Shown: piece by piece, positions 1 to 64,000 of the stretch | Numbering within the stretch: position 1 is the first letter of the stretch | How the letters are laid out: each line of letters begins with the position of its first letter | Source of the DNA: Nitrospirota bacterium | Lineage (GTDB): Bacteria; Nitrospirota; Nitrospiria; Nitrospirales; Nitrospiraceae | Reading direction: 5' to 3' | DNA: 64,000 nucleotides | Assembly: GCA_963701855.1 (NCBI GenBank) | Contig: CAVPBK010000006.1 | Coordinates: 128,001-192,000 of the forward strand | Made by a program: the position numbers and the translations under genes | Notes under the pieces: generated by a model | What the model was told of the DNA's origin: nothing | The model's database searches: none | Seen by the model: only the letters and a program-made list of their open reading frames with translations

Positions 1-786
1 GCCCTTGGCGATGTCTATATCAACGACGCGTTCGGCGCTGCACACCGGGCTCATGCCTCCACCGTCGGCATCACCAAATTCATTCCCGCCTCGGCCGCCG
101 GCTTCCTCCTCAAGAAGGAAATCGAATACCTTGAAGGGGCCGTCGAAAACCCCGTTCGGCCCTTTGTCGCCATTCTCGGCGGGGCAAAAGTGTCGGGAAA
201 GATCGGCGTCATCGAGAATTTGGGCAAGCGCGTCGACAAAGTCATTATCGGCGGCGGCATGGCCTTTACCTTTTTAAAGGCGAAGGGACTGGAAATCGGC
301 AACTCGCTGGTCGAAAACGACATGCTGGACTTGGCCAAAGGCATCGAGGACCATGCCCTTTCCCGCGGCGTGAAATTTTACCTGCCGGTCGATTGTGTCG
401 TCGCGGCCAGCCGCGAGCCCGGGGCGGAAACAAAGATCGTTCCGGTCCAGGAGATTCCGAATGGCTGGTACGCGCTCGACATTGGTCCGGCCTCCGTCAA
501 ACTCTTCAACGAAGCAGTCCAGAACGCAAAGACCATTCTGTGGAACGGACCAATGGGGGTATTCGAAATCGATGCCTACGCACGAGGTACCCTTGCAATG
601 GCTCACGCGGTCGCCAATGCCTACGCCCTGACAATCGTCGGCGGTGGCGAAACGGCTTTGGCCGTGCATCGAGCCGGCGAATCTGAAAATATGTCGTTCA
701 TCTCGACCGGCGGCGGCGCCGCGCTGGAATTGCTCGAAGGCAAACAACTCCCGGGCTTGACGGCCCTCCCGGATCGAGTCGTGTAA
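1..786 (+). CDS. pgk: phosphoglycerate kinase, 5' truncated by the window
   Basis: Frame 1 open from base 1 ([20 protein letters not shown]); motifs [27 protein letters not shown]. Confidence 0.98.
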
Positions 787-840
787 TCGCCTCGTCATTG
801 AGTGCATCCCCTTCTACCACCTCTGAGTATCGAGACACCT

Positions 841-1611
841 TTGCGCAGACCCCTCATCGTCGGCAACTGGAAGATGAACAAGACGGCCTCGGAGGCTGCG
901 GCCTTCATTCGCGACCTCCGCGAACGAGTACCTGCATCGCCTCACGCCGACATAGTCCTTGCGCCGCCCTTTACGGCCCTCGAATCGGCCCGCAACGCCT
1001 TGGGCCCCTCCTCTTGGATCAGCCTCGGCGCACAAACTTTACACTGGGAAACGCACGGGCCCTTCACGGGGGAAGTGTCCGCTCCGATGTTGCGCGATCT
1101 TGGCTGCCGTTATGTGATCGTCGGCCACTCTGAACGTCGCACGCTCTTTGGCGAACAAGATGATCATATTCAGAAGAAGGTCCGGGCGGCGTTGAAGCAC
1201 AGGCTCTGCCCGATCCTGTGCGTGGGAGAATCGCTGGCGGACCGAGAGGCGGGGCGAACGGAGTCGGTCATCACAGCTCAACTCAACAGCAGCCTGGCAG
1301 GACTACCCACACAGGATCTGGCGACCATCACGATCGCCTACGAACCGGTTTGGGCCATCGGCACAGGACAAGCTGCCACTGCAGAGCAGGCCGTGGCCGT
1401 GCATCGCTCGATCCGGCTGTTCATGGAGACCGAATGGAATAGTGAAGCGGCATCGGCCATCAGAATCCTGTACGGTGGAAGCGTCACGCCCCAGAACATC
1501 GAGTCGCTTTTAATTTTGGACGCGATCGACGGGGCTCTAGTGGGTGGGGCTTGTCTCAACCTCGATTCGTTTGCTACAATCATCAGTCGTGCTCAGATAC
1601 CGCGTGCCTAA
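841..1611 (+). CDS. tpiA: triosephosphate isomerase
   Basis: GNWKMN, GHSERR, AYEPVWAIGTG, LYGGSV motifs; start may be TTG 841 or GTG 802. Confidence 0.97.
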   Translation: MRRPLIVGNWKMNKTASEAAAFIRDLRERVPASPHADIVLAPPFTALESARNALGPSSWISLGAQTLHWETHGPFTGEVSAPMLRDLGCRYVIVGHSERRTLFGEQDDHIQKKVRAALKHRLCPILCVGESLADREAGRTESVITAQLNSSLAGLPTQDLATITIAYEPVWAIGTGQAATAEQAVAVHRSIRLFMETEWNSEAASAIRILYGGSVTPQNIESLLILDAIDGALVGGACLNLDSFATIISRAQIPRA

Positions 1612-1625
1612 TTGATCGGAGTGCC

Positions 1626-1988
1626 ATGTATATCTTCCTCATTATCATCCATATCTTGGTCTGTTTTCTCATGGTCGGCGCAATCCTCTTGCAATCAGGA
1701 AAGGGAGCTGAAATCGGTGCATCCTTCGGGGGCTCCAGCCAGACCGTCTTCGGTAGCCGTGGACCCGCGAATTTTTTGAGCAAGTTCACGGTCGTCGTTG
1801 CGGCCATCTTCATGCTAACGTCGCTCAGTCTGGCTATGCTCGCCAAAGACCGGAACTTTTCTTCCACAGTGATCGATCTCAACAAGAAAGAATCTCCTCA
1901 GGCCGCCCCTGAAACCCCGTCGGCTGCGCCGGCAGCCCCAGCCGCTGAGAGCCACACTCCAAGCGACACTTCTTCCGGCAAACACTAG
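1626..1988 (+). CDS. secG: preprotein translocase subunit SecG
   Basis: ILLQSGKGA..GASFGGSSQTVFGSRG, two TM segments, follows tpiA. Confidence 0.95.
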   Translation: MYIFLIIIHILVCFLMVGAILLQSGKGAEIGASFGGSSQTVFGSRGPANFLSKFTVVVAAIFMLTSLSLAMLAKDRNFSSTVIDLNKKESPQAAPETPSAAPAAPAAESHTPSDTSSGKH

Positions 1989-2009
1989 CAGGCAGTTGAA
2001 ACGGTCCGC

Positions 2010-2108
2010 CTGTCTGTCTTGTTTATTTGATCTGTCTTGTTTTTTTGGTTGAACGAGACGAACAGACGAACCAATCAACCAGTAAACAAGACAAACCAGA
2101 TAGACCAG
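2010..2108. repeat. inverted array of degenerate 9-mers (family C)
   Basis: (tctgtcttg)n - GTTGAAC - (aaaccagat)n; similar arrays at 12835, 20290, 24598, 31392, 40167. Confidence 0.8.
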
Positions 2109-2178
2109 TCTGTTCTCACAGGTGTCAAAAATGCCGCGTCGGGATGTACGTGGGAGAGAGAAACGACTCAGCGTCTTA

Positions 2179-3093
2179 CTAAATTCTGGTGAGCCACGCT
2201 TCGTGGGAAGGATCCTCCCCACGCACGATGGAAAAGAAGGTCTTCTGCAGAGCTTGCGTAATCGGACCTGGCGTTCCAGTTCCAATGCGGCGGTTGTCGA
2301 TCTCCCGGACCGGCGTCAGCTCAGCAGCGGTCCCGGTCACAAATACTTCATCGGCAATATACATGTCATCGCGTGTGAACCGCCCCTCCACTACAGGGAT
2401 ACGCTTCTCCCGCGCCAGATCGATGACGGAACTTCTGGTAATGCCGTCGAGGATTGAGGTGAGCGGCGTAGTTTTAATCTGCCCTTTCCGCACAATAAAG
2501 ATATTCTCCCCCGTCCCCTCGGACACATACCCCTCGGTATCGAGCAAAATGGCTTCATCGTATCCGTCCGCTTTCGCTTCCCGCTTCGCGAGAATCGAAT
2601 TCACGTAGTAGCCGGAAATCTTTCCTCTAGTCATCGAGACATTGACATGATGGCGAGTAAACGACGATACGCGGGCCCGCATCCCATTCGCGAGCGCATC
2701 ATCCCCGAGGTAGGCGCCCCAAGTCCAGGCCGCGATGGCCAGCTTAATTGGGTTATCGCCTGGATAGACCCCCATCGCTCCATGCCCGATGTAGACGAGG
2801 GGGCGGATATAGCAGGCTTCCAGCTTATTCACTCTGACGGTTTCCACGATGGCCGCTGCGACCTGCTTCTTGTCGAAGGGCATCTGCATCATGCCGATAT
2901 GGGCGGAATCGAACAGCCGATCCACATGTTCCTGCAACCGAAAAATTGCGGAACCGGACTTTCCCTTGTAACAGCGAATCCCCTCGAACACAGCCAGCCC
3001 ATAATGGAGCGAATGGGTCATTACATGGATTTGCGCGTCCGCCCAATTGACGAACGAACCGTCCATCCAAATCTTTCCTTGTGGTTCAAGCAT
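2179..3093 (-). CDS. ilvE: branched-chain amino acid aminotransferase
   Basis: LHYGLAVFEGIRCY, EGTGENIF, GTAAELTPV motifs. Confidence 0.96.
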   Translation of the reverse strand: MLEPQGKIWMDGSFVNWADAQIHVMTHSLHYGLAVFEGIRCYKGKSGSAIFRLQEHVDRLFDSAHIGMMQMPFDKKQVAAAIVETVRVNKLEACYIRPLVYIGHGAMGVYPGDNPIKLAIAAWTWGAYLGDDALANGMRARVSSFTRHHVNVSMTRGKISGYYVNSILAKREAKADGYDEAILLDTEGYVSEGTGENIFIVRKGQIKTTPLTSILDGITRSSVIDLAREKRIPVVEGRFTRDDMYIADEVFVTGTAAELTPVREIDNRRIGTGTPGPITQALQKTFFSIVRGEDPSHEAWLTRI

Positions 3094-3215
3094 AGGCAAT
3101 GCGGGCGAACACATGAAACATCGAGCGGTGGAATCGGAATATAGCAGCGGGCTCGAAGAAGCGTCAAGCAACCGGGCGCGGCATGGCCCACGGCAAGAAT
3201 GAAGAAGGGGGACGC

Positions 3216-3602
3216 TCAGGCAGGTAACTGAGGGGCACGAATCTGTTGGCTCAATGCATCGGTGATGTGCTTTACGGCTAATGGACTAAGGTGGACAAAG
3301 TTCAGACCGAAATCATATCTATTCACCCACCGAACCGTTGCTCGTTCAATCTCTATCGGCGGATCATCGTCCGCAAACGTAACGCGTAATGCCAAATCGA
3401 GTCCTAGCTTGACCTCATGGTCACCTTGGACACGCATTCCCGATTGAGACAGATTGGTCACGATACCTTTTCCAACACATTCCCCACTGAGATAATAGAG
3501 CGCTAGCCAGGTAGGTATGCGACGATAGGGACGGAGCACGAATCGAACGCGTTCCGGCTTGGAAGGACGAGGCTTCGGTGATGCAGCCATCATTAGCTCC
3601 AA
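3216..3602 (-). CDS. PilZ domain protein
   Basis: RxxxR (RPYRR) and NLSQSG motifs, VRW...FGLNF. Confidence 0.8.
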   Translation of the reverse strand: MELMMAASPKPRPSKPERVRFVLRPYRRIPTWLALYYLSGECVGKGIVTNLSQSGMRVQGDHEVKLGLDLALRVTFADDDPPIEIERATVRWVNRYDFGLNFVHLSPLAVKHITDALSQQIRAPQLPA

Positions 3603-3746
3603 TCCATAAATGGCTCAACAATAAGAATGCCAGCATACGCCCAGAAGCCGGAGCAGGATACCCCTACATATAGGCTAACCCGAATGAGGGAGGGGCGCCG
3701 GCGTACCCCCCGAGGCGAAATCTTAGAGAAGAGGCGTCCCTTTACC

Positions 3747-3776
3747 TTGACAGGCCTCAAATCCATATGTTACACA
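3747..3776 (+). promoter_or_regulatory. putative sigma70 promoter of the rplU operon
   Basis: TTGACA at 3747 and TGtTACACA at 3768-3776. Confidence 0.5.
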
Positions 3777-3805
3777 GTCATCTTCTGTAATGGAGACAGT
3801 GGCTT

Positions 3806-4120
3806 ATGTACGCAATCATTGAGACAGGCGGCAAGCAGTATCGGGTCGAACCTGGGTCATTGGTCCAGGTGGAATCCCTTCCTGGCGAGGTCGGGGGAAC
3901 AATTGAAATCGGCCAAGTTCGGTTGGTTCACGGTGAGAATGGCATGGTAGTCGGACAACCGTCGGTCAAAGGGGCCACGGTCAAAGCCGAGATCATCGCC
4001 CAAGATCGAACCCGCTCCATCACCATATTCAAAAAACAACGGCGCAAGAACTATCGACGGACCAATGGCCATCGCCAGGGCTTTACCAAATTGCGCATTA
4101 CCGGTATCGAAACGGCTTAG
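3806..4120 (+). CDS. rplU: 50S ribosomal protein L21
   Basis: MYAIIETGGKQY...GHRQ. Confidence 0.99.
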   Translation: MYAIIETGGKQYRVEPGSLVQVESLPGEVGGTIEIGQVRLVHGENGMVVGQPSVKGATVKAEIIAQDRTRSITIFKKQRRKNYRRTNGHRQGFTKLRITGIETA

Positions 4121-4132
4121 TGAGGATCAGTC

Positions 4133-4396
4133 ATGGCAACAAATAAAGGCGGCGGATCGACTAGAAACGGGCGCGATAGTAATCCGCAATATCTTGGGGT
4201 CAAGGCCTACGGTGGAGAAACCGTGAAGGCCGGATCAATTTTGATCCGTCAACGAGGGACAAAGTTCTTCCCCGGTTTCAACGTGGGCCTCGGCAAAGAC
4301 CATACCCTCTTCGCCCGCATCACAGGGATCGTGAAGTTCGAACGCGGTCGCGGACGGCAGAAGATCAGCGTCTACTCCGCCCCCGCGATTTCATAG
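4133..4396 (+). CDS. rpmA: 50S ribosomal protein L27
   Basis: [12 protein letters not shown]...RQRGTKF. Confidence 0.99.
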
Positions 4397-4526
4397 TACA
4401 TTCTTTTCCTCTTTTCTCGTCACAGCTTCGTTACCCGTGAGGACTCCCGGCATGACTATACGTGCAACGGGATATTCCTCGCAGGTAATGATCTCACAGC
4501 CTTCACACTGAAGAAACGGTGCGCCA

Positions 4527-5552
4527 ATGTTTGTCGATGAAGTTCGTATCCGTATCACAGCCGGTCGAGGCGGCGACGGATCATGCAGTTTTCGACGCGA
4601 AAAGTTCGTGCCCCGCGGCGGGCCGGACGGCGGCGACGGAGGCCACGGCGGCAATGTCGTGTTTGAAGCGTCGCCTCGCATGACCACGCTCCTCGACCTC
4701 CGGTACCAAAAACACTACGAAGCAGAAGTCGGTCGCCAGGGAGGCGCTGCCAATTGCTCCGGGCGAACCGGCGAGGATGTGGTGGTGGCCCTTCCTGTCG
4801 GCACCGTTATCTTCGATGATCAGACAGGTGAGGTGCTGGCCGACCTGGTCACCCCTGGACAGCGGTTTGTGGCAGCTCGCGGAGGCCGAGGAGGGCGAGG
4901 GAATAACCATTTCGCGACCTCGACCAACCGCACGCCTACGAACTTTGAAACCGGCACCGAAGGCGAAGAACGGTCGCTCAGACTTGAACTAAAACTGTTA
5001 GCCGATGTCGGACTTGTGGGCTTTCCTAATGCCGGAAAATCGACGCTCATCTCCACAATCTCGGCGGCACGGCCGAAGATCGCCGACTACCCTTTCACCA
5101 CCCTGACGCCGAATCTGGGAATCGTCCGCTGGGGAGAAAAAGGAAGTTTTGCCGTCGCAGACATTCCGGGGATCATCGAAGGCGCCCATGAGGGCAAAGG
5201 GCTAGGACTCCAGTTTCTCCGACATATCGAACGCACGTCGTTTTTGCTGTACATGATCGACGTGTCAGAATGGGCCCCCGAGGGGCCGGTCAAGAGTTTT
5301 GAGGTCATGCGTCAGGAATTGGCCGCCTACGATGAGCCGATCATCACGCGCCCCTTCGCGGTGGTCGCCACGAAGATCGATGTGGTTGGAGACGGCTCGC
5401 GCATGCGCGAGTTGCAGAAGTATTGTAAGCGCCATCGCTATACGTGTCTCCCGATCTCTGCCGCCACGAGAGAAGGGTTAACAGAACTCGTCAGCTATGT
5501 GGGACAACAGGTTGCGCAACTTCGAGTCATACCATGCGAGATCAGCTCATAA
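4527..5552 (+). CDS. obgE: GTPase ObgE/CgtA
   Basis: Gly-rich Obg fold, GFPNAGKST, ADYPFTTL, DIPG. Confidence 0.98.
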   Translation: MFVDEVRIRITAGRGGDGSCSFRREKFVPRGGPDGGDGGHGGNVVFEASPRMTTLLDLRYQKHYEAEVGRQGGAANCSGRTGEDVVVALPVGTVIFDDQTGEVLADLVTPGQRFVAARGGRGGRGNNHFATSTNRTPTNFETGTEGEERSLRLELKLLADVGLVGFPNAGKSTLISTISAARPKIADYPFTTLTPNLGIVRWGEKGSFAVADIPGIIEGAHEGKGLGLQFLRHIERTSFLLYMIDVSEWAPEGPVKSFEVMRQELAAYDEPIITRPFAVVATKIDVVGDGSRMRELQKYCKRHRYTCLPISAATREGLTELVSYVGQQVAQLRVIPCEISS

Positions 5553-6655
5553 AACAAGCCACCCGCATCGTCATCAAAGTCGGGAGCAGTCTCGTCGCAT
5601 CCCGAGAGACCGGACTACGCCCCGAACGGATCGATCGACTCGCGGATGAAATCGCAGCCATCCGGTCAGGCGGGCGTGAAATCCTGATCGTCTCCTCCGG
5701 CGCGATCGTCTCCGGCATCAAGAAATTGGGTCTGACGGAATACCCCAAGAGCCTCCCGGTGAAGCAGGCGGCTGCGGCGGTCGGCCAAAGCCGGCTCATG
5801 TGGGCCTATGAGAAATCCTTTGAGCGGCTCAACGTCAAGGTCGCACAGATCCTACTGACACACCACGACCTCGCCGATCGTCGGCGCTTTCTCAATGCAC
5901 GCCACACCCTGACTGCGCTGATCGGATTTGGCGTCATCCCCATCATTAATGAAAACGATACGGTTGCTGTAGATGAAATCCGCGTGGGAGACAACGATAC
6001 TCTGGCCGCTGAGGTGGCCCATCTGGTCGACGCAGAACTACTGATTATCCTGTCCGATATCGACGGCTTGTTTACGGAGGACCCGCGCAAAAACCCTGCA
6101 GCCACACTGATTCCATTAATCCCGGACATTACCGAAGAAATTGAGCGGCGAGCCGGTGTCTCCAGCTCTTTCGAAGGAACCGGAGGCATGGCCACGAAAG
6201 TCCGGGCTGCCAAGAAAGTCAGTGAGTACGGAGTGGCCACCTTGATCTTGAACGGACAAAAAGCAGGCCTCCTTCCGCACGTATTAGCCGGAGGCCCTGG
6301 CGGTAGTCTCTTCCTTGCGAAGGAACGTCGCTTTACCAGCCGCAAACATTGGATCGCCTTCACCCTCAGGCCGCGCGGAACCCTGACGCTCGACCCCGGA
6401 GCCGTCGAGGCGCTGGCCCGACGGGGCAAAAGCTTGCTGGCTTCAGGTATTCTAGATGTCGGCGGGTCGTTCGATACGGGAGATGCGGTCAGCTGCCTCG
6501 ACCAGGACGGCAAAGAGTTCGCCAAAGGACTCGTGAACTTCTCCTCCGACACCTTGGCACGGATCAAAGGGCTCAAAACGACCGAGATCCAGCAGCAGCT
6601 CGGCCCACAGGAATACGAGGAAGTTATTCATCGGGACAACCTCGTCATTCTCTAG
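5534..6655 (+). CDS. proB: glutamate 5-kinase
   Basis: IKVGSS, INENDTV, GDNDTL, TGGMATK, C-terminal PUA domain. Confidence 0.97.
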   Translation: MRDQLIKQATRIVIKVGSSLVASRETGLRPERIDRLADEIAAIRSGGREILIVSSGAIVSGIKKLGLTEYPKSLPVKQAAAAVGQSRLMWAYEKSFERLNVKVAQILLTHHDLADRRRFLNARHTLTALIGFGVIPIINENDTVAVDEIRVGDNDTLAAEVAHLVDAELLIILSDIDGLFTEDPRKNPAATLIPLIPDITEEIERRAGVSSSFEGTGGMATKVRAAKKVSEYGVATLILNGQKAGLLPHVLAGGPGGSLFLAKERRFTSRKHWIAFTLRPRGTLTLDPGAVEALARRGKSLLASGILDVGGSFDTGDAVSCLDQDGKEFAKGLVNFSSDTLARIKGLKTTEIQQQLGPQEYEEVIHRDNLVIL

Positions 6656-6671
6656 ACCAGAGCGCTGAGTT

Positions 6672-7415
6672 ATGATGTCACCAAATTCTGAATCTCAGCC
6701 CTCAGCACCCGGCACTCAGCACTCTGGTCTACTTCGTCTCGGCCTCCTCGGCGGCAGTTTCAACCCCGTGCACAACGGTCACCTGACCATTGCACGCCAG
6801 ACACGCGAGGCCCTCGGACTCGACCAGATTCTCTTCGTTCCCACAAGTCTGCCTCCCCATAAGCCAAACGGCAGCCTGGCGCCGGCCCAAAACCGCTATG
6901 AGATGGTTCGCCTGGCCATCGCCTCAGACCCCTCTCTCGCCATCTCAGATGTGGAAATCCGGCGGCCAGGCAAATCCTACTCCATCGACACCATTCGCCT
7001 GCTGCAGCAAGAGTATGGCGCGAAGACCCAGCTCTTTTTTTTGATCGGGCTCGATGCTTTCCTGGATTTTCCCTCCTGGCGTGACCCCCTGACACTGCTG
7101 AAACTCTGCTCATTCGTCGTGCTCTCCAGGCCAGGCCTATCGTTTCGTTCCCTCTCAACCGTCGCATTGCTACCACCGATTCCCTACCCCTCGCTGGCAG
7201 ACCTCGATGCGGAACGGATTTCACGAATCGAAGCCCAAATCGGAACACAAAACTTGATCTGTCTCAAACTGCTGCCCTCCGCGGTCTCCGCATCGGACAT
7301 TCGTTCACGAATCCGTCAAGGGCTCCCGGTGGCAAATCTGTTGCCGCCCTTAGTGGAATCTTATATACTCCACCATCATCTCTACCAAGAGGACCGTAAT
7401 CGCACGAACAGCTAG
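6672..7415 (+). CDS. nadD: nicotinate-nucleotide adenylyltransferase
   Basis: GGSFNPVHNGH, SYSIDT, SASDIR. Confidence 0.96.
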   Translation: MMSPNSESQPSAPGTQHSGLLRLGLLGGSFNPVHNGHLTIARQTREALGLDQILFVPTSLPPHKPNGSLAPAQNRYEMVRLAIASDPSLAISDVEIRRPGKSYSIDTIRLLQQEYGAKTQLFFLIGLDAFLDFPSWRDPLTLLKLCSFVVLSRPGLSFRSLSTVALLPPIPYPSLADLDAERISRIEAQIGTQNLICLKLLPSAVSASDIRSRIRQGLPVANLLPPLVESYILHHHLYQEDRNRTNS

Positions 7416-7824
7416 GTCCACGGCCCTCGCCATTGCCCGGGCCATGCTCGATAAGAAAGCCACCGACGTTCTCGTCCTCCAGGTAGCGCCGTTGACCTCC
7501 GTTGCCGACTACCTGGTCATCGGCTCTGCGGATTCGGATCGACAAGCGAGTGCCATCGGAGATCATATCGACGGTATCCTTTCTCGCTCCGGCTCTAAAC
7601 CGCTGGGCGTCGAAGGCATGCGGTCATCCCAGTGGGTTCTGATGGACTTTGGCGATGTCATCGCCCATATTTTCAGGCAGGACATACGGAAGCATTATGC
7701 ACTCGAACGGTTGTGGGCCGATGCAAAACGCATCGCCATCCCGGGCAAACCGCCGGTCACACAACCAGCCGCGACCCCAATGCCCGTGAAGCGGAAAAAG
7801 GCGCCGACGAAAACAAAGGCCTAG
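7399..7824 (+). CDS. rsfS: ribosome silencing factor RsfS (start possibly ATC 7399, first ATG 7444)
   Basis: DKKA.D, ADYLVIGS, WVLMDFGDVIAHIF, YALERLW; follows nadD. Confidence 0.93.
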   Translation: MARTARSTALAIARAMLDKKATDVLVLQVAPLTSVADYLVIGSADSDRQASAIGDHIDGILSRSGSKPLGVEGMRSSQWVLMDFGDVIAHIFRQDIRKHYALERLWADAKRIAIPGKPPVTQPAATPMPVKRKKAPTKTKA

Positions 7825-7828
7825 ATCG

Positions 7829-9229
7829 ATGCTCCGACTGCTCACCACCATCTTCCTCGTCAGCGCCGGAATCTTCCTCTACAGCTATGCACGCGAGTTG
7901 AATCCGGGGGCAGTCACAGTCCGAACCAGTCCCTCCCTCCAGTTTGAACTGAGCCCCGTCACGCTCGTCGTCTTTTCTATGGCAGTCGGTGCTGTGCTCG
8001 TGGCCTTGGCAGTCGGCATGCGGCAAACCGCCCACGTCATCGGCAACTGGCGCAGCACGCGGCTGTTGCGGCGCAAAGAAAAGATCGATGCGCTCCATCG
8101 TGAAGGCACCCATGCCATCATGTCAAAACGCACCGTCGAAGCCATCGGCCTGTTCGAACGGGCGCTGGCCATGGACCCAAATCGTGTCGACTCACTGCTC
8201 TGGCTGGGAAACATTTACCGTGTAGAAAACAACTTCGCTGAGGCGATCCGCCTCCATCAACGAGCGAATCGCGTTGACGAGCGCAACATTGAAATTCTGC
8301 TGGAATTGGCCAACGACTTGGAGGGCGCCAAGCGCTATGAGGACGCCCTACAGACCCTGCACAAGATGCTCAAGGTCGAACCGGATAACCTCACCGCGCT
8401 CATCCGCAAGCGCGATCTGTTGATCAGGCTCGAAAAATGGAGCGAGGCGCTCGAAATCCAACATCGTCTCCTGAAGGCCAATCTGCCTGAGACTGAACGC
8501 AAGGCCGAGGCCCGTCTCCTCACTGGCTGCACATACGAGGTCGGGCGTCAACTGCTGGAACGAGGCCATCCCGATAAGGCACGGCGCTATTTCCGCGGCG
8601 CCATTAAGAAAGACCGGACATTCTTGCCGGCCTACGTCGGCATCGGCGAAATCTTGATCCGCGAAGGCAAGACCAAACAGGCCGTAGAAATTCTCAAGAA
8701 GATCTATGCCAAAACCCGCAGTAACATCATCCTGCACCGACTCGAAGAACTCTTTCTCGAACAGGGCGAACCCAGCGAAATTATCCGTGTCTACCAGGAG
8801 GCCCTCCGGCAAGACCCGAATAACCCTGCCCTGCAGTTCTATTTAGGCAAGCTCTACTACCGACTAGAAATGGTCGACGAAGCCTTCGACATCCTCTCGA
8901 CCGTCGAAGGAGTACAGGACCAATTGGCCGATTACCATAAGATCATGGCCAATCTCTATTTGCGCAAGCAGCAGATGGAGGAGGCCGTCGCCGAACTCAA
9001 GAAAGCCCTCCATTTCAAGAAACGTGTGGTCGTCCCCTATGTCTGCACCGCCTGCAGCCAAGAGTCGACCGAATGGTCTGGACGCTGCCGTCGCTGTGGA
9101 ACCTGGAATACATTGGTCGCACTGCCTTTGCCGAACGACGGGCAGGCGGTCCCCGGTCAAGATAGCAGCCCCCTCCCAGTCTCAGCAGTTCCCTACCAGG
9201 GCATTGCTTCTCCCTTCGAAACCGTGTAG
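7829..9229 (+). CDS. lapB: LapB-like TPR protein with LapA-like N-terminus and C-terminal rubredoxin-like Zn ribbon
   Basis: Two N-terminal hydrophobic segments, TPR repeats, YVCTAC...WSGRCRRCGTWNT. Confidence 0.75.
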   Translation: MLRLLTTIFLVSAGIFLYSYARELNPGAVTVRTSPSLQFELSPVTLVVFSMAVGAVLVALAVGMRQTAHVIGNWRSTRLLRRKEKIDALHREGTHAIMSKRTVEAIGLFERALAMDPNRVDSLLWLGNIYRVENNFAEAIRLHQRANRVDERNIEILLELANDLEGAKRYEDALQTLHKMLKVEPDNLTALIRKRDLLIRLEKWSEALEIQHRLLKANLPETERKAEARLLTGCTYEVGRQLLERGHPDKARRYFRGAIKKDRTFLPAYVGIGEILIREGKTKQAVEILKKIYAKTRSNIILHRLEELFLEQGEPSEIIRVYQEALRQDPNNPALQFYLGKLYYRLEMVDEAFDILSTVEGVQDQLADYHKIMANLYLRKQQMEEAVAELKKALHFKKRVVVPYVCTACSQESTEWSGRCRRCGTWNTLVALPLPNDGQAVPGQDSSPLPVSAVPYQGIASPFETV

Positions 9230-9301
9230 GTTTTCTACCTGACGTACGCGCAGCCATCCGCATTGCAGTCAAGACAACCTCTACAGATGATGGAGCCTCC
9301 C

Positions 9302-10348
9302 ATGGTGGTCGACTATCAGGATTTCGCTGCCAAAGCCTTGCGCGACGAGACGCTGACCAGAAGCGAATGCCAGGCCGTTCTCGATACTCCTGATGAGCAA
9401 TTACTGGAACTCCTCCAAGCCGCCTTTACCGTCCGATCCCGTTATTTCGGCAAAACCGTTCGCCTCCAGATGTTGCAGAACGCCAAGAGCGGGGCCTGCC
9501 AGGAAGACTGCCACTACTGTTCCCAATCTGCGATCTCCACCGCCCCCATCGAGCGCTATAACCTCTTGCCGCAAAAAGAGATGATCGACGGAGCCCGGCA
9601 AGCGGCGGCCTCAAAGGCCCAACGCTATTGCATCGTCATCAGCGGTCGGAGTCCCTTGGATCGAGAAATCGACGAAATCGCAGGAGCCGTCCGTTCGATC
9701 AAGCAGGAGATTCCGATTCAGATCTGCTGCTCGCTGGGCCTCATGAATGAGCAACAGGCCAAGCGACTGAAGGCGGCGGGAGTCGATCGGGTGAACCACA
9801 ACTTGAACACGAGCGAAGCCTTTCACACCTCTATCTGCACCACGCATACCTTCCAAGACCGGCTCAGCACCATCCGAAACGCCCGAGCGGCAGGATTGGA
9901 AATCTGCTCCGGCGGGATCGTGGGAATGGGAGAGAAAGACGAAGACCTCATCGACCTAGCGATGGCCCTAATCGAGGTAAAGCCGGACTCAATCCCGTTG
10001 AACACACTCCATCCAGCGACAGGCACACCGCTAGAAAACTGTGATAACCTGACTCCTCAACGCTGCTTGAAAGTGCTCTGCCTGTTCCGATTCCTGCACC
10101 CACGCACAGAACTCCGCGTGGCCGGAGGCCGCGAACACAATTTGCGCAGTCTCCAGCCGTTGGCGCTCTATCCAGCCGATTCCATCTTCGTGAACGGCTA
10201 CCTCACAACACCAGGCCAGCCAGCCCCGGAAGTCTGGGGCATGATCGAAGATCTGGGGTTTAAGATCGAAGTGGACTACCAAACGGCTGCTGAAAAAGTC
10301 CCCCAGCTTCGTTCTCAGTCGCTCGAACCCCTCAACGTACAGCACTGA
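9302..10348 (+). CDS. bioB: biotin synthase
   Basis: CQEDCHYCSQS radical SAM motif, NHNLNT, CSGGIVGMGE, GYLTT. Confidence 0.97.
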   Translation: MVVDYQDFAAKALRDETLTRSECQAVLDTPDEQLLELLQAAFTVRSRYFGKTVRLQMLQNAKSGACQEDCHYCSQSAISTAPIERYNLLPQKEMIDGARQAAASKAQRYCIVISGRSPLDREIDEIAGAVRSIKQEIPIQICCSLGLMNEQQAKRLKAAGVDRVNHNLNTSEAFHTSICTTHTFQDRLSTIRNARAAGLEICSGGIVGMGEKDEDLIDLAMALIEVKPDSIPLNTLHPATGTPLENCDNLTPQRCLKVLCLFRFLHPRTELRVAGGREHNLRSLQPLALYPADSIFVNGYLTTPGQPAPEVWGMIEDLGFKIEVDYQTAAEKVPQLRSQSLEPLNVQH

Positions 10349-10408
10349 GTACGCCTCGGGGTCCGAGTCTCCCTGCGGCCTCGCTGAACGCCTTTTTGAG
10401 CAGCCTGC
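10346..10408 (-). repeat. partial family B MITE/REP-like element
   Basis: ctgcggcctcgctgaacgcctttttgagcagcctgc is the reverse complement of the family B left end. Confidence 0.6.
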
Positions 10409-10482
10409 AATCTCTCTGGTCAGCAAGATTTTGGAGGCACTTCCAGGTGCGGAAAGATCAACGGACGAAAAAGAAATACCCA

Positions 10483-10620
10483 ATGGACAGCAAACAGTTT
10501 TCTCAAGCCGTCATGCGCGCACTCAGGAGAGCCGCCAAGGTGGCTCGCAAAATCGCACGAATGCATGGCACGCCGATCTACGTGTGGGAAAACGGCAAGG
10601 TCGTGGCGAAGAAGCCGTGA
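10483..10620 (+). CDS. small basic hypothetical protein, resembling small partners of zeta-toxin/AAA genes
   Basis: 45 aa, [31 protein letters not shown]; family resemblance recalled, not computed. Confidence 0.55.
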
Positions 10621-10653
10621 GTAGGAAACGGTTCCAGCCACCCATCTCTCTCT

Positions 10654-11025
10654 CTTGAGGGAGGGATTGTCGCGCTCGATCGCGGCCATCGCATCGTCAA
10701 CCAGCGTGCCGATAGCCGGCTGCGGGGCGTTCGCTTTGAGATATGACCAGTGCGCTTCCTTCGGCACCCAGAAAATGCTGGCGGCTTTGTATTCGTCGGG
10801 ATCTTCAGGGTCAGCACCCTTCTTGCGCTGCGTTTCGAGCTCGGCATGCTTCGCCTCAAAGGCATCCGAGATCTACTTGAGGAAGATCAGGCCCAGGACG
10901 ACGTGCTTGTACTCCGCCGCATCCATGTTGTTGCGGAGGCCGTCGGCCATCTGCCACAGCTTGGCCTCGAAGCCGAGATTGGCGCCGGTCTCAGGCTTAG
11001 AATCTGCTTTCCTCTTGTTTGCCAT
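10654..11025 (-). pseudogene. hsdM: type I restriction-modification M subunit, N-terminal fragment with premature stop
   Basis: [41 protein letters not shown]...[13 protein letters not shown]...DNPSLK; in-frame TAG at 10873-10875; truncated before the methyltransferase domain. Confidence 0.9.
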
Positions 11026-11123
11026 TGATGGCATTGCTCCTTGTTCTGCTGCACGATCCGCGCACCACTGCCCACACGAAAACTCTGAGTAACTTTGGTG
11101 GCCGAAGAATACGCTTTTTACGG

Positions 11124-11240
11124 TGTGAAATCACCCGCCTTTCAGGGAAGGTGAGACGTGACAGGTGAGCGTTGTGCGTGAGGGGTGAACGCGCGGACGG
11201 TTGGACTGGTCAGTCTTGTCTATCTCGTCTGTCTGGTCTG
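11124..11240 (+). repeat. imperfect direct repeat, copy 1 (copy 2 at 12756-12860)
   Basis: tgtgaaatcaccc(a)gcctttcagggaa(g/c)gtgagacgtga followed by shared aggggtga and tctcgtctgtc blocks. Confidence 0.8.
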
Positions 11241-11244
11241 TGAG

Positions 11245-11389
11245 TAGCAGGCGAAACGACTTCAGCTTCGTGTTCGTCGGCAAAGAGACGGACGTGTTAT
11301 TTCTCCGGGAGCGGCTTTCCCGGCTTGAGAAGGTCGCGTTTCCCAGCGTCAGAGAGGTCGTATTCCTCGCTGTCCTATGGACGTGCCAT
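11245..11389 (-). pseudogene. N-terminal relic of a type III-like site-specific DNA methyltransferase
   Basis: MARP*DSEEYDLSDAGKRDLLKPGKPLPEK*HVRLFADEHEAEVV resembles the GKPLPEKYRFLLF..KREVELVW N-terminus of such methylases; two in-frame stops. Confidence 0.6.
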
Positions 11390-11409
11390 ACACGATGATC
11401 CCTACTTCT

Positions 11410-12498
11410 TTACCTAATCCGGCTATTACCCTCTTTATTGCCCTCTTTTAAGGTTACTACCCTCTTTCGCCATTTTGCTCCTGGCCCGCGACCCAGGCAC
11501 TCGATTCGCCCGGCAGCCTTCAACTCGCGCAACAAGAGGCGGATCATGTCGCGGCTCACGCCGGGACACAGCCGTTCCACATCGGTGATGCCAAATTCGC
11601 CGCTGATGGTTTCAATGGCGTGTTCAACCATTTCGGTTTTTGCGCCTCGCGGGCTTGCCATCCGGCCGACTCGTTCTTCAAATTCCTTGCACGCGCGCGT
11701 GAGAATGTAGAGCAGAAAATTCATAGTCGGCCACGGATCGTGTTTACCCTCGTGCCAGCGCTGGGAACTTTGTTCGAGGACTTCGTAGTAACGCTCTTTG
11801 TTGTCCTCAATGATGCGCTCAAGGCTGATGTAGCGCCCGGCCTCGATGCCGCAATGGTAGCAGGCGAGCAAAAATAGCAGACGCGAGGTGCGGCCATTGC
11901 CGTCGCGGAACGGATGGATACACAGGAAATCGAGGTTCAGCGCGGCAGCGAGCACCAGCGGGTGCACCCATTTCTCACGCACGCCGCGCTGCCAGAGGTC
12001 GATCATCTCGGCCATCGCCCTGGGTGTGTCCTTCGCGGGCAGCGTTTTGAATCGGATGCGGCTACGGCCATCGGCATAGGTCTGGATGATGTTCACGTCC
12101 TTTTCTTTGTACGCCCCGGCATCCCAGATTTCTCCGCGCGACAGTTTGTGGAGCATTTTGATGGTGGCGTCGGAGATGGACAGCTTCGCGCCGTTCTCAT
12201 GGATGAGCTTCAGCGCGTCACGATAGCCGCGCACTTCTTGTTCGTCGCGGTCGCGCAAAGCGGGCTTGCCGAAGACGAGCGTGGCGATACGAGACTTGTC
12301 CACCTCCACACCTTCGATTCGGTTGGAAGACACAGCGCTTTCGATGAGCGCGTGTTCGCGCAATATCTTAAGTTTCTGCGGCGACTGGCGGGTGAACAAT
12401 TCCTGCTTGCCACGCGCCTCGGCAAGATCGGTCAGATACCACGTCGTCTGCGTGGGCAACGTGAGCGGTTCGGCGGCAAGTTGACGGAGCGTCATCAT
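11410..12498 (-). CDS. Fic family protein with C-terminal HTH
   Basis: HPFRDGNGRTSR motif, SSNRIEG. Confidence 0.92.
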   Translation of the reverse strand: MMTLRQLAAEPLTLPTQTTWYLTDLAEARGKQELFTRQSPQKLKILREHALIESAVSSNRIEGVEVDKSRIATLVFGKPALRDRDEQEVRGYRDALKLIHENGAKLSISDATIKMLHKLSRGEIWDAGAYKEKDVNIIQTYADGRSRIRFKTLPAKDTPRAMAEMIDLWQRGVREKWVHPLVLAAALNLDFLCIHPFRDGNGRTSRLLFLLACYHCGIEAGRYISLERIIEDNKERYYEVLEQSSQRWHEGKHDPWPTMNFLLYILTRACKEFEERVGRMASPRGAKTEMVEHAIETISGEFGITDVERLCPGVSRDMIRLLLRELKAAGRIECLGRGPGAKWRKRVVTLKEGNKEGNSRIR

Positions 12499-12755
12499 GG
12501 TTTGCTCTTGTACTCCGTGAAACTCACGGCGAGCACGGCGAAATTTCTCGGCGCGTACGGCGAGTTTGCAAAGTGAGGGTGAAGCGACATTGGGATTTCA
12601 GAAGGCTTTGGGGCACAAGAGTAATATGAGATTGGGTCTTAGAATCATACATTCATCCAGAGATCGTAGGCATCACTGAGTGTTCCGTCCGAGATATTCG
12701 CAAGCAGACCAGGACTCGATGCAACCTTTTGTCCCGCAGGATACCCTTTTCCCCA

Positions 12756-12917
12756 TGTGAAATCACCCAGCCTTTCAGGGAACGTGAGACGTGAAAGATG
12801 AACCCTTTGTCGTAAGGGGTGAGGGTGACGGTGGTTGGTCTGGTCTCTCTCGTCTGTCATGTTGATCGGACCACAAGCACCAGAGAAACCAGATAGACCA
12901 AATGAACAAGATAGACG
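12756..12917 (+). repeat. direct repeat copy 2 merged with a family C array
   Basis: Matches 11124-11240, then gttgatc-(aaaccagat)n. Confidence 0.75.
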
Positions 12918-13243
12918 AGTGCGCTGTCAACTCAGCATATAGCGTTCTGATTTCTTGGTCCCGTTGCGTTGGACCAGCCCTGCTTCGGGGACGGAAACAG
13001 TTAGTCAAGGATGAGTCAAGTTATGAGTCAACCTCTGAGCAATAAGAGAGCTGGTATCCGGAACCAACATCGCCTAGGAATCTGCGTGTAGAGAGAGCAC
13101 CGAAATATATCCGGAACGGGACGGCTCTCACTTGTCTTGCCACAGGATCACTCCCTAACGGCCACGCGAAACCTTTGTCTTACAACGCAATTATAACCCT
13201 ATTGCGTTGACACCCGTTTGTTTCTTGCTACAGTTTGAACACG

Positions 13244-14554
13244 ATGCTCACCATGAAATGTCCCGATTGTCAGGAGGACCTTATTCAGGTTCCGACAAGC
13301 CATGGCCCGGGGCTCGATGTCTGTTCCTCTGGACATGGACTCTGGCTCGATGTGGGAGAGGTGAATTTTTTCGTGGAGGATTACATCTCACTGAAACGGG
13401 CGATTGGTGACACGGGAGGCGTCGCGGTCAGGACAGAGACACTGTGTCCTCGATGCGGGAATCACATGGAGTCTGAGACGGTATCACACACGTCCTTCCT
13501 CAGCTGCGATTCCTGTCGCGGGTGGTGGCTACCTCACGGAAGCCTCAATCGTCTGAATGAGACCTATCGAGGCGCGGCGGTTCCGATCCAGATCCATGAA
13601 GCTGCGCTGTATACACAAGCTGCGGCAAGACATCGTGCGCTCAACGACACGTTTCACAATCAACCCAAGTTCAATGCGACACGCTCCAACCCCCAAGGCC
13701 TGTGGGTCTGGGTCCTGTTTTTCGGGCTCGCCTTCGCAATCGGAGGGATCATCTTCGTCTCTGGGATCGGTAAAACCATGAGAACCACTCAGTGGAGTCG
13801 GCCACCGGACCAACTTCTCTTATACTTGGTAGCTGGCACTGTGGGAGGATTCGGACTCTTCGTCTACGGATGGAAGGTTCGCCAACGGAAGCGCTTGATC
13901 GAAAGCATTCCGACCTCGACGATTCGTTCACTGGCCATGGGGTTGGTCGAGATTGGTGGGCAAGCACAGCCAGAGGGAAATCTTCTCTCCGCACCCTTCA
14001 GCGACCTTCCCTGTGTGTTCTTTTCCTATGCCGTGGAAGAGCATGTCGGGTCCGGGAAACATGCACGGTGGGAGACCATTGCGAAAGGCACTTCGGAGCA
14101 GCCCTTTATTGTACGCGATACAACCGGAGAGGTGCTCGTCGTACCCCTTGGCGCCGAGCTGATCTTGCCGGATGGGCGCACTTATCGAAACGATTGGCTC
14201 AGAGAATTGCCCCCCACTGCCATCGCCGGATTGAATCGACTGGGAATTTCGACCGAACGCTGGATAGGGAGCAAGACATTACGGTGCCGAGAAGCATCTA
14301 TTCAACCGGAAGAGCACGTCTATGTTCTCGGGACGGCCCTTGAACAGTCCGGCACAAAAGAACTCGTTGAGAACTCCGCTCGTCTGTATATCGGGAGCAG
14401 CCAAGACCATGAGTTCATTATCTCGGATCGAAGCGAAAAGGACTTATTGTCCCGATTGCATTGGCAGATGTTGGCTTATGGAGCAGGGGGCCTGGCACTG
14501 GCTGCAACCTGTTTGATCGTCATCTTCAGATACTACCTGACAACCGTGTCGTAA
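13244..14554 (+). CDS. membrane protein with tandem TFIIB-like Zn ribbons and a GIDE-like domain
   Basis: CPDC..LDVC..GHGLWLD.GE, CPRC..CDSCRGWWL; two TM; IESIPTSTIRSLAMGLVEI, PFIVRDTTGEVLV, VYVLG. Confidence 0.8.
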   Translation: MLTMKCPDCQEDLIQVPTSHGPGLDVCSSGHGLWLDVGEVNFFVEDYISLKRAIGDTGGVAVRTETLCPRCGNHMESETVSHTSFLSCDSCRGWWLPHGSLNRLNETYRGAAVPIQIHEAALYTQAAARHRALNDTFHNQPKFNATRSNPQGLWVWVLFFGLAFAIGGIIFVSGIGKTMRTTQWSRPPDQLLLYLVAGTVGGFGLFVYGWKVRQRKRLIESIPTSTIRSLAMGLVEIGGQAQPEGNLLSAPFSDLPCVFFSYAVEEHVGSGKHARWETIAKGTSEQPFIVRDTTGEVLVVPLGAELILPDGRTYRNDWLRELPPTAIAGLNRLGISTERWIGSKTLRCREASIQPEEHVYVLGTALEQSGTKELVENSARLYIGSSQDHEFIISDRSEKDLLSRLHWQMLAYGAGGLALAATCLIVIFRYYLTTVS

Positions 14555-14578
14555 CGTCAGACCAAAAGGAGCGCGCCC

Positions 14579-15166
14579 ATGAATACCACTTTACTGATCG
14601 GAAGCCTGCTCGTGATCGGAATGAGCGTACTCGTCGCCTATGTGATCGGCGTTTATAACATGCTGGTCCGGCTTGCCAATAACATCGACAAGGCTTGGTC
14701 GAATATCGATGTCATTTTGAAGCAGCGGCATGATGAGCTTCCCAAGCTTGTTGAAGTCTGTAACAGCTACATGACGCACGAGCGGGAAACGCTGGAATCC
14801 GTCACCAAAGCCCGTACTGCCTATAGCACAGGGGTGAGTATCGACGACAAGGCACAGGCGGAAAATCAGATCATCGGCGCCTTAGGAAAACTCTTTGCCG
14901 TGGCCGAACAGTATCCGGATCTGAAAGCCAATCAAGAATTCTTAGCCGTTCAACAACGCATATCGGCGCTGGAAAACACCATTGCCGATCGGCGCGAGTT
15001 CTATAATGACTCGGTCAACCTGTACAATATCGCTATCGAGCAAATCCCTGTGATCTGGGTGGCGCAGGAAGTCGGATACGGAGCGCGGCCATTGTTGACA
15101 GTGACGCTGGCCGATCGCAAGGACGTGCCGCTCGCTTTTGCCAATCGTACGGCCATGGCGGCGTAG
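14579..15166 (+). CDS. lemA: LemA family protein
   Basis: AWSNIDVILKQRHDELPKLV, AEQYPDLKAN, RREFYN. Confidence 0.92.
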   Translation: MNTTLLIGSLLVIGMSVLVAYVIGVYNMLVRLANNIDKAWSNIDVILKQRHDELPKLVEVCNSYMTHERETLESVTKARTAYSTGVSIDDKAQAENQIIGALGKLFAVAEQYPDLKANQEFLAVQQRISALENTIADRREFYNDSVNLYNIAIEQIPVIWVAQEVGYGARPLLTVTLADRKDVPLAFANRTAMAA

Positions 15167-15266
15167 ACACACCATCGGCTGATAGGGGTAGTAAGAAGTA
15201 GCACATCCGTTCGTCCCCACTGTGCACGTCCAACGAGGGCCTACTGACCTTCCCCTCTCTGCCTAA

Positions 15267-15362
15267 GGGGAGCAGCCAGACTATCCTTCAGTGCGCGCAT
15301 CGGACGAGCACTGTTTTATCGTGCGCGTTCTGCGAGCAAGAAGGATAGTCTGGCCGCTCCCC
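15267..15362. repeat. family D hairpin element
   Basis: Arms ggggagcagccagactatccttc / gaaggatagtctggccgctcccc around a TGCGCG..GAGCAC core. Confidence 0.8.
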
Positions 15363-15458
15363 TCTCGTCCCTCCAAGCTTGCTCGTTTTCCATTTCCAGA
15401 GTAGCGGCCTGGTTTGGTCCTCCACTGCGCACATTTCTTCTTATCAACAACCATCACT

Positions 15459-15557
15459 GAGTGAGGCCACCCCTGTTGGTCCCACTGCGCCCGTCGAGCG
15501 AGCACATTCTGATCGTGCGCGCTCCGGGAGCACCGGACCAATAGGGTGGCCTCACTC
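15459..15557. repeat. family D hairpin element overlapping the permease stop codon
   Basis: Arms gagtgaggccaccc..ttggtcc / ggaccaa..gggtggcctcactc. Confidence 0.8.
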
Positions 15558-18170
15558 CTCCCGCAATCCATCCATGACCGGTTGCCGTGCAGCCCAGCGC
15601 GCCGGCCAGTAGCCGGCTACCAGAGCAGCCGTGAGTGCGAGTCCTACGGCTTGCAGAATGACTCCACCCGGAACCGTCATCTGGATCGTCCAGCCAAATG
15701 ATTGTTTATTGATCACGTGGATGAGCAGCAGAGCGAGCAGCAAACCTCCCGCAACGCCCAACGCAGCCCCGATCAATCCAAGATACGCCGCTTCCCACAG
15801 AACTAATCGCTCCACTTGCCTCGTGCTGGCGCCGATCGCCCGCAACGTGGCAAACTCACGTCGCCGCTCCAACACGGCTGTCACCAAGGTGTTTACAATG
15901 CCGAGCACGGCCACTAGCACGGCAATGGCTTCAAGGACATAGGTTAAAACGAAGGAGCGGTCGAAGATCTCGAGGATCTCATGCCGCAACTCGCGGTTCC
16001 GGATTACCAACGGTGGAAGCGTCATTCCATCCATCCCGGCGACGTGTGTCACAATCGACTGCCTTACTCGCTCGACATCGGCCCCGGCAGCCAGGTAGAC
16101 GGAAAATACCGTTACCCGATCGTCGTGCCATTGTTGCTGATACCATGTTCGATCCATCACCATCTTCCCGCCGTCGGTCGCGTAATCGTAAAAAATTCCC
16201 TCGACGGACACGGCAGTTGGTCCCGCCGGCGTCGTGATCGAGACCTTGTCCCCCTCGCGAAGCCCTAGCCGATTTGCCAACACTTCCGATAGGAGGGCGC
16301 CTCCGTTCTCGGCGGCTCGCCGCAGGGCCGCACTTGAATCTCCATGAACCATCAGATACCGGCTGCGCTGCGCATGGAGCCGAAGATCTCGTGACACCAA
16401 CGCCACCGGCTGACCCGCAACGTCCACATACACATCACGATAGGTATCGACCGCGGCAATGCCGTCAATCGCCGACAGGGTTGAACGCCAGGCCCCCGGC
16501 AAGGCACGCGAGGCCTGCCCAGACTGCTTCCCCTGAAGCCAGGATTGTGGCGCCACGATAAGATCGGCCATCACGGTTTCATCCACCCAGAACTCGACCG
16601 TGTCACGAAAACTGCGAACCATCACGACGACACCGATCATGATCGACAATCCCACCATCAACGCCGACACCGTCACGGCATTCCGGCCCGGATGCCGCGC
16701 CGTCTGGTCTGCCACAATGAGCCGGAAACTTCCCCCTAGCATCATCGTCTTGCTCTCCCGGCGAAGATGCCGCCAGCCCAACACCTTGATACAGATCGGC
16801 GCAAGACAGGAGAGGGCCCCTAAGAGACAGACCGTCGCGAAATAGCCAAAGAGCGGCAGGTCTCCAACTGGACCCATCAGCGAGCAGAGGCCTGCCAGCA
16901 CCAACAACCCAAGGCTGATCCACCCCCACAAGCCTGCCCTCAGCTGCTGAGTCGATTCATAGCCTCCCGGCGCCAAGGCGCGAACTGTCACAGTCCTTCC
17001 TGCTTCCACGCTGGGACCCAAGGCTCCTACCATCGAAACCACCGTCCCCAGCAAAACTCCTTTCGCTACTGACGTGAGGGTCAGCATGTCCATCGACAGG
17101 ATCAGCCCACTGGACGTGACCGGCGCATAGAGGTCTGAGACCGTTCGGCTGACGAGCGACACCAAACCCATAGACAGCCATACCCCGCCTAGACCTCCCA
17201 AGAGCCCGCCAAGCAGACCGAGCAGTCCCGCCTCCATGAGAAATAAGCCTGCGACCCGCCGCTCCGTCATGCCGAGCGCTCGGTAAATGCCTATCTCGCG
17301 CCTCCGTTGTGCCACAACAAAGGCGATCGTGTTGTAGATCAAGAACACCCCAACGAGCAGCCCGACCCAGCTCATGACCGAGAGATTGAGCTGGAAGGCC
17401 CAGACCATGTTTTCAACTTGCTTCGTCCGTTGTGCCGGTCGTTGCACAATGAGATGGGGAGGAAGAACCGCGCGCAGGGAAACGATGATGTTGTCGAGCG
17501 GTCGGTTGGGCGTCGTCACCAACTCGATCCGATCCAGCCGCCCGATCGATCGAAACAACAGTTGCGCCGCGGCAATATCCATCACGGCAAGCCGATCCCA
17601 GAGGGACGTGCCTGCCGCTTCGTGATGAATGAGCCCTGCGACTCGCAGCCGTACGACGCGCCCTCCCGTCATCACCTCGATGACACTACCAACCCCCAGA
17701 TTCCAGTCTGCAGCCACCTGACGGCCAAGATACAGCGCGTCCGGAGCCAGAAGCGCCTCCAGCGCCACGTCGGCATCAGCCTGCGAAACCCGAAAGCCAC
17801 GCGCTCCAGCCTCCGCAAGTAGATCCAGTCCCAATACCTCAAGCGCCTGGCCACGCATCTCCCCCTGGGCAAATACGACCGACTCTTCAATCACCGGAGC
17901 AGCGCTCACCACCCCCTCGACCGCACGAACAGCCGTAATCGTGGATTCATCCACTCCGAGATCATGGCCTGCAATTTCCAAGGTGGCTGGGCCGGCTACC
18001 GTCGTGACCGCTTGCTCGAAGGAGCGCAGGACTTGAATATTCGCCGTCCCAATGGCCACCGAGGCCAGCACCCCCAGTGCCACTCCAGCGATGCTGAGCA
18101 GGGTGCGAAATGGCCGCTGGAAGGCATGGGCACGAATCAGGGCGCGATAGAGCCTAAGTGGTATAATCAT
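15552..18170 (-). CDS. ABC transporter permease, double MacB/FtsX type
   Basis: Two FtsX repeats (RRREIGIYRALG, RRREFATLRAIG), 872 aa. Confidence 0.92.
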   Translation of the reverse strand: MIIPLRLYRALIRAHAFQRPFRTLLSIAGVALGVLASVAIGTANIQVLRSFEQAVTTVAGPATLEIAGHDLGVDESTITAVRAVEGVVSAAPVIEESVVFAQGEMRGQALEVLGLDLLAEAGARGFRVSQADADVALEALLAPDALYLGRQVAADWNLGVGSVIEVMTGGRVVRLRVAGLIHHEAAGTSLWDRLAVMDIAAAQLLFRSIGRLDRIELVTTPNRPLDNIIVSLRAVLPPHLIVQRPAQRTKQVENMVWAFQLNLSVMSWVGLLVGVFLIYNTIAFVVAQRRREIGIYRALGMTERRVAGLFLMEAGLLGLLGGLLGGLGGVWLSMGLVSLVSRTVSDLYAPVTSSGLILSMDMLTLTSVAKGVLLGTVVSMVGALGPSVEAGRTVTVRALAPGGYESTQQLRAGLWGWISLGLLVLAGLCSLMGPVGDLPLFGYFATVCLLGALSCLAPICIKVLGWRHLRRESKTMMLGGSFRLIVADQTARHPGRNAVTVSALMVGLSIMIGVVVMVRSFRDTVEFWVDETVMADLIVAPQSWLQGKQSGQASRALPGAWRSTLSAIDGIAAVDTYRDVYVDVAGQPVALVSRDLRLHAQRSRYLMVHGDSSAALRRAAENGGALLSEVLANRLGLREGDKVSITTPAGPTAVSVEGIFYDYATDGGKMVMDRTWYQQQWHDDRVTVFSVYLAAGADVERVRQSIVTHVAGMDGMTLPPLVIRNRELRHEILEIFDRSFVLTYVLEAIAVLVAVLGIVNTLVTAVLERRREFATLRAIGASTRQVERLVLWEAAYLGLIGAALGVAGGLLLALLLIHVINKQSFGWTIQMTVPGGVILQAVGLALTAALVAGYWPARWAARQPVMDGLREE

Positions 18171-18336
18171 CTAGAACGAGAGAGCGGTAATAGCAGAACG
18201 ACACATCATGGATGAGGGCCTGAAGACAAATTGAATCGCCCGGGCCGGTAACTGAGCCCTGCACAAATTGGTCGTTTCGTTTACAGTCAAACAGACCTTT
18301 GCTAGACTCGCGTGAGTCGATAATAAGAGGTCATTG

Positions 18337-18609
18337 ATGGGCATGCGAACAGCTCTGAATCGAAAAGTCCAGCCCCTACAGGAGGAGATCGACACCGAAC
18401 TCCTCACACCTCGGCAGCGTGATATCCTTCGCCTGGTGTCGATCGGGCACACGAACCGTGAGATTGCGCAGGTGCTGGATATCAGCGTGCGCACGGTCGA
18501 AGTGCACCGATTCAACTTGATGCGACGGTTGAACGTGCGAAACGTGGCGCAACTACTGCGACGATCTCTGCAGTTGGGTCTCCTTGCCAAGACGTTCGGG
18601 GCCAAGTAG
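18337..18609 (+). CDS. stand-alone LuxR-type HTH regulator
   Basis: LTPRQRDILRLVSIGHTNREIAQVLDISVRTVEVHR. Confidence 0.9.
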   Translation: MGMRTALNRKVQPLQEEIDTELLTPRQRDILRLVSIGHTNREIAQVLDISVRTVEVHRFNLMRRLNVRNVAQLLRRSLQLGLLAKTFGAK

Positions 18610-18610
18610 C

Positions 18611-19537
18611 CTATAACTCCTTCAGCTTGCCCCGGCAGTCCTCCAACTTCGCATACCCCTTCTTGCTGAGCTGAGCCGCCAGTTCCGTTTCCAATCGGCC
18701 AAACACGTCGATCCCTTCCTCGACCAACACCGTCCCGATCTGCACGGCCGACGCGCCACACAGCATATGTTCGAAGGCATCCACGCCGTTGACCACACCG
18801 CCGGTCCCGATAATCGACATGCGTCCTTCAAAGATTTTCCAAAAAGCCCGCACGTTGGCCAATGCGACCGGCTTGATGATCGTGCCACCCAGTCCACCGA
18901 ACCCACCCTTAGGCTTGATGACGACCGCCTCGTGCTCAGGATCGACGACGAGCCCGTTCCCGACCGAGTTAATCAGGTTGAGAAAATCGACCCCGCAACG
19001 GCCAATTACCTTTCCCATTGCTTGATGATGGGCAGGATCGAAATAGGGAGGCAGCTTGACTCCCATCGGAACCGTGATCACCTTACGAACCCGCCTCAGC
19101 AGGCGCTCGGAGGCTTCGACGTCATATCCGATCTGAGGTTTGCCTGGAATGTTGGGACAAGAGAGATTGATTTCGATCAAGTCCGGCTTCACCGCATTGA
19201 TCGTGGCCGCAATCGTCGTGAAATCGTCTTCACAGAGACCTGCCACACTGGCGATAACCGGCTTTCCAAGTCTCTTCAATTCAGGAATGAGTGCGGCATA
19301 CGCCTTGTATCCGAGATTGGGCAAGCCCATGGAGTTGATGGACCCGCCGGGAAATCCAACATACCGGGGTGTCGGATTGCCGTCGCGAGGCTCAACCGTC
19401 ATCGACTTGGTGACGATGGCCCCGGCCCGAGATCGACCGAGAGCCAGCAGTTCGTCACGCGTGACACAGAGCGCTCCCGAGGCATTCATGAAACAGCTGG
19501 GAAATCGTACACCGGCAATGGAGGTCGACAGATCCAT
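18611..19537 (-). CDS. pyrD: dihydroorotate dehydrogenase, class 1A-like
   Basis: MNASG, NSMGLPN, NLSCPN, KLPPY, GGFGGLGG; ATG overlaps the upstream TGA. Confidence 0.92.
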   Translation of the reverse strand: MDLSTSIAGVRFPSCFMNASGALCVTRDELLALGRSRAGAIVTKSMTVEPRDGNPTPRYVGFPGGSINSMGLPNLGYKAYAALIPELKRLGKPVIASVAGLCEDDFTTIAATINAVKPDLIEINLSCPNIPGKPQIGYDVEASERLLRRVRKVITVPMGVKLPPYFDPAHHQAMGKVIGRCGVDFLNLINSVGNGLVVDPEHEAVVIKPKGGFGGLGGTIIKPVALANVRAFWKIFEGRMSIIGTGGVVNGVDAFEHMLCGASAVQIGTVLVEEGIDVFGRLETELAAQLSKKGYAKLEDCRGKLKEL

Positions 19538-20253
19538 CACGCGACCACCGTGGTAGGCTCGCGCTGCGTTCTCGTCATAAGCCGCCCATCCTTCATGGCC
19601 CAAATATAATCTGCCGCCGCAGCAGCCTCGGTGCTGTGGGTGACCAACAGCACGGTTTGGCAGAAGCGCTGAACGAGCGACCGAAGGAGAACGATGATCT
19701 CGGCCCCATGCTGGGAGTCCAAATTGCCGGTCGGCTCATCGGCAAGAATGATCTGGGGCTGATGCACAATCGCTCGCGCAATCGCCACACGCTGCTGCTC
19801 TCCGCCCGAGAGCTCGCTGGGGCGATGATGTCGTCGTGCGGTCATCGAGACCAACTCGAGCACCTCCTCGACGCGAACCTGGACCGATGTCCCTCGTTCC
19901 CCGCGCAGCAACAAAGGAAACGCGACATTCTCCGCAGCCGTCAACCCGGGAATCAAATGGAATGATTGGAAGACAATCCCGACTGTCTCCCGCCTGATCC
20001 TCGTCCAGTCATCGCTCGTGAATCGACTGGTTGAACGCCCTCCGAGGAGGATATCCCCTGAAGTCGGCACATCCAATCCGCCAACCAGATTAAGCAGCGT
20101 ACTTTTCCCGCAGCCGCTGGGACCGATAAACGCACAGAACTCTCCCTTTCCCACTTCAACAGAAACCTTATCGAGCCCTGTGATGCGGTCGCCACCCCGC
20201 TCATAGATCTTCGACACTTGGTCGAATGTCACCATCGTGATCTGCTTCTCCAT
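19537..20253 (-). CDS. ABC transporter ATP-binding protein (LolD/MacB-like)
   Basis: [29 protein letters not shown]. Confidence 0.95.
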   Translation of the reverse strand: MEKQITMVTFDQVSKIYERGGDRITGLDKVSVEVGKGEFCAFIGPSGCGKSTLLNLVGGLDVPTSGDILLGGRSTSRFTSDDWTRIRRETVGIVFQSFHLIPGLTAAENVAFPLLLRGERGTSVQVRVEEVLELVSMTARRHHRPSELSGGEQQRVAIARAIVHQPQIILADEPTGNLDSQHGAEIIVLLRSLVQRFCQTVLLVTHSTEAAAAADYIWAMKDGRLMTRTQREPTTVVA

Positions 20254-20289
20254 TCGTATCCAAACCTGTAGAATAGGCAGGCGCGGCAG

Positions 20290-20370
20290 GCTGATCTGAT
20301 TCATCTGGTTTGTTTTGTTCGTTTGGTTAATCTAGTTCAACCAAACAGACCAAACAAACCAGAGAAACCA
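20290..20370. repeat. family C inverted 9-mer array
   Basis: (ttcatctgg)n GTTCAAC (caaaccaga)n. Confidence 0.75.
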
Positions 20371-20508
20371 TCCATTTTCGCGCATCGCTCGCGCCTATCC
20401 TGCTGCCTTCGTATATCACAACCATTTACAGAGCAACAACCTTGACAGGCGCGGCACATTCCCATAGAAGAAGCGCACGGACTCGTTAGTTGGAGCGTTT
20501 CCCCTGCG

Positions 20509-21330
20509 ATGTTACGTGAAGACACACAGGATCGACTCGTCGGGTGGTGCCGTCAGGCCCTCCGTTTTGTGTTGCCGGTCGAATGTATCACCTGTGGCCG
20601 GTCCCTCAGCACTGATCCGGTGCCCTTCTTCTGTACCGCGTGTTGGCACACCATCCGCCCGCTCCAGCAGCCAGTGTGTGCCCGCTGCGATCAGCCGTTT
20701 GTCTCGCCGGCGGCCACGGCCTATACCCCGAACCACCAATGTCAAGACTGTATAGAACGGCCGCCGGATTTTGAACGGGCCTGGACCCTTTTCCCCTATC
20801 TTCCGCCACTGCGGGAAGCCATCTGCGCATTCAAATATCGAGGCAAACATACATTGGCGCGGCCACTCGCGCGCCTGATGATCAGCGCCCTGCCAAGCGG
20901 GATCGATGTCGATGTGATTATTCCTGTACCCTTACACCCGGCCCGCTTACGATCGCGTGAATTTAATCAATCGTTGCTGCTGGCCGATCAGCTCAGCCAT
21001 CACTTAGCCCGGCCAGTTTTAACCACGAACCTCGCCAGGATCGCCGCCACTGATCCCCAAACCACATTAACGCGGCAGGCACGGTTGCGAAATCTACGGA
21101 AAGCGTTTGAAATCCGTAGACCGCAGGACCTCGCGGAGAAACGCATCCTCCTCGTGGACGATGTCTTCACCACTGGTACGACGTTGAACGAATGCGCGAA
21201 GACTTTAAGAAATGCCGGCGCCGGGCCAGTCTTTGCCCTGACGCTGGCCAGGACGGTCGATACGGGGCTGGTGCCGGATCGTCTCTTTGCCGAACAGGCT
21301 CAACAGTCCCTGACGACCATGGGAATATAA
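20509..21330 (+). CDS. comF: ComF family protein (double Zn ribbon plus PRTase)
   Basis: Four CxxC, PVPLH..R...R.FNQS, LLVDDVFTTGTT. Confidence 0.92.
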   Translation: MLREDTQDRLVGWCRQALRFVLPVECITCGRSLSTDPVPFFCTACWHTIRPLQQPVCARCDQPFVSPAATAYTPNHQCQDCIERPPDFERAWTLFPYLPPLREAICAFKYRGKHTLARPLARLMISALPSGIDVDVIIPVPLHPARLRSREFNQSLLLADQLSHHLARPVLTTNLARIAATDPQTTLTRQARLRNLRKAFEIRRPQDLAEKRILLVDDVFTTGTTLNECAKTLRNAGAGPVFALTLARTVDTGLVPDRLFAEQAQQSLTTMGI

Positions 21331-21333
21331 TCG

Positions 21334-21678
21334 ATGCCGTTATACGAATACCGCTGCCTCGACTGTAAGAAGTGCAGCACAGTCCTTGTATTAAGCCTGG
21401 CCAAACAGGCGCCGGCAGCCTGTTCCCATTGCGCGAGCGCACGAGTTGAACGAATCTTGTCTCGATTTGCCTCCCCGAAATCCGAAGAGGCTCGCCTTGA
21501 CGCTTCTTTGGACCTCAATAATCTTGCGGGACTCGATGAAAACAATCCACAGAGCATGGCTCGATTCATGAAAACAATGGGCAAGGAGATGGGCGAGGAT
21601 CTCGGTGACGATCTCTCAGAAGCAATGGAGTCGGATGAGACCGGCTCTGTAGAACCGGATAACACTGGCAGCCTATGA
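21334..21678 (+). CDS. FmdB family zinc-ribbon protein
   Basis: MPLYEYRCLDC...CSHC. Confidence 0.85.
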   Translation: MPLYEYRCLDCKKCSTVLVLSLAKQAPAACSHCASARVERILSRFASPKSEEARLDASLDLNNLAGLDENNPQSMARFMKTMGKEMGEDLGDDLSEAMESDETGSVEPDNTGSL

Positions 21679-21730
21679 CAGGAATTGTCATGTATTTTCA
21701 CTTGACAGATCGTTCGAGTTTGCCTACCCT
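21675..21730 (+). promoter_or_regulatory. sigma70-like promoter with an upstream palindromic operator
   Basis: ATGACA-N5-TGTCAT at 21675-21691; TTGACA(21702)-17 bp-TACCCT(21725). Confidence 0.5.
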
Positions 21731-21788
21731 GACGACAGTGTCCGGAGCCTCATGAGGCATATGGATCTCTATCGAACCAGGTTTTTCA

Positions 21789-21986
21789 ATGGCCAAAGAG
21801 CCCAAGAGCGAGCTGATGACGGCAGAGGAGACCTGCCACTATCTCAAAATCACCCCTCGCACACTCTATCGTTATCTACGGAGCCGCCAGATTCCCGCCT
21901 TCAAGCTTGGAAAAGAATGGCGCTTCGTACGCTCGGATCTGGAACAATGGATTCGCGATCGCACCAGAACCACGTTAGCGTCGTAA
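21789..21986 (+). CDS. excisionase-like HTH (HTH_17) DNA-binding protein
   Basis: LMTAEETCHYLKITPRTLYRYL...IPAFKLGKEWRF. Confidence 0.9.
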   Translation: MAKEPKSELMTAEETCHYLKITPRTLYRYLRSRQIPAFKLGKEWRFVRSDLEQWIRDRTRTTLAS

Positions 21987-22002
21987 AGGACAACCTACAT
22001 TG

Positions 22003-22443
22003 ATGTTCGCCGGTGAATATCTGTGCAAAGTGGATGAGAAGGGGCGGTTTATCGTCCCCTCGCCGATTCGTGAGCAGATTGAGTCTGAGGGACAGGCCGT
22101 CGTCTTCCTCAAGGGCCCCGAGGAATCGACGCTCATCTACTCCATGAAAGAGTGGGAAAAGGTTCTCGAACGGACGAAAGCCACGCTCGATGAAGACCAG
22201 AGTCGCCTGTTCATGCACTTCGTCGTGTCGGAAGCCGGCACATCGGAAATCGACAAAGCCGGACGCATTTTGATTCCTAGCCGGCTCAGAAAAATTATTC
22301 CGTTGGATGAGGACCAGGAAATCATTTTGGTTGGTTTGTACCATCGCATGGAGATCTGGAATCCGAGCACATGGCGCCGGTATATCGGCCAATCCGAAGA
22401 GCGATACGAGCAGAATATGTCCAAGATCCTCAACCTCCTGTAA
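22003..22443 (+). CDS. mraZ: MraZ-like transcriptional regulator
   Basis: Two DxxGR repeats (DEKGRF, DKAGRI), EIW motif; not within a dcw cluster. Confidence 0.85.
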   Translation: MFAGEYLCKVDEKGRFIVPSPIREQIESEGQAVVFLKGPEESTLIYSMKEWEKVLERTKATLDEDQSRLFMHFVVSEAGTSEIDKAGRILIPSRLRKIIPLDEDQEIILVGLYHRMEIWNPSTWRRYIGQSEERYEQNMSKILNLL

Positions 22444-22454
22444 CCCTGACGCGC

Positions 22455-23033
22455 ATGCCTACGTTTCAGCGCCCGCCTCGGATTCCTTCCTCTCCACGGG
22501 CCGTTCGTATGACCTCCTACCGGAACCCGGACAAGAAGGCCGCGGTGTCACGTATCGCACCGAGAACAACTCCAAAGTCCCGTATGCCTGGAATCTCCCC
22601 ATCACCGCATCCACCGACAGAACATTATGCGGTCGCCTTGACCCTCCCTGTGCCTCCCAGCGTGAACCATCAATATGCCACAGTGAACGGACGACGATTA
22701 ATCTCTTCCGTTAGTCGTGCCTATAAGGCCCAGGTAGGGCAACTTGTGTGGCTGAAGTTGGCGCAGTCCTCTCACCGAGCTGCCCTACTTGCACGGCTCC
22801 AATCAGAGTGGCTCACCCTCTCCATCCGATTCTATTTTACCTCGGCCCTGCGACGAGACGTCGATGGCGGGCTCAAGATCGCGCAGGACGCCCTCTGTGA
22901 AGGGCTCAGCATCAACGACAACCGCATCGTCGAAACCCACCTCTACAAGCACGTCGATAAGAACAATCCTCGAATCGAGATCTCTCTTTCAGCCTCATCT
23001 GCTCCCGAGGTTAATCCAATCTTCACATCGTAG
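22455..23033 (+). CDS. RusA-like Holliday junction resolvase
   Basis: LPVPPSVN, RRDVDGGLKIAQDAL, DNRIVE; start uncertain. Confidence 0.8.
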   Translation: MPTFQRPPRIPSSPRAVRMTSYRNPDKKAAVSRIAPRTTPKSRMPGISPSPHPPTEHYAVALTLPVPPSVNHQYATVNGRRLISSVSRAYKAQVGQLVWLKLAQSSHRAALLARLQSEWLTLSIRFYFTSALRRDVDGGLKIAQDALCEGLSINDNRIVETHLYKHVDKNNPRIEISLSASSAPEVNPIFTS

Positions 23034-23094
23034 CCTCCCTTCTAAAAACTGTACCCTAAAGTATTTCCTCCATCTTGCCGAATAGAGAACACCA

Positions 23095-23277
23095 TTGCCT
23101 TGCCCAATACGCAAACAAAGCTCCACAATCTTTATGGCACTAAGTCAAGACCGGAACGGGGACACCTCTCTGAGCCAACACGCCCTCACAACCTGCGCAC
23201 TCTCTCTTCTGATTGGGAAGACCTTTAACTTTAATCCGCTTGAACTCCGCGAATTGGCAACAGCCGCAGTTTCATGA
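23095..23277 (+). pseudogene. internal fragment of an HD-GYP paralogue
   Basis: IFMALSQDRNGDTSLSQHALTTCALSLLIGKTF..LELRELATAA aligns with TFMAMSHGRHLDASFNNHSLAVCTLATIIGQAL..MKLHELATGA in the next gene. Confidence 0.7.
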
Positions 23278-23374
23278 ATCGTGCAGACTGCTCGGATTCA
23301 AGATCCGAGTATGGCGAACCGATAGGGGATCGTCGGCTCTTGCCCGATCCCACTTCATGATCGATCGGTGTGGA

Positions 23375-24592
23375 ATGCGCAAACGTATCCCTCTGCATCA
23401 ACTTCAGGTTGGAATGTATGTGGCAGGGATCGACTGCTCGTGGTTCCGTACCCCGTTTCTGAGACACCGATTTCTGGTTCAAACCATCGAGCAGGTTGAA
23501 CGTTTGCGGCGATCCAATATCCACGCCGTGGATATCGACTCCTCCAAAGGACTCGATGTGACGTCCTTCCCGATAGCCGAAGCGGCTCTCCACACGATTG
23601 GCTTACAGACCTCCATCCAAATAGCCCCGGTCCAGGATGCACCCCGTTCAGTTGAAACACTGCGCCAGGAACTCATAACGGCCCAAGAGACGCGTGACAA
23701 ACTGATTCAGTCGGTCAAAACCGTCTTCGACGAAATCAGTAAAACGGGCGCCGCAAGGCCAGAACCGGTCAACGAAGCCGTACAGGAAATCACCATCGTC
23801 ACGCGAACCCTCAGCACCCACGCCACATTCATGGCAATGAGCCATGGACGGCATCTCGATGCCTCCTTCAATAACCATAGCCTCGCCGTCTGCACACTGG
23901 CAACGATTATCGGCCAAGCTCTGGGATATGATCTGATGAAGCTCCACGAGTTGGCGACCGGTGCGTTACTGCATGACATCGGGTTGTTTCAACTTCCCCG
24001 CCATCTATTCCGCACATCGACTCCCCTCTCCGGTGAAGACCTGGCAGCCTTTCGCCACCATCCACGGCTCGGCGCCATTGCGATTGAGTCTCAACGCGAG
24101 TTCCCCCAGACCGTCCGCCGAATCGCTGCTGAGCACCATGTCACACTCGATGGGCAAGGCTATCCCGCTGAAACATCGGCAGGCTCCACAGCGGAAGCAA
24201 GTCGCATTGTGATGATCGCGGATCGATACGATGAGTTACTGACCGGATTCGGAGGGCTCCAACCGCGGCCTTCTCACACAGCAATTCAACAATTATTTCA
24301 AGAAGGAGAATTCGGCCGTCTCGACCTTCATCTCGTGTCCCTGTTCATCAAGCTGGTTGGCATCTATCCCGTCTACAGCGTCGTGGAGCTCAATACGAAA
24401 GAACGGGGAATGATCATCGCGATTAATCCCACCACCCTGCATCAGCCGATCCTCGTGTTAACCTATGACGAGACAGGCAACCTATACCGAAATCCGCTCA
24501 CGATCGATCTCTCCAACCAGAACCAGCCTCCCATGCGGTCTATTGAACGTGTGGTCATATCAAAATCAAGGGAAGCAAGTCGCGCAGCGTAA
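23375..24592 (+). CDS. HD-GYP domain c-di-GMP phosphodiesterase-like protein
   Basis: LLHDIG, HH..DGQGYP, IADRYD, GIYPVYSVVELN. Confidence 0.88.
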   Translation: MRKRIPLHQLQVGMYVAGIDCSWFRTPFLRHRFLVQTIEQVERLRRSNIHAVDIDSSKGLDVTSFPIAEAALHTIGLQTSIQIAPVQDAPRSVETLRQELITAQETRDKLIQSVKTVFDEISKTGAARPEPVNEAVQEITIVTRTLSTHATFMAMSHGRHLDASFNNHSLAVCTLATIIGQALGYDLMKLHELATGALLHDIGLFQLPRHLFRTSTPLSGEDLAAFRHHPRLGAIAIESQREFPQTVRRIAAEHHVTLDGQGYPAETSAGSTAEASRIVMIADRYDELLTGFGGLQPRPSHTAIQQLFQEGEFGRLDLHLVSLFIKLVGIYPVYSVVELNTKERGMIIAINPTTLHQPILVLTYDETGNLYRNPLTIDLSNQNQPPMRSIERVVISKSREASRAA

Positions 24593-24597
24593 CTAGG

Positions 24598-24652
24598 CTG
24601 TTATTTGGTTTTTTGGTTCATCTTGTTTATTTTGTTGAACCAGACCAGCCAG
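24598..24652. repeat. family C inverted 9-mer array
   Basis: (tttatttgg)n GTTGAAC cagaccag. Confidence 0.65.
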
Positions 24653-24763
24653 GTTTGTCCCAGACGTGCATACATTCGAAGTTCTGCTGCGCCAAAATGG
24701 TTTTCTCACAACCTGCTAAGGCCCTGTGCTGGACAAGAGTCACCAGATCTCCAAGACCTTCGC

Positions 24764-25999
24764 CTATTCGTACCGGAGCGCTTCAATAGGATTGAGGCGA
24801 GCAGCCTTGTTGGCAGGGTACAATCCGAAGAACAGGCCCACCACGAGTGAGAAGAAGAACGCGAGGACGATAACGTTGCCGGAAATGATGGTCGGCCAGC
24901 CGGCAATCAGCGTCGTCAACTTCGCCCCGGTAATCCCCAAAGCGATCCCCAACACGCCTCCCACCAGGCTCAGCGTCATGGCTTCGATCAGGAACTGCAT
25001 CACAATGTGCCGGCGTTTCGCCCCCACCGCCATGCGGACACCGATCTCTCTCGTCCGTTCCGTCACGGACACGAGCAAGATATTCATAATGCCGATCCCG
25101 CCGACTAACAGGGACACCGAGGCAATGGCGAACAACATCATGGTCAGGGTTTCACTGGTGCCTTCTTGAACCTTCCCGATATCGACCTGCGTCCTGATCG
25201 TAAAGTCGTCGTCCTGCTCCGTCTGAAGCCGGTGCCGCGCCCGCAACACCTCTCGAATCTGTTCTGCAGCCATCGGCAAATCCTCGACCTGATCAGTCGA
25301 GCCGAACATCGCCCCGACGGACCCAATAAATGACGTCCCGAACACCTTCCGTTCTGCCGTGCTGAAGGGGATAAAAATCACATCGTCTTGGTCAGACCCT
25401 TGCGCAGACTGGCCTTTCGGCGAAAGAACTCCGATGACACGGAACGGCACGTTCTTGATGCGAATCACTGCCCCCACCGGCTCTTCGCCTGGCTCAAACA
25501 GATTCCCCACGATAGTTTGGCCGATGAGCGCAACTCGGGCGGCGCTATCCAAGTCAGTCTGAGTAAAGGGGCCTCCACTCGTAAAGGACCAATCACGAAT
25601 CGTCAGATAACTCGGTGAGATGCCGTTGATCGGTCCGTTCCAATTCCGGTTCCCATAAACAATTTGCATGACATCGCGCTTGGCCCATCCGGTATCGGCC
25701 AGTAAAGGAATGCGCTTCTTCAAGTCCAAGGCGTCGGACACCGTAAGTGTCACGGCGCTCCCCTGACTCCCTCGTACGCCGCTCGCAGAAGTCACCCCAG
25801 GAAAGATGACAATGACGTTCGTACCCATCGTCGCAATCTGCGCTTGCACGGCCCTCTTGGCGCCTTCGCCGATACTCACCATTGCAATGACCGCCGCCAC
25901 ACCGATAACGATCCCGAGCATCGTAAGACCGGCACGCATCCGATTCCGAGCTAAGATCCGCAACGCGGTCAGAATGGTGAGCCACACAAACGCCGACAT
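24764..25999 (-). CDS. MacB-type ABC permease
   Basis: LTMLGIVIGV, GGIGIMNILLVSVTERTREIG. Confidence 0.95.
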   Translation of the reverse strand: MSAFVWLTILTALRILARNRMRAGLTMLGIVIGVAAVIAMVSIGEGAKRAVQAQIATMGTNVIVIFPGVTSASGVRGSQGSAVTLTVSDALDLKKRIPLLADTGWAKRDVMQIVYGNRNWNGPINGISPSYLTIRDWSFTSGGPFTQTDLDSAARVALIGQTIVGNLFEPGEEPVGAVIRIKNVPFRVIGVLSPKGQSAQGSDQDDVIFIPFSTAERKVFGTSFIGSVGAMFGSTDQVEDLPMAAEQIREVLRARHRLQTEQDDDFTIRTQVDIGKVQEGTSETLTMMLFAIASVSLLVGGIGIMNILLVSVTERTREIGVRMAVGAKRRHIVMQFLIEAMTLSLVGGVLGIALGITGAKLTTLIAGWPTIISGNVIVLAFFFSLVVGLFFGLYPANKAARLNPIEALRYE

Positions 26000-26004
26000 C
26001 TAGC

Positions 26005-26265
26005 AGCCCTCATTATTCATGACGGTTCGTCGCGAAATCCCTGAGCCGCGTCGCGAGACCAGCGCGCGGAGCCCGGGGGACTGACACCCTTCCCCGCGTC
26101 CGCGCGTGGTGCCTGTCCCTGTTCGGACGGGGACAGGCGCCAGGAAGAAGGGCGCCTGTCCCCACAAGTACGGTGAGGGGCCGAGGAGCGAGCCCGCTGG
26201 TCGAAGGCTCGTCGTAGCAGCGGATCGGCGATTGTAGTAGAAGCGTTCATGATTAATGCGGGCTA
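26005..26265. mobile_element. family A MITE-like element
   Basis: Terminal inverted repeats gccc(g/t)cattattcatga / tcatga(a/t)taatgcgggc; homologues at 29533 and 44324. Confidence 0.75.
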
Positions 26266-26988
26266 TACCTCAACTGGGCTGGGCATTGGCCGCGCTTTGG
26301 TTACGCGGTCGCTTAACACCTGTCCGTCTTTAATCACAATCTCTCGGGCCGCATAGGCCGCAACATCAACCTCGTGCGTCACTAAAATAATTGTAATCCC
26401 TTCATCGCGGTTCAGCGTATCCAGGACTTTCATAATTTCCTGGCTCGATTGGGTGTCCAGGTTGCCGGTCGGTTCATCGGCAAGAAGCAACGAGGGCGAT
26501 GTGACCAACGCTCGTGCAATCGCCACACGTTGTTGCTGCCCTCCCGACAATTGGGTGGGATAATGGTGCTCTCTACCCTGAAGCCCTACCCGCCCTAACG
26601 CCGCTGCCGCTTGCGCCCGTTGTTCTCTGAGCGAGAGCCCTCGATAGAACAACGGAAGCTGCGCATTTTCGAGCGCGCTGGTTCTGGGAATGAGATTGAA
26701 GCTCTGAAAGACGAACCCGATCTGTTGATTGCGGATGCCGGCCAATTGATCGGGCTTCAGGTTACTTACCTCTATCCCGTTCAGCCGATAGCGCCCCTTC
26801 GTCGGTTGGTCGAGACAACCTAGAATATTCATCAGGGTGGACTTGCCGGAGCCGGAAGACCCCATGATGGCAACAAACTCACCTTGTTCAATCGTGAGGC
26901 TCAGACCGCGCAAGGCTTGGACTTCCATGTCGCCGACACGATAGATCTTCCACACATCCTCACATTCGATCAGCGAGCCCATAGACAT
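26263..26988 (-). CDS. MacB-type ABC ATP-binding protein
   Basis: [26 protein letters not shown]. Confidence 0.95.
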
Positions 26989-27030
26989 CCCTCGATCTGA
27001 CCTGGTTTTTTCTTTACCACTTCAAAGCAC

Positions 27031-27125
27031 TGGGCAGGGTCGAGGTGCTTTCTCCTGCGCGAGGCCAACGAGCACCTTCCATGGTGTGTGCTGTCTGAGC
27101 ACAGAAAGCACCCGCACCCTGCCCA
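27031..27125. repeat. family D hairpin element
   Basis: Arms tgggcagggt..ggtgctttct / agaaagcacc..accctgccca around the TGCGCG..GAGCAC core. Confidence 0.75.
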
Positions 27126-27130
27126 CCCCC

Positions 27131-28408
27131 CTACATCCCACGATTGCGCGAGGAGCCCCGCTGGCCGCCGCTCCCAAATCCTGGAGGCAGGTCGCTCCCA
27201 CTCCGGTCGCCTTTGGGTCGCTCAATCCCCACGACTACAAGTGCGCCTTCAGACAAGCCCTCCGACACAATCTCCGTTGCCAAACCATCAGAAATACCCG
27301 TTTGGATCTGCATAGACTCTAGTTCTCCCGACACGCCCTGCATCCAAACGGTTCGACTAAGCGCCGTGGCTCCCCTGCCGGCGCCCGCTGCCTGCTCTAC
27401 GCCCTTCCCTTTGCTCGGCGTGCCGCTGGACGTGGAGCGATCGGCAGTGCCCGCTGTCGGGGGTGTAAATCGCAACGCGGCATTCGGTACTTTGAGCACG
27501 GCGTCTCGTTGAGCCACAACGATGGAAACGTTCGCGGTCATCCCAGGCTTCAGGCGGAGATCCTGATTATCGACACTGACCACCACGTTGTAAGTCACCA
27601 CATTTTGCACATTGATCGGTGCAAGACGGACCTGACGGATCGTGCCTGAAAATGGATACCCTGGATATGCATCGACTGTGAAGGTGGCCTCCTTCCCTTC
27701 GGTGATCCCCCCGATATCCGACTCACTGACATTGGTGTCGACTTGCATCTTCGTCAGATCGAGTGCGATTAAAAAGAGATTCGGTGTGGCAAAACTAGCT
27801 GCAATCGTTTGACCTACCTCCACATTTCTGGCGACTACGATCCCGTTCACCGGCGAGCGAATGACGGTGTACTTCAAGTCTAACTCTACAGCATTCAACG
27901 CTGCCTCAACCTGTTTCACTTGCGCTCCCGCCACGTTCATCTGCGCCTCAGCCGCCTGGAAATTCGTCGCAGCGACGTCGACATCGTTCTGAGAGACGAA
28001 CTGCTGCGCCACCAACGATTTCACCCGGTCCAGTTCACGCTTGCGTTGAGCCAGGTCGGTTCTGGCTCGTGCGACATTCGCTTTCGACATTTCAAGATTG
28101 CTGACAGCTTGATCGCGACGAGCTCTGAGCGGTTCCGGATCGATGACGGCCACGATATCGCCGGCTTTGACCACCGAATTGAAATCAGCATGCAGGCTCT
28201 TGATCATGCCGGACACTTGGGTCCCAACCTGAACTGAGACGACAGGATTGATCGTTCCTGTCGCAGTCACAAGTGAAATTACGGGGCCTCGCTCAACCGC
28301 GGCACTCCGATAGCGAACAGGGGTTTTACGCTCTCCATTGAAGAAGACATAGCCTCCAATGGCCAGCCCGACCGCCAGAACACTCATGATTAGGATGGCA
28401 CGGCGCAT
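27131..28408 (-). CDS. MacA-type periplasmic adaptor (membrane fusion protein)
   Basis: VQVGTQVSG, IRSPVNGIV, LKPGMTANV. Confidence 0.93.
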   Translation of the reverse strand: MRRAILIMSVLAVGLAIGGYVFFNGERKTPVRYRSAAVERGPVISLVTATGTINPVVSVQVGTQVSGMIKSLHADFNSVVKAGDIVAVIDPEPLRARRDQAVSNLEMSKANVARARTDLAQRKRELDRVKSLVAQQFVSQNDVDVAATNFQAAEAQMNVAGAQVKQVEAALNAVELDLKYTVIRSPVNGIVVARNVEVGQTIAASFATPNLFLIALDLTKMQVDTNVSESDIGGITEGKEATFTVDAYPGYPFSGTIRQVRLAPINVQNVVTYNVVVSVDNQDLRLKPGMTANVSIVVAQRDAVLKVPNAALRFTPPTAGTADRSTSSGTPSKGKGVEQAAGAGRGATALSRTVWMQGVSGELESMQIQTGISDGLATEIVSEGLSEGALVVVGIERPKGDRSGSDLPPGFGSGGQRGSSRNRGM

Positions 28409-28514
28409 CGACACCTTCTCCTATTCCTTCGCCTACTTGGTATGCATTGTATCAACAAGGTTGCGGGGGAAGCATCAAGCTGAAACAGCCTCCTTATGGC
28501 TTCGTAAAAACGAA

Positions 28515-28544
28515 CAGGCCGTCCGCCACTCGGCGGACGGCCTG
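28515..28544 (-). terminator. intrinsic terminator
   Basis: caggccgtccgcc-loop-ggcggacggcctg followed by a T-rich tract on the minus strand. Confidence 0.75.
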
Positions 28545-28570
28545 CCAGACTCCCCGGGCTATAGCTCCGA

Positions 28571-29275
28571 TCAGGGACTGACGCTGATCCGCTCCTTGAT
28601 CAAATCAAAGGTTTCCTTGGGCACCACGTTCTTGGCGACCAATTCACCCTTCACCCGGTACGGACGATTCGTCACAATGCGGTCTGCCACGTCTTTGGAT
28701 AGGCCGAGCACGAGCACCATATCACCGGCAGATGCCTTATTGACGTTCATAGAGGATGCGATGGGCTGAGGGGCTGTCATCGCCGGGGAAGCCGGCGCCC
28801 CTGAAGGAACGGGACTCACGGACGGCGCGGAAGGCGCCGAGGCTCCTGTCACGGAACGCGATTGATCTTTCAATTCTTTTTGATATCGAGCCACCAGGGA
28901 TTTGAGCGTCTCGTTATGCTGCTTCACATCCTCATATTCATGACGCAAAGCCCGATTCTGGAACGTGAGCTGCCTCACAGAAGCTTCGAGTTCCTTGGTC
29001 CGACCTTCGACACTGCCTCGTTCCTTGTCACGGCCATGTTGAATGCGCTCAAGCTCATCGTGGGCGACCTGAGCTTCGTTCCCAAATTTCATATTGAGAT
29101 CTTTGAGCGTCTTGACTTGCTGTTCCAAGGCATTCTTTTGTGCGCGGACCAGAGCCAACTCGGACCTGGCCGAATCGGTGTCGACCATCGCCTCCTCGTA
29201 CTTCTTTTGACTGACACAGCCGACCATTGAGACTGCGCCGATCATGACGATCGCCGCCATCCACCATGACTTCAT
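28571..29275 (-). CDS. lipoprotein with coiled coil and C-terminal helix-hairpin-helix-like domain
   Basis: Lipobox MVGC, heptad region, Pro/Ser linker, MNVNKASAGDMVLVLGLSKDVADRIVTNRPY. Confidence 0.75.
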   Translation of the reverse strand: MKSWWMAAIVMIGAVSMVGCVSQKKYEEAMVDTDSARSELALVRAQKNALEQQVKTLKDLNMKFGNEAQVAHDELERIQHGRDKERGSVEGRTKELEASVRQLTFQNRALRHEYEDVKQHNETLKSLVARYQKELKDQSRSVTGASAPSAPSVSPVPSGAPASPAMTAPQPIASSMNVNKASAGDMVLVLGLSKDVADRIVTNRPYRVKGELVAKNVVPKETFDLIKERISVSP

Positions 29276-29532
29276 GCGTACCTCCCCTCCCACTGAACGT
29301 GGTATCTGCAACAGATGTCGATTACCCCTCTCATATCCAACAGGCCTGTCGGAATATGAGAGGGCAGTACGGCACCTATACGTACAATGCTGTGTTTATG
29401 CCAAGCCTGTCATTTTGTCAACACATTAACGGGTCCTCCGCCACCACAAAATTGTCGTGCGAGGGTGCAGCGAATCTTCTACCTGCTTGACGGACTGTCC
29501 TCACTTTGTGAATATGCCCGAGACTCACCGTC

Positions 29533-29748
29533 TAGCCCGCATTATTCATGACGGTTCGTGGCGAAATCGCGCAGTCGCCAAGCGAGACAGGCGCGCGGAG
29601 CCGTGAGGGAGGGACGCATACTTGAAACAGTATGTTGACCGGCCGAACGGCGAGCCCGCCTGCCTGGACGCTGGGCCAACCGCGTCCAGGCTTGTCGTAG
29701 CGGCGAATCCGCGATTGCAGCAGAAGCGTTCATGAATAATGCGGGCTA
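29533..29748. mobile_element. family A MITE-like element
   Basis: tagcccgcattattcatga ... tcatgaataatgcgggcta, perfect terminal inverted repeat. Confidence 0.8.
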
Positions 29749-29776
29749 AACACAATCTATCTCGGAAAGACATTGC

Positions 29777-30655
29777 ATGAACGAATGGGGTCCTGGTCTC
29801 GCGACGATCTTAGGTATCGTGGAGGGGCTGACAGAGTTTCTACCCGTTTCATCGACCGGCCATTTGATTCTCGTCGGCCACGTCCTAGGATTCGAGGGAG
29901 ACCTCGCTGCCAGCGCCGAGATTTCGATCCAACTTGGCGCCATCCTGGCCGTCATCGCCTATGAACGGCACAAACTCCTGTCCATGATCGGGCAAGCCGG
30001 ACGGGAACAGCAGGACGTCTCCGCGATGATCCGGACACGTGGGACGACCCCATGGTCGACAGTCCTACAAAACTCCTGGGCAACTCACCCAAATCTCTGG
30101 TTTCTCATCGGACTGGGTCTCGCCTTCTTGCCTGCCGCCGCGATCGGATTTCTCACCCATAGCTGGATCAAAAACCATCTCTTCACTCCGCAAACTGTGG
30201 CTGCTTCCTCCATCGTCGGGGGCCTGATTATTCTCGCAGTCGAAGCGCGCCGTGACCAGGCAAAGATCCACCAACTCGAACAGGTGAGCCTGACATCCGC
30301 ATTCTGGATCGGCATGGCTCAGTGCGCCTCATTACTGCCCGGCATGTCACGATCCGGCTCCACGATCATCGGAGGACTCCTCGTAGGACTGGATCGAAAA
30401 GTCGCCACGGAGTACTCGTTCTTTCTCGCACTTCCAACCCTCATCGTCGCGACCTGCTATCAAATGTGGAAATCCCGGGACGTCTTTAGGCAAGACGACT
30501 ATCTGGCTCTCGGGATCGGAATGCTCGTGTCATTCGTCGTTGCTTGGATTGTGATCGCGGCCTTTCTTACGTTTGTGAAACGCCATACACTCCGGCCGTT
30601 TGCCTATTACCGTATCCTTATGGGCATCGTCGTCTTCTATATCTTCGGCTTCTAG
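29777..30655 (+). CDS. uppP: undecaprenyl-diphosphate phosphatase
   Basis: GIVEGLTEFLPVSSTGH, PGMSRSGST. Confidence 0.96.
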   Translation: MNEWGPGLATILGIVEGLTEFLPVSSTGHLILVGHVLGFEGDLAASAEISIQLGAILAVIAYERHKLLSMIGQAGREQQDVSAMIRTRGTTPWSTVLQNSWATHPNLWFLIGLGLAFLPAAAIGFLTHSWIKNHLFTPQTVAASSIVGGLIILAVEARRDQAKIHQLEQVSLTSAFWIGMAQCASLLPGMSRSGSTIIGGLLVGLDRKVATEYSFFLALPTLIVATCYQMWKSRDVFRQDDYLALGIGMLVSFVVAWIVIAAFLTFVKRHTLRPFAYYRILMGIVVFYIFGF

Positions 30656-30875
30656 CAGGATGCTGAAAAAGGAAGGAACGGGTGGCCTGGTCGTCCTCCA
30701 GCTTGCGGAACGCGCACACTCGAAAGGTGCTCGTTCGGCGCGCGCAAGCGAGGGTCGACCAGGCCACCCGTTAGAGATAGTGTGAAAGACCGCTGCCAGC
30801 CTTGCTTGCGGAACGGCGCGTCTTGGCGCGCCGGGGTGGGGTAGGTGAGAAGTCCGGCCTTTTTGAGCATCCTGC
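30653..30875. mobile_element. composite family B element containing a family D hairpin (30677-30772)
   Basis: gcaggatgctgaaaaagg ... cctttttgagcatcctgc; inner arms aacgggtggcctggtcg / cgaccaggccacccgtt. Confidence 0.75.
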
Positions 30876-31109
30876 CAATGTTTGCCTACTGCCCAACCGT
30901 GCAGACCGTAAAGTTTCCCATACACCTGTAGTTTTACTCCCGCACTGCCGGCACAATGCCAGCAGGTAATTGGACAGGTACTTAGGATTTCAGTTATTCT
31001 ACAACCGCTTTTGCCCAGTAATCGGTCTTGTGTGAGCCCCATGACTGGGAAAGTAATCAGCCTGATCGTATTGCTATTTTTGATGCACGACAAAGGAGGA
31101 TATCTCACA

Positions 31110-31379
31110 ATGGCTCATTCTCAATCCGACACAGTCCATGTCTTCGATACGTGGGTGAAGGGTACGAAGCGGCTGCTGCACTTTGACGTGATGACGACTG
31201 ATGAGGCGACAGCGCTGACGCTCGCCAAGCAGCATCTGGCCAGCATTGGGGAGGGCGACGTGCCGGTGACAGTGAAAGAATGTCAGTTCTGTCACACTGA
31301 ACCGCTCGTGATGTTTTCCCCCGAACAACAGCGGCAATTTCGCGAGCAAGGCGGGTTCATCATCACCCTCTCGACCTGA
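31110..31379 (+). CDS. DUF2024-like protein
   Basis: VHVFDTWVK...HFDV...CQFCH; RBS aaggagg. Confidence 0.75.
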   Translation: MAHSQSDTVHVFDTWVKGTKRLLHFDVMTTDEATALTLAKQHLASIGEGDVPVTVKECQFCHTEPLVMFSPEQQRQFREQGGFIITLST

Positions 31380-31391
31380 GCGCGCGCGAGG

Positions 31392-31516
31392 GTTGATTTG
31401 GTTCATCTGGTCTGTCTGGTTCATCTGGTTAGTTTCGTTCAACCAAAAAACCAGACAAACCAAACAAACCAAATAACGGTTTTCTTACGCTGACGGGCTT
31501 TTTCAGCATCCTGCTA
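31392..31516. repeat. family C array followed by a family B right end
   Basis: (ttcatctgg)n GTTCAAC (caaaccaaa)n, then ctttttcagcatcctgcta. Confidence 0.75.
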
Positions 31517-32035
31517 TGAAGCTGGTGGAGACTCGTGAGGCAAGAGGGGCACATCTTTCTTCTCAAAGGCGAAATGAATGATCAAGAAGACGACCCCCAC
31601 GCTGATCGCCGAATCGGCGACATTGAAAGCCGGCCAATGGTAGGAGTCCACATAGACATCGAGAAAATCGATCACCTCGCCATACCGTAATCGATCGATC
31701 AAATTCCCGATCGCCCCTCCAAGAATTCCCGCAATACTGAGCTGCCCCATCCAATCTTTCTTCGGCAACCGGAAGAGAATCGTTCCTAGTAGGGCCAGAG
31801 CAAACAGCGATGTGACCCCGAAGAACACCATGCGAAATGCGTCGCTGCTACCGGCCAGCAATCCAAAGGCGGCGCCGGGATTACGGATATAGGTCAGGCT
31901 GAAGAGATTGGGAACGATCGGAATGGATTCATTCAGTCGCATCGACTGCACGATAGACAGCTTCGTCGCCTGATCGATCGCGACGATCGCGCCGGCCAGC
32001 AACGCCAGGAGCAGATAGCGAAGAGGCCCGCTCAT
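31514..32035 (-). CDS. lspA: lipoprotein signal peptidase
   Basis: DQATK, NPGAAFG, GNLIDR, VIDF, PAFNVAD. Confidence 0.97.
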   Translation of the reverse strand: MSGPLRYLLLALLAGAIVAIDQATKLSIVQSMRLNESIPIVPNLFSLTYIRNPGAAFGLLAGSSDAFRMVFFGVTSLFALALLGTILFRLPKKDWMGQLSIAGILGGAIGNLIDRLRYGEVIDFLDVYVDSYHWPAFNVADSAISVGVVFLIIHFAFEKKDVPLLPHESPPAS

Positions 32036-34854
32036 CACTGCACCGCCTCCACGCAACGATCGCAGAGCGTCGGATGGGTGGAGTCTTTCCCAACCGCCTC
32101 TCGATAGTTCCAACAGCGTTCGCACTTGGCGTGCGTCGACTTGGTTACGGAGATTGCGAAGTTGGAGTCAGACACCGCACCGGACCGAATATCCGACGTC
32201 ACCTCCGACACAATGAACAGCGTAGCTAAGTCACTGCACGCGTTTATTATCCACATGCCGGTCCTTGCATCCATCGTAAGATGGACATGCGCCTCAAGCG
32301 AAGACCCAATGACCTTCTCCCGCCGCCTCTCCTCCAATACCCCTTGGACCTGGCTACGGTATTTCAACAGCCGCTCCCATCTCTCAGCTAACGCGGCATC
32401 CTGCCATTGAGGCTGAACCTCCGGGAATGTACTCAGATGGACGCTGCTCACTCCGAGACGCCCCCCTGGCTGCGCGGCCAAGGTCCGCCAAATCTCCTCA
32501 GCTGTAAAGCTCAACACTGGAGCCATCAACTTCGTCATCGCGACGACGATCTCGAAGAGCACCGTCTGCGATCCACGACGCAAGGGCGAATCGGCCCGGA
32601 AGGTATAGAGACGATCCTTGAGAATATCGAGGTAGACGGAACTCAGATCCACCGAGCAAAAATTGTTGAGTGCATGGAAGATCGTGTGAAACTCAAACTC
32701 GTCATAGGATTTCCCAACCCGCAAAATCAACTCGCTGAGCCGATGCAGAGCCCAGCGATCCAATTCAGGCAGCTGCTCATAGGAGATTCGGTCCTTCTCT
32801 GGATCAAAGTCGTACAGATTACTCAGCAAGAAACGGCAGGTATTCCGAATCTTTCGATAGGCTTCTATGAGGTGGGTCAGAATTTCAGGAGAAATTCGAA
32901 CATCCTCGCGATAGTCCTGCGCCGAGACCCACAGACGCAGGATTTCTGCGCCTGATTGTTTGATCACGTCCTGCGGTGCGACGACATTTCCCGCCGATTT
33001 GGACATCTTCTTGCCCTGCCCATCGAGGACAAACCCGTGGGTCAAGACAGCCTTGTATGGCGCGCGATGATCCGTAACGACACCGGTCAGCAAGGCACTG
33101 TGGAACCAGCCCCGATGCTGATCCGACCCTTCGAGATAGAGGTCAGCCGGCCACCACTTCCGAGCTTTCAACACCGCGGCATAACTGACACCCGACTCGA
33201 ACCAGACGTCGAGAATATCCCGTTCCTTCTCGAATGCCGCCCCGCCGCACTTCGAACAGGTCGTGCCCTTGGGCAACAGATCGGCAGCCGATTGCTCGAA
33301 CCATACATCGGCCCCTTTGGACTCCATCAACGTGGCTATGTGCTCGATCACGTTCGGATCAGCCAGGACAGACCGGCACCCGACGCAGGTGAAACCGGGA
33401 ATCGGCACACCCCACACGCGCTGACGAGACAAACACCAATCGGGACGGTTCTCAATCATCCCGTTGATCCGATCACGGCCATAGGCTGGAATCCATCGGA
33501 CCCGTTCGATCTCCGCCAGCGCTTCTTTCCGAAGGTCGTTTATCTCCATCGACACGAACCACTGTTCGGTGGCGCGGAAGATGACGGGATTCTTGCAGCG
33601 CCAACAGTGCGGATAGGAGTGATTCAATGACCCATGACCGAGCAAACGTCCGTTGGCCTGTAGGAACTCCACAATCTTTGGATTTGCCTTCAACACATGC
33701 TGACCGGAAAATTCTTTCACAACATCGGTAAACCGCCCGCTATTGTCGACCGGCGCCAGAATCTCCAACTTTTCCCCCGACGACGCCTTGGCATTGTGCT
33801 CAAGGACGAGGATGTAGTCTTCCATGCCATGACCCGGCGCAATATGGACACAGCCGGTTCCCTGATCGAGAGTGACAAAGTCACCAAGTAGAATCGGGGA
33901 TAGGCCGGTGGTCAGAGGCCGTTGCGTTTCGATTCCTTCGAATCCTTCGCGCCCTTTCTTCACCCCGAACACGCGAGCCCCTTCGAGCTTGCAGACCTTT
34001 GTCACGCTCTCAAGAAGCTTCTCCGCCAGGATCAACACCTCGTCGCCGACCTGGATAAACGCATAGTCGATCTCGCCATGGAGACAGACTGCTTGATTGG
34101 CCGGGAGGGTCCATGGGGTGGTCGTCCAGATCACGACCGAGACCAACTTGATACCGAGGGGGAAGGAGATGCCGGGAAAGGTCTGACTAAGCACCGTGGG
34201 CGACGTGACCAGCGGAAATTTCACATAGATCGAGGGAGAGGTGTGATCTTCGTATTCGACTTCAGCCTCGGCAAGGGCGGTTTGGTCCGCCGTGCACCAG
34301 AGCACCGGCTTCAGTCCTTTATAGACACCACCACGCTCCACGAATTTTCCGAACTCACGGATGATCGTGGCCTCATAGCCGGGACTCATCGTGAGATAGG
34401 GGTGCTGCCAATCGCCCAAGATACCGAGCCGCTGAAACTCCTCACGCTGAATCGTACAGAACTTCTCCGCATATTCCCGGCAGAGTCGGCGAATGGCCGG
34501 AGTATCGAGCGTCTTTTTCTTGTCCCCGAGTTCTTTGAGGACTTGATGTTCGATCGGAAGGCCATGGCAATCCCACCCTGGCACATAAGGCACCTGGTAA
34601 CCCGCCATTGTTTTCGATTTGACGATGATGTCCTTGAGGATCTTATTCAGCGCGTGACCGATATGAATTCGACCATTGGCGTAAGGCGGCCCATCGTGCA
34701 AGACATACAGTGGCCGGCCTTTCCCTGCCTCCTGAATCTGTTCGTACAACCGTTCCTTCTCCCATGAGGCAAGGAGTTCAGGCTCCCGCTGCGGCAAGTT
34801 CGCCTTCATGGGAAAATCGGTCTTGGGGAGATTGAGTGTGGCCTTGTAGTCCAT
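32035..34854 (-). CDS. ileS: isoleucine-tRNA ligase
   Basis: HIGH and KMSKS motifs, C-terminal CERC..CDRC Zn finger. Confidence 0.99.
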
Positions 34855-34952
34855 AACCTGTCCGGTCTCTCGTGCAAACCTTAGAACGTGATTGGGATCA
34901 AGGGTTGGAATATACCGGAATGACAGGCGGGGCACCAGTCCTTAGCTTTGAT

Positions 34953-35077
34953 GCGGGGTCGTCAAAAACGTCTTCCAGCAAGGCCGCAGCGAGCGGACAT
35001 GCGAGGCGTACCCTTGCGGTACGTTGAGCTTGTGCGCGATGCGAGAACGACGCTGGAGGCGTTTTTCACGATCCCGC
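34953..35077. mobile_element. family B element
   Basis: gtcaaaaacgtcttccagcaaggccgcag..gtacgttgag..gagaacgacgctggaggcgtttttcac. Confidence 0.75.
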
Positions 35078-35080
35078 CCG

Positions 35081-36184
35081 CTAACTGACGGCCATCATGC
35101 GGTCTAGCGCAACCTTCGCCCAATGCTTCTCGTCATCTGGAACGACGATGTGGTTCACAACGTGGCCGTCGGCAAGGTTTTCCATCGCCCAGCAGAGATG
35201 GGCTCCATCGATCCGGAACATCGTCGCGCACTGGCAGACCGTGGAGGAAAGGAAGAAAATTTTCTTGTCGGTGAGATCGCGCTTCAATCGATTGACCAAA
35301 TTCAATTCAGTTCCCACCGCCCAAGCCGTCCCAGCCGGCGCCGCCGTCACTGTACGGATAATAAATTCAGTGGACCCGGACAGGTCTGCCCGATTGACGA
35401 CATCCTCGTGGCATTCGGGATGGACAATCACCTTCCCAGCCGGATACTGCTTGCGGAAATTATCCACATGCACTGGCTGGAACATCTGATGCACACTGCA
35501 GTGGCCTTTCCAGAGAATGAGCTTCGCGCGCTGAATTGCCTCACGCGTATTGCCACCATTTGGTTGATAGGGATCCCAGACGATCATCTCTTCTCGCGGA
35601 AGCCCCATCTTGTTGGCCGTATTGCGGCCCAAGTGCTCATCTGGAAAGAAGAGAATTTTCTCCCGCCTGGCCCAGGACCATTCGATTACCGCCTTCGCGT
35701 TGGAGGACGTACAGGTAATCCCGCCATGTTCGCCGCAAAAAGCTTTGAGCACCGCAGCAGAGTTCACATAGACGGCCGGCATGACAGTCTCTTCCACGGG
35801 AAGAATGCGTCCTAACGTCTCCCAACATTGATCGACCTGCTCAATGGCCGCCATGTCCGCCATAGAGCAGCCTGCTGCCATATCCGGGAGGATCACCGTT
35901 TGCTTGGAACGGCTCAGGATGTCGGCGGTCTCGGCCATGAAGTGAACGCCGCAAAAGACAATATAGGGCCGCTCCGACCGCTCGGCTGCCAGTTTCGAGA
36001 GCAGGAGGGAATCCCCGCGAAAGTCCGCATGTTCGATGACTTCATCCCGCTGATAGTTATGGCCTAGAATCATGACCCGATCACCCAGCACACGTTTAGC
36101 CTCAACAGTCCGACGGAACAGTTCATCCGCAGACAGTTGCTGGTAGTCCGTGATCGGTTTCGGAAGTGTCGAGACCGTTCGCAT
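35081..36184 (-). CDS. nadA: quinolinate synthase
   Basis: HNYQ, FCGVHFMAE, AGCSMA, HPEC, CATM. Confidence 0.96.
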   Translation of the reverse strand: MRTVSTLPKPITDYQQLSADELFRRTVEAKRVLGDRVMILGHNYQRDEVIEHADFRGDSLLLSKLAAERSERPYIVFCGVHFMAETADILSRSKQTVILPDMAAGCSMADMAAIEQVDQCWETLGRILPVEETVMPAVYVNSAAVLKAFCGEHGGITCTSSNAKAVIEWSWARREKILFFPDEHLGRNTANKMGLPREEMIVWDPYQPNGGNTREAIQRAKLILWKGHCSVHQMFQPVHVDNFRKQYPAGKVIVHPECHEDVVNRADLSGSTEFIIRTVTAAPAGTAWAVGTELNLVNRLKRDLTDKKIFFLSSTVCQCATMFRIDGAHLCWAMENLADGHVVNHIVVPDDEKHWAKVALDRMMAVS

Positions 36185-36318
36185 AGATTCCTTGACGAAA
36201 TAGCGTACAGCATCATTCTACGTTAGGGTTTCCCGACAATCAATGAAGCAGCCGTTACAAAGAGGTCCTACACGGACGACAACCCTCTTGGCTCAACCCC
36301 AATAGGCCTAATACCCCG

Positions 36319-36347
36319 TTGACAACGCAAATGGCCGGCGCTACGAT
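36319..36347 (+). promoter_or_regulatory. sigma70 promoter of thiC
   Basis: TTGACA-17 bp-TACGAT. Confidence 0.7.
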
Positions 36348-36356
36348 TCTCCGTCG

Positions 36357-36445
36357 AAGCTAGGGGAGCCACACGGCTGAGAGTCCGCCCAAATCGGACG
36401 ACCCTCAGAACCTGACCTGGGTAATACCAGCGTAGGGAAGCGAGA
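36357..36445 (+). ncRNA. TPP riboswitch
   Basis: GGGGAGCC..GGCTGAGA..ACCC..GAACCTGA.CTGGGTAATACCAGCGTAGGGAA upstream of thiC. Confidence 0.95.
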
Positions 36446-36470
36446 ACAACTGGAACTGTTGGTCTCTCTG

Positions 36471-36506
36471 CCGCACCCCCTGCTAATGGTGCGGTTTTTT
36501 ATTTTT
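36471..36506 (+). terminator. riboswitch expression-platform terminator
   Basis: ccgcacc...ggtgcgg followed by a T tract. Confidence 0.75.
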
Positions 36507-36515
36507 GACAGCTGA

Positions 36516-38462
<1,947 letters not shown>

Positions 38463-38467
38463 GGCAT

Positions 38468-38591
38468 GCGAGGATGCTCAAAACGGTCATCCAACAAGAC
38501 ACGAGGGAATCGAAACCGGAAACGTACCCTCGGGTACGTTGAGGATTTCGATGAGCCGAGAACGAAGTTGGAGGCCGTTTTCAGCATCCGT
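38468..38591. mobile_element. family B element
   Basis: ggatgctcaaaacgg...gtacgttgag...ccgtttttcagcatcc. Confidence 0.75.
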
Positions 38592-38608
38592 TGAACGGAG
38601 AATCGACC

Positions 38609-39409
38609 ATGAGTAAGCCACGACCAGCCCCGCTAAGAGAAAGAGATATTACTCGACAGATCGCGCGTGAATACTATAAGGAATTCGACCAGCTCATCGA
38701 GAGCGATGTGATCATTGTCGGCGCCGGACCTTCCGGCTTGATCTGCGCCCATGATCTGGCTGCGATGGGATTTCGGACGGTCATCGTCGAACAAAGCCTT
38801 GCCCTTGGCGGCGGGTTTTGGTCAGGTGGTTATCTGATGAACAAAGCCACGATCTGCGAACCGGCCAATGAGATCCTTGAAGAGATCGGCGTACCCTGCA
38901 AGAAAATCACGGAATGCGAGGGCATGTACATGGTCGATCCTCCGCACGCCACCGGTGCGCTGATTGCTGCTGCATACAGAGGCGGCGCCAAGATCATGAA
39001 CCTCACGAGAGTCCTCGACTTAGTGCTCCGTCGAGACGGTGTGCTCGAAGGCGTGGTGGTCAACAACACGACGGCTGAAATGGCCGGCCATGACATGATC
39101 CACGTGGATCCCATCGCACTCGAAAGCAAAATCGTGGTGGACGCGACGGGCCACGATGCCGTCGTCGTGGAACTCTTGCACAAACGCAATCTCTACAAAG
39201 CCGTGCCCGGCAACGGTGCCATGTGGGTTTCTCGGTCCGAAGAAGAGGTGATGGACCGGACCGGGGAGGTCTATCCCAACTGTTTCGTCATTGGGCTAGC
39301 AGTAGCGGCAGTCTACGGTACCCCGCGCATGGGACCGGCATTCGGCTCAATGTTGCTCTCGGGGCGCTACGGTGCGGAGTTGATTAAGAAAAAGTTGAAG
39401 AACGAATAA
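38609..39409 (+). CDS. thi4: Thi4-type thiazole synthase (His, sulfide-dependent type)
   Basis: GAGPSG, GGGFWSGG, HVDP, DATGHD, PRMGPAFGSM. Confidence 0.9.
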   Translation: MSKPRPAPLRERDITRQIAREYYKEFDQLIESDVIIVGAGPSGLICAHDLAAMGFRTVIVEQSLALGGGFWSGGYLMNKATICEPANEILEEIGVPCKKITECEGMYMVDPPHATGALIAAAYRGGAKIMNLTRVLDLVLRRDGVLEGVVVNNTTAEMAGHDMIHVDPIALESKIVVDATGHDAVVVELLHKRNLYKAVPGNGAMWVSRSEEEVMDRTGEVYPNCFVIGLAVAAVYGTPRMGPAFGSMLLSGRYGAELIKKKLKNE

Positions 39410-39427
39410 CCTGTCCCAGCGGTACCT

Positions 39428-39638
39428 GAGGCCGATCAAAAAGGTCATCCAGCAAGGCCGCAGGGAGTGCGAACCCGGAGGAGGTACCGCCCGCACTTCG
39501 TGGGGCCGTTCGCCTGTATAATGAATCCTGGCGAACGGAAAATCCCCTCCAGTACCTCCGGCCTCCTAGAGTTTCAATTGGTACGTTGAGGAATTGCACG
39601 ACTGAGAACGAAGCTGGGGACATTTTTCATCGAAGCCG
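39428..39638. mobile_element. family B element with nested insert
   Basis: gatcaaaaaggtcatccagcaaggccgcag ... gctggggacatttttcatc; internal insert shared with 56518-56580. Confidence 0.7.
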
Positions 39639-39642
39639 CACT

Positions 39643-40158
39643 ATGGATGTACAAGATTTTTTAGTACAAGGCGAAGGCCACGAAGAAGATAAGCGCGAAG
39701 CCTGGCAACTCTTCCAACAGGCCTATGAACGCCAGATGAAGGGCGAACTGGAAGAGGCCGTGACGCTCTACAAGAAATCGATTGAGACTCATCCGACTGC
39801 CGAGGCCTATACCTTCCTCGGGTGGACCTACAGCTTCATGGGACGACTCGACGATGCGATCGAGGAATGTCACAAGGCGATTGCACAGGACCCAGATTTC
39901 GGCAACCCCTATAACGACATCGGGGCCTACCTGATCGAAAAAAACGAACTCGACGAAGCAATTGTCTGGTTTCAAAAAGCCCTGCTGGCAAGACGCTATG
40001 AGAGCCCGGCCTTCCCTCATCTCAATCTGGGTCGGGTCTACGAACGCAAGGGCCAATGGACCGAGGCCATTGATTCCTACAAGAAAGCTCTGGCCCTCAA
40101 TCCCAGCTACGCCTTGGCAAAAAAAGCGCTGGGACGATTGATCAGCTCGTTGAACTGA
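39643..40158 (+). CDS. TPR protein
   Basis: TPR repeats (AEAYTFLG, PYNDIG, PHLNLG). Confidence 0.85.
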   Translation: MDVQDFLVQGEGHEEDKREAWQLFQQAYERQMKGELEEAVTLYKKSIETHPTAEAYTFLGWTYSFMGRLDDAIEECHKAIAQDPDFGNPYNDIGAYLIEKNELDEAIVWFQKALLARRYESPAFPHLNLGRVYERKGQWTEAIDSYKKALALNPSYALAKKALGRLISSLN

Positions 40159-40248
40159 GCGCCGCGTTTATTTGGTTCATTTGGTTTATTCTGGTCTATC
40201 TGGTCTGGCAAAAATGTCTCGACTCGTGACGCTGATAGCGAAACTGTA

Positions 40249-40728
40249 GTGGCCACTTATATGACGACGAATACTCTCCAAACAAACAAAACAAACCAGA
40301 CAGACCAGATAGACCAGACAGACCAGAAAACCATTCTCGTCGCCGTCACCGACATCTTTTTCTACACCAAAGTCCGCGACGCCCTGATGTCTAAGGGCTA
40401 CCGGATTGAGCGGGCTCGCACACAACAGGACATCGCCGAAAAGGCCTCGGCAATAGCCCCGTCTGCATTCATTTTAAATATGAACGACGAGCGACTAGAC
40501 GCCTTTCAAGCCCTGGAAATACTCAAAGCTGACGCAGGCATGAAGACCATTCCCATCCTCGCCTTTGCCAATCATGAAGAAGTCGATACGTTTAATCGGG
40601 CCAGAGCCCTGGGTGTGGCTAAGATTGTCTCGCGCAATGAGTTCTCCTCACGGCTCAAAGACCTAGTGGAGGAAACTCTCGCGGCTCCCCCTACGCCTCA
40701 CGTTTCACGCCTCACGGATTTAGGATGA
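40249..40728 (+). CDS. receiver (CheY-like) domain protein, atypical
   Basis: ILVAV..GYRI..IPILAF..ARALG pattern without the canonical phospho-Asp; repeat-derived N-terminus. Confidence 0.65.
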   Translation: MATYMTTNTLQTNKTNQTDQIDQTDQKTILVAVTDIFFYTKVRDALMSKGYRIERARTQQDIAEKASAIAPSAFILNMNDERLDAFQALEILKADAGMKTIPILAFANHEEVDTFNRARALGVAKIVSRNEFSSRLKDLVEETLAAPPTPHVSRLTDLG

Positions 40729-41816
40729 AGCACTCACCCATCCACCATCTCCACACGAAACTTGATGCAACCTTTGAAGAGGTCGCCGGATGGGAGATGC
40801 CCGCTCACTATGGCAAGTGGGTCGCGGAATATCAGGCGGTGCGCCAGGCAGTCGGACTTTCCGACCTCTCGCACCGTGGCAAGATCCGCGTCATTGGCGA
40901 CGATCGCGTGAAATGGCTGCAGGGCCTCATTAGCAACGATATTCTCCCGCTCCAGCCAGGCGAGGGCCGCTATTCAAGCTTTCTCACCCACAAGGGGAAG
41001 ATGCTCGGCTATTTTCGAGTTTATACCCTGTCTGAAAGCCTGTGGGTGGAAGATGTCGGTGAAGTCGGCGACGCCACCTTCCAAGCCCTTAGAAAGTTTC
41101 TGCTCTACGGCATCAAAGCAAAGATGGAGAACTGTGCAGAATCCTGGGGACTCTTGCTTGTCAGCGGGCCCAGGGCCTGCGCGACCGTCAGCGCCGCCTT
41201 CGGCGTCGAGATGAGCGACCTTGATCCAGTGAACGCCATCGCAGCCCAGATCGGCGGCCATGCCTCGTTCGTCCTGCGTACAGAAGAAACCGGAGAGGAT
41301 GACCTAGAGATATTACTGCCTGCCGATGCCCTCCACACGGCCTGGGAACGGCTCATGGAGGCCGGCGCAACATACGGCATCAAGGCGGTCGGCAGCCACG
41401 CTCGTGAGGCCCTCCGCATTGAAGCAGGGCTTCCAAAGGCCGGGCCGGACCTTAATGAAGAGATCGTCCCACCGGAAGCGAATCTGGAAGGGAAAGCGTT
41501 CAGCTTGAATAAGGGCTGCTATCCCGGGCAAGAAGTCGTGGCGAGGATGGATACCTACGGCAACGTACGGCGGCATTTAGTCGGGCTCGTCATGAATGGC
41601 TCGATCATCCCGCCGAGAGGCGCCAAGCTATTCAGCGGAGACCGGGAAGTCGGCTGGGTCAGCAGTGCGACGCACTCGCCACAGCTCAAGACCCCTATCG
41701 CCCTGGCATTCCCACTCCGAGACTTTTCAGCCCTCGGCACCAACCTCACCGTTGAAGTCGATGGTGTGCGCCACGAGGCAACGGTCCACGCGCTCCCCTT
41801 CTACCGCCGCGCCTAG
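40725..41816 (+). CDS. GcvT/YgfZ family folate-binding protein
   Basis: DLSHRGKI, LRIEAG, KGCYPGQE. Confidence 0.9.
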   Translation: MKHSPIHHLHTKLDATFEEVAGWEMPAHYGKWVAEYQAVRQAVGLSDLSHRGKIRVIGDDRVKWLQGLISNDILPLQPGEGRYSSFLTHKGKMLGYFRVYTLSESLWVEDVGEVGDATFQALRKFLLYGIKAKMENCAESWGLLLVSGPRACATVSAAFGVEMSDLDPVNAIAAQIGGHASFVLRTEETGEDDLEILLPADALHTAWERLMEAGATYGIKAVGSHAREALRIEAGLPKAGPDLNEEIVPPEANLEGKAFSLNKGCYPGQEVVARMDTYGNVRRHLVGLVMNGSIIPPRGAKLFSGDREVGWVSSATHSPQLKTPIALAFPLRDFSALGTNLTVEVDGVRHEATVHALPFYRRA

Positions 41817-41935
41817 CAGGACGCTCAAAAAGTCCGCCCGCGTCGTTCTCGCATCACTCAGAGGCTCAACGTACCGAAGCGTACGTCTCGCCTCTTCGCG
41901 TGCTGCGGCTCGTGAACAGCCTTTTTGAGGTCCGC
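41814..41935. mobile_element. family B element, reverse orientation
   Basis: cgtcgttctcgc..ctcaacgtac..gctgcggc..ctttttgag. Confidence 0.75.
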
Positions 41936-41940
41936 GATCG

Positions 41941-42423
41941 CTATTTCTCCGGATTTCTGACTGACGACACGGCGCTAGCGAAAGCGAGCAAACTCTTCCG
42001 CTCGTCGTCTTCGAGCGCCAGCAAGAGGTGGGCCTCTTCGGCATGCATCAGCCGAAGGCTCAGGAACGGTTCTTCACGGCGTTTCTCCTTGTTGTCCCAC
42101 ATCGCATCAGTCAGCTGAACTTTGTCCAGCTGACTGACCGACACAACGTCGTAGCGAAAATACGAATCGCCGATAACCATATCAAACACGACGTTGCCGG
42201 CAGTGAGCAACACCAGATTAAAGCGCCCCTGATCTTCGTAGCCCTCCGGCAAAAATTTGTTGATGTGGCAAAGCGCGACCTTGCGACTCCCCAAGGCTGC
42301 CCGGAACTTTTCCTTCAGCATCGGGTAATCGATCTGCATGGCCTTTTCATCAAGCCCAGTCGCCGCAGCTGCGGCGTTCTGAGCCATTTCAAAAATCTCA
42401 TCCGCTGACATCAACCCTGCCAT
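41941..42423 (-). CDS. hypothetical protein
   Basis: 160-aa ORF with RBS aaagga; no recognised motif. Confidence 0.7.
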   Translation of the reverse strand: MAGLMSADEIFEMAQNAAAAATGLDEKAMQIDYPMLKEKFRAALGSRKVALCHINKFLPEGYEDQGRFNLVLLTAGNVVFDMVIGDSYFRYDVVSVSQLDKVQLTDAMWDNKEKRREEPFLSLRLMHAEEAHLLLALEDDERKSLLAFASAVSSVRNPEK

Positions 42424-42450
42424 CTGTGTAGTCCTTTCATCCGAGCACAG

Positions 42451-42702
42451 TTAACTTGCCATACGCCGGGCCTTCACGGCCCTGGCCACGCCGACCAGTC
42501 CAAGAGCGGCCCACGCAAACTCAAGGAAAATGAATCCCACCCGCTGATCCACAATTGCGACGATTCCCAACAACAACGACCCAACGATGTTGAACGCGAG
42601 GTATCCCGCGTTCAACTCACGCCAGATCCCACCCTGAAGCAGACCATACGCCGACAGTACCATCAGAGCGCCCAGCACGGAAATCAGCTGCAACAGCATC
42701 AT
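42451..42702 (-). CDS. small membrane protein (CBU_0592-like)
   Basis: GALMVLSAY..Y..FNIVGSLLL..FIFLEFAW. Confidence 0.7.
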   Translation of the reverse strand: MMLLQLISVLGALMVLSAYGLLQGGIWRELNAGYLAFNIVGSLLLGIVAIVDQRVGFIFLEFAWAALGLVGVARAVKARRMAS

Positions 42703-42800
42703 GCACCTCGCCCCGATCTCAAACACAGTGCAAGCGAATGTGTACCGTAACTGGCCACCCGTCCCGAATTCAAGAGGAGCTTTTCTGCGGACTGTGACAG

Positions 42801-44282
42801 CTACCTGGCGGCCAGATGATGAGAAAACCGCGTGGCGCCGGCCTCATCGAGGACCGTCACATCGAACGAGGATTTCGTGACTCGAACTAGACCAAAATTC
42901 ATGTACCCGCCTTCATTGATCAATGTGGTCGGGTGCAACTCCACATTAGCCGGCGTCAATCGGTCGGATGCGGCGGACAATGGACCAGCCACAAACTCAT
43001 GGAAGTCAGAAATCCCGTCACCATTCGGATCGTACGCGTTTGCCTGCACATGGTGAACGTCGCCGGCCAGGAACACCACGTTCTTCATCCTCCGACCGAG
43101 AATATGGTCCACAAGGACCTGTCGCTCCCATTCAAACCCCGGATAGCCAGGCCCTCCAGCCCACCCGTCGTTCCCGGGAACGCTTGCGCTTCCTCCCTTC
43201 GAAATGGACAGCGGCACACTCGTCACAATCACTTTCCACGTCGCGGTTGACTCGGCAAGCCCGCTCAGCAACCATTGAAGCTGCTTCTCTCCCAACATTG
43301 TTTTCGCCGGGCCGTCCTGATCGACATTGCGGCTTCGATACTGCCGCGTATCGAGGATAAACACTTCGAGATCCGCCCCGGCACGCACCGTTCGATAGAG
43401 CCGATGGGGATCGTCAGCCGCCGCACGAATTGGCCAATACTCGCGTAACGACTGACGCCCAACTGGCATCCGGCTGTCGAAGGGCCCCGAAAAATCGTTC
43501 CGCACTTCATGGTCGTCCCAAATCGCATAGACTGGGGTGGTCTCCAAAAACCGGCGCAACGCCTCCGCACCCCGTTGATAGCGATGGCGTGCACGGTACT
43601 CAGCCAGGGTCGTCGCTAGAAAGTCGGCTCCGGGCTCGTTCGGAGGAGACGGACACAGGCTGTCGCTGTATATCGTATCGCCGAGAAACAAGAAGAAATC
43701 GAGCTGCTGGGCGCGCATCACATCGAAGATGGGGTATCCAGCAGCGCCACGCCTACAGCGCCCCTGGCCGCCCAGGTCGCCACTCCAGGCAAAGGTCACG
43801 GGCACATGACTTTTCGCATCCGGGAGCGTCATAAATTCTCCTCGTGCCGCCACTAGTGCTTCAGTCGATGTGCCTTCACGCCCCTTCGTGCCGACAGAGA
43901 CATACAATCGGTATCGTGTAGCCGGCGTTAACCCCTCAAGGGGAACTGCCAAGGTAAAGTCCGATTCCGAGCCGGTCATGAACAACGGCGACCGCGCCAC
44001 GGGAGCCACGGCTGTCCCCATCTTCGACGCGATATCCCAGGCTGCCACCGGCGCCCACTCCAATTGAACCATCATCGGTCCATCGGTCCGCAACCAGAGC
44101 AGCGCAGACTGGCTCGTCACGTCCCCTACCGCAATCCCCTGAGGCAGCAGATTTGTCGAAACAGCAGCCGTGTCGGCAAAGGGGCTCCCAGGGGGAAGCC
44201 CCTCTCGATATTTTGCCGCACAGCTCGAAAGGGAAACGAGTGTGGCCAAGAGTAGGAGAGGGATAGAAAGCGGACCCATCAT
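42801..44282 (-). CDS. phoD: alkaline phosphatase D family lipoprotein
   Basis: FLGDTIYSD, WDDHEVRND, LDTRQYR, GDVH. Confidence 0.92.
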   Translation of the reverse strand: MMGPLSIPLLLLATLVSLSSCAAKYREGLPPGSPFADTAAVSTNLLPQGIAVGDVTSQSALLWLRTDGPMMVQLEWAPVAAWDIASKMGTAVAPVARSPLFMTGSESDFTLAVPLEGLTPATRYRLYVSVGTKGREGTSTEALVAARGEFMTLPDAKSHVPVTFAWSGDLGGQGRCRRGAAGYPIFDVMRAQQLDFFLFLGDTIYSDSLCPSPPNEPGADFLATTLAEYRARHRYQRGAEALRRFLETTPVYAIWDDHEVRNDFSGPFDSRMPVGRQSLREYWPIRAAADDPHRLYRTVRAGADLEVFILDTRQYRSRNVDQDGPAKTMLGEKQLQWLLSGLAESTATWKVIVTSVPLSISKGGSASVPGNDGWAGGPGYPGFEWERQVLVDHILGRRMKNVVFLAGDVHHVQANAYDPNGDGISDFHEFVAGPLSAASDRLTPANVELHPTTLINEGGYMNFGLVRVTKSSFDVTVLDEAGATRFSHHLAAR

Positions 44283-44323
44283 GCCGTTGGACTTACCGGA
44301 ACAGGAGCGGCACGTCAAGGTTC

Positions 44324-44513
44324 GCCTGCATTATTCATGAGCGCTTCTGCTCAATCGCCGATCCGCTGCTACGACAAACCTTTGGCCGACGGGCTCGCCC
44401 CTCGGACCCTCATCGGACTCACGAGTACGCATCGGGGCCTCAGGGCTCCGCGCGCGGGTCTCGCGACGCGGCTCAGGGATTTCGCGACAAACCGTCATGA
44501 ATAATGCAGGCTA
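44324..44513. mobile_element. family A MITE-like element, reverse orientation
   Basis: gcctgcattattcatga ... tcatgaataatgcaggc. Confidence 0.8.
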
Positions 44514-44571
44514 GCCCGATTGATAATCAGCCCATCCGTCCGGCATACTGCCAATCTAAACGGAGTACGCG

Positions 44572-44811
44572 ATGCACGATCTGACCTGCATGATCAAAGG
44601 CTGCCAAGCAAGAGTCTATGCTCCAGCTGGCACGCATAGCATCTGCCGGGAACACTTCCTCAGCTATCTTACCTGGCGCCGCCGCAAAGGCCCGCAGATG
44701 TTCATGAAGTATGCCGGGATGACGATGGAAGAACGAGACCCCTACGTCGCCGAGTGGGCCAACACCATCCGAGTAGAAGAAGCCCCCACCGCCTCAGCAC
44801 CAAACACCTAA
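44572..44811 (+). CDS. small hypothetical protein with C-x4-C...C-x2-H
   Basis: RBS ggag; 79 aa; its 3' end recurs downstream. Confidence 0.7.
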   Translation: MHDLTCMIKGCQARVYAPAGTHSICREHFLSYLTWRRRKGPQMFMKYAGMTMEERDPYVAEWANTIRVEEAPTASAPNT

Positions 44812-44860
44812 CGTTCCACGCCCTCGCACAAGAAAATGGTTCCTGCCACCGTATTCCTAC
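44745..44860 (+). repeat. direct repeat of the 3' end of the 79-aa gene, copy 1
   Basis: Near-identical to 47327-47443, weaker to 46641-46717, partial at 46111-46145. Confidence 0.9.
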
Positions 44861-45086
44861 CCCCGAAGGTCTCTCGGCATACCTGATACACGTAGTCCCG
44901 CGAGGCCCCCGAAGAACTATGCCGGTCATGGGAAGTGCGGACGGGGCGCTTGCCGATCATGATCGACGGTGCGGACGTTCCTCAGTTGACACGTTTCTTT
45001 CTCCAAAGTAGCCTACCCCATATCCTGGCGAGCTCCATATATAAGGCCACACGATCTAATGGAGTGTTGGAGAAAGGAGAGAAATA

Positions 45087-45407
45087 ATGAATAGATTGGG
45101 GTGGATGTCCTCCATCATCGTGGTAATGATGCTACTTCTGGCCGGATGCTTTTTGTCTGTGGAACAGCGCTGGGAAAAGATTGACGAGCAGATGCAGCAG
45201 GAGATCGGTGTGAAGACCAAAGACTACTATGTCAGTGAATGGGGAAACCCGGCGAAGCGAGTCAAAGCGGCGGACGGCGGATCGATCTGGACGTGGGAAT
45301 TCCGGGCGTATGGCGGCAGGGAGGGCTGGAATAAGATTCTCATCTTTACGCCTGATGGGGTGTTGAAGGAATTTCGTCGGGAATACTGGCCTAAGGAATA
45401 TCAGTGA
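45087..45407 (+). CDS. small lipoprotein (BamE/SmpA-like pattern)
   Basis: Lipobox LAGC; IG.TK....WG.P....IWTWE...F..DG.L. Confidence 0.7.
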   Translation: MNRLGWMSSIIVVMMLLLAGCFLSVEQRWEKIDEQMQQEIGVKTKDYYVSEWGNPAKRVKAADGGSIWTWEFRAYGGREGWNKILIFTPDGVLKEFRREYWPKEYQ

Positions 45408-45585
45408 CTCGGGGAAGACATCGGGGTGGTAGTCAGGACTCGCATCCTACATTGTACGGCGCGTGGCGGACCGGTTCCTTCTCCCCACTCTGACACAACG
45501 ATTGACCAGGCCAACCCTCAGCTTGAAGCGTTCCCTCACGACGGTTCAAAGTTAGAGTGTGCGCCAATATCGGATGAGAATAATT

Positions 45586-45888
45586 ATGGCGCGATTGTGG
45601 GTGTTAGTCTGTCTCAGTGTCTTAGTAATCAGCTGTCGCTCTTGGAGTATTCAGCATCTCGATGAGGACACGGGAAGAGCTACGCAAGATGAGATCAGGA
45701 AAAAGCTTGGACCGCCTCTGGAGGAGCGGACACTGAGCACCGGCGAGTCAATATGGCACTATCGAATCGAGAAATATAGCACCGTATCAAGGGCCACCCT
45801 TTGCAGTATCTACGATCTAACGTTTGACGCTCAGCGGGTGCTACAGCAATGGAAGAATGAGGATTGTCAAAGTGGAGAACAGAAATGA
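45586..45888 (+). CDS. small lipoprotein (BamE/SmpA-like pattern)
   Basis: Lipobox VISC; TQDEIRKKLGPP...WHY...LTFD..RVL. Confidence 0.65.
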   Translation: MARLWVLVCLSVLVISCRSWSIQHLDEDTGRATQDEIRKKLGPPLEERTLSTGESIWHYRIEKYSTVSRATLCSIYDLTFDAQRVLQQWKNEDCQSGEQK

Positions 45889-46213
45889 GAAGAAGAGCCC
45901 GGTCTAGCAATCCAACATTTCTCAGCGCGTGGCGTGATCGCTACCGCTTCCTATATTGTCACTCATGTAGTCAGGTGTCCAGGGGTGAAGAAGCAACAAT
46001 AGAGAATCCTGGGCATTGTACTTCTCAAGATTGGCTTGGGCTATCGTGATGTCCGGCAGGGAAAGGGAGGACGATTCAGAGGCAGTCGATTTAGTTTATT
46101 TCGTTCTCTGACAAGAATACGGTTCCTGCCACCGTATTCCTGCCCAGAAAAGTAGCCTGCCTCATTTTTCCCTCCCTTTTCCCCTCCTCGATTTTGATAT
46201 AATTCTTCGTAAC

Positions 46214-46612
46214 ATGGCATCTGATGCACCGACTTCACAGCCGTCCGCAAAAGACCGTCGCGCGTATTTTCGCGTCAACGCCGTCCTGCCCATCAGCATT
46301 CAGGCCGAGACGGACACAACAGAGGGTGTTCTCATAGAGAAGTCCGTCAACATTAGCGGCGGGGGTATTGGCGTTACCGTGAACGTTGTCTACAAACCCG
46401 ACGAGATCCTGTCGCTCACTCTGATCCTGCCCGATCAGGTCATCTTCAAAGCCTACGCCGAAGTTTTGCGGCTAGAGCCCATCCCGCATCACGTCGATAC
46501 CTACCGCCTACGCGCCCGCTTCGTCAGGATGACCACACAGAATCAGGAATTATTGATCAGACACATCCTACGTTTTCAACGCGGCCGCCTCGAAAAACAT
46601 TATTCTGCATAA
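46214..46612 (+). CDS. PilZ domain protein
   Basis: RRAYFR and NISGGG motifs. Confidence 0.85.
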   Translation: MASDAPTSQPSAKDRRAYFRVNAVLPISIQAETDTTEGVLIEKSVNISGGGIGVTVNVVYKPDEILSLTLILPDQVIFKAYAEVLRLEPIPHHVDTYRLRARFVRMTTQNQELLIRHILRFQRGRLEKHYSA

Positions 46613-46640
46613 TACGTGCACTGCCCGCTGGCATTCAGAC

Positions 46641-46717
46641 TGGGCCAGCACCATCCGCGTAGAAGAAGCCTCAACCACCGCAGCACCGAAATCCTAATGT
46701 CCCACGCCGTCACACAG
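46641..46717 (+). repeat. 3'-end repeat, copy 2 (diverged)
   Basis: tgggccagcaccatccgcgtagaagaagcc...cctaatgtcccacgcc. Confidence 0.75.
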
Positions 46718-46835
46718 ACACTTCCTGCGCTTATAGGGCCACCCCACAAGCCAAAGCAAACTGGTCGGCACTCCTCCACCATGCTACAATGCCGACACAA
46801 AAACCAGTGCCCCTCTTCTGAAGATGGAGCCGACT

Positions 46836-47066
46836 ATGGCAACAGATACAAGAACGACGGTCTATCTGAAGCGAAAAGTGTACCGAGCTCTGAAAGCCAA
46901 AGCAGCTTCGACAGATCGAACCGTCTCAGACCTCATCAATGCCGCGGTGCTGGAAGCAATGCGGGAAGATGAGATAGATCGAGCCGCTGTCGCCGCACGA
47001 CGCAAAGAGCCCTCACGTCCGTTTGAGAAGGTGATCGAGGACTTGAAGCGTGACAGGCGCATATAG
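46836..47066 (+). CDS. CopG/RHH antitoxin
   Basis: RTTVYL...ALK.KAA....VSDLIN.A; overlaps a relE-like start. Confidence 0.8.
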   Translation: MATDTRTTVYLKRKVYRALKAKAASTDRTVSDLINAAVLEAMREDEIDRAAVAARRKEPSRPFEKVIEDLKRDRRI

Positions 47067-47309
47067 ACTCCTCCTTAAGAAATCCGCAGAACGTGAGCTG
47101 CGGAAAATCCCCAAAGCAGATCTTCAACGAATTACCGAACGGATCAACGAACTTGCGGCAGCCCCACGGCCTCCAGTAGCGAGAAACTGACAGGGCAGGA
47201 CTCATATCGCATCCGACAAGGCGATTATCGCGTCGTCTATACCGATAAACAATGACGAGCAACTATTGAGATCATCAAGATAGGGCACCACAGAGAAGTC
47301 TATCGCTGA
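47050..47309 (+). pseudogene. RelE/StbE family toxin, frameshifted
   Basis: YRLLLKKSAERELRKIP...PRP / SEKLTGQDSYRIRQGDYRVVY / IIKIGHHREVYR split by frameshifts. Confidence 0.85.
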
Positions 47310-47326
47310 CGCAAGCCCGACTGCTT

Positions 47327-47443
47327 CGTCGCCGAGTGGGCCAACACCATCCGAGTAGAAGAAACCCCCACCACCGCAGCACCAATACCTAACGTTCCAC
47401 GCCATCACACAAGAAAACGGTTCCTGCCACCGTATTCCTGCCC
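47327..47443 (+). repeat. 3'-end repeat, copy 3
   Basis: Aligns with 44745-44860 with few substitutions and one indel. Confidence 0.9.
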
Positions 47444-47490
47444 GGGTCTGCTTCACAGCCGAATCATGTCACAACTGAAGGACTGGCAAT

Positions 47491-47548
47491 GCCTAACGAC
47501 TGGGTTCAGTGACGCACGGAGGCCGTCGACTAGAACTATGGGTTAGGC
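47491..47548 (-). mobile_element. integron attC site
   Basis: Minus strand GCCTAAC-ccata-GTTCtAGTcGACG-loop-CGTCACTGAAC-ccagtc-GTTAGGC: R''/R' boxes, 5 and 6 nt spacers, two extrahelical bases; the gene stop TAA lies in R''. Confidence 0.85.
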
Positions 47549-48517
47549 ATCGACATATATCTCTGCCCGTCGTCGCGGGTTCACAGCGCACTTGACGCCT
47601 ACTTCATAGGCAGGCTGATTAGCTACCACTCGGTCGACGCTAACACCCATGACCTGCAAAGATACTATTGGCTGCGACATACAATAATTCGAGCCGAGCA
47701 AATGAACATGCATCCCAAGTTGTACTTCGGTACCGTTATCCAGCTGGGCAATGAAAGCACCTGCGCTGGCGAACGTTTTCGTCACCAGTCCAATTCGCTT
47801 TGTCTTACCAGCCTTTATGCGTTGCATCAGCAGATTCTTGGAAAAGTATGCTGCAAGCGCCCTAACAATTGCCTGTATGAGCGCGCAGTACCTCGCAAGA
47901 TTATCTTTACCTTCAAGTGTTTCCAGCACGCCGTGTGCGGCTTCATTGCGAAGCTGAACAAAGGCCCGGAGCTCGGCATCAAGCTGTTCAACAATTGCGG
48001 CCTGCTCTTGGTATAGAGCAATTATCTCTTCACTGCAGTTGAGCCAACCGCGCAGCTCCTTGAGGTTCACGCGTGAAACGAGCTTTTCAACAACGCTTAG
48101 TCGGAGATTGTGATCGTGGCGCGTGAGCGCTTCAGTAATGAATCTATATTTGTCAATACTCGTCAACGCCTCGTGATACCAAAGAATGACATTCTCGTGA
48201 GCCAGATGGCTATAACGTTCTTCGTCGAGCTTGCTGAGGACATGAGAGACCCCAACTCTATATTCCTTCTTTAGGCTATCAGAAAGATCAGAATAAGGAA
48301 TGAGCTCAGGAATCGAATCCAGGAAGTCAGAAATAATGGACTCGACAAAGCGCTCGTAAATAGCATAAAGCCGAGTCACACAGGAGGTTACCGCATAAAC
48401 TTTAATGGCACTTCGACGCTCAGTTGGCTGGGCGCGAATGAAGTCATCATGCGTTGTAATGAGAGTCTCGACCACATGAATCTGATCTATAGCATTCGCC
48501 TCCAGGCCTCCAAACAT
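47543..48517 (-). CDS. HEPN-domain putative RNase (MAE_28990-like) with C-terminal beta-barrel
   Basis: LYAIYERFVE and RNEAAHG (RxxxxH); coupled to a DUF262 gene. Confidence 0.8.
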   Translation of the reverse strand: MFGGLEANAIDQIHVVETLITTHDDFIRAQPTERRSAIKVYAVTSCVTRLYAIYERFVESIISDFLDSIPELIPYSDLSDSLKKEYRVGVSHVLSKLDEERYSHLAHENVILWYHEALTSIDKYRFITEALTRHDHNLRLSVVEKLVSRVNLKELRGWLNCSEEIIALYQEQAAIVEQLDAELRAFVQLRNEAAHGVLETLEGKDNLARYCALIQAIVRALAAYFSKNLLMQRIKAGKTKRIGLVTKTFASAGAFIAQLDNGTEVQLGMHVHLLGSNYCMSQPIVSLQVMGVSVDRVVANQPAYEVGVKCAVNPRRRAEIYVDA

Positions 48518-48520
48518 GGC

Positions 48521-49702
48521 TCACGCCTCAAGGGCCGTACGGAACAGCGTTCGGAATAAGCCGATGCGGTTCTCGAGATCCTTCTTGGTGCTGGCGCGTC
48601 CAGTTATTGCAGAGACCCCTTCGCGCACAATAAGCTCTATCGTCTTTGCCACGATGGTGTCGCGGCGCTCGATCAATCTCGGAAAATCTGGGACGAACTC
48701 CGACAACGGCACCATGATGGCGTCATACATGCCCTTTGATGCCTTCCCAGACCATTCGCCGTTCTCGTGGACTTTGAAGACGTGTTTTCCAAAGATGGAA
48801 TGCGCACAGGCAAGAGTTGATTCAAAGAGGGTGGTGAAAAATGCGATGTCTTCGTCGTTAAAGGCCTTACTGCGAATCATGTACAAATCAAGGAATCCTT
48901 GGATTCCGTACTTGTAGTGATCCATATGTCGGAGCGCAAAGAATCGGAGGACAACTTCGATATCCTCCATAGTCTTAAAGAATGCCGCCTTAAATATCGG
49001 CCGCTTGTGATTGGTCAGTTCTTCCGGATCAAAATGCGGCAGACCCCATATGTCACGAAAAAGGTCGCCTCGCGCCAGCTCGTAGAGCATTTTGTTGAAC
49101 GGACCATGACTTAATGAGTTTCTGATTTCTTGGCGCTCAAGCTTGACGCCACCCGTGTTTAATCGTTCAAACACAAGTTGGCGTAAGAAAACGGCATCCT
49201 CCTCGTCGGGAGCGGACTCCTTCAGGAGAACGATTGAAGAGATTGAGCGGCGATCAAGTCCGGCTCGGATTTTATTCGGAAGTTCTAAATATGTCAGGCC
49301 GTTAAGCTCTGGCCAGAGATCGAGCCCTTTCAGAGCGAATCGATTCTTGTAGAAATCCGCAATCGCGGTTATCCGCTGTTGCCCATCCATTACTTCGTAT
49401 GAATTGAAGGCGCGCTCATACAAGAATATGGGAGGAACTGGGATGTTTATGATGAAGGACTCGATCAACTTTGACTGTCGTTCTTCGTCCCAACGTGAGC
49501 GACGTTGATAGAAGGGGCGGACCTCCATGTACTCGGCGCGGCCCAAGGCTTCCACGAAGTTTGGAAGCTTTTCCCGATTCATTTCAGTAACGATTCGCTG
49601 TTCGCCGCGTTCGTATTTTTCATTAATCTCAGATGCAGTTGATGAACCCTTTCGGTCTTTGGGCGGAATGGCCCACATACCCCGTTCAGTCTTTGAGTAC
49701 AT
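48521..49702 (-). CDS. DUF262 (ParB/Srx-like, GmrS-like) protein
   Basis: YQRRSRW, LIESFIINIPVPPIF, DGQQR, FERLNTGGVKL. Confidence 0.9.
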   Translation of the reverse strand: MYSKTERGMWAIPPKDRKGSSTASEINEKYERGEQRIVTEMNREKLPNFVEALGRAEYMEVRPFYQRRSRWDEERQSKLIESFIINIPVPPIFLYERAFNSYEVMDGQQRITAIADFYKNRFALKGLDLWPELNGLTYLELPNKIRAGLDRRSISSIVLLKESAPDEEDAVFLRQLVFERLNTGGVKLERQEIRNSLSHGPFNKMLYELARGDLFRDIWGLPHFDPEELTNHKRPIFKAAFFKTMEDIEVVLRFFALRHMDHYKYGIQGFLDLYMIRSKAFNDEDIAFFTTLFESTLACAHSIFGKHVFKVHENGEWSGKASKGMYDAIMVPLSEFVPDFPRLIERRDTIVAKTIELIVREGVSAITGRASTKKDLENRIGLFRTLFRTALEA

Positions 49703-49951
49703 GTTGTCCCTACGCCTCGGTTTCTATTTCAGAGGGGTACCGCAATGTGGCTTTGCCGATGGCTACCAGTAAGTCTGCTTCATGCCGACGTGCAGCAGAG
49801 CACGTCGGCATGAAAACTCTGATGGAAGACAAGTCTACTTGAAAATCCAATCCTTCTTCAATGCAGCGCCCTGTTCCACTGGCCTGACAGACTACTAATC
49901 CTATAGTCTATCCAGCATCAACCCCAAGCATATCTGGCCAACGAGTCACAG

Positions 49952-50100
49952 TCAGAGGCGGTCTGCGAGGCTGCCCACTCCATGTCCGCCTCGATTGAAG
50001 ACATGTGTATAGATCATCGTCTACTGACGTACTGATGCTCAAGCAGCTCCTGAATCGTCCGAATATCATGCCGGTCTTCGAGCAAATAGGTGGCGAAGGG
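49952..50100 (-). pseudogene. intI: integron integrase 3' remnant
   Basis: PFATYLLEDRHDIRTIQELLEHQYVS/TMIYTHVFNRGGHGVGSLADRL* matches the IntI C-terminus HSFATHLLE.GYDIRTIQELLGH.DV.TTMIYTHVLNRGG.GV.SP; frameshifted. Confidence 0.88.
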
Positions 50101-50113
50101 AGCAAACAGGGGG

Positions 50114-50347
50114 TCATTGATTCAGGCGGGCACGGACATTCTCAAAGACACCTTTGCCGGACACCGGCTTCACTTTTCCCTCGCGGACTTCGCGATGGCG
50201 TCTTTGCGCTTCAAGTCGCCATGCACTCTCGACGTCAACGTCAGCAGGACCATCGAGTTGAACTATCAGAGCCCGCAGCAACTCGGTCTTATCTTCGAAG
50301 CTCAGAGACCGAATCCTTGCTTCAATCTCAGCGACATCGGTTGACAC
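50114..50347 (-). CDS. addiction-module antitoxin (TIGR02574-like)
   Basis: LS.EDK.EL...L...LD......ESAW..EAQRR..E...GKVKPV. Confidence 0.8.
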   Translation of the reverse strand: MSTDVAEIEARIRSLSFEDKTELLRALIVQLDGPADVDVESAWRLEAQRRHREVREGKVKPVSGKGVFENVRARLNQ

Positions 50348-50412
50348 AGTGACCTCCGTGCTGCCGACTACAAGACGCGAAGGCGGGGTCATGCCTCCTT
50401 TTAAACTTTCCC

Positions 50413-50847
50413 TCAAAGATGCTGAATATCGACATCTCCCCATTTCCCCCGCAAATACTCCGCAACAAGCCGACGGTGACAATGGTGGGGAGTCGGCTCG
50501 CTGCAAAGTAAGCACGCACCGGCGACGAGATCCTTATCGATGGATGTTTCTATTCGGCGCTCCGCCATCAATGCAAAAAACTGCTTCTCGTAGGTTTCCC
50601 AGTCGCCACCGTTCTTCTTATATGCGTCCAGCATTGCTTGAGTTGGCGCTAATGCTGGCAGATGGACGTAGTCAATGTGGCCAACTTCGCGCAGGAAGAA
50701 CCTAAGGTCATCCTTCTTCGTGAACCCTGCCAACTGGGAAATATTGTTTAGCCTCGTGTCCACCACACGCTGAAGGCCGGGCTGTTTTAGGCGGGCAAAG
50801 AACTGCTCTGCATTTTTCTTTGTGAAACCAATGGTAAAAACCTTCAT
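50413..50847 (-). CDS. DUF488 family protein
   Basis: FTIGF, VDTR, LLCSE..HHCHRRLVAE. Confidence 0.88.
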   Translation of the reverse strand: MKVFTIGFTKKNAEQFFARLKQPGLQRVVDTRLNNISQLAGFTKKDDLRFFLREVGHIDYVHLPALAPTQAMLDAYKKNGGDWETYEKQFFALMAERRIETSIDKDLVAGACLLCSEPTPHHCHRRLVAEYLRGKWGDVDIQHL

Positions 50848-51449
50848 GAAGCGGATGCTCTCTCAAGCTGCTTCATATTTTCGTCCTGATACGCGACTCG
50901 CTCGCCTTGGATCGCATACGCTTCCGAAACGAATTCGTCCCGCTGTTTAAACATGTCTCCTTCCGGCAGCTTGCACACGCCAAGAAGACGAGATTCCAGC
51001 GTTCTGTGATCTTCAAGTGAGCCATCAGCATGAATATGGGTTACTTCAAGACCTGTCTCATGAAGTTTGCGTGCGACTAGCAAAGTTCTATGGCATTCCA
51101 GCGGGTCCTTTTCTGCACACATTAGAGCGATGCAATACCGCTGCATTCCCTCAATGACGTGCCTTACTCCCTCAGCGAATTGGGGCTGCCTAGCCAAACA
51201 GTCGTATTGAACCTTGCCTTGTCTATAACAGGCCGGGTCTTCACTCCTGGCACCTAGCTCTTTACCGAGAAAAACGTATGCAATACCCGCCTGCGTCAAA
51301 GCAGCCTGTAGCGGTTCGCGAGAGTATTGCGGGACATAGCGGCTGTAAGGATGCGACCGCACGTCGCCAACGGCAGTGATGCCATGTCGATGAAGAAGCG
51401 CGATGAAGGCTTCTATTGGGTGATTTGAATGGCCAATAGTAAAAATCAT
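50844..51449 (-). CDS. DUF488 family protein
   Basis: FTIGHSN, DVRSHPYS, ELGAR, LMCAEKDPLECHR. Confidence 0.9.
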   Translation of the reverse strand: MIFTIGHSNHPIEAFIALLHRHGITAVGDVRSHPYSRYVPQYSREPLQAALTQAGIAYVFLGKELGARSEDPACYRQGKVQYDCLARQPQFAEGVRHVIEGMQRYCIALMCAEKDPLECHRTLLVARKLHETGLEVTHIHADGSLEDHRTLESRLLGVCKLPEGDMFKQRDEFVSEAYAIQGERVAYQDENMKQLERASAS

Positions 51450-51460
51450 CTGATTCACTG

Positions 51461-52138
51461 CTACCGTTCTGCGTGCAAGATTCCCGCGACAAGCTTGTAA
51501 AAGTAGCCTTGATATGAGTCCCCAAGACTGACGCATAGGACAGGCTTGGCGATGTCATAGTGACCATCGGCCTGTCCGAGATATTTTCGCTCTATTGTCG
51601 GATCGGTTACATCCATGCGATACATCGAACCTTGGTAGCTGAACTCGCCCCTCACAGCCCGCTTGGAATCAGGATACTCCGGAGCTTTACGACCGACTAG
51701 CAGCCGAAGACGAGCGACCGAGATGAGGTAGAGTGATGAGCCGTTTTCGCTCCCAATGGCCACACGGTTGTTGAGGCCAGCGTAGCTACCTTCTCCGGTG
51801 CCCCAGAGCGTATCCGGTTGGTCGAGCCATCCAGAAATGTCTTTCCATGCCAGGGTTCCCTGCGGAGCCCAGTAGTATCCGGGGTCAATTACATGGTTTT
51901 CGCGTTGATGCGGCAAGGGTTGATGGCTTTCGCAGGGGACAAAGACGATGTCGAGCAGCTGCGGGTCTCGTCCATCCTCGTATCGCCTTTCTTCCTCTGA
52001 GATTTCATGTGTAGGGCGCGTGCTTACTGGGCGCACCCATTCTCCTGCAGTGCCATCATGCCACTCCTTTCCAGCGATGCACCGCCCAGAGGTCTTGCGA
52101 GAATTTGCGAAGCAGACAATGGTCTTGCCGTACTTCAT
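51461..52138 (-). CDS. dual OB-fold-like domain protein
   Basis: CFANSRK..GRCIAG...WVRPV, HQRENH, VTDP, CVSLG..Y...YKLVAG; family recalled, not computed. Confidence 0.7.
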   Translation of the reverse strand: MKYGKTIVCFANSRKTSGRCIAGKEWHDGTAGEWVRPVSTRPTHEISEEERRYEDGRDPQLLDIVFVPCESHQPLPHQRENHVIDPGYYWAPQGTLAWKDISGWLDQPDTLWGTGEGSYAGLNNRVAIGSENGSSLYLISVARLRLLVGRKAPEYPDSKRAVRGEFSYQGSMYRMDVTDPTIERKYLGQADGHYDIAKPVLCVSLGDSYQGYFYKLVAGILHAER

Positions 52139-52165
52139 GAGCGCTCCACACTCGCCTTTGAAAAA

Positions 52166-52172
52166 GCCTAAC
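52166..52172 (-). mobile_element. integron core site GTTAGGC at the 5' edge of the OB/DUF488 unit
   Basis: GTTRRRY 27 bp before the ATG, same 7-mer as the attC R box; no full hairpin seen. Confidence 0.45.
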
Positions 52173-52414
52173 TAATAAGTGAGCTAGGGGGGCCATGTCG
52201 TTCAGTGGCAGCCTACCCCAGCTGCCTTCCTATTCCTAAATGCCAGAACTTCGAGGATTATCTTCCGCTTCTGAACACGTGTCAATGAGACTTCCTGGGC
52301 AGGGTTTCCACGCGCGTCGACCAAGACTTCCTACTCTATATCTCTTCGACCAAAACGGGGTATGAACCACTAACTGTGCCCGTCGAGCGGTCCCTTCCCC
52401 CACCCTAAAACAAC

Positions 52415-52536
52415 GGGGTAGGGCCTGGGTGTGTTTCGATTGCGCGCATTGAGGGAGCACCGCCCATAATTTCACTATATCAATCATTCTTGCGTGCGCA
52501 CTCAGCGAGCACGGAAACACGCCCAGGCCCTACCCC
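52415..52536. repeat. family D hairpin element overlapping a stop codon
   Basis: Arms ggggtagggcctgggtgtgtttc / gaaacacgcccaggccctacccc. Confidence 0.8.
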
Positions 52537-52922
52537 ATCACCGCCGATCCATGATGATGTATCAGCAACCACTCATCCCCGATCCGCTCGAACAGATTTG
52601 TGGCTAACACCTGAGCCTGTTGCGGTTCGTCGGATTGATGGGTGGTGATGTTCTCCACGCAGACGACCCAGGCCAAATCTCCCGCCACCTGCACCGTCAC
52701 GTCGGTCAACTCGAACGTCATAGAAAAGGTGTTATTGAAGATCAGGACCCAGGAGTCGCGGACCGAAGGCCAATCCGACCGCAACGTCCAGCCAGGATGA
52801 ATGCAAGTCACATATTCCTGGTGCGCCCAAATCTTATCCATCTCGGCAATGTCGAGGTTGCCGAATGCGGCATAGAACGCGTGGTTCGCTTTGTTCACTT
52901 CTTCAATGCGTTGTTCCAGCAT
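52530..52922 (-). CDS. SnoaL/NTF2-like protein
   Basis: ANHAFYAAF, CIHPGW, ATNLF, HHHGS. Confidence 0.88.
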   Translation of the reverse strand: MLEQRIEEVNKANHAFYAAFGNLDIAEMDKIWAHQEYVTCIHPGWTLRSDWPSVRDSWVLIFNNTFSMTFELTDVTVQVAGDLAWVVCVENITTHQSDEPQQAQVLATNLFERIGDEWLLIHHHGSAVMG

Positions 52923-53022
52923 GCGTGGCTCCTTACTTGAAACATGAGCCGTATCATACTGCAATCACAGAGATGAGGGCGAGAGAGGAATGGGGGATGA
53001 GAGAAGCAGATAAATTCGATCT

Positions 53023-53152
53023 GGCAGGCTGCTCAAAAATCCCGCCAGCAAGGCCGCAGCCGATGAAAGCACCGGAGGCGTAGCCTCTGGGCTACGTTGA
53101 GGATGCTTTCGAGGGGAGAACGCCGCTGGTGGGTTTTTTCAGCAGTCTGCTA
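53023..53152. mobile_element. family B element
   Basis: gcaggctgctcaaaaatcccgccagcaaggccgcag...gctggtgggttttttcagcagtctgc. Confidence 0.75.
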
Positions 53153-54046
53153 AAGGCGGGAGGTTTGCCGATCCACCACCCACACTCCGGCTAGGATCAA
53201 CGCAATGCCGAGGATTTCACTCGTGCCCACTGATTCGTTCAACATCACCGCAGATAGGACGATGGCGGCCACAGGCGTCAAATTGCCAAAGACGGAGGCG
53301 CGAGAAGGCCCAATGCCCTTCACGCCATATAACCACGCCTGTTGCGCGATAGCCGTGGCGAACAGGACCAGATACCCCAGCGCCATCCAATCCGCCGGCG
53401 ACACGGACCCGAGTCCCCCATCCAGCATCTTGCGATCCATCCACAACAAAGGAATTTGGAGAACCGTTGCGACGAGCAATGTCGTCCAATTGACAGTGAG
53501 GGCCGAGTGGCGCTCCATAAGCTGCCGGCTGCCGATACTGTAGAGGGCCCAACTGACCACGCCGAGAAAAACCAGCAGGCTGCCGAGAAGCGGCTGATCG
53601 CCCGCGGTCTGGAAGCCCGCCACTGAGACCAACCCCACCCCCGCGAAAGACAGGAGACCGCCCGCCCACAAGGCGCGCAACGGAACATCCCGAATCAACA
53701 TGGCCGAGAGCAGCGCAGTCACCACCGGACTCGATCCGATGATCACCCCGCCCACGGCCCCGCTCACATATTTGAGCCCCATCATAATGAACAGATGGTT
53801 GCCCAACACACCGAGCCCGAGCAGTCCCAACAGACGCGCATCCGCCTTGGTCAGTTTGGCCAAGGTGCCTTCCTGCCACCACCACATGGTCAGGAGAATC
53901 GCCAACCCACCGATGTCCCGCAGGACCGAAGCTTCAACAGCGGAGAATCCGCTCAGAGCCAGCTTCTGGGCCACAATCGACCCGCCCCAAAGCACAGCGG
54001 CAGCGATAATCGCTCCGTAGGCCAGGCGGTTTGTCTGAGGTGTCAT
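53150..54046 (-). CDS. DMT/EamA family transporter
   Basis: About 10 TM, two EamA repeats, GPSRASVF.NLTPV. Confidence 0.9.
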   Translation of the reverse strand: MTPQTNRLAYGAIIAAAVLWGGSIVAQKLALSGFSAVEASVLRDIGGLAILLTMWWWQEGTLAKLTKADARLLGLLGLGVLGNHLFIMMGLKYVSGAVGGVIIGSSPVVTALLSAMLIRDVPLRALWAGGLLSFAGVGLVSVAGFQTAGDQPLLGSLLVFLGVVSWALYSIGSRQLMERHSALTVNWTTLLVATVLQIPLLWMDRKMLDGGLGSVSPADWMALGYLVLFATAIAQQAWLYGVKGIGPSRASVFGNLTPVAAIVLSAVMLNESVGTSEILGIALILAGVWVVDRQTSRL

Positions 54047-54090
54047 AATCAATGGCTACAGTCTTGTTGGTGGAGGCAAGCGATGTACGT

Positions 54091-54735
54091 TCAGGATTTA
54101 GGCCTGATGACCAAGACACCGTCCCTGATGGTGACCAGCACTGCTATGACACGCGGATCAGACGCGACCACTCGATTCAATTCTTGAATGGCCGCCGTTT
54201 TCTCGTCGGGCGCAGGCTGTTTCAGCACATCCCCGTCCCACAGGACGTTATCGATAAGAATGACCCCCCGCGGCGACAGCAAATCAAGCGATCGCCGGTA
54301 GTAGTTCACATAGTTGACTTTGTCGGCGTCGATGAAGATCAGATCGAACGGTCCCTTGAGCTGCCGCATCGTCTCAAGCGCCGGCCCCATGCGGATCTCG
54401 ATCTTCTTCCCGATCGGCAATTGCGCGAAATACTGGCGCGCGAGGGCGGCTGACTCCTCATCGACTTCGCAAGTGATCACTGTTCCATCCGCCGGTAACG
54501 CTTCTGCAAAACAGAGGGCGCTATAGCCGGTGAACATCCCGATTTCCAACACGCTGGTCGCCTGCACCAGCTGCGCCATCATCTTCAGAAAGGCTCCTTC
54601 GAGCGGCCCGACGATCATCTGCGGGGACTCCATGCGCCGCTGAGTCTCTTCCCGCAAGGCACAGCAGAGGTCCGACTCCGGCATGGAGTGGGCCTGGGCA
54701 TAGGCCTCGATGTCGACAGACAGGAGTTTACTCAT
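54091..54735 (-). CDS. O-methyltransferase (CCoAOMT/methyltransferase_3 family)
   Basis: LEIGMFTGYS, FDLIFIDADK, DNVLWDG. Confidence 0.92.
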   Translation of the reverse strand: MSKLLSVDIEAYAQAHSMPESDLCCALREETQRRMESPQMIVGPLEGAFLKMMAQLVQATSVLEIGMFTGYSALCFAEALPADGTVITCEVDEESAALARQYFAQLPIGKKIEIRMGPALETMRQLKGPFDLIFIDADKVNYVNYYRRSLDLLSPRGVILIDNVLWDGDVLKQPAPDEKTAAIQELNRVVASDPRVIAVLVTIRDGVLVIRPKS

Positions 54736-54846
54736 CGTTCTGTGCAACTATGGGTTTGAAAACGGATAGTTCGTTGCGTACACTACATCACAAGATGCAA
54801 ATCGGCGCGATCATAGCATGACGATTCCTGAAGGAAACACTCTACT

Positions 54847-56379
54847 GTGAAAACCCTGAAGACCGTGGAAGCCTTGACGACCAGACTCTTGGAAGTCCAG
54901 CGCATTAACAGCGCGGCCTCACTCCTCTCGTGGGATCAAGAAACCTACATGCCGGCCGGCGGGGGCGAGGCCCGCGCCGAACAGATTTCAACGCTCCAGG
55001 GCATCGCACACCAAAAGCTCGTCTCGCCGGAGGTTGAACAGTTACTCGCCAGCTGGGTCGATCCAGAGACCGGTGAGATCCGTGACAGCCCAGGTGAAAC
55101 TTGGGACGAGCCCGCTCGATCGTTACTCCGCGAAGTGTGGCGTGACTATAGCCGTGCGAAGAAACTGCCCTCGGACTTTGTCATCAAGCTCAGCCGGGAA
55201 TGTTCACTGGCGCAGCAGGTCTGGGCCGAAGCGAAGGAAAATCACGCCTTCTCGCAATTTCTTCCGAATCTCCGCACGGTCCTGTCACTCAAGCGAGAAG
55301 AGGCCGAGTATCTTGGCTACCGAGACTCGCCATACAATGCCTTACTCGATGTCTACGAACCGGATTCCACCATCGCGGCATTGCGTCCGTTGTTTGCACA
55401 AATCAAGGAGCGGCTTGTGCCGCTGCTCAAAAAAATTCAGCAGAGTTCGGTTCAGATCGACGATACGATTCTATTTCACACCTTCGATCAAGCGCGCCAA
55501 CTGGAGTTTGGCCGCATGGTCTTGATCGCCATGGGATATGATTTTGAACGGGGGCGCCTCGACCTGTCGGCACACCCCTTCACGACATCATTCCATCCGA
55601 CAGATGTGCGCGTCACGACTCGTGTGCACGAACACGACCTCCAATCCTGCCTGTTCAGTTGTATCCATGAAGGCGGCCATGGGCTGTACGACCAAGGCCT
55701 CGACCCCCGCTACTTCGGCACACCGCTGGGCGATTCGGTCTCGCTCGGCATTCATGAAAGCCAATCACGCATGTGGGAGAACTGCGTGGGCCGGTCTCGA
55801 CCGTTCTGGCGTTTCTTTTACCCCATGCTGCAGCAGACTTTTCATCATCAATTGCGCGCCCTCGACGTGGAACAATTCTACGCGGCCATTAATCGCGTGA
55901 GGCCGTCGCTGATCCGGGTCGAGGCCGATGAGCTTACCTACAATCTCCACATCATGCTGCGGTTCGAAATCGAGCAGGATCTCATTGAAGGCCGGACACG
56001 TCCGGAAGACTTGCCGGGGATCTGGAACCAAAAAATGGAGGAATACCTGGGCATCGTTCCCTCCAACGATGCGGAAGGCGTGCTGCAAGACGTCCATTGG
56101 TCGTTTGGCGCCTTCGGTTATTTCCCGACGTACACGCTGGGAAACCTCTACTCCGTTCAATTCTATGAACAGGCCAAACTGGAGATCCCCCATCTGGAGG
56201 ATGAAATTGCAGCAGGACAATTGATGGTGCTGCAGCGTTGGCTCGGACAGAAGATTCATCGCTGGGGCCGGATGTTCACACCGGATCACCTCTCCCGACG
56301 AGTAACGGGAAGGAGCCTCGATCCTGAACCGTTCCTCTCCTATGTAGAACGGAAGTATGGAGAGCTCTACCACCTCTAG
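54847..56379 (+). CDS. carboxypeptidase Taq (peptidase M32)
   Basis: HPF, DVRVTT, HEGGH, HESQSR, IRVEADE, QDVHW, YFPTYTLG. Confidence 0.96.
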   Translation: MKTLKTVEALTTRLLEVQRINSAASLLSWDQETYMPAGGGEARAEQISTLQGIAHQKLVSPEVEQLLASWVDPETGEIRDSPGETWDEPARSLLREVWRDYSRAKKLPSDFVIKLSRECSLAQQVWAEAKENHAFSQFLPNLRTVLSLKREEAEYLGYRDSPYNALLDVYEPDSTIAALRPLFAQIKERLVPLLKKIQQSSVQIDDTILFHTFDQARQLEFGRMVLIAMGYDFERGRLDLSAHPFTTSFHPTDVRVTTRVHEHDLQSCLFSCIHEGGHGLYDQGLDPRYFGTPLGDSVSLGIHESQSRMWENCVGRSRPFWRFFYPMLQQTFHHQLRALDVEQFYAAINRVRPSLIRVEADELTYNLHIMLRFEIEQDLIEGRTRPEDLPGIWNQKMEEYLGIVPSNDAEGVLQDVHWSFGAFGYFPTYTLGNLYSVQFYEQAKLEIPHLEDEIAAGQLMVLQRWLGQKIHRWGRMFTPDHLSRRVTGRSLDPEPFLSYVERKYGELYHL

Positions 56380-56713
56380 CGGCTGCAGAAAAAAATCTAT
56401 GGGCACATCGGACTTCATGGAGCCGAACGTCTAGGACAAGAAGAGCATGCCACGCAGGATGTTCAAAAAGTTCGTCCAGCAAGGCCGCAGCGAGTGAAGG
56501 CCCGAGGAGGTACAGACCGCACTTCTGTGTGGGCCGTTCGCCCCTATAATGGATCTTGGCGAACGGAAAAGTCCCTCCAATGTTTCTGACCTTCGAGAGA
56601 CTCCTCCTCAACGTTGAGGATCTGACGATGCGAGAGCGCCGCATGGGAATAGGCGCGTCTCGGCGCGCCTGGGTTGGGCGGGTGAGAAGAGCGACTTTTT
56701 CAGCGTCCTGCCA
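56377..56713. mobile_element. composite family B element with nested inserts
   Basis: gcaggatgttcaaaaag..caaggccgcag..acgttgag..ctttttcagcgtcctgc; shares modules with 39490-39550 and 30815-30860. Confidence 0.7.
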
Positions 56714-56721
56714 GCGGGAGG

Positions 56722-57285
56722 CTAATATCCCATCGCTTGATTGAGCCTAGCCAGCACCGCTGTAGGCAATATGAACTCCGCCTGCACCTCAATGCGAGAC
56801 GGCACCAAGATCGTCGTATGGAAAACGATATCGCGGATCGGGATCTTAAACTCCGGTTGTTGGGGGGTGCTCAATTCGACTGACTCGACCGACAGGGTGA
56901 TCGCCCCGCTATCTTGAGGCCCATACACCGTCACGACCGCCTTCAGAATCTCTAGGACCTTCTCGTTCGTCTCAACCCCTTCAATGCCCTTTTCCAGCAA
57001 CGGAATGACCTCTTCCTGCGCCTGGTCGGACAGCGTGAAGTTTTCCACCTGTTCTTTCCGGCGCAGCGACATGAGGTCGTTATCGAGATCCTTGCTGAAA
57101 GCCCCATAGGCAAACCGAAAGAACTCAAAATGAAAACCTTTGAAGCTTTTGCCGAACATCTGCAGCTCACACAAAAAGCATAATTGTTGCAGTTTTACGT
57201 CGCTGAGCAGCCCGTAGGGCTCCGCCAGATGCAGGACGTAGAGCAAGAGAGCCCGGTCGACCGTAATCTGATTGGGTTGTCTCAT
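56722..57285 (-). CDS. hypothetical protein, Panacea/SocA (DUF4065)-like
   Basis: KLQQLCFL...FEFFRFAYGAFSKDL resembles the KLQKLLY...F....GP.S pattern. Confidence 0.55.
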   Translation of the reverse strand: MRQPNQITVDRALLLYVLHLAEPYGLLSDVKLQQLCFLCELQMFGKSFKGFHFEFFRFAYGAFSKDLDNDLMSLRRKEQVENFTLSDQAQEEVIPLLEKGIEGVETNEKVLEILKAVVTVYGPQDSGAITLSVESVELSTPQQPEFKIPIRDIVFHTTILVPSRIEVQAEFILPTAVLARLNQAMGY

Positions 57286-57440
57286 ACTGGTAGTTGCGCG
57301 AACGTTCTGCCGCTTGGAGGGCTGCACTATAGACAGCGGCGGAGATCTCCGTCAATTCCTCCCTTTAAGGCACGTGCGGCTTGAAGCCCCTTGACCGGAT
57401 GATCAGTTTGGTCTTTAATGAGCCTCATCGGAGGCCTGTC

Positions 57441-57875
57441 TTGACAAATACACGTGTAAAAGAAATGCAGGCATTAAAGGAACACCTGGGTAAGCATCAG
57501 CTCAAGCTCACCCGCCAACGCGAATTGATTCTGAACGCCTTCCTCCGGCAAGAACACATTACAGCGGAGGCCATGTATCACCAGCTGGCTAAGTCAGATC
57601 CTCATCTGGGGCTCGCAACCATCTATCGGACACTCAATCTGTTCTGCGATGCCGGCCTTGCGCAAGCCCGGCATTTCGGCTCTCAGACGAAATACGACAA
57701 CGTCTCCCATAAAGGCCACCACGATCACCTCATCTGCACCGGATGCGAGAAGATCGTGGAATTTGAAAACGAAGAAATCGAGCGGCTCCAGGAAGAAGTA
57801 GCCACCCGGAACGGATTTACCATCAAAACCCACCGACTTGAGCTGTACGGCCTCTGTTCTCGCTGCCGTCATTGA
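57441..57875 (+). CDS. fur: ferric uptake regulator family protein
   Basis: LTRQR, GLATIYRTL, HHDHLICTGC, LYGLCSRC; RBS ggagg before TTG 57441. Confidence 0.93.
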   Translation: MTNTRVKEMQALKEHLGKHQLKLTRQRELILNAFLRQEHITAEAMYHQLAKSDPHLGLATIYRTLNLFCDAGLAQARHFGSQTKYDNVSHKGHHDHLICTGCEKIVEFENEEIERLQEEVATRNGFTIKTHRLELYGLCSRCRH

Positions 57876-57900
57876 CGAACCAACTTTTTTTCAGTATCAT

Positions 57901-57920
57901 TTTGAGACAGTTTATCAATT
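57901..57920 (+). promoter_or_regulatory. putative Fur box
   Basis: TGAGACAGTTTATCA, 7-1-7-like, between fur and the Fe ABC operon. Confidence 0.55.
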
Positions 57921-57942
57921 TCAATTCCATGAGGATCTCCAC

Positions 57943-58983
57943 ATGTTACTTACATGCTCCGTGCCCACATTATGTCGAACGATCCTCTCAAGCCTCCTTC
58001 TACTCTTTGCGGCCGGAACCTTTGTGCCCTCGGCCCAGGCTGCCGATACCCTCACGATTTACTCCGGTCGCTCGGAACGTCTCATCAAGCCGGTGCTCGA
58101 CGCCTTTACAACAAATACCGGCATTCAAATCGAGCTGTTGTCATCCGGCACGACGGAATTGGTCAATCGGCTGAAGGCTGAAGGCGATCGCACATCGGCA
58201 GATCTCTTGATCACCAATGACGCCGGCAGTTTGGAACTAGCCCGGGCAGCCGGCCTCCTCCATCCATTGAATATGCGGGAAGTTGACCGCGCCATCCCAC
58301 CCCAGTTTCGAGCATCGGATAATGCCTGGGTGGGACTTTCCGGACGATTCTGGATCGTGGTGTATAACACCACGATGGTAAAACCTGACCAAATAAAGTC
58401 GCTCCTCGACCTTGCCGATCCGAAATGGAAAGATAAGATTGCAATTCCGAATTCCGGCAGCGAGTATCTGCAAGCAGGCGTGTCGGTCATCCGCGCCACC
58501 TATGGCGATGAGAAGACCAGGCAGTTTCTGCAAGGCCTCAAAACCAATGCGGACAACCAGGTCTACCAGAAAAGCTCACAAATCGTGGATGCTGTCGCCA
58601 AGGGGCAAGTTGCCTTGGGTATCGTGAATCACTACTACGTGTACCGTCATCTGGCTGCTCAGCCAGGGGCGCCGATCGCGGTGGTGATGCCGGATCAGCA
58701 AGAAGGCGGCATGGGGGCGATCATGAACGTAGCCGGCGTCGGTATCATCAAGTCGACCAAGCGCCTCGATAGCGCCAAGCTGCTCGTGGAATTCTTAGTT
58801 GCTCAAGCAGGACAGAAGTTATTTGCGGAACTCGACAAGGAATATCCTCTCCACCAGGATGTAAAGGCAGACCCAGCGCTCGTAGACCGAAAGAGTTTCC
58901 GCGCGGCGCTGGTCCCCCTATCCAAGCTGGCTGAACTGCGCGAGCCAACTATCACATTGATCGAACAAGTGGGTCTCCGGTAA
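57943..58983 (+). CDS. Fe3+ ABC transporter substrate-binding protein (FbpA/FutA-like)
   Basis: LTIYSGR, AEGD.T.AD, GIVNHYY, EYPL. Confidence 0.92.
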   Translation: MLLTCSVPTLCRTILSSLLLLFAAGTFVPSAQAADTLTIYSGRSERLIKPVLDAFTTNTGIQIELLSSGTTELVNRLKAEGDRTSADLLITNDAGSLELARAAGLLHPLNMREVDRAIPPQFRASDNAWVGLSGRFWIVVYNTTMVKPDQIKSLLDLADPKWKDKIAIPNSGSEYLQAGVSVIRATYGDEKTRQFLQGLKTNADNQVYQKSSQIVDAVAKGQVALGIVNHYYVYRHLAAQPGAPIAVVMPDQQEGGMGAIMNVAGVGIIKSTKRLDSAKLLVEFLVAQAGQKLFAELDKEYPLHQDVKADPALVDRKSFRAALVPLSKLAELREPTITLIEQVGLR

Positions 58984-58999
58984 CTCGAAGGGACCCATC

Positions 59000-60583
59000 G
59001 TGAACACGAATCGCCACCAACTTGTTTCGCCACTGCAACTCGTTGCCTTGGCTACTGCCGGAATTATTCTCCTCCCGCTCGGCTATGTCACCGCACAAGC
59101 CCTCTCAGCCGATCCAGTTGTCTGGAGCCGTTTGTGGGCGACTCGCATTCCCGAGCTGCTGTTCAACACCGTCTCGCTGGCTGGCAGCGTGTCGGTCATC
59201 ACGCTAGTCCTCGGCGTCTCGACTGCCTGGCTGGTGACACGCGTAGAGTTTCCTGGTCGCAGACTGTGGGAGGGCGCCTTGGTCCTTCCATTGGCAATGC
59301 CGACCTATGTGCTGGCCTATGTTTATTCCTACCTCTTGGGATTCGGCGGCCCTGTCGAGCATCTCTGGCAACTACTGGCCGGACCCCAGGCGAGAATCTT
59401 TTCTCCCCATAGTTACTGGGGCGCGACACTCGTGATGGCATTGGATACCTTTCCCTTCGTCTATCTCCTCAGTCGGAGTGCGCTTCTCAGCATGAACGTG
59501 TCGTTCGAAGAGGTGGCACGGGCCAGCGGCGTTTCCCGTCTCTCGACTCTCTGGCGCGTGACGCTGCCGCTGATGCGTCCTTCGATCGCCGCCGGGGTTG
59601 CGCTCGTCATCTTGTACGTCGTGTCGGACTTCGGTGCGGTGTCATTGCTTCGCTACCAGACGCTCACCTATGCCGTGTTTCAGCAGATGACCGGACGATC
59701 CGACAATACCGCAGCGAGCATCTTGAGTCTCCTGCTGGTCGCGCTGGCACTGATTTTCCTGATCACTGAACGGTGGTTCCGACAACGGAGCCGGTTTTAT
59801 CAGACTACAGGCCGCTACCGAGCTCCTCAACGGCGCCAATATGGCTGGCTTGGCACCGCCGCCGTCACCGGCTATCTCGGGCTGATCATCGGTACAGCCT
59901 TCGCACTCCCAACCTCGCTATTGATTCAATGGAGCCTGTCGCCAGAGGCGCAGGCTACACTCGACAGCCGATTCTTCGGGTTCGTCTGGAACAGCGGCAT
60001 CCTGGCTGCCTGTGCCGCCACAGGTGGCGTATTGATCGGCTTGCCGCTGGCCTACCTGGCCAGCCGCCGCCCGACTGTGCTGAATCTGGGCTGTCTGCAA
60101 GCCGCCTATGCTGGCTATGTGCTTCCAGGACCGGTGGCGGCACTGGCTGTCCTCGTCCTCTTTACCAAGCTGGCTCCGGTGTTCTACGGCTCAGTACTGA
60201 TCCTCATCGTGGCCTACGTGATTCATTTTCTCCCAGCCGGCCTCCAGTCTCTGGAGCCGGCGCTCCAGCATATGTCGCCAAATCTGGAAGAAGTCGCACG
60301 CACACTGGGCCTTGGAATGCGTGACACCTGGCGACGGGTAACACTGCCACTTATTCGGAACGGATTTGTCGTAGCCTGGGTTTTGATATTTCTACAGACG
60401 ATGAAGGAATTACCTGCGACTCTTTTGTTGCGGCCGGTGGGATTCGACACCCTGGCCATTCGTGTCTGGATGGAAGCGAGCGAGGAATATTATCAGCTCG
60501 CCGCCCCCTCCGCGCTCCTCATTGTCTTACTAAGTCTCCCGGCACTGGTCTTGTTGGTCTCCAAAGATTGGCGCGCAGGATAG
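59000..60583 (+). CDS. Fe3+ ABC transporter permease (FbpB-like)
   Basis: Two EAA loops, LPLAMPTYV, MKELPATLLLRP. Confidence 0.93.
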   Translation: MNTNRHQLVSPLQLVALATAGIILLPLGYVTAQALSADPVVWSRLWATRIPELLFNTVSLAGSVSVITLVLGVSTAWLVTRVEFPGRRLWEGALVLPLAMPTYVLAYVYSYLLGFGGPVEHLWQLLAGPQARIFSPHSYWGATLVMALDTFPFVYLLSRSALLSMNVSFEEVARASGVSRLSTLWRVTLPLMRPSIAAGVALVILYVVSDFGAVSLLRYQTLTYAVFQQMTGRSDNTAASILSLLLVALALIFLITERWFRQRSRFYQTTGRYRAPQRRQYGWLGTAAVTGYLGLIIGTAFALPTSLLIQWSLSPEAQATLDSRFFGFVWNSGILAACAATGGVLIGLPLAYLASRRPTVLNLGCLQAAYAGYVLPGPVAALAVLVLFTKLAPVFYGSVLILIVAYVIHFLPAGLQSLEPALQHMSPNLEEVARTLGLGMRDTWRRVTLPLIRNGFVVAWVLIFLQTMKELPATLLLRPVGFDTLAIRVWMEASEEYYQLAAPSALLIVLLSLPALVLLVSKDWRAG

Positions 60584-60786
60584 CAGGATGCTGAAAAACT
60601 ATGTTGAGACAGCGAGAACTTCGATAGGCACACATGTGGGGCAACAGGAAAGCATCGCGAAGGATGCTCAAAAAGACCGTCCAGCAAGGCCGCAGGCGAG
60701 TCGAAACCGGAGGCGTACCCTCTTGGGGTACGTTGAGGATTTCGGTGAGCCGAGAACGAAGCTGGCGGACTTTTTCAGCATCCTGG
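60581..60786. mobile_element. composite family B element
   Basis: tagcaggatgctgaaaa..ggatgctcaaaaagaccgtccagcaaggccgcag..gctggcggactttttcagcatcctg. Confidence 0.8.
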
Positions 60787-60807
60787 TAGAGAAAGGATCG
60801 TGATTCC

Positions 60808-61932
60808 GTGATCTCCGACCATTCCACTGCGCCACGCCCATCCGGGAAGGGCACATTCCAAGGCAACCTCTTTACACCCGCCTCCTCGATCTTGGAACTT
60901 CGCCACGTCTCCTGCGCCTACGAAACCGGCCGCCCAGCGGTCCAGGAAGTCTCATTCGCGGCAAGGGAGAGTGAAATTCTCTGCCTGCTCGGCCCCTCTG
61001 GATGCGGGAAAACGACAATTCTTCGGGCGATCGCTGGATTTGAACCAGTTCGCTCCGGCCAGATTTTCTTATCCGGCCAGCTCGTGTCGTCATCGGACAC
61101 GATGACCCCTACGGAGACCCGGCGCGTCGGGATGGTCTTTCAAGAATATGCGCTGTTTCCCCATCTGCGTGTACAGGACAACATCGCATTCGGCCTCCGC
61201 CATCTCGCTCGAAGCGTTCGCTCCGAGCAGGTCCAGGAGATGCTGCGCCTCACAGGACTAGAGGGATTCGAGCGGCGGTATCCGCACGAATTATCGGGTG
61301 GCCAACAACAACGGGTCGCGCTGGCTCGCGCCCTCGTTCAAAATCCTGTCGTGCTGCTGCTCGACGAGCCGTTCAGCAATTTGGACCCTGACATGGCCGG
61401 ACGCATGCGCCAAGAGTTGCACGACCTGTTACGCCGGACGAAAACAACGACCGTGCTCGTCACACACGATCATGACGAAGCCTTTGCCATGGCCGACCGG
61501 ATTGCCGTGCTCAACCAGGGCCGCTTGGAACAGTTCGATACGCCGGAAATCATGTACCACATGCCGGCCACGCCCTTCGTAGCCGACTTTGTCGGTCAGG
61601 CGGACTTCATTCCTGGAACCGTGTCTCAAGGCATGGTCCACACCGAACTGGGAGAGTTCCCCAACACGATCGAGTGCAAAGACGGCACCGCCGTGGTCGT
61701 CATGATTCGGCCGGACGACATTCACCTCGTCCCCACGGAAGGCGCCCGCGCACGCGTCATCTCTCGCCAGTTCCATGGCTCAGAGAATCTGTACGCGGTC
61801 AGTCTCCCATCCGGTCAAATTGTCCATAGCAGTCAAGGTTCCACGAGCGTCTATCAGGCAGGCACGACGGTGGAACTCCGTGTCTTGGCTACCCATACGG
61901 TGCTGTTTCGGCGAGAGGAATCCACCGGATAG
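60808..61932 (+). CDS. Fe3+ ABC transporter ATP-binding protein (FbpC-like)
   Basis: [30 protein letters not shown]-like tail. Confidence 0.93.
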   Translation: MISDHSTAPRPSGKGTFQGNLFTPASSILELRHVSCAYETGRPAVQEVSFAARESEILCLLGPSGCGKTTILRAIAGFEPVRSGQIFLSGQLVSSSDTMTPTETRRVGMVFQEYALFPHLRVQDNIAFGLRHLARSVRSEQVQEMLRLTGLEGFERRYPHELSGGQQQRVALARALVQNPVVLLLDEPFSNLDPDMAGRMRQELHDLLRRTKTTTVLVTHDHDEAFAMADRIAVLNQGRLEQFDTPEIMYHMPATPFVADFVGQADFIPGTVSQGMVHTELGEFPNTIECKDGTAVVVMIRPDDIHLVPTEGARARVISRQFHGSENLYAVSLPSGQIVHSSQGSTSVYQAGTTVELRVLATHTVLFRREESTG

Positions 61933-62063
61933 GTATCGCAGCCAATCCGACCAATCGCACGAGAGCATTGACAGGCTTTTTCACGATCTGGCATTGATAG
62001 ACCCTCACGACGGTCTCTAGCCTACCAGTTCGTGAATTACTGAGTGATAATGAGGCATCGTCT

Positions 62064-62495
62064 ATGAACGCGCTACAAAGCCTGGTCGATTATGGAGTCA
62101 TCGGACTCCTGCTAGCGCTCAGCGTCTGGACGGTCGCCATTGCGGTGGAGCGGTGGCTCTTTTACCGCCGTGTCGATCTCGCTCAATACCCCAGCAGCCT
62201 GGGATTGGAGATGGCTTTGACCAAACACCTGGTCATCATCGGCACGGTAGCCGCGAACGCCCCATATATCGGTTTGCTGGGCACCGTGCTCGGTATCATG
62301 CTCACCTTCCATACGATGGGGACCTCCGGCACCATGGCCGTCAATGCCATCATGATCGGGCTCAGCCTTGCGCTGAAGGCTACGGCGGTCGGACTGATGG
62401 TTGCAATTCCCTGCGTCGTCATGAATAACATACTCCGGCGGAAGGTGGCGGAACTTCTCGCCCGACACAAGGAACAGCATGCAGCGGGACATTGA
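62064..62495 (+). CDS. exbB: ExbB proton channel
   Basis: NAPYIGLLGTVLGIM, ALKATAVGL.VAIP. Confidence 0.92.
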   Translation: MNALQSLVDYGVIGLLLALSVWTVAIAVERWLFYRRVDLAQYPSSLGLEMALTKHLVIIGTVAANAPYIGLLGTVLGIMLTFHTMGTSGTMAVNAIMIGLSLALKATAVGLMVAIPCVVMNNILRRKVAELLARHKEQHAAGH

Positions 62496-62853
62496 CCAAA
62501 TCAACGTCATCCCCCTCGTGGACGTCATGCTGGTCCTGTTGGTCATCGTGCTGACTACCGCCACCTTTATCAGCAGCGGACAAATTCCGGTCAATTTGGC
62601 AAAAGCGAAGGAAGTCGGCAATCGTAAAGAGGCTCCCATTGTCATCACCCTGACTGCCGATGGCGCACTCTTTCTCAACAACCGCGCCGTTCTTGAAGGA
62701 GGGCTCCAGGGAGCACTGGCTGCGGAACCTCGTGAGTCGTCGGTGATCGTGCGGGCGGATAAAGTCACCCTCCTCGAACGATTCGTGTCCGTGGTCGATG
62801 AAGTGCGTGGTTTGGGATTCCAACAAGTCAGTCTAGAGGTCATTCGACTGTGA
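62479..62853 (+). CDS. exbD: ExbD
   Basis: INVIPLVDVMLVLL. Confidence 0.92.
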   Translation: MQRDIDQINVIPLVDVMLVLLVIVLTTATFISSGQIPVNLAKAKEVGNRKEAPIVITLTADGALFLNNRAVLEGGLQGALAAEPRESSVIVRADKVTLLERFVSVVDEVRGLGFQQVSLEVIRL

Positions 62854-63761
62854 TCACTACTGGGCCATATCGCTCCGTAAACCATAAGGAAGCTCACGTC
62901 CAGGGATGGCTCGTCTCCATCCTCTTGCATGGCACCATGGCGCTCGCAGCAATTCTGTTTGTGAAACAAGTCCAACTCGCGCCACAGGACGAGGCCTTCA
63001 AGTGGAACGTTGCCATGGTATCGCCTCTACAATCGGTTCAGCCAACGACATCATCCCCGAACCAAGTCCCGTCTCGGTCCATTCCACCGCCGGCTTCGAC
63101 TCCCCCACCTCCCATGCAGCAACCTGCGTCGGCACAGATGCTTCCAGCGCCCCAGCCGTTTTCGCAACAGACGAGGCCTTCGATTTCTGAGCGGACCAGT
63201 GCCGCGGTGATGACTGAATCTTCCGCACCGACCCCAACACAATCGGCTGAGCCGATCAAACATGAGACTGTGACACCGATGGTCGCCGAGTCTACATCCA
63301 CTGTGAAACCGGCCGACGCGCCGACAGCAGTCCCTGCGGAGCCTGCTGCCCAGACGGAACCAACGAGCGCGCCGCCTGCAATCCTTGAACAGACCGCACA
63401 ATCTGACGCGGCTCCGGCACCAACACAAATGGCAGCCATCTCCTCTACACCATCAAACGCGCCGAAGAAACGCGACTACGGATGGCTCTCTGAGACGATT
63501 TTACGTCGTGTGGAAGAACTCAAACGCTACCCCGCCTCAGCTCGGGTGGATCGAGCCGAGGGGAAAGTTGTGGTGAAGGCCATGATCGACGAGGATGGGA
63601 GCATCGGTGAAGTGGAAGTTTTTCAGAGTTCGGGACATCCCGGCCTCGACAAAGCTGCGATTGAAACTCTGCGACAGGCAGCCCCGTTCCACTTACCTCG
63701 TCCATTAGGACAGCCGCACATGACGATCAAGATTCCCATGAGCTATCGATTGGACCGGTAG
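62850..63761 (+). CDS. tonB: TonB
   Basis: SILLH TM anchor, Pro-rich linker, YPASAR..EG.V..SSG..LD. Confidence 0.9.
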   Translation: MITTGPYRSVNHKEAHVQGWLVSILLHGTMALAAILFVKQVQLAPQDEAFKWNVAMVSPLQSVQPTTSSPNQVPSRSIPPPASTPPPPMQQPASAQMLPAPQPFSQQTRPSISERTSAAVMTESSAPTPTQSAEPIKHETVTPMVAESTSTVKPADAPTAVPAEPAAQTEPTSAPPAILEQTAQSDAAPAPTQMAAISSTPSNAPKKRDYGWLSETILRRVEELKRYPASARVDRAEGKVVVKAMIDEDGSIGEVEVFQSSGHPGLDKAAIETLRQAAPFHLPRPLGQPHMTIKIPMSYRLDR

Positions 63762-63788
63762 CTCGAAGGAGGAACGGAACGCATCCGG

Positions 63789-64000
63789 CTAGGGTACGCG
63801 AATCCGCTGCCTCAAGCCGGAGGAGACCAGCATGTGACCATCTTGGTCGACAATGATGGCTTCGACATCCGGCAACTGTTCGACCAATTCCATGCCTCGC
63901 GCCGGCCCCATTACAAAGATACCTGTATCGAGTCCATCGGCCCAAACCCCTTCACGAGCAATCACTGTGACACTCTGGCAACTGCGCGCTGGTTGAAGCG
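63789..64000 (-). CDS. apbE: FAD:protein FMN transferase, 3' end (not in the ORF track)
   Basis: LQPARSCQSVTVIAREGVWADGLDTGIFVMGPARGMELVEQLPDVEAIIVD...RVP*. Confidence 0.85.
   Translation of the reverse strand, partial: LQPARSCQSVTVIAREGVWADGLDTGIFVMGPARGMELVEQLPDVEAIIVDQDGHMLVSSGLRQRIRVP

Follow-up and report, generated by a model that had tools for sequence, protein, structure and literature searches.

The locus consists of two co-oriented genes on the minus strand of the window, by which we mean the whole 64,000-nt stretch of a Nitrospirota contig that was analyzed. Gene A (48521–49702, minus strand) encodes a ParB-like DUF262 protein of 393 aa whose C-terminal region is helical and resembles NsnA-C and ParBDB; gene B (47543–48517, minus strand), which follows directly downstream, encodes a HEPN protein of 324 aa that ends in a beta-barrel. 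Reading of the sequence places the stop codon of A (TGA) at 48521–48523 and the start codon of B (ATG) at 48515–48517, leaving a gap of 3 nt and confirming the tight coupling described in an earlier note on this DNA. The stop codon of B lies within the first box of an attC-like imperfect palindrome of 58 nt (47491–47548, minus strand; GCCTAAC...GTTAGGC). Upstream of gene A is a frameshifted C-terminal remnant of a tyrosine recombinase that is most similar to integron integrases (49955–50121, minus strand), separated from the gene by a perfect 15-bp inverted repeat (49779–49814, strand not applicable), whose arms are 100% complementary and enclose a loop of 6 nt according to a repeat search.

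The DUF262 assignment of the earlier note is borne out by a match of A to the Pfam family GmrSD_N/DUF262 (PF03235; E 1.2e-24) and by the presence of the DGQQR motif (A residues 106–110; 49373–49387, minus strand, by sequence reading), whose residues D106, G107, Q108, Q109, and R110 are all invariant among 36 aligned homologs. Two further sequences in the translation, QRRSRW and FERLN, correspond to motifs I and III of DUF262 in the nomenclature of PMC12065111. GmrSD_N is the sole Pfam match of A at E values up to 1, and neither a DUF1524/HNH domain nor any other recognized nuclease domain was detected in the protein. A search of PDB sequences gave no match at E values up to 0.1, and NCBIfam yielded nothing for A or B except a sub-threshold match to DGQHR.

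The N-terminal part of B (residues 1–235; 47813–48517, minus strand) is a predicted helical HEPN domain, and the protein passes two Pfam models, HEPN_RiboL-PSP (PF18735; E 1.1e-12, 48.7 bits, cut-off 28.4) and HEPN_MAE_28990 (PF18737; E 1.8e-10, 41.8 bits, cut-off 26.8). Its catalytic motif RNEAAH (B residues 190–195; 47933–47950, minus strand, by sequence reading) is intact, as the earlier note had stated, and R190, N191, and H195 are invariant among 40 aligned homologs. The 78 homologs of B are mostly about 324 aa long. In the AF2 model of B (pLDDT 92.2), the best structural matches of the helical domain are solved HEPN-MNT toxins. A Foldseek search with the whole protein was discarded for the helical part, as it returned only barrel matches, among them long alignments with EF-Tu (rmsd 16–19) that are meaningless for this domain. 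With its intact RNxxxH site, B is presumably an HEPN RNase.

C-terminal barrel of the HEPN protein

The last ~86 residues of B (residues 239–324; 47546–47803, minus strand) are predicted with high confidence to form a beta-barrel of the translation-factor type. Structure comparison ranks the C-terminal domain of U32 peptidases (PDB 4he6) as its nearest relative, and domain II of EF-Tu, IF2, and eIF5B is likewise among the best matches. Predicted fold and structural comparison thus support the earlier recognition of an EF-Tu domain II/U32-like barrel at the C terminus. B itself matches neither Peptidase_U32_C nor GTP_EFTU_D2 in Pfam, and the barrel as a query falls into no Pfam family; matches were obtained for two of 38 members of the B family with Peptidase_U32_C (best E 0.0078) and for one of 38 with GTP_EFTU_D2 (E 0.033). 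A profile built from the barrel retrieves, at E values below 1e-11, proteins that pass GTP_EFTU_D2 (32.9–37.0 bits, cut-off 30.3) and a protein that passes Peptidase_U32_C (43.9 bits, cut-off 28.2), and its matches among PDB chain sequences are at chance level (E 0.53 or worse). In U32 proteins and translation GTPases, the barrel is joined to the U32 catalytic domain or a GTPase, whereas that of B is joined to a putative nuclease.

The barrel profile covers 1137 clusters at 50% identity. Among its best 150 matches, 69 of the 71 full-length proteins have the same HEPN-barrel architecture; an R[ND]xxxH motif is present in 69 of these 71 full-length representatives. The profile also retrieves one TIR-barrel protein as well as proteins made up of tandem barrels that stand alone.

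In EF-Tu, IF2, and SelB, domain II contacts the acceptor end of tRNA, and TrhP and RlhA, the characterized members of the U32 family, are RNA hydroxylases. The barrel of B would most plausibly be a substrate-docking module that brings the acceptor end of tRNA or another translation-associated RNA to the active site, and we tentatively consider such an RNA-targeting role possible. It is also conceivable, again with a probability clearly short of even, that the barrel is a regulatory or protein-binding domain, which would auto-inhibit the HEPN site, contact A, or recognize a phage or host protein as a trigger. This would agree with the wide range of settings in which the fold contacts proteins and ligands and with the presence of non-RNA proteins among the structural matches; the TIR-domain and tandem-barrel proteins are as compatible with a portable sensor or adaptor as with a targeting module. 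The mean net charge of the barrel, about 0 across the family, is also compatible with such a role; it is +5 in the present B, and the charge analysis is uninformative in that it gives no clear nucleic-acid-binding signature. A regulatory role is less easily reconciled with the kinship of the barrel to the C-terminal domain of U32 proteins, among them the RNA hydroxylases TrhP and RlhA, and with the tRNA contacts of domain II.

Distribution and possible integron context

The gene pair is strictly conserved. A homolog of A is located immediately upstream of the B relative, on the same strand, in 79 of the 80 loci that encode one, and in the single exception the B relative starts at nt 226 of its contig. 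The two genes are separated by 6 nt or less in 47 of the 79 loci. The pair spans several phyla, with most relatives in cyanobacteria, and in the loci examined, neither a third gene conserved across phyla nor a conserved methylase was found beside it. In cyanobacteria, it is locally syntenic with housekeeping genes such as that for threonine dehydratase (19 loci), which could reflect vertical inheritance rather than island-hopping.

In the present lineage, the pair behaves as accessory DNA. A search of 40 relatives, of which 24 belong to the same genus and 16 to the same order, did not find it, and its GC content (0.49–0.50) differs from that of the genome (0.556). The three neighboring genes at 50413–52138 match all three proteins of the PADLOC defense candidate PDC-M45 (E 5e-73 to 2e-87), and the surroundings also contain an RHH antitoxin (46824–47066) and an Unstab_antitox ORF (50114–50515). 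It is highly improbable that the pair has a housekeeping role in RNA processing or in a chromosome-related function and resembles a defense system merely by association: its wide occurrence and its synteny in filamentous cyanobacteria would suit such a role, but the lack of matches in the 40 relatives of this genome, the atypical GC content, the location between mobile-element remnants and a defense candidate, and the validation of a homologous architecture as phage defense all speak against it.

The 58-nt site at the end of gene B has outer boxes of the form RYYYAAC/GTTRRRY, inner paired boxes, and one unpaired base. Folded as DNA, it reaches –11.0 kcal/mol; it is not followed by a run of T and is absent from the list produced by the terminator scan. 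The site was called as attC-like with a simple custom script and by sequence reading rather than with the covariance model of IntegronFinder. The same script detected no second attC-like site between 43 and 54 kb of the window, and perfect box pairs occur 21 times in the 4.3-Mb genome, including the present site, without clustering. By the same criteria, the end of gene B carries such a site in none of the 13 related loci scanned; in two beta-proteobacterial relatives (L010 and L011), the stop codon of B likewise falls within GCCTAAC, and the hairpin that follows is weaker. Direct repeats of ~110 nt at 44752, 46638, and 47334 were rejected as attC sites; each of them repeats the 3' terminus of a small ORF together with an 8-bp hairpin.

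The integrase remnant, which comprises about 57 codons, lies ~250 nt upstream of gene A and in the same orientation. Its first frame (50017–50121) matches model positions 267–291 of the integron integrase family TIGR02249 (E 1.7e-5), with XerC/XerD nearly tied, and the second (49955–50020) matches only TIGR02249 (E 9e-4; positions 294–315 of 315), so that the last 22 residues of the remnant match IntI alone. The genome contains no intact IntI (best full-length match 80.8 bits, cut-off 265), and no IntI above cut-off was found in the genomes of the five closest related loci examined. An upstream cassette boundary was not found either: reading of the interval from the remnant to gene A showed no GTTRRRY core, and attI sites are not recognizable from sequence alone. 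The earlier description of the locus as an integron cassette finds some support in the attC-like site spanning the stop codon of B and the IntI-like remnant upstream, but an intact integrase and an upstream site were not found. Because there is neither an intact IntI nor a second attC, the pair is at best a single cassette of a dead or decayed integron. Integron cassettes have recently been reported to store anti-phage systems, and the locus fits these reports; it would be a tidy example of a defense cassette that has outlasted its decaying integron, with the integrase oriented like the cassette.

Relationship to known defense systems

Two characterized systems are relevant for comparison: PD-T4-2 from E. 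coli ECOR65 (Vassallo et al. 2022) and Menshen (NsnABC; Millman 2022; Li et al. 2025, PMC12065111). The combination of DUF262 and HEPN (PF03235 and PF18735) is the architecture given for PD-T4-2 in Table S1 of PMC9519451 and in PMC10952713. According to PMC9519451, PD-T4-2 protects its native host ECOR65 as well as K-12 from T4, and the tables of that paper list an H127A construct of PD-T4-2B. Moreover, a 2013 table by Anantharaman et al. (PMC3710099) already includes HEPN-ParB operons for the RiboL-PSP and MAE_28990 families. The remark in the earlier note that the fusion was not recognized as a named system is therefore not supported.

The E. coli PD-T4-2 locus (PF03235, 89.5 bits; PF18735, 31.4 bits with a cut-off of 28.4; intergenic gap of 4 nt) has the same organization as the present pair: two co-oriented, tightly coupled genes, with the DUF262 gene first, followed by a PF18735 HEPN gene with an RN.AAH motif. 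PD-T4-2A is homologous to A (BLASTP: 29% identity over 251 aa, E 9e-24), and both pairs are located in mobile or accessory DNA, in the case of PD-T4-2 in a P4-like element next to ssrA. By contrast, PD-T4-2B has only 167 aa and consists of a single HEPN domain without a barrel, whereas the 324-aa B has a longer helical domain and the EF-Tu/U32-type barrel. In a search of the genome, the PD-T4-2_B model of PADLOC reaches B only at the motif (E 0.78, 10.8 bits), and hhalign aligns B with PD-T4-2B at E 0.056, covering 42 columns in the vicinity of the motif. Judged by these comparisons, B is not an ortholog of PD-T4-2B, and any transfer of function from PD-T4-2 consequently rests mainly on A and the shared Pfam family. 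The match to a characterized system, which the earlier note had named as a refuting outcome, weakens the claim of novelty but does not abolish it, because B differs from PD-T4-2B, which has no barrel. The pair is a longer variant of a known DUF262 and HEPN anti-phage pair, not a wholly new system.

The PADLOC analysis suggested in the earlier note had a divided outcome. A matches NsnA (E 5.1e-65, 218 bits; A residues 57–391, model positions 63–383 of 385) better than PD-T4-2_A (E 4.9e-32, 109 bits), whereas B, which gave no match to PADLOC models at E values up to 1, is left without a name, and the PD-T4-2_B model misses it. NsnA resembles A in the near full-length match, in having all three motifs of DUF262, and in the helical region at the C terminus, which Li et al. 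(PMC12065111) name ParBDB. Menshen, however, comprises the ATPase NsnB and the effector NsnC; the present locus has neither, but a HEPN gene after A, followed by the attC-like site. B matches neither NsnB nor NsnC in PADLOC, and the word HEPN is absent from the main text of PMC12065111.

Among the HEPN families treated in PMC3710099, B passes the Pfam models of both MAE_28990 and RiboL-PSP. For these two families, the available portion of that paper identifies no C-terminal translation-factor barrel; it notes, in the sister family MAE_18760, a "novel beta rich domain"; the beta-strand domain listed for that family is N-terminal. DARNA (bioRxiv 10.64898/2026.02.22.705581) was rejected as a match; as far as the available text of the preprint shows, it is a different, single-protein HEPN system.

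GmrSD, SspE, and BrxU share with A a DUF262 NTPase module with DGQQR, followed by a helical DNA-binding region. They are type IV enzymes with a DUF262-DUF1524 architecture, whereas A has no DUF1524/HNH domain and the effector is a separate RNase-type protein. The action of DUF262 proteins in these restriction enzymes (PMC10952713) is compatible with a two-pronged, restriction-like system, in which A would nick or cut (modified) phage DNA and the HEPN RNase would be released as an independent second line when the first is blocked, comparable to PrrC/PrrI. In PMC3710099, the partner is termed a "ParB nuclease", and the linkages between HEPN and restriction-modification are interpreted as multi-pronged defense. 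Such a system is nevertheless unlikely, given that A has no recognized nuclease domain and that none of the methylases near the pair is conserved among the loci examined.

A toxin-antitoxin-like addiction module, in which the DUF262 protein would neutralize the HEPN toxin and stabilize the cassette or island without sensing phages, must also be weighed. HEPN toxins with a neutralizing partner encoded upstream are well known, and several features of the locus point in this direction: the best structural matches of the helical domain (HEPN-MNT toxins), the neutralizer-first gene order and tight coupling, and the location in a decayed integron beside toxin-antitoxin remnants, namely the RHH antitoxin and the Unstab_antitox ORF. 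For the related MAE_18760 family, a ParA-type ATPase has been proposed as the antitoxin in PMC3710099. We still regard an addiction module as improbable because A is an enzyme-like protein of 393 aa with invariant NTPase motifs, which is unlike a simple antitoxin, and PD-T4-2, a homologous pair, was isolated as a phage-defense system and validated in that role. Toxin-antitoxin behavior and abortive defense are not mutually exclusive.

Proposed function and significance

On balance, we favor the interpretation that the pair is a self-contained two-gene anti-phage module of DUF262 and HEPN proteins that was acquired horizontally and lies in a small defense island as the sole cassette of a decayed integron. 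A would be a ParB-like NTPase of the DUF262 family whose C-terminal DNA-binding region is of the NsnA type. In line with what has been proposed for NsnA, and by comparison with GmrSD, SspE, and BrxU, it would sense phage DNA and switch on B by NTP hydrolysis. B would be the effector, and its activation would lead to a shutdown of translation and abortive infection. This flow from sensor to effector, from A to B, appears somewhat more probable than its absence.

A bolder and rather doubtful extension is that the barrel is a true homolog of domain II of EF-Tu/IF2 that was recruited to aim an immune RNase, docking its HEPN active site onto the (aminoacyl-)tRNA acceptor end or onto the ribosomal region where factors bind. 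In this scenario, cleavage of the translation machinery itself would be set off by a ParB-like NTPase that senses DNA, and the portable barrel would serve also other effectors.

The longer HEPN-barrel variant is abundant and occurs in several phyla, and its effector is not named by the models of PADLOC 2.0.0. A barrel of the EF-Tu domain II/U32-C type suggests, in a concrete and testable way, what the RNase may cut and how it may be aimed. If true, there would be a large defense family, extending over the 1137 clusters of the barrel profile and unnamed here by PADLOC 2.0.0, that chooses its targets via a translation-factor domain.

A conserved DUF262–HEPN gene pair related to PD-T4-2

The open reading frames of A (48521–49702, minus strand; 393 aa), a DUF262/ParB-like gene, and B (47543–48517, minus strand; 324 aa), a HEPN gene, are separated by only 3 nt between the TGA of A (48521–48523, minus strand) and the ATG of B (48515–48517, minus strand), with GAGG just 5' of the latter. 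A matches Pfam GmrSD_N/DUF262 (E = 1.2e-24) and contains all three DUF262 motifs as defined in the Menshen paper (QRRSRW, DGQQR, and FERLN; PMC12065111); residues D106, G107, Q108, Q109, and R110 are invariant among 36 aligned homologs. B exceeds the Pfam cut-offs for HEPN_RiboL-PSP (48.7 bits) and HEPN_MAE_28990 (41.8 bits), and R190, N191, and H195 of its RNEAAH motif (47933–47950, minus strand) are invariant among 40 homologs. The domain identities are clear and the catalytic motifs conserved in both proteins, confirming the coupled genes and the intact HEPN motif described in the earlier note.

The pairing of A and B is obligatory. A word-indexed search recovered 78 homologs of B, mostly 322–338 aa long, with full query coverage and identities down to 41%, and 114 stretches among one-genome-per-species contigs encode a relative of B. 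Among the best 80 of these, an A homolog (43–84% identity) lies directly upstream on the same strand in 79; the single locus without it begins 226 nt from the end of its contig. The gap between the genes, measured with a nearest-ATG heuristic, is at most 6 nt in 47 of the 79 loci, and A is truncated or split in four (L049, L058, L066, and L072). The hosts of these 80 loci are chiefly filamentous cyanobacteria but also include beta-proteobacteria, Bacteroidota, Photobacterium, Desulfovibrio, alpha-proteobacteria, and a MAG of Armatimonadota. Clustering of three flanking ORFs per side revealed no partner common to several phyla; recurring neighbors are housekeeping genes common to related cyanobacteria.

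The system, in which the earlier note did not recognize a named one, is not of an unnamed kind: it is a new, longer variant of the validated architecture of PD-T4-2, for which Table S1 of Vassallo et al. 2022 (PMC9519451) gives "DUF262, HEPN" and a review (PMC10952713) gives PF18735. Plaquing of T4 increases after deletion of PD-T4-2 in ECOR65, and the pair is protective in K-12 (PMC9519451). In a complete E. coli genome, where it was traced via a published primer arm, PD-T4-2 consists of a 375-aa DUF262 protein followed after 4 nt by a 167-aa HEPN protein, which pass PF03235 and PF18735. At this locus (L092; NZ_CP013025.1, 3550901–3556950), the pair lies in a P4-like satellite with ogr/Delta, psu, and an integrase, inserted beside ssrA; a 50-nt PD-T4-2 query had matches, each of at least 99% identity, in 17 of 5426 complete E. 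coli genomes. A shares 29% identity over 251 residues with PD-T4-2A (E = 9e-24), whereas the likeness of B (324 aa) to the shorter PD-T4-2B (167 aa) is confined to the surroundings of RN.AAH (hhalign E = 0.056; PADLOC PD-T4-2_B model E = 0.78). The PADLOC check proposed earlier put a name to A (NsnA, E = 5.1e-65; more weakly PD-T4-2_A, E = 4.9e-32) but yielded no meaningful match for B. CoCoNuT systems, for which RNA targeting is predicted, provide a related precedent.

The C-terminal barrel and a possible mode of action

The AlphaFold2 model of B (pLDDT 92.2; 40-sequence alignment) comprises helices up to residue 235 and strands at 239–323; residues 233–324, modeled separately on 38 sequences from related loci, form a barrel with a pLDDT of 95.8. 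Its top PDB match in Foldseek is the C-terminal domain of U32 peptidases (4he6/4he5; E = 7e-5, TM 0.70–0.80), followed by domain II of EF-Tu, IF2/eIF5B, and eEF1A. At the sequence level, the barrel of B itself matches no Pfam family, and weak matches to Peptidase_U32_C and GTP_EFTU_D2 occur in just two and one of 38 barrel members, respectively. A barrel profile searched against 1.84 billion representatives matched 1137 proteins (E up to 0.001), the best 150 of which include a few non-HEPN proteins, some above Pfam thresholds. Because P0174, P0228, and P0236 pass the threshold of GTP_EFTU_D2, and P0228 also that of Peptidase_U32_C, the barrel is joined by sequence to both the EF-Tu-type and the U32-type families. 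Together with the fold, this bridge bears out the EF-Tu domain II/U32-like barrel that had been proposed from a sequence pattern. P0174 and P0228 consist of two or three barrels and are stand-alone proteins; in P0236, a partial TIR_2 domain precedes the barrels.

Among the same best 150 of 1137 matches, 69 of the 71 proteins of at least 300 aa share the HEPN domain of B and its motif; the barrel is therefore a fixed feature of the HEPN family of B. The 79 shorter proteins, 40 of which keep part of the HEPN domain, are probably fragments. The TIR-domain protein P0236 shows that the barrel also moves between effectors. None of the publications found identifies this barrel, including the available passages of the 2013 HEPN census of Anantharaman et al. 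(PMC3710099).

In GmrSD, SspE, and BrxU, DUF262 serves as a DNA sensor driven by NTP and licenses a nuclease that is either attached to it or its partner (PMC10952713, PMC12065111); the same role has been proposed for NsnA (PMC12065111). HEPN domains are RNases that need no metal and mostly form dimers (bioRxiv 10.64898/2026.02.22.705581). By analogy, A would bind phage DNA, hydrolyze NTP, and then free or activate B, which would in turn cleave cellular or phage RNA, with the barrel providing substrate docking. We slightly favor this sensor-to-effector model; its main alternatives are an addiction role of the pair, as in toxin–antitoxin systems, and a two-pronged restriction of both DNA and RNA. 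That the putative role of the barrel is to target tRNA or the ribosome is less likely than not; it may instead be a regulatory or protein-binding domain, and its presence in the TIR protein P0236 is compatible with a sensing module as well as with a targeting module.

Accessory status and a possible decayed integron

The pair is accessory: a search with B did not recover it from 24 genomes of the same genus or 16 of the same order, and its GC content is 0.49–0.50 vs. 0.556 for the genome. Directly beside it, minus-strand genes at 50413–52138 match all three candidate PDC-M45 proteins (A, B, and C) of PADLOC in full: DuOB (51461–52138; E = 6e-87) and two DUF488 genes (50844–51536, E = 2e-87; 50413–50847, E = 5e-73). 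The neighborhood thus looks like a small defense island. An ORF with an Unstab_antitox domain (50114–50515) overlaps the last PDC-M45 gene.

On the other side, a unit of 80–110 nt, in which the 3'-terminal ~20 codons of a small ORF are joined to a hairpin with an 8-bp stem, is repeated at 44752–44863, 46638–46716, and 47334–47444, with a partial copy at 46086–46146. That small ORF (44572–44811; 79 aa) has no family match. The copies, which are separated by small ORFs, look like repeated duplications of a gene 3' end, as from serial site-specific insertions. Two small ORFs between them (45087–45407, 106 aa; 45559–45888, 109 aa), whose N-termini are hydrophobic and signal-like, belong to no matched family and resemble cassette-style orphan genes. 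The plus-strand region 46824–47300 contains an RHH (CopG-like) antitoxin ORF (46824–47066), followed by what by eye is a putative RelE/ParE-type toxin, interrupted by a stop codon as well as by frameshifts, whose 46-aa ORF has no Pfam match.

Read on the gene strand, an imperfect palindrome of 58 nt (47491–47548) includes the stop codon of B in its first box. Its outer boxes fit RYYYAAC and GTTRRRY, its spacers measure 5–6 nt, its inner boxes pair but leave one base unpaired, and its variable loop is short (DNA folding energy –11.0 kcal/mol), a layout like that of attC sites. No T-run follows, and the palindrome is absent from the terminator-scan list. The remnant of a frameshifted recombinase gene is present some 250 nt upstream of A and in the same orientation: the frame at 50017–50121 best matches the integron-integrase model, nearly tied with XerC/XerD, and that at 49955–50020 (22 residues to the stop) matches only the last 22 positions of the integron-integrase model. 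The remainder of the gene is missing. Integrons whose integrase faces the cassettes, among them those of Treponema, have been described as "inverted". Between the remnant and A, a perfect inverted repeat (49779–49814; 15 bp, 6-nt loop) could be a terminator stem lacking a T-run or a protein-binding site, perhaps of an attI region.

No IntI above the cut-off was found in this genome (97% complete) or in those of the five closest relatives examined, and no second attC-like site within 11 kb around the pair; across the whole genome, the 21 perfect box pairs do not cluster. That a decayed integron left this locus behind as its one surviving cassette, of two genes, has an even or marginally better chance of being correct. 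In two beta-proteobacterial relatives (L010:6950–7060 and L011:2030–2090), the stop codon of B also lies within GCCTAAC, followed by a weaker hairpin. These sites may be decayed attC; if so, they would be a hint of spread as integron cassettes in this branch of the family.
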